Counted from the whole stretch's first letter, positions 1 to 63,908 are shown. The stretch is DNA of 63,908 nt, filler included, from Octopus bimaculoides (GCF_001194135.2; 6 parts of 5 records of this genome joined end to end with filler, not necessarily neighbours in it); one strand, 5' to 3'. Notes: generated from the letters alone by a model not told the origin. Numbers and translations are program-made.

Positions 1-309
1 AGAAAGGGAGAAACTTTCAAAATACAAAGACCTGGAAATAGAGGTAACTCGAATGTGGAATCTAAAATCAGAAACAATTCCTATCATAGTAGGTGCCTTA
101 GGTATAATAAAAAAATATTCAGACAACTACATAACAAAAACACCAGGACTTACAAATATATATAACATACAGAAAATTGCACTACTAGGCACTGCACACA
201 TCCTATGCAAAACACTTTCAATACAGTAACCATAAGAGCATCACAGCAAACCACAGCACATACCCAAGGCTCAGTAGTGAAGTGAAGGCACGTTATAAAA
301 ATAAAACTA

Positions 310-312
<3 letters not shown>
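1..312 (+). mobile_element. 3' end of an R4/Dong-type (restriction-like endonuclease) non-LTR retrotransposon, followed by an (AAT)n tract at 313-354
   Basis: Frame 2-229 reads EREKLSKYKDLEIEVTRMWNLKSETIPIIVGALG...QKIALLGTAHILCKTLSIQ*. This is the typical C-terminus of R4-clade RLE domains (K..KY..L, IPIIVGALG, LLGTAHIL). A short 3' UTR and a TAA microsatellite follow. Confidence 0.8.
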
Positions 313-355
<43 letters not shown>

Positions 356-683
356 GTAATACGAGCACTGGAAAGTGAGGTAGAAGTAATGCTAGGTTGG
401 ACAAACAAAGTTACTTATCTGAACATTTCTTCTTCGTAATATGTACACTTTTTATGCCAAGTACTGCAAATGTGTGTCATGTAAATAGGCACACACACAT
501 GCACACACAGAATCACCTAAATCAAAATATTCACAGATGTGTATTTATACATACAAATCCACATAACATCACACATGTATGCATTTATATGCATGCACTT
601 ATCGATACTTATATCTGAGTTTAGTTGGACATATGGACAATTTAATGAAACAATGAAACAACATGACATAAATATTATAATAG

Positions 684-1001
684 CAATAATTTCCTGCAGG
701 TATCGTGTATGGTAATCAACTGGTCTGTCCATGAAAATTTGTTTGAATGACAGTCCATCATTATATATTCTTGTGTAGTCCATCTTTAATTGTATTAATG
801 ATATTGCAAATCTATAAGTGTTGGTAGGATAAGCAATTTTTCATGCAACATATGATCCATGGAAAGGCTCATTGACAGTATAGAGATATCCTGTGTTGTT
901 GAGCGTAGGTAATGGGGTGCTTGCCGCTTCGAAGGCAATATGTAGGAATTGCATGAACAGACCAGTTGATTAGCACATACGATACATGCATGAAATTATT
1001 G
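684..1001. repeat. MITE-like inverted repeat with 50-bp arms (684-733 and 952-1001)
   Basis: The reverse complement of 684-733 matches 952-1001 at 44 of 50 positions by manual alignment. Confidence 0.65.
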
Positions 1002-1746
1002 TTGACATTTTTACTGTTATTATATTGCTTTATGTCTAAGAACAACTCTAGAATCAACTTCTAAAATCACTCTGCACGAAGTGCACACAGTTTTATCCTA
1101 AGCAGAACAATTAATGTCCAGTGCAAAGCTTGTTTTTTTGTTTTTTGTTCAATGTTAAAGATGTATTTTATTATTGAGGGGTTTGTTTCATTTAAAATGC
1201 TACTGTAGTCCAAAGCACCAATGTGATATTTTATATTTATACTTAGAATTTAAATCATGAATATTGCATATGATAATACAAATTTTTCTTAAAAAATATA
1301 AAATATGTAACATAAAAGCCCTGCAGATATTCTGCAGTAGTTTTATAAGTATCTTTTGAATTTCATGTTTACAAATCAATTGATTAATCTTGAGGGCCAA
1401 TTAATTAGTATGTGAGTGCCCACATGCATACAAACATACACATGCACATTTAAGGGAGTTTGAAGCATTGGATCAGATGTTATGAATAGAATGATGTTTT
1501 GATTTAGAAGTTGCAGATTAGTTTACATTAGTTTACATTGTTTACATTAGTTATATTTCAATTTACAAAATTAATTTATACTTCCTTTAAAAATTCCATT
1601 CAGTATTACCTTTATCTTCTTTTCTCTTATATAGCAAATATTTCATTTAAGGTATTAAAGATAGGCAATAATTAGAAATATTTTCATTTGCCTATTTGAA
1701 TTGTTACTTCATGAATAAAATTACAAAATGGTTTTATCTTTTGCAG

Positions 1747-1888
1747 CTTGTAAGCTGTGTGAATGTAATGGCCATGGAGATGTCTCATTGGGTGAGTGTC
1801 ACAATCAAACTGGAAAATGTTTCTGTAAAGATGATACTAAAGGCTTTCATTGTCAACATTGCTTGAATGATTATTATGGAAATCCCAG
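1747..1888 (+). CDS. MEGF8: Internal exon encoding a laminin-type EGF domain of multiple EGF-like domains protein 8
   Basis: Acceptor ttttatcttttgcag| and donor AG|gtaggt. It encodes CKLCECNGHGDVSLGECHNQTGKCFCKDDTKGFHCQHCLNDYYGNP(R), matching the recalled MEGF8 motif CQCNGHGD..G.C...G.CFCQD.T.G.HC..C..GYYGDPR. Intron phases 1 and 2. Confidence 0.8.
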
Positions 1889-2250
1889 GTAGGTACATAA
1901 ATATGCTAAATTCGTTTATCAGTAATTTTTAGTAACAGATTACATGTTCACTAATTTTCAAGGAAATTTTCCATTTTCATGTTTTAAATTCATTTGAGAG
2001 AGAGAATTTTCAGCAGGTGAGTGCAAAAGAAATGAAGTGGTGAAATATATGGGTATGATGATGATGATAATGATAGATATCTGTATGTATATGCACATGC
2101 TTGTGTGTGTGTGTATCTATACATATAAATTTGACATGGGCAATTCTTTCTCGTCTTGGGATTCACGGTCAAACAGCTGGGTGGAATTGCGCGAAAAATT
2201 ACACAGATATGTAGAATGATCTGGTGGTGATACTGGGCTTTGTATTTTTT

Positions 2251-2415
2251 CATAGCTCCTATGGTTACCAAGATAATCTTCTATAATAATACTCTTGTAT
2301 TTATGAATGAGAAAGGAAGGAGTGATGTCATATTTTTTTCATAGCTCCCATGGTTACTGAGATAATTTACTATAATAATACTCTTGTGTTTATGAATGAG
2401 AAAGGAAGGGGTGAT
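2251..2415. repeat. 89-bp tandem duplication, possibly inside a decayed Helitron ending near 2814
   Basis: catagctcc...gagaaaggaagg starts at both 2251 and 2340. A degenerate ctgggtgaaactggg...ctagt resembling a Helitron 3' end lies at about 2787-2814. Confidence 0.45.
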
Positions 2416-2911
2416 AGATGAATAAGGAAGGAAGGGGTGATGTCATACTTGGTAGTGGGATGATGAAAATTGTATGCTGAAAAAATAAAGCAAACAGCTT
2501 TTCAGCTCTGTGTAAATATATGTGTGTGTATGTAAAAGTGTGAATGTGTGTGTTTGTGTGCGTGTGTGTGCGCAATGAAAGTGGGATGGTTCATCTTTGT
2601 TTGCTTAGTGTTTGGGTTTATTTTTGATTTGGTTGAATCTTGGTTGTTTTTTTTTCTTTGTTGGTCAGTTATTTTTAGCGTTTTGACAGAAAAAAGTCAT
2701 TCTAAAATTGTTTTTTAATGTAAGCATGCCTAAAGAAGTCGAATGCTTACACAGAACAGGTTTTACAGCCACATCATTTAAAACGACTGGGTGAAACTGG
2801 GCTTAGCTACTAGTATACATATATATATATATATATATATATAATACACACACACACACATACGCACATATGCCTATATATATACATATATGTGTGTGTG
2901 TGTGTATATAT

Positions 2912-4075
2912 CTTCATCATCATCATCATCATTTAATGTTTGTTGTCCATGCTGGCATAGTTTAGATAGTTTGAACAGAGTTGGCAAGCTGGGGAGTTAC
3001 ACCAGACTTTAGTCTGATTTGGTCTGGTTTTTATGGCTGGATGCCCTTCCTAAAGCCAACCACTTTATAGAGTGTGCTGGGTGCTTATATGTGGCACTGC
3101 AAGGGTGCTTTTAAATGTTGCTGCACAGGCACTTTTACGCAGCACTACATGGGCACTTTTAAGTGGCATTGCATGGGTGCTTTCATGTGGCACCACCATG
3201 ATTGCTTCTTACGTGGCATCACCCCAGGTTTCTTGCAAGTCAGTCATCACCACCGGGGAAACTGGTCTTAACACCGCTGCTGCTGAGTATGGGTCTTCTT
3301 GAGTACAGCAAGGTGCCAAGCATCTTGGTCTTTTGTCATCTTGCCTGAAAAGTTCAGCGTCCTGAGATTGTCTTCAGTATTTCATCCCATATCTTCTGGG
3401 TCTCCCTCTTCCATATGTTCCATCTACTTTGAGACATTGGTACTTCTTTATGGAGCTGTCGGCATCCATTTGCATCACTTGACCAAACCAACAGTCTTCT
3501 CTTTTGCACACTGCATTTAATACCTCTTATGCCTGACTTCTCTCTCAATACACCAGTACTCTGTTGAACATGTACACTTACATTACACATCCAGCAGGGC
3601 ATACTAGCCTCATTCTTTTCTAACCTTCACATGTCCTCTGCATTCAGGGCCCACATTTCACTACCATGTAGTCCGTATATATTGCATCATAGAATTTTCC
3701 TTTCGCTCGGAGAGAGAAACCATTCATAGCCAACAGAGGTAAAAGCTCTCTGAATTTCCTCCACCCTATTCTTATTCTAGCTATCATACTCTCTGTGCAT
3801 CCTCCCCAACAATTGATTTGGTCCCCAAGGTAGCAGAAATTATCTCCTACCGCTAACAAGCCAGCAGGGCATTTAAGAGAATCAGTTTCCCGAGTCTCTA
3901 TAGTTTTTATACTCCCTGTGTATCTTCCTATTAATCCACTGCACCACTTGTGTGTCCATAGCTTATACTGGGTACACCATATGGTGTTCCTGCTTACACC
4001 TTTCCTACAAATTGTCAGTTTTCTTGCTTACTAAGACCATAGCCATTGCTAAGTTAACTTTAAGGCCCTTAGATT
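2912..4075 (-). mobile_element. RTE-clade LINE 3' fragment (RT C-terminus, 3' UTR and (GAT)n tail)
   Basis: Minus-strand FCYLGDQI...ARIRIGWRKFRELLPLL is an RTE RT C-terminal motif. The frame is broken by stops and the element ends at catcatcat at about 2912-2932. Confidence 0.8.
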
Positions 4076-4169
4076 CCAAGTTTTGCTTCCACACCTAGAA
4101 TTTCTCTTCTAGCTCTGATATGGAATCTGCTAAGTAGTTCCCTGGGGCTACTGGTCTTGAATTCCTCTT

Positions 4170-4438
4170 AGAAAATTACTATTTGTAAATCTCACAATGA
4201 GAGATATTCAGTAAAGATTATTTGCTAACATAACATGGCAGTCCTGGTTTAGGACGAATGTTGCTGTAATTTATCCCCAGGAGACATCGTCTTCAGCTGG
4301 CTATACAGCACAGTCTGTGTCCTTATATTTTCAAACAGGGAAATCTAACACCCCCACTCAGCTCAAAACAATATCTGTGTATCACGATTTCCGAGTTATT
4401 TCCCTTCATCAGCACAGAATAATTGTTCAGCTAGAGGT
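4170..4438 (-). repeat. Left arm of the 352-bp hammerhead-bearing repeat array
   Basis: Homologous to 6286-6395 in direct orientation and to 6409-6975 in inverted orientation. Confidence 0.9.
4367..4427 (-). ncRNA. Type I hammerhead ribozyme motif, copy A
   Basis: UCUGUG-CUGAUGA-A-GGG(AAAUAA)CUC-G-GAAA-UCGUGAU-A-CACAGA. Stem I is UCUGUG/CACAGA, extended by AACAAU/AUUGUU. Stem III is palindromic AUCG/UGAU. The predicted cleavage triplet is AUA. Confidence 0.7.
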
Positions 4439-6199
4439 TAATTCTTTATTACAGGCACAAGGCCTAATTGCAGAGGGGACATACAAAGACATGCTGGAAC
4501 ATAAAACATATGAAGAATGATTGTGAAATGAATAAAATTACAATGCTCCCACTATGAGATGAAACCGTGGATTCCTTTTCTTTAAACCATTACATTTTAC
4601 ATAACTTCTAGCCTCGCTCCGAGTCGAAACCGTGACTTCCCTCTTCGCTTTTACCCTACAATTATAAACCTTTTAAACAAATGTTCATACAGGACTTACA
4701 CATTTCTTTTCCTTTTTAAACTAAAAGTCACTCAAATGTATTTAACAAAGAAACTTTTACAAAACCTGTTCATTCAGCAGTTTCAAAATTTACTTGTTTT
4801 TTCTTTTTTTTTCCATAATAGTCCAAATATTTTTTCCTCAGTCTTTACAAAATTATAATGACTTACCACTTCTGTCTCTCACAATGTCTTTCAATTCTCT
4901 GCACTCCTTTTAAGTTGGGGTGTCCTTCTCACTATTATTTTTGTTTTTGTTTGTTTTTCATGTTGTCTCTTTTTGTTTCTATTTTCCTGCTGTTTTGTGT
5001 GTTCTTGTATTTTCGTCTCTAAGTCTGTGTGTTCATGTATTTGTGTGTCTGTGTGTTCATGTATTTGTGTGTCTGTGTGTTCATTTGACTGCAACTCAAC
5101 GTTTCATCTGTGTGTCTATGTTTTTAGGTTTCCGTAATTCTGGGTTGTCTTGTTTCTGGTCTGAATGACTCTGTACTTTTGATTCCTTTGCTGGTACTTC
5201 CACTGGTAAATTTTCTCCCTTTCTCTTCATGGGTTGAGTTTTTTCTTCCATTCCTTTACACTTCTTCAATTCCACTGTCGTTGGTGACTTTTTTCTCTCT
5301 CTTTTCATGGGTTTTACCACCGCAAAATCCCCATCCTGTTCTGTTTTCTGTTTCTGCTTTTTTTCCACCACTATATCTTCCTCAACACTCTCTTCCACCA
5401 TTTCTACTGCTGCTCTAGGGCATTTCCTTCTCAAGTGCCCTCTTTCACCGCATCTGTAACATTTTGGGGGTCTCCCCTCCAACATTATTTCCAATTTTTC
5501 ACCGTTTGGTAATTCCAAAGTTTCTGCCATTTCATCATAATATTTTGGGCTTACTGCACAGATTATTTCAATGCCATAACCCCAGAAATTCAATTGTTGT
5601 GTTCTGCTTACTATGCCTATGCTCAGGTTTTCTCTAACCTTCCTCAGCTCAAAATTAAAAGTTGCGTCTATTACCCATTCTGGGTCTATCGATGGTGGGA
5701 TCCTTCCCACCCTCACCCTGACGATTCTTTTGCTCCAACAGTTCGGCATCAACATCCATTTTACTCCCGTTAACATTGTGCTGCCGGATGTTTTCGCATC
5801 CTCTACTGAAAGAAAGGTTACTACTATAGTTCCGTATCTTCTTCCTCTTGTAAAAAACGTTATCTTTTCTCCCATGTTCACCACCAACATTTCCTCTATC
5901 TCTTCCTGCGGCGCGTGTTCTAGTCTCCCATTTTCATTTGAAAATGTTCTGAATATTACCGTCTTGCTTTCCATTTTTCTTTTTTCCTCCTCTGGCAGGG
6001 TCATTTTTATGTTTGACCCTTCTTTCTTTACATTCTCACAATATTTAGTTATCTTCTCTTCATTCCACTCCATCTTCTCCGGCTTCAGCACACGTGGGTC
6101 TATGGCATCTTGACCTCCTGTAGCTTTTTCATAACTTTTCATTTTTTCAATTGTTTCGCACAAAAATTTTGCTTAGTATTCTTCAAAAAACAACAAAAA
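4439..6199 (-). mobile_element. ORF1-only (non-autonomous) L1/Tx1-like retroposon insert
   Basis: Bounded by a 15-nt duplication (4424-4438 tgttcagctagaggt and 6200-6214 tgttcggctagcggt). Minus-strand AATAAA lies about 10 nt from the 3' end. It has a single ORF1-like gene and no endonuclease or RT sequence. Confidence 0.65.
5096..6142 (-). CDS. LINE ORF1/gag-like nucleic-acid-binding protein (RRM-like region plus CX2CX4HX4C zinc knuckle), 348 aa from the ATG
   Basis: Uninterrupted ORF. It has the zinc knuckle CYRCGERGHLRRKC, RRM-like segments (TIVVTFLSVEDA; VRVRVGRIPP) and a charged low-complexity C-tail. The ORF-track start at 6163 is TTG; the first ATG is at 6142. Confidence 0.85.
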   Translation of the reverse strand: MKSYEKATGGQDAIDPRVLKPEKMEWNEEKITKYCENVKKEGSNIKMTLPEEEKRKMESKTVIFRTFSNENGRLEHAPQEEIEEMLVVNMGEKITFFTRGRRYGTIVVTFLSVEDAKTSGSTMLTGVKWMLMPNCWSKRIVRVRVGRIPPSIDPEWVIDATFNFELRKVRENLSIGIVSRTQQLNFWGYGIEIICAVSPKYYDEMAETLELPNGEKLEIMLEGRPPKCYRCGERGHLRRKCPRAAVEMVEESVEEDIVVEKKQKQKTEQDGDFAVVKPMKRERKKSPTTVELKKCKGMEEKTQPMKRKGENLPVEVPAKESKVQSHSDQKQDNPELRKPKNIDTQMKR

Positions 6200-6408
6200 T
6201 GTTCGGCTAGCGGTAGCACTGTCAAATTCCTATTTGAAATATATCGTTTTCAAAGTGACAACTAGTCACTGATCTATAAATTAAAAAATTACTATTTGTA
6301 AATCTCACAATGAGAGATATTCAGTAACAATACTTTAGAGTAAAGATTATTTGTCAACATAACATGGCAGTCCTGGTTTAGGACGAATGTTGCTGGTTTA
6401 GGATGAAT

Positions 6409-6453
6409 TCTGTGCTGATGAAGGGAAATAACCTGGAAATTGCGTTACACAGA
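6409..6453 (+). ncRNA. Type I hammerhead ribozyme motif, copy B (one stem III mismatch)
   Basis: UCUGUG-CUGAUGA-A-GGG(AAAUAA)CCU-G-GAAA-UUGCGUU-A-CACAGA. Confidence 0.55.
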
Positions 6454-6751
6454 TATTGTTTTGATCTGAATGCGGGTGCTAGATTCCCTTGTTCGAAAAT
6501 AAAGGTCACAGATCGTGTTGTATAGTCAGCTGGAGACGATGTCTCCTGGGGTTAAATTAGAGCAACATTCATCGTAAACCAGGACTGCCATGTTATGTTG
6601 GCAAATAATCTTTACTCCAAAGTACTGTTGCTGAATGTCTCTCATTATGAAATTTACAAATAGTAATTTTCTAATTTATAGATCAGTGACTAGTTGTCAC
6701 TTTGGAAACTATATATTTTGAATGGGAATTTGGCAGCACCACCTCTAGTCG

Positions 6752-6812
6752 AACAATTATTCTGTGCTGATGAAGGGAAATAACCTGGAAATTGCGATAC
6801 ACAGATATTGTT
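6752..6812 (+). ncRNA. Type I hammerhead ribozyme motif, copy C
   Basis: AACAAU-UAU-UCUGUG-CUGAUGA-A-GGG(AAAUAA)CCU-G-GAAA-UUGCGAU-A-CACAGA-U-AUUGUU. Stem III is palindromic AUUG/CGAU. Confidence 0.7.
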
Positions 6813-6984
6813 TCAAGTTGAGTGGGGGTGCTAGATTCCTTTGTTCGAAAATATAAGGCCACAGATCGTGTCGTATAGCCAGCTGGAGATTATGTCTCCT
6901 GGGGCTACATTACAGCAACATTTGTCGTAAACCAGGACTGCCATGTTATGTTGGCAGATAATCTTTACTTGAATTTCTCTGTTA

Positions 6985-7200
6985 TGGGCTGGCTGGAGGA
7001 CAGTGATGAAAAGAACGGGATGAATGACTAAACCTTGATGAACATCTACCTGTACACCAAATTCTTTGCTGTGCTTGTGATTAACTCTCACCTTACTGAC
7101 AGTATCTTTGTACATAGCCTGTACAGCTTTCATCAGCCACTCTTCTAACCTCAGCCTCTTTGGTGCCCACCATATCACACACTGGGGGTACACTGTCGAA
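6985..7200 (-). mobile_element. RTE LINE reverse-transcriptase fragment
   Basis: RLRLEEWLMKAVQAMYKDTVSKVRV...VDVHQGLVIHPVLFITVL is a decayed QG motif region. Confidence 0.8.
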
Positions 7201-7449
7201 GGTTTTGTACACGCACACACAAATACACACACACACACACACACATATAGGAGTGTACAAACCAAAGAAAGAGGCCCTCTTAGCACATTTGGTAGGTGTT
7301 ACATATATTTTAAAATAAGAGTTTGATTCAGCTCCACATGGTTTAAAGTTTTGTGGACTTGTAATGTGAATGCATCTCATCAGATAGTGAGAGAAGTGTA
7401 ATGGGATTTGGGAAAATTTCAAGATGATTTCTAGATATTAATTGGTCTG

Positions 7450-8290
7450 TTCAGGTCATCTGGTGTTAATGCTGCAGAAGCAACATCAGTTCTTTTTGTT
7501 CCTCTTAGTCCCATGTACTTGGACAAGATGTTGGCAGGTAGCTGATACCACTAGGGTGGCAAGTTTTGGTATAGTGTATTTAGCAACATCAGCTCATTGC
7601 ATTTGATGTCACTCACAGTAGTATGAAATGTTATCACAGATCAGTAGCTAGCTGGTCATTCAATGGGGCATTAACATTTTAGCAGTAGCAGTCTTTACAT
7701 GGGAGTAGCCATATTTGATATTTTTAGGTTGAAGTTGAGGCTGGATGATCAGCATGGGTAGGGCTGTAGTCCATACTGGTGGTAGCCAAACTTTGAATGA
7801 TATATCTGGCATGTCAGCTGCCAGTGGCTAGAATTTCATCAACAGAGCATACCTATGGTGGAAACAATAAGATGGTTCATTCTTCCTGTTGCTAGATAAT
7901 GCAGCTTGAAGGAGTTTGTGTAGTCTCTTGTAGAGACAGAGTTGGCAGTTGTGAGTTCCAGGTGACTGGTGGGTGGGGCATGTCAATGATACTCCATTTG
8001 ATGTTGGGGAAGTTGTTCTGAAAGATAGTTGTTGAGTTTTCATATGAAGTGGGACAGCGAGTTGGAATTTTCCATATCCATGCACTGAAGTAGTGCGTAT
8101 ACTGTGTAAACCTTTTGTTAAAGCCATTGGCTGCCATGCTTGTGTAATGTCTTGTGATGCCATTGGATGGTGTAACTTTATAGGCTACAGCTTTTAAGAA
8201 GCAGGATCCTCTTAATGTACAGCTAAGATGTGGATTAGAGGCTGTGTAGGTGCCTGTTATAGCATGCAATGTTTAAAATGATGTTGTCTA
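7450..8290 (-). mobile_element. Penelope-like element GIY-YIG endonuclease remnants (two decayed segments)
   Basis: CTLRGSCFLKAVAYKVT...HYTSMAANGFNKRFTQY and CQLCLYKRLH...NRKNE...FHHR resemble PLE GIY-YIG C-termini (CPL.G.CL...VIY, CNLCL.EK, NKR.E..CRH). Frameshifted. Confidence 0.6.
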
Positions 8291-8989
8291 AGCAGAAGTA
8301 ACTGACCTTATTGCAGTGACTGAAGAATTTATATTACTTGTGGGTTCTAGGGAAATGTTTTCTAATTAGTTTCAGGAAAGCTCCTTGCTATGTTAGTTGA
8401 AACTTTAGGTTAAATGGAGGATTGGACCAGATTCTTTTTCTCTTTCTAACGTTTGGAGTTGGCTTGGGATGCCTTCCATATATATATATATATATATATT
8501 ATTTTATTTAAAAGAGTTCCAACTCTGTCTGTTTTTTATGTTTTTTATTTATATTCTTGTAAAATTTATGTTATCGGCCAGAGGGTCAAACACAACTTCA
8601 CACCTTCAACAATAATCTTACTCTCCTCTGGTGGTACTGGCAGCAAGATGCCACCAGGAAAGGGTGAGCCAACAAACAAGAGATCAAACATGACAGAAAG
8701 TGAACAAACAAATCATAAACAAATAGAAAGTGAATATACAAACATAAAATAAATGTAATACAAGATGAAAACATTAGTGGATGGACAAAGGACAAAGACA
8801 AAAACAAACAAGATGAAATGTAGACATACAAACAAACTAAAAAAAAAAATAAACAGAATGTGGCCTTAGGGCCAGCCAGAAGATGAAAATATGGTTAACG
8901 CTAGGAAGAATATCCAGAAGGATTAGACACAGAAAGACAACAGAGAGACAGTGAAACTGAGAGATGAGAGGAATTTGTTTCCAGAAACA

Positions 8990-9846
8990 GATGTCTCATA
9001 AGTATTTAGCTAACTGATTGGTTAAATGGCAACTCATCTGACCAATGTACAAAAGAAAGCATTTAGTGTCCTGAATTCCTCTATTATCGCCTGGAGGACT
9101 ATGATAAATAGGAGGGGGCTGGGGACAGACCCTTAGTGGACCCCTACCTCCACCCGGAATTCTTCACTGTACTCATTGCCAACACTCAAACTCTCACCTT
9201 ACTGACAGCGTCTCTGTACATGGCTCGCACAGCTCTCACTAACCATTATTCAATCCCTAGTTTCCTCATTGACCACCAGATGAGAGATTGGGGAACCCTG
9301 TCGAAGGCTTTCTCCATGTCAACGAAAGCCAGGTACAGAGGTTTATCCTTGGCTAGGTATTTCTCCTGAAGCTGTCTTACCAGAAATATAGCATCAGTGG
9401 TGCTTTTCCCTGGCATGGACCCAAACTGCATTTCATCTAAACTGACTTGCTCCCTAAGTAATTGAGCTATGACCCCCTCCGTGACTTTCATTACCTGATC
9501 TAAAAGCTTAATACCTCTGTAATTATTTGTATCTAATGCGTCACCTTTACCTTTGTAGCAGTTGACGATGGTGCTGCTACACCAGTCATTGGGTATGATT
9601 TCTTTGTGTATCACCTGGTTAACAATATGGGTGACTAGGCTATAGCCGACACTGCCAGATATTTTGAGCATCTCTGCAGTGATTCCTGATGGGCCGGGGG
9701 CTTTCCCTGTCTTCATACTCTTAATTGCTTTATCTACCATGGTACTGTCAACTCGGATAGCTGGTCCCTCTGTTGGGTCGACATTCGGCAGACTCTCTTT
9801 CTCCCATTCATTCTCTTTATTGAGCAATCTTTCGTAGTGGCGTCTC
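8990..9846 (-). mobile_element. RTE LINE reverse-transcriptase core fragment, truncated by a gap
   Basis: KAPGPSGI, NYRGIKLL, QFGSMPGKSTTDAIF and AFVDMEKAFDRVP are canonical non-LTR RT motifs. Confidence 0.92.
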
Positions 9847-10392
9847 NNNNNNNNNNNNNNNNNNNNNNNNNNNNNNNNNNNNNNNNNNNNNNNNNNNNNN
9901 NNNNNNNNNNNNNNNNNNNNNNNNNNNNNNNNNNNNNNNNNNNNNNNNNNNNNNNNNNNNNNNNNNNNNNNNNNNNNNNNNNNNNNNNNNNNNNNNNNNN
10001 NNNNNNNNNNNNNNNNNNNNNNNNNNNNNNNNNNNNNNNNNNNNNNNNNNNNNNNNNNNNNNNNNNNNNNNNNNNNNNNNNNNNNNNNNNNNNNNNNNNN
10101 NNNNNNNNNNNNNNNNNNNNNNNNNNNNNNNNNNNNNNNNNNNNNNNNNNNNNNNNNNNNNNNNNNNNNNNNNNNNNNNNNNNNNNNNNNNNNNNNNNNN
10201 NNNNNNNNNNNNNNNNNNNNNNNNNNNNNNNNNNNNNNNNNNNNNNNNNNNNNNNNNNNNNNNNNNNNNNNNNNNNNNNNNNNNNNNNNNNNNNNNNNNN
10301 NNNNNNNNNNNNNNNNNNNNNNNNNNNNNNNNNNNNNNNNNNNNNNNNNNNNNNNNNNNNNNNNNNNNNNNNNNNNNNNNNNNNNNNNNNNN

Positions 10393-10435
<43 letters not shown>

Positions 10436-10439
10436 TTAC

Positions 10440-40775: not shown

Positions 40776-40837
40776 TTTTAAAATTCAAATAAGTTATCTA
40801 TAGAAATGATAAGGCGGCTAGTAAATATAATTCAAAA

Positions 40838-41228
40838 GGTGCAGGAGTGGCTGTGTGGTAAGTAGCTTGCTTACCAACCACATGGTTCCGGGTTCAGTCC
40901 CACTGCGTGATACCTTGAGCAAGTGTCTTCTACTATAGCCTCGGGCTGACCAAAGCCTTGTCTGTGGATTTGGTAGACGGAAACTGAAAGAAGCCCGTCA
41001 TATATATGTATGTGTGTGTATATGTTTCTATGTCTGTGTTTGTCCCCCCAACATCACTTGACAACCGATGCTGGTGTGTTTACATCCCTGTAACCTAGAG
41101 GTTTGGCAAAAGTGACCGATAGAATAAGTACTAGGCTTTCAAAGAATAAGTCCTGGGGTCGATTTGCTCGACTAAAGGCAGTGCTCCAGCATGGCCACAG
41201 TCAAATGACTGAAACAAGTAAAAGAGTA
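40838..41228 (+). mobile_element. SINE family 1, full length
   Basis: Same head and tail as 11218-11580. Confidence 0.88.
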
Positions 41229-42030
41229 AAATATATAATGAAAAGTCAGGGTGCAATATCTACCTGTTTGCTTGAAAGGTACATATGTTCTTATTTGTAT
41301 TATACTAAATGTATCTTACAAGTGGGATGACTATATATATATATATTTATTTATATATGTGTGTGTGTGTGAGAAAGTTGGTATGTGAAAGCACGTGGTT
41401 GGATGTATAAAAGATAATAAGAGTGAAAAAACTACAGAAGGCTTGTGTTATATGGTTAAAGTATATATTTAAATTATGTCAGAAAAATGTTATAAAATTT
41501 TTTTGGTATATAAACATTGTATTTTGGAGAAATAACCGGTTTCGTGTTGTCTTTTCAAATTTCTCTACTTCATTGTAACATGTGTTCATTCCAGTGTACA
41601 AAAAAGAGTTCTATATAGGGGGAGGTAATTAGGGATTTCTTCCAGTATAAGGGAGGTAATCGATAAGAAACACACCACATGCTAGTCACTACTACCCTAT
41701 GACCCAAAATTATTGGTCCCCACAGAACCCAAGAACAACACAAAATAACACTAGATCAAGAAACATCCCACATACTAGAAATTCGAAACAAAAATATATC
41801 ACATACAGAAATGTTACACACATCACTAACCAAAACACCCACAGACACCCACACACACATAACAATCTGAGGCAACAATACTACCATTCCCCCGAACCAA
41901 TCCCGTACAACCTCACAGACAGCTCATGCAAACAAAATTACAAACAACATTTTTTAGCCCCAGACCAGATACACCAGGACACAGGCTGGAATCTAGTAAT
42001 CAGGAAAAACCGAAGATAATCAATCTCTCA

Positions 42031-42130
42031 NNNNNNNNNNNNNNNNNNNNNNNNNNNNNNNNNNNNNNNNNNNNTTAATTAATTAANNNNNNNNNNNNNN
42101 NNNNNNNNNNNNNNNNNNNNNNNNNNNNNN
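42031..42130. other. Assembly linker (44 N + TTAATTAATTAA + 44 N)
   Basis: Same construct as 11104-11203. Confidence 0.95.
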
Positions 42131-43748
42131 ATATATATATATATATATATAAAACAAATAATAAATGAGTATATGCATACCTACGTCTACCTGTATATAT
42201 AGGTGCATATCTGGGTACAGGACATTGCAAACAAAGCGTAGACAAGAAAATAATAATAACCAGAGTACAGAAAACACACAAGCCACATAGAGAACATTTT
42301 CCTTCATCAGCTACCACCATTTTAACACCGGCGTTTCGAAAAGTTGGGCAGGACGCATCGTTAAAATGGCTCTTCCCATGGACCGCAAATTAAATTTGTA
42401 TACACAAATTAAACCTGTGCCATGGAGGAATGTAGTGGCGGACAAAAAACAAGATAGAAAAATAAACGGAAAAGGCTAAGCGGCCAGACTTGAAAAATTA
42501 TGTGTATATGAACGCTGTGAGGCACGAACTGAAAGGCGGGACGAAGTAAGTTCGTGTGTTTGTTCGGCGGTAGCCAAGGAAGAAAAGGATTAGTGACCGG
42601 AAGCATGTGAACAATTTTAATAATGCAATATAATTTTTAACGGCGGTGCATCAGCATGGCCGCAGCTCTGAGCTGAAACTATTGAAAATATATATATATA
42701 TATATATGTATATATTTATGTGTATGTGTTTGTGTCTGAGTTGGTCCGCCCCCTCCCCATCAGTTAACAACTGATGTTCGCGCGTTTACGTCCCCGTAAC
42801 TTAGTGGTTCGGCAAAATTGTCCGATAGAATAAGTAATAGGCTTACGAAGAATAAGTCCTGGGGTCGATTTCTTTGACTAAACCCTTTAAGGTGGTGCTC
42901 CAGCTGAGGCCGCAGTCAAATGATTGAAACAAGTAAAAGAATAACTGAATATATGTATATATATATATATANNNNNNNNNNNNNNNNNNNNNNNNNNNNN
43001 NNNNNNNNNNNNNNNNNNNNNNNNNNNNNNNNNNNNNNNNNNNNNNNNNNNNNNNNNNNNNNNNNNNNNNNNNNNNNNNNNNNNNNNNNNNNNNNNNNNN
43101 NNNNNNNNNNNNNNNNNNNNNNNNNNNNNNNNNNNNNNNNNNNNNNNNNNNNNNNNNNNNNNNNNNNNNNNNNNNNNNNNNNNNNNNNNNNNNNNNNNNN
43201 NNNNNNNNNNNNNNNNNNNNNNNNNNNNNNNNNNNNNNNNNNNNNNNNNNNNNNNNNNNNNNNNNNNNNNNNNNNNNNNNNNNNNNNNNNNNNNNNNNNN
43301 NNNNNNNNNNNNNNNNNNNNNNNNNNNNNNNNNNNNNNNNNNNNNNNNNNNNNNNNNNNNNNNNNNNNNNNNNNNNNNNNNNNNNNNNNNNNNNNNNNNN
43401 NNNNNNNNNNNNNNNNNNNNNNNNNNNNNNNNNNNNNNNNNNNNNNNNNNNNNNNNNNNNNNNNNNNNNNNNNNNNNNNNNNNNNNNNNNNNNNNNNNNN
43501 NNNNNNNNNNNNNNNNNNNNNNNNNNNNNNNNNNNNNNNNNNNNNNNNNNNNNNNNNNNNNNNNNNNNNNNNNNNNNNNNNNNNNNNNNNNNNNNNNNNN
43601 NNNNNNNNNNNNNNNNNNNNNNNNNNNNNNNNNNNNNNNNNNNNNNNNNNNNNNNNNNNNNNNNNNNNNNNNNNNNNNNNNNNNNNNNNNNNNNNNNNNN
43701 NNNNNNNNNNNNNNNNNNNNNNNNNNNNNNNNNNNNNNNNNNNNNNNN

Positions 43749-43803
<55 letters not shown>

Positions 43804-44482
43804 AAGAGAGACAGAGTAAGTGAGAGGGAGAAAGAAATACGTATATAAAACGCACATACACATGAATATATGAACAAATATATTTATATACATATGTACA
43901 CATACATGTGTATATGCATTATATTAGCGCGCGCGCGTGTGTGTGTCTACGTCTATGTCTCTGATTGTGTGTATGCATTTGTTTCGATCTCGGTGCATTC
44001 GTGAATGCCTGGGCAATTGTATAAAAGAAAATGTCTACACAAAAAATAATAATACTCGTCCATAAATTCACACCTATATATTCACTCATAAACTTGTGTG
44101 CGGGGGTGTGTGAGGCAATTTTTTTCGTTTGAAATGTAACCAAGTGGAACTAGTTTATGAGGTCATTTAAGATATCCAATTATTGTTATTATTTTTGTGG
44201 TTTGCGGAGAATGTTAGCCTTCGGTGAGCATAACATGTGTGCAGTTTTGACTTTGTTGGATAAATTTCAGTTGACTAATAAATGGATCTTCGTCGGTTTT
44301 CGACGACTAGTATTCAGCTGTTCGGTCAACTGAACCAGTTCATTAATTTAACGTGCAAGTCGTTGAGTATTACACCAATACATGTATCCTTTACGCAAAA
44401 TGGCAATCTGTGTACCATACTTAAAGCAGATACATCATTGAAAGCCGTCTAAACTGCAGTATTCGTTCCGAGAAAGTATTTC

Positions 44483-44874
44483 GGCGATCTTACGGTACGA
44501 GTCCTAAATATCAGCCTTTTCCGTAAAAAGTGTCTTCGGCGATCTTTACCAAAGATCGCCCTATTCCGTAACACCCGCACGATCTTCACTACGGTATTAG
44601 GGTTAGGGTTTTAGTGTCAGGGTTAGGGTTAGTGTTTAGGGTTAGGGTTAGGGACGGAATTCCCTAACCCTAACCCTTAGGGAATTCCGTCCCTAACCCT
44701 AACCGTAAACCCTTCAAAAGAAATCGCGCTCTCTGTATCTCTTTCGCTTTTATGACGTTGTTTCCCTGTTTCTCTGCAACACTTTTTACAGAAAAGGCCG
44801 ATCTTTGGTAAAGATCGCCGAAGACACTTTTTACGGAAAAGGCCGATATTTAGGACTCGTACCGTAAGATCGCC
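44483..44874. mobile_element. Merlin-like MITE with about 75-bp TIRs, 8-bp TSD (agtatttc) and internal TTAGGG/CCCTAA repeats
   Basis: TIR ggcgatcttacggtacgagtcc... / ...ggactcgtaccgtaagatcgcc. TSD at 44475-44482 and 44875-44882. GGNRM termini with an 8-bp TSD fit Merlin. Confidence 0.8.
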
Positions 44875-44987
44875 AGTATTTCTTATAGTATTAAAAAACA
44901 CAGAAATATTATCAGTAGCAGAGGAAAATCGACCAACAGAGATGGTTTACTGTTTTATTGTGTCAGTGGTGGCTGATTTTGTCTTAG

Positions 44988-45043
44988 CATAGAAATGCCA
45001 ATGGATATTTGTTACTTGACGAAGCGAAAAGAGGCAGAAAGAC
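44988..45043 (+). CDS. Candidate exon of a small unidentified protein
   Basis: gattttgtcttag| ... AC|gtatga; phase 2 to 1; encodes IEMPMDICYLTKRKEAER. Confidence 0.4.
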
Positions 45044-45237
45044 GTATGATTATCATCTACTTCTGATATATTTATGTTCTTCTTTCATACTATACATCCA
45101 TAAGAGATGTTTCTTTGAGACGAATACCGCTGTAGATGTTTCTGCTTTAAGTATGATACACAGATAGCTGTTTTGAACTAAACTACTTCTGTCACTAATA
45201 ATGATTGTGTGTGTGTGTATGTGTGTATATATATATA

Positions 45238-45449
45238 CAGGGTGTCCACAAAGTCTGGGTGCATGAGAATTAACACATACTTTAAGAAATTATTATTTCT
45301 TATATTTAATTGGTTATGTTATGATTTCATTTACTCCATGTACCCGCATGGGCATTAACACCTACTTTAAGAAATTATTATTTCTTATATTTAATTGTTT
45401 ATGTTATGATTTTATTTACTCCAGGTGCCCAGACTTTGTGGACACCCTG
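45238..45449. mobile_element. Tc1/mariner-type MITE with TA TSD and an internal 85-bp tandem duplication
   Basis: Perfect TIR cagggtgtccacaaagtctggg / cccagactttgtggacaccctg flanked by TA. Confidence 0.9.
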
Positions 45450-45457
45450 TATATATA

Positions 45458-45663
45458 ATCAAAATAAGCAACAGGATATCCAGAGGTAATACAATACGAT
45501 CGTTTCAAGCAACTCCATTTAATTGAACAATGCAACCATTACATCAATTTAAATGCAGAGCAATCCTCAGCTGCATTTAAATTGATGTAATGGTTGCATT
45601 GTTCAATTAAATGGAGTTACTTGAACTGCATTACCCCTGAATGTCCTGTTGCTTATTTTGATT
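45458..45663. repeat. Fold-back palindrome with a 48-bp perfect stem and a 12-nt loop
   Basis: 45511-45558 is the exact reverse complement of 45571-45618. The outer arms pair imperfectly out to aatcaaaataagcaacagga / tcctgttgcttattttgatt. Confidence 0.92.
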
Positions 45664-46926
45664 TTAATCACCTTATTTTAAAATTGCATGGATAATACTG
45701 TACTAAATTCTGGTGCCTAAACTTAGGTACCTAATTCATCTGAATATANNNNNNNNNNATATATATATATATATATATATATGACGACCTTCTTCCAGTT
45801 TCCGTCAACCACATCTACTCACAATGCTTTGGTCGGCCCGAGGTATAGTAGAAGACACTTGCCCAGGGTGCCACGCAGTGGGACTGAACCCGGAACGATG
45901 TGGTTAGGAAGCAAGCTTTTTACCACCTGGCCACGCCTATGCAAAAAAAGATAGAGTTCCTTCACGAGTTATATAGGCTGATAAGGTCGGTTTCCCGGTT
46001 TCTGAGGCATATATATTCCCCAGTAGACGGGAGGATGGTCCGTCGCAGGAACACTCATTTTTGTCAGCTTAGTAGACTGGAGCAACATGAAAAGAAGTTC
46101 AAGAATATAATGCATCACCCTGTCCAGGAATCGAAACCACAGTCTTACAGTCATGAGTCCAACGCCCTAACCACTAAGCCCCCACTACATCTACATAAGA
46201 TACTACTTTTATTTTTGACATTGTTTTGATCAGTCAGTTAATTCATCCTGAGCATTTTTATCCATCGAATGGCAGTTCTCATGGCTGAGTGGGTAAGACG
46301 TTCGCTGTAATAATCATGCGGTCTTGGTTTCGATTACGCTGCATGGCAAGTGCAATTTTCTATAGAGTCAATAAGAAGCACACCTTGTGAGTAAAAATGG
46401 CTAGTCAGAAACAGAGTGAAAATCCGTCGAATGGTTTGTACCTATAAATTTAAAGGTCAGTTGCGTATTCTTTTTTACGTTCTCCTGTTGACAGCTTTCA
46501 GCTCCTGCAACCATAATATCTTAATAAACATGCAGCTCGTGGTCTTCCTCGTTTTCTCCTTCCTCTTATCAATCACATTACTGCTTTTTGCATAATGATT
46601 TAACTGCAGATTGTTGTAGCCAGTCAGTTGTATTGTTTATTCTGTCATTATTTATGCCTTGGAATCTTCGCGGCGGTACTCTTCGTAAAATTCCTTTGTT
46701 TCCGATATATTGATGGCACAAAAATCTCGGGTGAAAAGCAGCCAATGTTTTGATGGTTTTCTTAGTATTTTTTCCATGTTACACTTCCATTTAGTGCCGC
46801 TGGTATTGTATATGTACATGATATTTTATATGTATATCTCGATATTTGTGTCTAGTGTATTCTAATATGTCACAAAAGAGAAAATGAGAAAACAAGTGGT
46901 GTTTGTAAGTATTTAAAGAATTTCAG

Positions 46927-47002
46927 TTGCTCATCGTCAAACGAAGGAAAATGACTTCAACTACCGAAACAGCATTGCTGAAAGCCATGTCCTGGCAAAC
47001 TG
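46927..47002 (+). CDS. Candidate exon of a small unidentified protein
   Basis: gaatttcag| ... TG|gtgaga; phase 1 to 2; encodes (L)AHRQTKENDFNYRNSIAESHVLAN; phase-compatible with 44988-45043. Confidence 0.5.
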
Positions 47003-47392
47003 GTGAGACAGCTTTTACTCCCCTGTCACTCGACGTGCTAGAAATACCGGCTACGTTCTCCTCAAACCATATCCTACCGTCTGCATTCGTTCCGAGTGCA
47101 CTGTGCCTGAGAAAAACAGGATGATCTCGACTGGAATGCAGTTGATCAAACCTACATGTTCTATCAAGCAAAACATGGAACTTAAAGAACTGCATCAGTT
47201 ATTTCGATTCCTTACCTCATCTGTACGAAACTTGTTAGATTTGATTCACAAAAGGTTTTTCAAAGAACATTAACGGCATATAATTTCAACTGGTAAACTA
47301 AAACGTGATATATCAATACAAGAGCATAACACTGTATTTCACTACGCTCATTGCATCTTATCACCGATATTCTTTCATATCATCTCTTTCAG

Positions 47393-47462
47393 CTCAACTC
47401 CAGGAACGAAGGAACTTGCAGTAGATCATATTCTTAATATGATTAAAAACAAACTTTCCTAA
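47393..47462 (+). CDS. Candidate terminal coding exon of a small unidentified protein
   Basis: Strong acceptor ttctttcatatcatctctttcag|; phase 2; encodes (C)STPGTKELAVDHILNMIKNKLS*. Confidence 0.5.
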
Positions 47463-47909
47463 TATAATTACAGCTCTTTCATTATCTTCCTGTTGGGATT
47501 ATATTTTATATTCTCTACAACTAGTGTACTCTGGACTACACCGCATAATTGTCTCCTTGTGTTTTTTGGGGACTGGCAGTATCCATGATTCTCACAGGCC
47601 ATCCGACAGACGAGTGAGATGAATGTGGTTTATGTTCATCTTACAGATATTACAAACATATGAAAACCAATATCTGCAGGAGAGGGAGAATTTCTGAGAG
47701 TTGACAGTCTGTGAAGAAAGAATCGAGTGAGTTATAGAATGGGCATCGAGAGGAGAGACGGGCTTTAATGAAGGTGGTAGGAAAAGAAACTAGGCGTAGG
47801 AACAGGGCGTTATACTGCCGAGAGTAAGAGAGGACGAGAAGAGAGAGAGAGGGGACGAGAGAAGAGAGAGGGAGAGAGAAAGGGGAAATAGAATGTTTTG
47901 GGGTTAGAG

Positions 47910-48275
47910 CAGAGGTTCTCAACCATTTTTAAAATTTATGGACCCCTTTGATTATTATTTTATTCTGGTGGATCCCCACAGACACTCGATGTTTTTTAAA
48001 CTAGTTTTATAGAAACTTCTTTCAAAATTCCTCTTTTGTTTTACACACATTTAACTCATGTAGGTTAAACTGTAAAATGTTTGAGAAATAAACCTTGCTG
48101 CTTCTTGCAATACATACCAATACATACATCAAAAGCAAATTTTTACCAGGGGCCCTTAAAATATTACTTGTGGATCGTGGATTCCCAATTTACTATTTTG
48201 TTGCGTGGACCCCACAAAGTCTCATATGGGTCTTAAGGGGTCTGCGGTCTCTCCGGATAATAAGGCGACAAGCTG
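47910..48275. mobile_element. hAT-like MITE, right end decayed
   Basis: Left terminus cagaggttctcaacc is typical of hAT MITEs, with internal atggacccc/gtggacccc motifs. No TSD was found. Confidence 0.5.
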
Positions 48276-49469
48276 TAGCTCGTTTAGTTTAGGCCAAAAT
48301 CCAATACTGGGTTACCATAGCTATAATAGACAGAAGAAGTAAAAAGTTTAACAATATTAAAAGAGTTACTGTAAACAAACAAGAGATAAGAAGAGAGAGA
48401 GATAGCTTGCTAGATAGACATATGTATGGATGGACGGATAGAGAGAGAGGAATGGATAGATAGATAGATAAAGACAGAGGAATGGATAGAAAGATATATA
48501 TATATATGTAAAGAGAGAGAGAGAGTTTGTTTCAAGTGACTGACAACTGACGAGTGTTTCTTTACGCGGGCAAAAGTGAACTTCAAAATATCTACCTAGA
48601 AAAGCCCATACTTGTTGCTCATGCGTGACCATAGTCCTTAATTAACTGTTTGTAATAGCTAAAGTTTTTATGAATACTATGAAAGGCATAAAATTGCATT
48701 TACCTTTTTTGTTTTAATTATATATTTTGTTACTTATAGATACGTTTTGTTTTTACATTTCATCATGGGCTAGTGAAGCGAAAATTTTTTGCAATAAAAG
48801 TGTATGTGTGCATGTGAATGTGGTGTATGTAAATGTATATGTGCGAATGTGGACCTGTGTGTGTGAGTACATATGCGCGCGTTTGTATATGCGTATCCGT
48901 GCTACTTCTCGTATCAAGCAGTCGAGTTGCCGTCGGCGCACTTTTATTTTCTCTTCTCTCTCACTCTATAATTTGAACTGCTACTAAGCGAGTACAACTT
49001 ATATCTATCACTACGTGATGTCTATATATACACATATGCATTCATACTTATCTTGAATATTTACTACTGTTCGACATTTATATTTATATCTATATTAGAA
49101 GAAAGAAAAGAGAGAAGAAAGAGACAAATTTTCTTTAAACATTTCAGTATATGTATTTTTTAGTATATTTTGCATTGGAAAACAAAAATCTATCTTTCAT
49201 CACTGTGTAAACTTACCTTCATGCACTTCAACCGTACATTTTTATGCGAAAGTATACAAATTCTTCATACTTATTACTAGTTCTGTGAGGAGTTTTTATG
49301 CAAAAAAGAAGACGTAGTTATTGTTAGATATGAATATATATATTTACATGTATATATTTTCGTGAAACAAAATCATATCTTCGGTTTATTTTCATTCGAA
49401 AGTTTCATCGGATAATTTATTACTTTTTGTTTGGTTTTTGGGTTTTACTCATTTTGTAACACTGGAACT

Positions 49470-49541
49470 ATGCCGAGACGAATGCTTGATAACGATGAAG
49501 AAATTGCTCTTCAATCCGAAATTCGGCGAGAATTAGATCGG
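49470..49541 (+). CDS. Candidate first coding exon
   Basis: ATG to CGG|gtaaga, encoding MPRRMLDNDEEIALQSEIRRELDR. It sits in a CpG-retaining region with a GGGCGGGGGCGG box at about 49663. No certain downstream partner exon. Confidence 0.35.
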
Positions 49542-50244
49542 GTAAGACGAATTATTTATTCATTAATTTATTGCAGACACACTTTTGAAATACATGTATA
49601 TACCCTCGTATGTAGAGATTTACAGTTATAAACATAGATGCATGCAGGGTTAGTCGCACACCTTGGGCGGGGGCGGCGCTTGTGTGTTTATGTAAGTTTG
49701 TATATTCTTGGGAGAACCAAACATAAAAGCGGTGTCTCCTCCCGGTTCTTGATTCTCTTCCCTTTAGTAGCTAATGTTCGCGGAGAGAAGCATGAATGAT
49801 ACAGCCCCCCACCCAAGTTCCTTCCCTCAGTTTTATTTATTTGTGTTAGCAACCCTTTGACAGATTTCAAACAACCGACTCAATTGAAAAGAAAATGTAA
49901 AATGAAGAATGTTTGTTGATCTGTCGTAAACTTAAAAGTAACTTTTCAGGGAGCTTGAAGGGCATCGCTCGTATTAGTTTAGCTCCTGGTGGCGAACATT
50001 TCTTATATCTGAGGACAATCCTTGAATTAAATGAAATCTAAAGTTGCACCAAAGAAACATTTGTTATGTATACGGAAATAAAGTAATTACATTTATTGTG
50101 AAATGTTGTAATTATAAAAATAACAAAGTTTTAAAAATACTTTTGAGGAATCTAGGAACATTAGAATAAACATATGGACTTTCGAAACAGCTAAGTACAC
50201 TATATAATCAGCAATTTTTTAAATGCAGGATCTATACGTCTTAC

Positions 50245-50324
50245 CGAAGGCTACAGTATTGGACCCCGACGGCCACAGCAGGCTCGGGGTCCTTGGTTTT
50301 ATAGCATTTACTCGGACGCTGGAC
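50245..50324 (-). CDS. Candidate further exon of the minus-strand PDZ gene
   Basis: gctaattcttgcag| ... CG|gtaaga. The phase-0 frame VQRPSKCYKTKDPEPAVAVGVQYCSL(R) is compatible with the phase-0 end of 56461-56561, but the exon lies across a scaffold linker. Confidence 0.45.
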
Positions 50325-51006
50325 CTGCAAGAATTAGCAGCTAAATCTGTTTTAAAATGCAACCCCACCATCGTTAGCCTTTATTTTACCGATATCTTTT
50401 TTACCAACACACATTACTTCTGTAATTTTTCCCTACCAACCAATTCTAGCGATGACTATGCGTGCTTGTGTGTGTGATTTCTCGAACAATTGCTTCTGCT
50501 GTTCGATTTTACTGATTCTCTTACTTTCAAAGCTGTTGAGGAAGGGCGGAAGCCATAACCACCCATATCTGATTTCTCATGTTAACGTATCTATTTATTT
50601 ATGGAAAAACTTCCTCAGAGAAAAGAAAAATAAATAAATAAAAAAATTTATTGGCGGGTACAAAAGGAAGTCTTGCCCTTTTTATCTATCTATCGTCAAA
50701 TACTATACTTATTGATTATGATGTATAACTGGTCAAAATGTTACCGTTGGTCTCAAGTGAGTGTTGCACTTGGTAATATTGACGGATTTTCAGAAATGCT
50801 AACTTATTGACTAGTAAATGATGAGTTATGTATAGGCCTATATAATGCACAGAACGATGAAAACAAAGGACAAAACGAGACATGAATTCATAAAAATAAC
50901 AGAATAAGACGATAACAGAAATATAACAAGACAATATAAAAACAGGGAATGTAGATAAAACATGTTTGTGTATTGGTAAAATCGTTAGGGTGTTGGATAA
51001 AATACC

Positions 51007-51122
51007 GGCGGAGGTGAAGGATATGTACACCACCTGTTTTCGGCTTAACAAAACCCTAACCCTAATCACTAACTTTAAACCCTAACCCTAAACACCGGGT
51101 GTACATATTCTTTACTTTCTCC
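51007..51122. mobile_element. Small Merlin-like MITE with 8-bp TSD (aaaatacc) and internal CCCTAA repeats
   Basis: Imperfect TIR ggcggaggtgaaggatatgtacacc / ggtgtacatattctttactttctcc. TSD at 50999-51006 and 51123-51130. Confidence 0.75.
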
Positions 51123-51324
51123 AAAATACCATGCAGTTTTTGAGTCACTCCCCTTTACGTATTAAGTTAAAATCCTGCCGAAGTCGACTTAGTCTTTAAT
51201 CCTTCCGGGACGATAAAATAAAGTACTTCGTCAAGTATTGAAATCAATATAGTCGACTGTTATTTTACCGCAAAATTTTTGGCATTGTTCCCATGTAAGA
51301 AATCATTATTATTACGTGTCTAAC

Positions 51325-51545
51325 GGCGACGAACTGGTAGAATCGTTTGTGCGTCGAGCAAAATGCTTAGCGGCATATCTACTGGCTCTTTACATTCAGA
51401 GTTCAAATTCTGCCGTTTGTCTTTGCCTTTCATCTTTTCAGGGTTGATAAAATAAGTACCCATTGAGTACTGGGGTCGATGTAATCGATAGCTCCCCCTC
51501 TTCCCAAATTTCATGCACCCTGCCATGTGTAAAAAAAATTACTAT
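51325..51545 (+). mobile_element. SINE family 2, diverged
   Basis: Homologous to 36419-36633. Confidence 0.75.
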
Positions 51546-52831
51546 TTCGTGTCTATATCAAAGCTTTCCATTATTTCACAAATCACTTAGGGTTTGGAGT
51601 TTCGAGGAGTATTTTCTGTGAGACTGGAACGAATTTTGCCAGATTGAAAATGTGTTAGTGCACTTTGCAGAAAAATTTCTCAAAGGAGTTTCAACGAGAT
51701 AGCTGGTGTTGTGACTCCCAATACATCCACATGAGAAAGCAGGTCGGTGAACAGACCAGTTAAAATAGTAAGTGGAAATAAGCTACAGGGCAAGCGGACA
51801 GCAGCAGAAATCTTCTGAGGAAGAACTCCCGTCAAGCAAGTGTTTTGGCCCTTAGTTGCTGACACTCGAATGGAGCCGGATTCACCTAAGAGTCATGACT
51901 CCTAGATGTTCTGCTGTTTTTGAAATGTCACATTTAGTGGGGATTAAACTCGGAACCATCGGGTTATCTTATTTCCCTGAATTGTGATGTATATCGGCAA
52001 CATAAAACTTCAATATTATCAATTAAGTTTGTACCACATTCACAGCTTTGACATGCATTGCCCTGTCTGTCTGTCTATCTGTCTATGTCAATCAATCAAT
52101 CAATCAAAAATAACATAACTGGTTATTGCACCTCTTTTTAGTATATTATCATAAGCTAACATTTGGGAAAAAACAAACAACATGAAAGATGATTCTTAAT
52201 TTTGCATTGGTAATATATATTTTAGTCAAGTGGACAGTATGTACATCGTAAATTGTGAATTAAAATGTTTTCCGCCTTAGTTGTCAAGTGCATTGTATAT
52301 GTGTGTTTGTGATGGAGAGGGCTAAGAATAATAATTAAAAAAAATAAAACTAGTTTAAGTACTGCACGGAAACCTATTTTTAGTGAAGGAAATGGGTTTT
52401 TAGGGACTATGGGCTCCTTAAAGTTTTTGAAGGGGAGGTTGGGTAAGAGCGGAGCTTGACACTACAAGCCAACCCCACCCACTTGAGCTGAATGTAAAGG
52501 AGGGGAATGTCGTTTCCCCTGCCTACCTCTTCCTCCTATTTTCCATCGTAACCTATTTCAGCTGTAGCCACAACTGAAGTCATTGTGTTGATATATTAAT
52601 TTACAGGTAACATTAATAACAAAACATCATAACTTTTGCAAGCAGCGGGAAAAAAACAAAACAATAACAATGAGTAGCGTGTTCGCCAATTTCAGGGTAG
52701 TAATGCGTGTACTGTCTGCTACTTTATCTAGTTTTTCTGTAAACTAGTTCGTCAGATCAATTTCATAAAAAAACAAAGTTGCACGATAAGTAACAGATTG
52801 TGTTAGAAAGTAGCCGGAAATGAAACTTTTG

Positions 52832-52875
<44 letters not shown>

Positions 52876-52975
52876 NNNNNNNNNNNNNNNNNNNNNNNNN
52901 NNNNNNNNNNNNNNNNNNNTTAATTAATTAANNNNNNNNNNNNNNNNNNNNNNNNNNNNNNNNNNNNNNNNNNNN
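52876..52975. other. Assembly linker (44 N + TTAATTAATTAA + 44 N)
   Basis: Same construct as 11104-11203. Confidence 0.95.
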
Positions 52976-52976
52976 C

Positions 52977-53240
52977 TGTTATATGTACTGTTAGATATGT
53001 AATTCGTCTGACGTTCCGTGTGTCATGTGGTTCGTCTGAGTTCATTGTTTCATTGTTGTTGTCTTGTGGGACTGTCGTAGTAAAATGTCATTGATATATA
53101 TATGGCGGACATGACTTTTGTTTATTCATAACGAACATTGGGTGAGTGCGTTCTTTGTATGTAATTGAACAATAAATGTAATAATTAAATTGTATAACTC
53201 GTTGTGTTATCTCTGCGAGTCACCCGAGGGAAACATAACA
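52977..53240 (+). mobile_element. Solo LTR-like element (264 bp)
   Basis: TGTTAT...ATAACA termini and an internal AATAAA. The left TSD is hidden by the gap. Confidence 0.6.
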
Positions 53241-53550
53241 CAGACGTTGAACGACAACGATGATGATGATGATGAACTCCGAACTGTTTCACTTAAACTC
53301 AAAATGCAAAACTGAAAGAAATGCTTTGCAGCATTTTACCCAACACGCTAATGATTCTACTTGAATAACAACAATAATGGGTAACGATCCTCGGTTAAGT
53401 AAGCACAAAACCTGGGATCTAACGAAAATGGAAAACAAAAGTTTTAAGCACTTGCCACCAAAATGGATAAAAGTGTTTCAGTGCTTAAGTATATAGAGGA
53501 CCCCATTTTTATGGGGTAGAATATATTACTGGTTGAATTGAGACTCCTAC

Positions 53551-54098
53551 CATCATCAACGTCTGTTTCCATGCTGGCATGGGTTGGATGGCTTGGAGGA
53601 AATTGGCAAGGCTGGCGGCCACACCAAGTTCCATAGTCTGTTTTGGCACAGCTTCTACAGTTGGATGCCCTTCTTAATGCCAACTACTTTGCAGAGTGTA
53701 CTGGGTTCTTTTTACAAGGCACCATTACCTGTGTTTTTTACATGGAACCATTACCAGTGCTTCTTATGGGGAACCAGCACTCATACCGATGCTTTTTATA
53801 TGGCACCAGGTATTATTTTTAAAATTGCGAACCAGACTGACTCCTGTGCAGGTGGCACGTAAAAAACACCACTTGAGCGTGGCTGTTGCCAGTACTGCCA
53901 GACTGGCCCTCATGCTGGTGGCATGTAAAAAGTATCCACTACACTCTCGGAGTGGTTGGCGTTAGGAAGTCCATCCAGCTGTAGAAACTCTGCCAGATCA
54001 GATTGGAGTCTGGTGTAGCCTTCTGGCTTGCCAGTCCGCTGTCAAATTGTCCAACCCATGCTAGCATGGAAAACGGACGTTAAATGATGATGATGATG
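53551..54098. mobile_element. Two RTE-type 3' UTR repeats in inverted orientation
   Basis: catcatcaacgtctgtttccatgctggcatgggttgga at the left end is complementary to tccaacccatgctagcatggaaaacggacgttaaatgatgatg at the right end. Confidence 0.8.
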
Positions 54099-55667
54099 AG
54101 AGCAGTAATGTTCTTTTCTTTTTATGGCTTTGTTAGAGGAGGAAGGGCGGCACCATGAACTTCTGAAGTGGTCATTGAAAGTAGTAAGGGATCAGGAAGA
54201 CGACATCAGAAATCATGAGTTATCCTCACGTTGAAATCCTAGTCTAAATATTTGTAACAAAGTAGGTTCTGATAAAGTCCCCCAAGGCCCAGGGAGTTGT
54301 ATAAAACAGAGCGACTGATTAAGCCAGCTATCCAAGAGCAGAGATAGCCTACCTGACAGGTTTCCACATAGTTTCCATCTACCTAATTTCATTCAAGAGA
54401 TTTGTGTTGAATCACATCAAAGCTCTGGTAATACATATTTGCCCAAGGTGACACACAACAGGATGACACACAACAGGATGGCGAAATGAACTTCTTAACC
54501 ATAAAACATTTCATCTTGTGACCTCTTCTCTCTTGTCATAATTACTATGCTAGTAGTTTCTGACATAGCTATAAATGAAAACTGTCATTATTCAAAATGA
54601 AGGTGTTTCATGTTAAGTTCTAGTGGTATTAATGATATAATTGAAACAACTCTGGGTTTTAAAACCCAGGTCATAAACTTCACCCATTAAAAAAAAATTT
54701 TTTATCACTCACTCACGCTTTTATAGTTAACACAACCAGCAACAACAAAACATTATATGGCTTCAAACAAAATATCAGAGATTAGACCTCTTGTAACTGG
54801 ATCCGTCTGTTTTCAATAAAACTACACACTTTGAAAAGGAGGAAGGAGGTTGAAAAAAGCAGGTTAAGTGACTGCATGTATAAAAGTTCTAATAAGTGAC
54901 CATGTGGTTCTTAACCAGCTGAAAATTTATATTCAGTATTACAACTGCTTTATTCTCACTACAAAATGATGAACTATATTTTGATAGAATAAGATGTAAA
55001 GTTTTAACTATATCGACAAAAATTCTGTAGCATACAGAGGGTAAATACACACACACCTTAACAGAAGCATATTTTGCTTTAACAATGTAGTTTATATGAC
55101 AATTTAGCAAGCAGGTGAATTCTTTTTTCCAAACTGCTAAGTTATGGGGATGTAAACACACCAACATCAGCTTTTAAGTGATGGTGAGGGGACAAACACA
55201 GACACACACATAAAAATATACATATATCCTCAATGTATCATATATCTGAAAAAGCAGCACACTCTAAAGCATAGAGTAGTGATGTATTTATATGTAATTA
55301 AGTCTATATCCAGTCATCCACAAAGGGCTCAGCCCTGTGGATGGCTTGTCAGAGTTTAAAGCAAAATAAAAAAAAAACAGTCTACAGGGCTTAAGCCCTT
55401 TGTGGATGTGAAACCATTGGTTTCTATGACCAGACAGACACATATATATACACAATACACACATACATAAAACATTTACAAGACCGACATCAGCCAATCA
55501 TTAATACATAATAATAACAACAGCTAACAGATCTAACTCAGATATCCGGAAGAAACTACAAGAAGGTGATGGCAGTCAACACAACTGAAAGGCAGACAAA
55601 TACAGTGAACCAAAGATTGGCTTGTAGAAATATCTACAATATCTTGCCACACAGTCACTCCTACAAA

Positions 55668-56100
55668 GCGTAGGAGTGGCTGTGTGGTAAGTTGTTTGCT
55701 TATGAACCACATGGTTCTGGGTTCAGTCCCACTGCGTGGCACCTTGGGCAAGTGTCTTCTACTATAGCCTCGGGCCGACCAAAGCCCTGTGAGTGGATTT
55801 GGTAGAGGAAACTGAAAGAAGCCAGTCGTATATATGTACATATATCTATATATATACAGATATATATATATATGTGTATGTGTATATGTTTGTGTGTCTG
55901 TGTTTGTCCCCCCTCCCCCCAACATCGCTTGACAACCGATGCTGGTGTGTTTACGTCCCCGTAACTTAGCGGTTCGGCAAAAGGGACCGATAGAATAAGA
56001 ACTAGGCTTACAAAGAATAAGTCCTGGGGTCGATTTACTCGACTATAAAGGCAGTGCTCCAGCATGGCCACAGTCAAAATGACTGAAACAAGTAAAAGAG
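55668..56100 (+). mobile_element. SINE family 1, full length
   Basis: Same head and tail as 11218-11580. Confidence 0.88.
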
Positions 56101-56460
56101 GTAACCAATGCTATTATCATTATCGAAATCACAACATAAATGACACACAGACACAAATAACATTTTATCAAACCAATTTGGACTCAGATCATGAAGAACA
56201 GAAAATGTCACTAAGCATTTTGCCCAGTGCTAATGATTTTGCCAGCTTGCCATCTCGACAATAATGATAATAATAACAGCTACTAATAGATCTAAACCAG
56301 ATATCCAGAAGAAACAAGAAGAGAACAGCAGTCAATGCAACTGAGAGGCAGATGTTGTCAACACAATACAAGCAAACTTCACTGGTAACTGATAATGTGA
56401 AAAATATTGAAGTTAACAAAACCAAGAACAACAAAAGATGCTAATGGTGATTATACTTAC

Positions 56461-56561
56461 TTCTGTAGGGGATGTGATACCATAGGTAAATGGTTTGTCG
56501 TATTTGTGAATTTGTTGTTGATATGTGTCTGGGAAGTCATAGTCGGAATTCCATTTACGAT
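56461..56561 (-). CDS. Exon of the PDZ-domain, Ser/Pro-rich protein
   Basis: tgtgcttttatcaccag| ... GAA|gtaagt; phase 1 to 0; encodes (N)RKWNSDYDFPDTYQQQIHKYDKPFTYGITSPTE; joins 58481-59316 in frame. Confidence 0.8.
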
Positions 56562-57067
56562 CTGGTGATAAAAGCACAATAAATTAAAAACAATAAATGA
56601 ATGATAATTGGAGGAATTATCAGAAAGATTTGAAAGAGAGAATGAAAGTGGGAGAAATTCTGAATAATTCATATTGGTTAAAGATTAATTTTTAAATAAG
56701 CGTAAAAATTTGAAAAATGTAATGTATAAAACAAAAATTTATATGAACCAAATCAGTTAAAAATAATTTCAATTAAATTAATTATTGTGACAATAAGTGC
56801 TTAACCATAAAACCGTTGAGTTCCTTAAATCTTCTGATATCATGCCAGGCATATCAATTGAGGATATTTTGTTTCTTCAAAAGGATTAAAGGATAATATC
56901 TGGAACTGCTTTTATCACAATAATAATAATAATATTTAAGGAATAATTATTTCTTTAATTGCAACAAAGACATAAAAAAAAAATGAAACAGGAAACATAA
57001 CGCAATACAAAGTAAACAAGCAATGTGTATTTGTATGAATAAAAAAAAAAACATATACACACACACA

Positions 57068-57293
57068 TTCCTTTAGCATTTTAACCAGCCATATCCAGCC
57101 CAAATGTTAAACCTATTTGATATTCAAACCAGCCAGATCTGGCCTCTCACACCCACCCTACAATGTCATTCTAAAAGTAAACAATCATATCATCAAAATC
57201 TCAAAGCTACAAAATAATGCAGGATTGATTTAATTCAAAACAACATAAACAAGCATCACATTTGACAGAATAATCTGAATGCAAAAGGGTTAA
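57068..57293. mobile_element. piggyBac-like MITE
   Basis: Left (c)ctttagcatt and right aatgcaaaaggg-TTAA. The left TTAA is decayed. Confidence 0.5.
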
Positions 57294-57489
57294 ATTCATC
57301 TAAATATGAATAAATATCTACATAAAACTTAATAGTTTTTTTTCCCTAATAGTTAGTAACACTTCATGATTAGATGGCATACATGAAAATAGCTCAGGTT
57401 ATCCTTATGTCTGATAACATGGTACCCAATTATTTCAATAGTTCTTCACTTCTCTTTTACTAAGATTCAAATATGGTTTTATTTTTTTA

Positions 57490-57646
57490 TTTGTATCAGT
57501 CATTTGACTGCGGCCATGCTGGACCACCGCCTTTAATCGAGCAAATCGACCCCAGGACTTATTCTTTGTAAGGCTAGTACTTATTCTATCGGTGTCTTTT
57601 ACGGGGACATAAACACACCAGTTGGGGTGACAAACTTAGACACACA

Positions 57647-57686
<40 letters not shown>

Positions 57687-57839
57687 GCTTCTTTCAATTT
57701 CCGTCTACCAAATCCACTCACAAGTCTTTGGTCGGCCCGAGGCTATAGTAGAAGACATTTGCCCAAGATGCCATGCATCTTGAACCTGGAACCATGTGGT
57801 TGGTAAGCAAGCTACTTACCACACAGCTGCTCCTGCGCC
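57490..57839 (-). mobile_element. SINE family 1, inverted copy
   Basis: Reverse complement of the family 1 tail (cagtcatttgactgcggccatgctgg) and head (ttaccacacagctgctcctgcgcc). Confidence 0.85.
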
Positions 57840-58480
57840 TACAGAGATTACCCCAAATACACAACCAATACAATTGTAATGTTGCAGGTTGAACTAGTGT
57901 TCTTTTCAACATGCTTTCATCAAGGTCTAAAATGAAATTAAATTGTGACCTTGTGTATTTACATAAAATGTTTTTAAAATCTATTATTATACACACCCCT
58001 ATTCTCTTTGTCGAAATGGTTTGGCCTATAAAACTGTATTGAGCTTCAATATGAAAGTTATTGAATGTTGGAGCCTGGTGTAGCCTTCTGGTCCACCAGT
58101 CCTCATTCAAATCGCCCAACCCATGCTAGCATGGAAAGTGGACGTTAAACGATGAAGATGATGATGATGAAGGGTATCAAGCTGTAGAAACTAAGCTAAA
58201 AATGATGTTGGAGCTTGACACAGCTTTGCAGATCACCAGTTCCCTGTCAAACTGTCCAACCCATGCCAGCATGGAAAGTGATGATGAATGGATATACAAA
58301 TGCTGCCATCTACTGGTAAAGATACTAACTTACAAACACAACTCATCATTTTTTTTTTTTGTCATGCTGATGTTTCACTCATGTATTCTTAAATATATAA
58401 TATTAACCATTTTCCTTACAGAAAAAAAAACAAAAAAAAACAAAACAAAATTATGAAGGAAAGGTAAAAATATATCTTAC

Positions 58481-59316
58481 TATCTGAGTGATTTTCAGGT
58501 GAAGGAGTGGCCCCTGCAGATGTAATTTGTGGTGAAGTAACTGGAGCATTATTCGCTTGGGAAAATACAGGAAATATATCATTTGCACCAATGTCAGATG
58601 GAGAATATGGTCTTGGTAATGGCACAGTAGGTGAATTAGGTCTTTCTAAGTTACACTGAGGAGAAGTTTGAAAAGATATTGGCTCGGATACAGTGAGTTC
58701 TTGGGCTGTCTCTGATAATGTCGTCTGAGATAAATTCCCTTTAGATAAGATAGACTGGGGAGGATTTGGTTTTGATTGGTTAGGTTGAGAAGAATCTGTT
58801 TCAGATAAAATAGGCTGTGGAGAATTTGTCATTGATTGGATAGGTGATGAAGAATTTAAATTTGGTATGGCATTATGTGGAGGAGGAGATTGTGGAGAGT
58901 TAGCAGCAAACAGAGTAGGTGGAGAATTTGGACTCGAAACAGATGGGTGAAAGAATACTCTTTGAGAAGATATTTGTGAAGAAGAAGCTTTCGGTGTATT
59001 CACCAATGGAGAAATAGCTCTTGGAGAGGTTGTTACTGGGGAGACTGTTTGTGGAGAGGGTGATCGAGGTGTGGCGGAAAATGGAGAGGCGGCTCGAGCA
59101 GAGGTTGGAGTCCTAGGAGAATTCTTTGGCGAATTTGCTTGTGGTGAAACTGACCTGGAGTTTTCTGTGATGGAAGTTGTTCTAGGTGAAGGCGTTCGAG
59201 AATATTTACTATTATAATCAGGTGAGGTTGGAACAAACTTGTTGAAGAGATTCAAGTTGCAGGGTGGACTAGCAGAGTGTATTGAATTAGAATCAAAAAC
59301 TTCCACAAATTCAACG
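58481..59316 (-). CDS. Large Ser/Pro/Thr-rich exon (836 nt) of the PDZ-domain protein
   Basis: Open frame VEFVEVFDSNS...ATPSPENHSD; acceptor tttctcttttatctcag|; donor A|gtaaga; phase 2 to 1. Confidence 0.85.
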
Positions 59317-60918
59317 CTGAGATAAAAGAGAAACAAAACCAATTAATTTTTGATAGAATAATATCAAACTTAAAAATACATGAAAATGTTTTCAGATTTT
59401 AAATTTTGAAATTATCATATTTTCTTTCATTGTATATGAAAAATTTAAAAATTCAGAATGAAATATTTTAGGAATGTAATTAAAAAAAAAATGTTAGGAA
59501 TTAAATAACCTTGAAATAAGTATATTAAACTACAGAAAGATGTTTAGAAATTCTTAACTTCTCATGGCATGGAAATGTAATCTCTTCTGTTTGCTAAAAT
59601 AACCATAAACACACACGCACAATAACGATACTAATAACCTGGTGTTAGAACTAAATATACTTATGCTTGAGAACAAAAGTGTTAGTTGGGTACAGAGTGT
59701 AATATGAAATTAAATAAACAACAAGGAACAGGAAATACATAATCAACTTCATAAGCTTACAACTGTTTCTGCTACATGAAGCAGTGCACTTGTCATTGAG
59801 TGCTTGTGCATCACCTTATGGCTTCCTCAGAAACATGTTTATGTATGTACATACATACATAACTGATTATGTCTTATGCAAACAAATTTGTAACTGACAC
59901 TGAGCTGTCACGAGTAAATTGTGAATGCACGTATATACAGCCTGCAAGGAAGCATATTCTGTCTAAACCTTTACCAGATCCTGTATTTCTTAATTATTTT
60001 AGACTACACTCTTTCCTCTTACACTTCGCATCTTCTCCCACCATACCATTTAACTTACAACTGTCTAAACTATACATCAAAGTAATTAATTTCATCACAT
60101 CATCTCTATCACCTAAATGGTGAATCAGGAGAGTTGTGGAACACAAAAATGCCTTGTATTTTTTGTCTTTTAAGCTTTGGGCTCAAATCTTACCAAGGTC
60201 AACTTGTCCTGTCCTTTTGGAATTGGTAAAAATAAAGAACTAAGATAGTGGATTAGTAGAATTGTTAAAATGTCAGATGAGCTGTCTTGCAGTATTTGTT
60301 CTGGCACTGTGCTTTTTCGTTCTTGGGTGGTCAACTTCATCTGTCCGTTTAATAATCCTAATACTTGTATTAATAGAGCTACATGGCTTAATGGTTATGG
60401 TATTGGACTCCTGATCGTAAGATTGTGGTTTCAACTCCTGGACTGGGTGATGCATTGTGTTATTGAGTAAACCATTTCCTTTCATGTTGCTCCAGTCCAC
60501 TCAACTGGTAGAAAGCCAGGAAACAATCCTCATATTCTTTATAAAGTAATATGGACTAACCAATGACCTATGTTAATAACACTGACTGGTCCTTGGGCAA
60601 CTTTAGCAAGGTTCATTTGTTTGCTCGTATTTGGCTCAGCTCTCTAATTTGAGGATAATTTTTCCCCTTCAACAGTGCCAGAAGACTTTGGGAAAAATAA
60701 TAGTTTATGAATGTTGTCCTTCTCCCCTGACAAAATGACAGGTCAGGGGATAAAAAAAAGAGTTTATGAATGCTAAATGAATTCCACCTAATGTGCTTCA
60801 GAAAGATCTCGAGGTCAACTGGCAGTATCATTACAAATAAGGAGACTATGGGCAGAGCAACATCATGACCACTGAAAGAGATTATAGCAGAGCACCAATT
60901 CCACTTGGCTGGCCACAG

Positions 60919-61175
60919 CACTGTGTTTTTCAACTATTCTTTGCTTATGGACCCTTCTGGTTCCTATTTTACTTGGGTGGACCCTTATCGCCATTTGGTG
61001 TCTAATAAATCCTGTGGTATTTTTATAATCAAATATAAGAAATTGTATTAAAAAATTGGTTAAAATATTTTGTGTATGGTGAAAGTATAAAACACTTTAT
61101 CGCACATAAACTTTGACAACAAAATTTTATATGGACACCCCCAAAAGTCATGTGGACCCTGGTTGTGGACCACTG
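60919..61175. mobile_element. Decayed hAT-like MITE related to 47910-48275
   Basis: Termini cactgtgtttttcaac / gttgtggaccactg with internal atggaccc motifs. Confidence 0.4.
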
Positions 61176-61189
61176 ATCTGGCTGATCGA

Positions 61190-61400
61190 TGGCACTTGGG
61201 CAACACCTGGGAGTAAGTAGAAAAGGGGCAGGCCAAAGATCACTTGGTAGCGGACATTTGAAAAGGTCTTGAAGACAGTCAACATTATGAGTAATGGATG
61301 TGGAAGAGTAGCAGCTGACTGAACCTGGTAGAGGAGGAAACCTTGTGCCTAATACATTGAGCATTGCAGGAGGAACTAAACTAAACTATGAATACTTGGA
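61190..61400 (+). mobile_element. RTE LINE extreme 3' coding remnant
   Basis: GRPKITW*RTFEKVLK resembles the RGRPK.TW motif. Confidence 0.55.
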
Positions 61401-62089
61401 AAGCTACGGACACCAATACCCTCCTTGTATGATTAATGAACATAAAAAAATCCCGAAAAACTTAAGCCTTTCTTTCTCTCATATATAAAGTAAGAAGCCA
61501 GAGTCAATCCCTGTGGTTTGAACTCTGTAACAGAAGCAGCATTATGTTTACCAATAGAATAGTTTTCTTGCAACTTTGTTGAAAATAACAGCTGTCAACC
61601 TGTGTTGTGTTTGTGTGTGACCACTAAAGAAATTCCTGTACATGAAATTGATGATCATGAGTGAAGTATGCACAGATCTGCACTCACATTTCAGATAGAA
61701 CAGCTTTCCTCCTGGTGGTCCAGCATTGGCTGGGATGACCAGAAGCTGAAAGACCTTCAGTTTTTACATCAGTGTATCCTTCTCTTAGACAGATTTTCTA
61801 ATAAGAACTGAGGATCTATCCCTTCCAAGCAGTCTTATGACATGCTAATATATCATAACAAATTATTGTTGGCATTAATTAGTATCCGAGTAATTAATGT
61901 GTAATGAGTGATTGCACCTCTTTATCTTGATGGGTGTAAAAGGGTGATGATACCTGAGGTGATATCAGGTCCAAGGGTGATATAGAGGTACTGGGGGCAT
62001 TTATTGTAGGTGAGAGTTGATAGGAGACAAGGAAGTGTGAGTTGCTCTTTGTGTCTTCGATGTCAACTTCTCTCCTGACACCTGTGACA

Positions 62090-62230
62090 CAAGGCTCCAT
62101 GGTACTGTTCTGAAAACCATGGAGGCTTCTCATACCTCAGAAGCTACCTGTCCGGTGATTGCGCCAGTCAGAAAAGCATTGAGAATAGGATCAGCACAGC
62201 CCATACTGCTTTTGGAAAACACTCAAAATG
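62090..62230 (+). mobile_element. RTE LINE RT C-terminal remnant
   Basis: FSYLRSYLSGDCASQKSIENRISTAHTAFGK corresponds to F.YLGS...I..RI..A..AFG.L. Confidence 0.7.
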
Positions 62231-63660
62231 AGCCTTCTTAAACCATGACCCAACCATTCAAATAAAAATCACCACAAATACATCAATGTCATTGCGTAAT
62301 TGGTAGATAGCTATTGACCTAAGATTGGAATTTATCCTCTTTTTGACAGATTGGGTTTCTAGCATCTCTCCCCACCAGGTGTGTGGAAAGCTGGTTTAGT
62401 TACCAACAACCTGACTATGTAACAGGTTGTACTCATGAGCAACCAGACAAAACTGAAAATCATGTTCAATAAATTATAGATGCAGACATGGCTGTGTGGG
62501 TAAGAGGTTTGCTTCCCAACCACATGGCTTTGGGAATTCAGTCCCACTGTGCAGCACCCTGGGTAAGTGTCTTCTACTATGGTTTCTGGCCAATCGAAGC
62601 CTTGTGAGCGGATTTGGTAGGCAAAAGATCTGTTGTGTGTATACATGTACGTGTGTTGAAGTGCTTATGCGTTCTTTAAAAGAAAGGAAGGAGGAATAAA
62701 TTACAATTACTTTAAGTATTATGATGACAAGGTCCCCAGTTCTTAAATACAGAATAGATGGAATGGTGGTGGTTTGCAGGCTAAATCAAACAAAATTTAA
62801 CTAAGTCTATTATATCATGTGCTTTTAGCTCTGCATGTAATTCCCAATGACTTGATTAGCTTTTCTCTTGCATTTTTGTTTGTCTTTGGTACAGAATATC
62901 TATTAAACTGATTGTAAGGCAAATAATGAGCAATTTCTAAGCAAAGCCTGAGATTCAGATTTAATTCTTGGAGTAACCAGCAGATTTTGCATATGCATTG
63001 AATTTGTTAAGTTCACAAATGAATGTCACCAAAACTGGTTCTGAAGATCTTACTTCAAGTAATATTTCAAAGAAAAAACACAATATATACAAAAAAAAAA
63101 AAAATAGTATTTTCATTTGAAGCTACGTGAAATCAAGCTGTAGCAATGTGAAAAACTTCTTTCATTAACGGAAAAGAACAACTGAATAGAGCTTTGATGT
63201 TAAATTACTGAAAATTAATTATTTTTTTTTGTTTACCAACAATGTATGTGTAACTGTGGTATAAAGGAGCCTTTACTTGATTACTTGACTTGCTAGAAAT
63301 AACAGTCAAATCTCCATCAAACCACATTGAATAATATGTGAGGTGTATGGTGTCAAGGAAAAGACAGGGTGGCCACAGCCAAATGCTTTGAAATAGCAAC
63401 ACACACACACAGACTACTGTAAAGTGGCTGGTATTTGGAAGGACATCCACCTGTAAAACTCATGCCAAGACTGACCTCGTCTGTGCTGGTGCCACATAAA
63501 AAGCACTCAGTCCATTCTGCTGGCTGGTTAGTGTTAGGAAAGACATCTGACTGTAAAGACCCTGCCAAAACAGACATAGTAGTTGTCTACCTGGCTGGCT
63601 CCTGTCAACTGTCCTACCCATCCAGACAGACCTTAAATAATGAATAATGATATACATATG

Positions 63661-63694
<34 letters not shown>

Positions 63695-63727
63695 CACACA
63701 CACACACACACATACATACATACTCAC

Positions 63728-63802
63728 CTAGCTTGCTCATCCCTCGTAATGACAAGTTCCATGTGATTCGATTCTGATGCACGCCGTAGAATGTCGACAG
63801 CA
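63728..63802 (-). CDS. Exon encoding the C-terminal helix and strand of a PDZ domain
   Basis: Strong acceptor ttttgtttttttctcttttag| and donor AG|gtgagt. It encodes AVDILRRASESNHMELVITRDEQA(S), matching the PDZ AV..LR.A....L.L.I.R pattern. Phase 2 to 2; joins 59316 in frame. Confidence 0.8.
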
Positions 63803-63908
63803 CTAAAAGAGAAAAAAACAAAACAAAAGGAATTAAAAAAAAAGTAATCAAGAAATGGAAATATTTACTTTTTTTTCTTTTATTTATTTCAGTCATTTGA
63901 CTGTGGCC

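What the first reader, a model, noticed from the sequence alone, without database searches (positions are those of the whole stretch)
4170..6975. Gag/ORF1-like zinc-knuckle gene embedded in a hammerhead-ribozyme repeat array
Seen: on the minus strand the order is the 3' part of a 352-bp monomer, a very short leader, an intact 348-aa RRM/CCHC ORF, AATAAA, then a monomer beginning with a hammerhead. Upstream lie 1.6 more hammerhead monomers in the opposite orientation. No RT or endonuclease is present. Established: Penelope-like elements have hammerhead-containing pseudo-LTRs, often with an inverted 5' copy, around an RT/GIY-YIG ORF. Non-LTR retrozymes are tandem hammerhead monomers with no ORF. 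Tx1/L1 ORF1 proteins are RRM/CCHC RNA chaperones. Inference: this is either (a) a composite ribozyme-processed mobile unit with PLE-like architecture whose cargo is an RNP-forming protein, or (b) a Tx1-type non-autonomous element that targets hammerhead repeats. I do not recall either being described.
Basis: partly seen in the sequence, partly recalled or inferred. Interest (0 to 1): 0.85.

Follow-up and report, generated by a model that had tools for sequence, protein, structure and literature searches.

The report
Hammerhead retroelement carrying a LINE ORF1 gene
An octopus mobile element built like a Penelope-type hammerhead-ribozyme repeat, with no reverse transcriptase of its own, carries a conserved RNA-binding gene taken from a different class of retrotransposon (a LINE), and this chimera has spread as one unit to at least six genomic sites.

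Summary
Window 4169-6967 is one 2.8-kb insertion into an old LINE reverse-transcriptase gene, flanked by a 13-bp target-site duplication (12/13). On the minus strand it reads: 1.6 inverted 352-nt monomers, a partial direct monomer, a 57-nt leader, a 348-aa ORF, a 3'UTR with AATAAA, then a monomer starting with a hammerhead.

The hammerhead core is intact in three copies. Rfam misses it, but a descriptor expects 0.0045 chance hits, and helix I covaries across three diverged variants.

The protein models as two RRM-like domains plus one CCHC knuckle. Its homologues are ORF1 of autonomous octopus LINEs. dN/dS is 0.12-0.42.

Five further Octopus vulgaris loci carry the same ORF inside hammerhead repeats. 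All show Penelope-like insertion hallmarks: partial tandem, inverted 5'-truncated copy, a 40-60-nt tail at one end, and in four of the five (TA)n targets. In one locus the inverted copy includes the ORF's 3'UTR, so the chimera is copied whole.

The ORF segment ends in a LINE/SINE-type tail and is bracketed by a 15-nt repeat of monomer sequence, which suggests an ancient LINE-mediated capture.

Ribozyme activity, the mobilising enzyme and genome-wide counts remain untested. I rate it a new variant of a known kind.

The parts
4156..4168 (.). Target-site duplication, left copy (CTTGAATTCCTCT)
   Evidence: Matches 6968-6980 at 12/13. The chance of this at one offset is 6e-7. The flanks are collinear LINE RT sequence.
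4168..4209 (-). 42-nt 'tail': monomer sequence beyond the recurrent terminus T1, present at this end of the insertion only
   Evidence: Equivalent one-end tails occur in L004 (58 nt), L001 (40 nt) and L008 (~55 nt). This is a PLE hallmark according to PMC8557442.
4210..4438 (-). Downstream hammerhead-bearing repeat (pLTR-like), ending at terminus T1 (...AATCTTTACT)
   Evidence: 88% complementary to 6741-6969 (I1). Aligns with L004 7054-7282.
4374..4418 (-). Hammerhead motif W1, type I with a 1-bp helix III and a self-complementary loop. Predicted cleavage is between 4380 and 4379.
   Evidence: Core intact, helix I 6 bp, helix II 3 bp plus an A.G mismatch. Covariation.
4424..4438 (-). 15-nt direct repeat, downstream copy (ACCTCTAGCTGAACA), bracketing the ORF segment
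   Evidence: The upstream copy is at 6200-6214 and the uninterrupted site at 6741-6755. The same junctions occur in L004.
4439..5095 (-). 3'UTR of the ORF segment. It holds AATAAA (4445-4450) and a LINE/SINE-type 3' tail, GGCCTTGTGCCTGTAATAAAG (4444-4464). Its 5' part (to about 4925) was coding before a frameshift.
   Evidence: The 3' end is conserved in L001-L004 and L008. The tail matches dispersed SINE-like tails at z about 9 and the L006 LINE tail at z = 3. Frameshift.
5096..6142 (-). ORF, 348 aa plus stop. RRM-like 1 at 5744-5962, RRM-like 2 at 5480-5728, CCHC knuckle at 5417-5464, long helix at 5333-5419, then a disordered basic tail.
   Evidence: dN/dS 0.12-0.42. Homologous to LINE ORF1.
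6143..6199 (-). 5' leader of the ORF segment (57 nt)
   Evidence: 95% identical to L004, the most conserved segment. Its start (TTTTTGTTG.TTTT..GAAGA) is shared with L001 and L002.
6200..6394 (-). Upstream partial repeat in direct orientation (monomer positions ~155-352, no hammerhead). Its last 15 nt (6200-6214) are the upstream copy of the bracketing repeat.
   Evidence: (I2, D8, D9). The spacing to the downstream copy, 2113-2129 nt, equals the unit length.
6395..6406 (.). Inversion junction. The 12 nt duplicate the adjacent GGTTTAGGAYGAA.
   Evidence: Read directly from the sequence.
6407..6967 (+). Inverted arm: 1.6 tandem monomers without the ORF (6407-6758 and 6759-6967), ending at terminus T1. 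Hammerheads at 6409-6453 and 6761-6805, with predicted cleavage at 6447|6448 and 6799|6800.
6968..6980 (.). Target-site duplication, right copy (CTTGAATTTCTCT)
3300..4155 (-). Host: the 3' part of an old, decayed LINE RT gene interrupted by the insertion (...SSPRELL / LADSISELEEKF.VWKQNLESKGLKVN...)
   Evidence: Conceptual translation across the reconstructed empty site.
6981..7290 (-). Host: the 5' part of the same LINE RT gene (...FDSVP...HQGLVIHPVLFITVLQPAHN)
   Evidence: 72-73% identical to the second LINE copy at 9189-9312, which adjoins the RVT_1-positive ORF at 9246-9827.

Best explanation
Window 4169-6967 is one copy of an octopod family of RT-less composite retroelements with a unit of about 2.1 kb.

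The outer part is a ~352-nt hammerhead-bearing repeat of the Penelope-pLTR / animal-retrozyme kind. The inner part (4439-6199) is a LINE derivative that kept its 5' leader, ORF1 (two RRM-like domains plus a CCHC knuckle) and its LINE-type 3' tail, but lost ORF2.

Inferred history: a LINE-mediated insertion put the ORF1 segment about 10-25 nt upstream of the hammerhead in an ancestral monomer. It left a 15-nt duplication.

Shown: since then the chimera has been copied as a unit. Each insertion has Penelope-type anatomy: a partial tandem that gives flanking direct repeats, an inverted 5'-truncated copy at the 5' end, a 40-60-nt tail at one end, and its own TSD or a microsatellite target.

Inferred mechanism:
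- Read-through or multimeric transcripts are trimmed to unit length by paired (dimeric) hammerheads.
- A capped transcript polyadenylated at the AATAAA just before the ribozyme serves as mRNA.
- The ORF1p-like chaperone binds the element's own RNA in cis to form an RNP.
- A reverse transcriptase and endonuclease supplied in trans copy that RNP. The insertion anatomy points to an autonomous Penelope-like element as the most likely supplier.

The window copy is old and decaying. Its arms have diverged 4-12% and a frameshift has truncated the protein's tail.
For: Single insertion: a 12/13 TSD and a collinear LINE RT across the empty site.

Same composite elsewhere:
- L004 aligns with window 6391->4211 at 79% over 2263 nt, with identical junctions.
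- L001, L002, L003 and L008 hold diverged ORFs inside diverged but homologous hammerhead repeats. Direct-repeat spacing is 1990-2129 nt and each has an inverted arm.
- In L008 a 780-nt inverted arm spans the 3'UTR plus the repeat.

PLE hallmarks are taken from PMC8557442.

Hammerhead:
- The descriptor hits only next to the ORF units, with 0.0045 expected per 11.1 kb.
- 89.6% of cells are paired against 79.4% in shuffles (0/500), and 4 of 6 helix I pairs are compensatory.
- Three helix I variants all keep 6 bp, and the helix III element is self-complementary in the variants.
- The MFE dimer of W3 is a double hammerhead with an 8-bp helix III.

Protein:
- AF2 pLDDT 80; Foldseek top hits are tandem RRMs at probability 0.97-0.99; zf-CCHC.
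- Homologues are ORF1 of LINEs with APE, RT and zf-RVT.
- dN/dS 0.12-0.42.

LINE origin of the inner segment: tail similarity at z about 9 and z = 3 and the 15-nt bracket.
Against: - No self-cleavage or transcript data exist. Rfam's hammerhead models give no hit.
- Helix II of the window type closes with A.G, and several copies (L002, L004, L008) have broken cores.
- No Penelope-like RT/GIY-YIG gene was seen in any locus, and no PLE with matching repeats could be searched for.
- TSDs, 5' inversions (twin priming) and AT-rich targets are also made by LINE machinery, and the element carries a LINE tail internally.
- Only six loci were examined. All were found through protein homology, which biases towards ORF-containing copies, so solo ORF segments could have been missed.
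- The covariation rests on about three independent lineages.
- The RNA that gave the window copy kept at least three hammerheads uncut, so cleavage is at best inefficient.
Confidence: 0.6

Rival explanations
1. Two-step nesting by a site-specific element. ORF-less hammerhead repeats insert first. Then an ORF1-only LINE derivative (HAL1-like) is inserted by its parent LINE's ORF2p, each time at the same site just upstream of the hammerhead.
For: - The ORF segment ends in a LINE/SINE-type tail and is bracketed by a 15-nt duplication of monomer sequence.
- Its relatives are ORF1 of L1/Tx1-type LINEs with zf-RVT. From my own knowledge, this group contains target-specific members.
- The window's inverted arm holds an unoccupied site at 6741-6755.
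Against: - The autonomous relatives sit in (ATT)n or in their own tandem arrays, and the SINE-like tails are dispersed. None is in a hammerhead repeat.
- In L008 the inverted 5'-truncated arm carries the 3'UTR joined to the repeat. Under this model that would need a second, truncated hit at the same site in the other orientation.
- All six ORF segments reach the 5' leader, unlike typical 5'-truncated LINE products.
- ORF subfamily and repeat subfamily co-diverge.
Confidence: 0.17
2. The whole composite is mobilised by LINE machinery, not by a Penelope-like element. The hammerhead repeats are simply part of a long non-autonomous LINE-dependent RNA, and the inverted arms arise by twin priming.
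For: - The 13-bp TSD, the inverted 5' segment overlapping the direct segment by about 55 nt in the window, and the AT-rich or microsatellite targets all fit target-primed reverse transcription by an APE-type LINE.
- Intact autonomous LINEs with a homologous ORF1 exist in O. vulgaris.
Against: - The outer 3' ends lie in the repeat (termini T1/T2) and lack the LINE tail, which is internal.
- Six of six insertions have inverted arms and partial tandems, and four have a tail at one end. That is the described PLE signature, not the usual LINE pattern.
- Hammerheads in terminal repeats are known for PLEs and retrozymes.
Confidence: 0.13
3. The ORF is a passive passenger, or a host-domesticated gene, with no role in the element. 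The hammerhead-like motif is a non-functional relic.
For: - Many copies are pseudogenes: L004 has an N-half frameshift and the window has a tail frameshift.
- Several hammerhead cores are broken.
- PLE-type minimal hammerheads cleave poorly in vitro (PMC4209133).
Against: - Purifying selection acts on the ORF across subfamilies whose repeats are almost unalignable.
- Hammerhead helices covary.
- The ORF is multi-copy, dispersed and TSD-bounded, so it is not a single host gene.
Confidence: 0.07

Closest known systems
Penelope-like elements (PLEs; Penelope/Poseidon, Neptune, Nematis)
   Same: Pseudo-LTRs formed by partial tandems. An inverted 5'-truncated copy at the 5' end. A short tail at one end. 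A minimal or dimeric type I hammerhead inside the terminal repeat. Microsatellite targets (PMC8557442, PMC4209133).
   Different: No telomerase-like RT and no GIY-YIG endonuclease. The only gene is a LINE-type ORF1. The unit is about 2.1 kb rather than 3-4 kb.
Animal non-LTR retrozymes (Cervera & de la Pena 2020; Li et al. 2026 preprint)
   Same: Tandem monomers of 170-400 nt with type I hammerheads. Non-autonomous, and thought to derive from and depend on PLEs. The ORF-less 352-nt monomers in the inverted arm fit this description.
   Different: Retrozymes are described as having no protein-coding regions (PMC7761336). Here a 1.76-kb coding segment sits between monomers and is conserved. circRNA formation is untested.
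HAL1 (half-L1) and similar ORF1-only LINE derivatives (from my own knowledge)
   Same: A LINE derivative that keeps ORF1 and the 3' end and has lost ORF2, so it depends on enzymes supplied in trans.
   Different: HAL1 moves as a LINE with LINE termini. Here the ORF1 segment is always nested in a hammerhead repeat, and the insertion ends are those of the repeat.
Jockey-like class of LINE ORF1 proteins (Khazina & Weichenrieder 2009; Schneider et al. 2013, PMC3905857)
   Same: One or two RRM domains directly followed by CCHC knuckle(s). Homologues are ORF1 of APE/RT LINEs.
   Different: No ORF2 follows. The sequence is not recognised by any Pfam RRM or ORF1 model, only by the knuckle model.
Terminons / Athena (rotifer giant PLE-based elements)
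   Same: PLE-related units with hammerheads that carry additional, captured ORFs.
   Different: Terminons keep the Athena RT, are tens of kb long and are telomere-associated. This element is small, RT-less and interstitial.

Membership tests
Hammerhead ribozyme, type I (dimeric/minimal metazoan form) | Conserved core C3-U4-G5-A6-N7-G8-A9, G12-A13-A14, A15.1-U16.1, H17 not G | tested here: met
   All three window copies, plus L001 and L003, have the full core. L002, L004 and L008 carry core mutations.
Hammerhead ribozyme, type I (dimeric/minimal metazoan form) | Helices I and II supported by pairing and covariation; short helix III with a palindromic loop | tested here: met
   Helix I is 6 bp in three sequence variants, with 4 of 6 pairs compensatory. 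Helix II is 3-4 bp, but the window type closes with A.G. The helix III element is fully self-complementary in W1, W3 and the L003 type, 3/4 in W2 and 4/5 in L008. The MFE dimer is a double hammerhead.
Hammerhead ribozyme, type I (dimeric/minimal metazoan form) | Match to Rfam hammerhead covariance models | tested here: not met
   No hit at E<=10 even on 121-151-nt stretches. The models also miss the canonical-looking L003 motif, so the test is weak for forms with a 1-bp helix III.
Hammerhead ribozyme, type I (dimeric/minimal metazoan form) | Self-cleavage | not testable with these tools
   Needs in vitro transcription of monomer and dimer constructs.
Penelope-like element | ORF encoding a telomerase-like RT, with or without a GIY-YIG endonuclease | tested here: not met
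   There is no RT or EN ORF or Pfam hit within 4169-6967 or in the composites of L001-L004 and L008. It is therefore not filed as a PLE.
Penelope-like element | Insertion anatomy: pLTR from a partial tandem, an inverted 5'-truncated copy, a tail at one end, a hammerhead in the pLTR | tested here: met
   Window and L001, L003, L004, L008. L002 shows the inverted arm and the hammerhead; a tail was not delimited there. Definition.
Animal non-LTR retrozyme | Tandem 170-400-nt monomers, each with a type I hammerhead | tested here: met
   6407-6967 holds 1.6 monomers of 352 nt with two hammerheads.
Animal non-LTR retrozyme | No protein-coding region | tested here: not met
   A 348-aa ORF under purifying selection lies between the repeats.
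Animal non-LTR retrozyme | Expression as linear and circular unit-length RNA | not testable with these tools
   No transcript data for this element could be searched with these tools.
LINE ORF1p, Jockey-like class | [quoted passage not shown] | tested here: met
   AF2 pLDDT 80, with two RRM-like folds at aa 61-133 and 139-221. Foldseek top hits are tandem-RRM proteins. zf-CCHC at aa 227-242.
LINE ORF1p, Jockey-like class | Encoded upstream of an APE/RT ORF2 in a LINE | tested here: not met
   This is true for the homologues P0141 (L005), P0011 (L006) and P0015 (L009). In the window and in the five other composites no ORF2 follows.
Site-specific Tx1-type LINE derivative | Insertions confined to one target sequence, shared with the autonomous partner | tested here: inconclusive
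   The ORF segment is at the same site in 6 of 6 loci. The autonomous relatives and related tails are not in hammerhead repeats. RT clade was not determined.

The most novel reading that the evidence does not exclude
This would be a protein-coding retrozyme. A Penelope-dependent, hammerhead-processed hitch-hiker captured a LINE ORF1p chaperone and now uses it to package its own RNA. That makes it a cross-class (PLE x LINE) chimeric retroelement, whose unit-length, possibly circular, 2.1-kb RNA both encodes and is bound by the protein.
Probability: 0.3. Interest if true: 0.8.

Novelty: new variant of a known kind. Interest (0 to 1): 0.66.

Why it matters
Animal retrozymes and PLE pseudo-LTRs are described as non-coding, and the role of their hammerheads is unknown. 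A conserved, selected ORF1p gene riding inside such repeats would show three things.

- Non-autonomous ribozyme elements can acquire coding cargo.
- Parts of two unrelated retrotransposon classes can fuse into one propagating unit.
- An RNA chaperone alone, without RT, may be worth keeping for a parasite of a parasite.

It also gives a concrete system for testing what PLE-type hammerheads do, with a defined cleavage site next to a poly(A) signal and a gene. Octopus genomes are repeat-rich and their LINEs are reported as active (from my own knowledge), so the family is relevant to cephalopod genome annotation. These ORFs are currently annotated as 'uncharacterized protein'.

Tried and rejected
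1. **The monomer is a piece of the LINE RT gene.** I raised this because the ORF at 6831-7286(-) reads from RT into the monomer. Rejected: the RT continues collinearly at 4155 once the insert is removed.
2. **The 57-nt leader is a decayed duplicate of the hammerhead.** Rejected: alignment scores are no better than shuffles (761/2000, 991/2000 and 1947/2000).
3. **Rfam search for hammerheads.** Run on the window, the loci and short stretches, with no hits. Judged uninformative.
4. **Structure prediction from 5 sequences.** Failed with pLDDT 35. The 110-sequence alignment worked.
5. **Homologue search with the degenerate RT ORF 6831-7286.** Nothing found.
6. **Using the second LINE copy (9189-9312) as a paralogous empty site.** It overlaps only 124 nt and does not span the site.
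7. **Pfam on the joined RT translation and on the RRM region of the ORF.** No RVT_1 or RRM hit.
8. **Profile against PDB sequences.** Only zinc-knuckle matches such as ZCCHC8 and retroviral NC.
9. **Exact look-ups.** The window ORF and P0003 are not on record.
10. **Profile word-index search.** It was capped at 8000 candidates and returned only 5 proteins.
Full report
**Source and overview.** The window comes from an octopod. The closest relatives of the ORF found in the protein searches are from Octopus vulgaris, O. sinensis and O. bimaculoides, and more distant family members include Argonauta. The finding lies on the minus strand between 4170 and 6975.

**Checking the observation.**
- Repeat search confirms a ~352-nt unit. 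There are two head-to-tail copies on the + strand (6407-6758 and 6759-6967, 90-92% identical). Two copies lie in the opposite orientation: 6394->6200, which is partial and lacks the hammerhead region, and 4438->4168.
- Between the two minus-strand copies lies an ORF from ATG 6142 to the stop at 5096-5098 (348 aa). It has a Pfam zinc knuckle at aa 227-242 (E=1.9e-5). AATAAA is at 4450-4445.
- The motif UCUGUG-CUGAUGA-AGGGAAAUAACYYG-GAAA-UYGYGA-UA|CACAGA occurs at 4418-4374 (-), 6409-6453 (+) and 6761-6805 (+).
- TRF did not report the repeat and Rfam found no hammerhead.
- Rfam also failed on 121-151-nt stretches, including a textbook-looking motif in locus L003. The negative therefore reflects the models' need for a real helix III.
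- A descriptor of my own required the full core, a 4-bp helix II allowing one mismatch, and at least 5 of 6 helix I pairs. It hits only these three window sites. A first-order Markov model of the window predicts 0.0045 hits per 11.1 kb.

**It is one insertion, not a gene in an array.**
- CTTGAATTCCTCT (4156-4168) and CTTGAATTTCTCT (6968-6980) flank the whole structure. They match at 12/13, with p about 6e-7 at a fixed offset.
- When 4169-6980 is removed, the minus-strand flanks read as one decayed LINE reverse transcriptase. The sequence runs ...HQGLVIHPVLFITVLQPAHNEEFK then SSPRELL / LADSISELEEKF.VWKQNLESKGLKVN....
- That places motif B before the junction and the (Y)AD(D/S) region about 33 aa later, which I know to be the usual spacing.
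- The 6981-7290 part is 72-73% identical to a second LINE copy whose neighbouring ORF hits RVT_1.
- The RT fragments therefore belong to the host site, and the insert itself has no RT or EN.

**The protein.**
- A profile search found 573 relatives, and those whose source I looked up are mostly octopod.
- With 110 of them as the alignment, AlphaFold2 gave pLDDT 80, above 90 for residues ~20-270. The model shows two beta-alpha-beta-beta-alpha-beta units (aa 61-133 and 139-221), the knuckle, a long helix and a disordered basic tail.
- Foldseek against the PDB returns tandem-RRM proteins first: hnRNP A1 UP1, NONO/SFPQ, Prp24 and raver1, at probability 0.97-0.99.
- This is the 'Jockey-like' ORF1p architecture of one or two RRMs followed by CCHC (PMC3905857).
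- Three more distant family members are demonstrably ORF1 of LINEs:
  - P0141 is followed by an APE ORF in L005.
  - P0011 is followed by APE and zf-RVT ORFs in O. sinensis, L006.
  - P0015 precedes an intact 1132-aa APE-RT ORF2 in a 5.28-kb tandem array in O. vulgaris, L009.
- Pairwise dN/dS between copies is 0.12-0.42, so the protein has been under purifying selection.
- The window copy has a 2-nt deletion near 5103 relative to L004. It creates the stop and removes about 60 aa of the tail. L004's N-terminal half is frameshifted.

**The same chimera at other loci.**
- L004 (O. vulgaris OX597821.1) aligns with window 6391->4211 without interruption, at 79% over 2263 nt. That span is partial monomer, leader, ORF, 3'UTR and hammerhead monomer, with identical junctions.
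- L001, L002, L003 and L008 hold ORFs that are 40-50% identical at the protein level. Their flanking repeats barely align with the window's at the nucleotide level.
- Those repeats nevertheless share short blocks with the window's. Examples are GCTGRGTGGGGGTG after the hammerhead and GGCAGTCC...AGGACGAATG.
- They also share the layout. The conserved 3' end ...GGCCWTGTGCCTRTAATAAAGA is followed within 20-30 nt by a hammerhead.
- Direct-repeat spacing is 1990-2129 nt everywhere.

**Penelope-type insertion anatomy.** Craig et al. 2021 (PMC8557442) describe PLE insertions as follows. They are partial tandems that create pseudo-LTRs, often with an inverted 5'-truncated copy at the 5' end. They have a 30-40-bp tail at one end and hammerheads in the pLTR, and (TA)n is a frequent target. 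The six composites compare as follows.
- All six have an inverted arm.
- The window has T1 (...AATCTTTACT) at the outer end of the inverted arm and T1 plus a 42-nt tail at the direct arm.
- L004 has the reverse arrangement, with a 58-nt tail.
- L001 has a 40-nt tail on the inverted arm and L008 a ~55-nt tail on the direct arm.
- L001, L002, L003 and L008 sit in (TA)n or (TC)n(TA)n.
- In L008 the inverted arm is 780 nt long (89% identical to the direct copy). It contains about 530 nt of the ORF segment's 3' part joined to the repeat. That is what copying of the whole chimera predicts.

**The hammerhead.**
- Three sequence variants exist:

| Variant | Helix I | Helix II | Helix III element |
|---|---|---|---|
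| Window type | UCUGUG/CACAGA | a.g-GC-GU-GC | AUCGUGAU or AUUGCGAU |
| L003 type | UCCAGA/UCUGGG | UA-GC-AU-GC | ACUAGU |
| L008 type | CCUGAA/UUCAGG | UA-GC-GC-GC | CAUGCAUG |

- On the 7-sequence alignment 89.6% of cells pair, against 79.4% in shuffles (0/500). Helix I has 4 of 6 pairs with changes on both sides, and slid controls fall to 13-55%.
- The helix III element is self-complementary in every variant.
- The predicted minimum-energy dimer of the window's W3 is the classical double hammerhead with an 8-bp intermolecular helix III.
- This fits the metazoan dimeric type described in PMC4209133, which cleaves poorly in vitro.
- Caveats: the window type has an A.G closing pair in helix II, the L002, L004 and L008 cores are mutated, and the covariation rests on about three lineages.

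**Origin of the inner segment.**
- The ORF segment (4439-6199) is bracketed by ACCGCTAGCCGAACA (6214-6200) and ACCTCTAGCTGAACA (4438-4424). The uninterrupted monomer has ACCTCTAGTCGAACA once, at 6741-6755. L004 has the same bracket, and L002 has an analogous ~20-nt bracket.
- The segment ends in GGCCTTGTGCCTGTAATAAAGAATTA. This matches dispersed SINE-like tails in the octopus loci (z about 9, 0/2000 shuffles). It matches the 3' end of the L006 LINE more weakly (z = 3, 28/2000).
- I infer one ancient LINE-mediated insertion of an ORF2-less LINE copy into a monomer.
- The autonomous LINE copies examined lie in (ATT)n or in their own tandem array, not in hammerhead repeats. This argues against repeated site-specific targeting.

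**Mechanism, shown against inferred.**
- Shown: unit structure, TSD, recurrent anatomy, selection on the ORF, and a conserved hammerhead fold.
- Inferred: transcription through the repeats, and dimeric hammerhead trimming to 2.1-kb units with ends at 4380|4379. Also inferred: an mRNA ending at the AATAAA about 25 nt before the ribozyme, cis-binding by the ORF1p-like chaperone, and reverse transcription by a PLE enzyme in trans.
- The window copy's layout fits a template of the form [monomer][monomer][leader-ORF-3'UTR][monomer]. The inverted arm and the start of the direct arm overlap by about 55 nt. That template kept several hammerheads uncut, so cleavage cannot be efficient.

**Comparison with the literature.**
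- Retrozymes are stated to have no protein-coding regions, and PLEs or Terminons are proposed as their mobilisers (PMC7761336).
- A 2026 preprint derives vertebrate retrozymes from PLE pLTRs but mentions no ORF cargo and no molluscs.
- Some PLEs have an esterase-type ORF1, and Terminons carry captured genes but keep their RT.
- Four full-text searches found no description of an RT-less hammerhead/pLTR element carrying an RRM-CCHC ORF1. That is absence in the library searched, not proof of novelty. Repbase could not be consulted.

**Verdict.** Interpretation (a) is supported in architecture and recurrence. Interpretation (b) more likely describes the origin than the present mode of spread. It is a new variant of known kinds, combining PLE/retrozyme repeats with an ORF1-only LINE derivative. 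Ribozyme activity, the mobiliser and copy numbers remain open.

Noticed in passing
window 5023-5104: A 2-nt deletion near 5103, relative to L004, creates the ORF's stop codon. The perfect 24-nt tandem repeat at 5023-5084 (2.6 copies) lies in what was coding sequence, a repeated EHTDTQIH motif readable in another frame.
   Followed up: yes
L009 1-11026 (O. vulgaris OX597840.1): Head-to-tail tandem array (period 5284 nt) of an apparently intact LINE. ORF1 belongs to this protein family and ORF2 is an uninterrupted 1132-aa APE-RT. It may be an active element.
   Followed up: partly
L006 7720-13380 (O. sinensis CM016872.1): A LINE with a 615-aa ORF1, APE and zf-RVT ORFs, flanked on both sides by (ATT)n. 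This is either a microsatellite target or an (ATT)n tail. ORF2 is broken into several ORFs.
   Followed up: partly
L003 12575(-), 19654(-), 12343(-), 4178(+); L006 19832(-), 14776(+), 21000(-): Dispersed short elements ending in ...CCCC..AATT.C(A/T)GGCCYTGTGCYTGTAATAGAAAGAATTATT. They are probably an abundant octopus SINE that shares its 3' tail with the LINE family and with the ORF segment.
   Followed up: partly
L005 525-545: The motif GGCCTTGTGCCCTGTA also occurs about 480 nt upstream of ORF1 in a GC-rich (53%) non-octopus metagenome LINE contig. It could be a conserved LINE tail from an upstream copy, or chance.
   Followed up: no
window 6395-6406: The inversion junction between the inverted and direct arms carries a 12-13-nt duplication of the adjacent GGTTTAGGAYGAA.
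   Followed up: no
window 4209/4210 vs 6323-6338: The downstream arm lacks 16 nt (CTAAAGTATTGTTACT) that the other copies have right after terminus T1. The missing piece is bounded by TTACT repeats, so the 'tail' may have been joined by a template switch at T1.
   Followed up: partly
window 9837-10392: A run of N (assembly gap) lies directly beside the RVT_1-positive ORF at 9246-9827. ORFs listed across it are artefacts.
   Followed up: no
window 2245-2441: An 89-nt tandem repeat (1.9 copies, 91%) with a nested 26-nt repeat, of unknown nature.
   Followed up: no
window 10747-10889: A 65-nt tandem repeat (2.2 copies, 72%). No tRNA was found anywhere in the window.
   Followed up: no
window 684-736 and 949-1001: A 53-nt inverted repeat (87%) with arms 212 nt apart, possibly a small foldback or MITE-like element.
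   Followed up: no
L001 9542(+) and L006 13405(+): Both carry CTGAAGA...GCTCGAAAC(R)TAAG. This is a shared short repeat with a hammerhead-like look that does not satisfy the descriptor.
   Followed up: no
L001 2480-2652: U2 snRNA-like match at 36.8 bits, below the gathering score of 46. It is probably a U2 pseudogene or a U2-derived repeat.
   Followed up: no
L007 (Logan SRR11869390 contig, 3539 nt): Two decayed copies of another subfamily of the ORF lie about 1.4-1.6 kb apart on one contig. The first ends in ATAATAAAGG, with no recognisable hammerhead.
   Followed up: partly
window 5613-6113 (+): A 166-aa ORF antisense to the ORF1-like gene. It is low-complexity and probably spurious.
   Followed up: no
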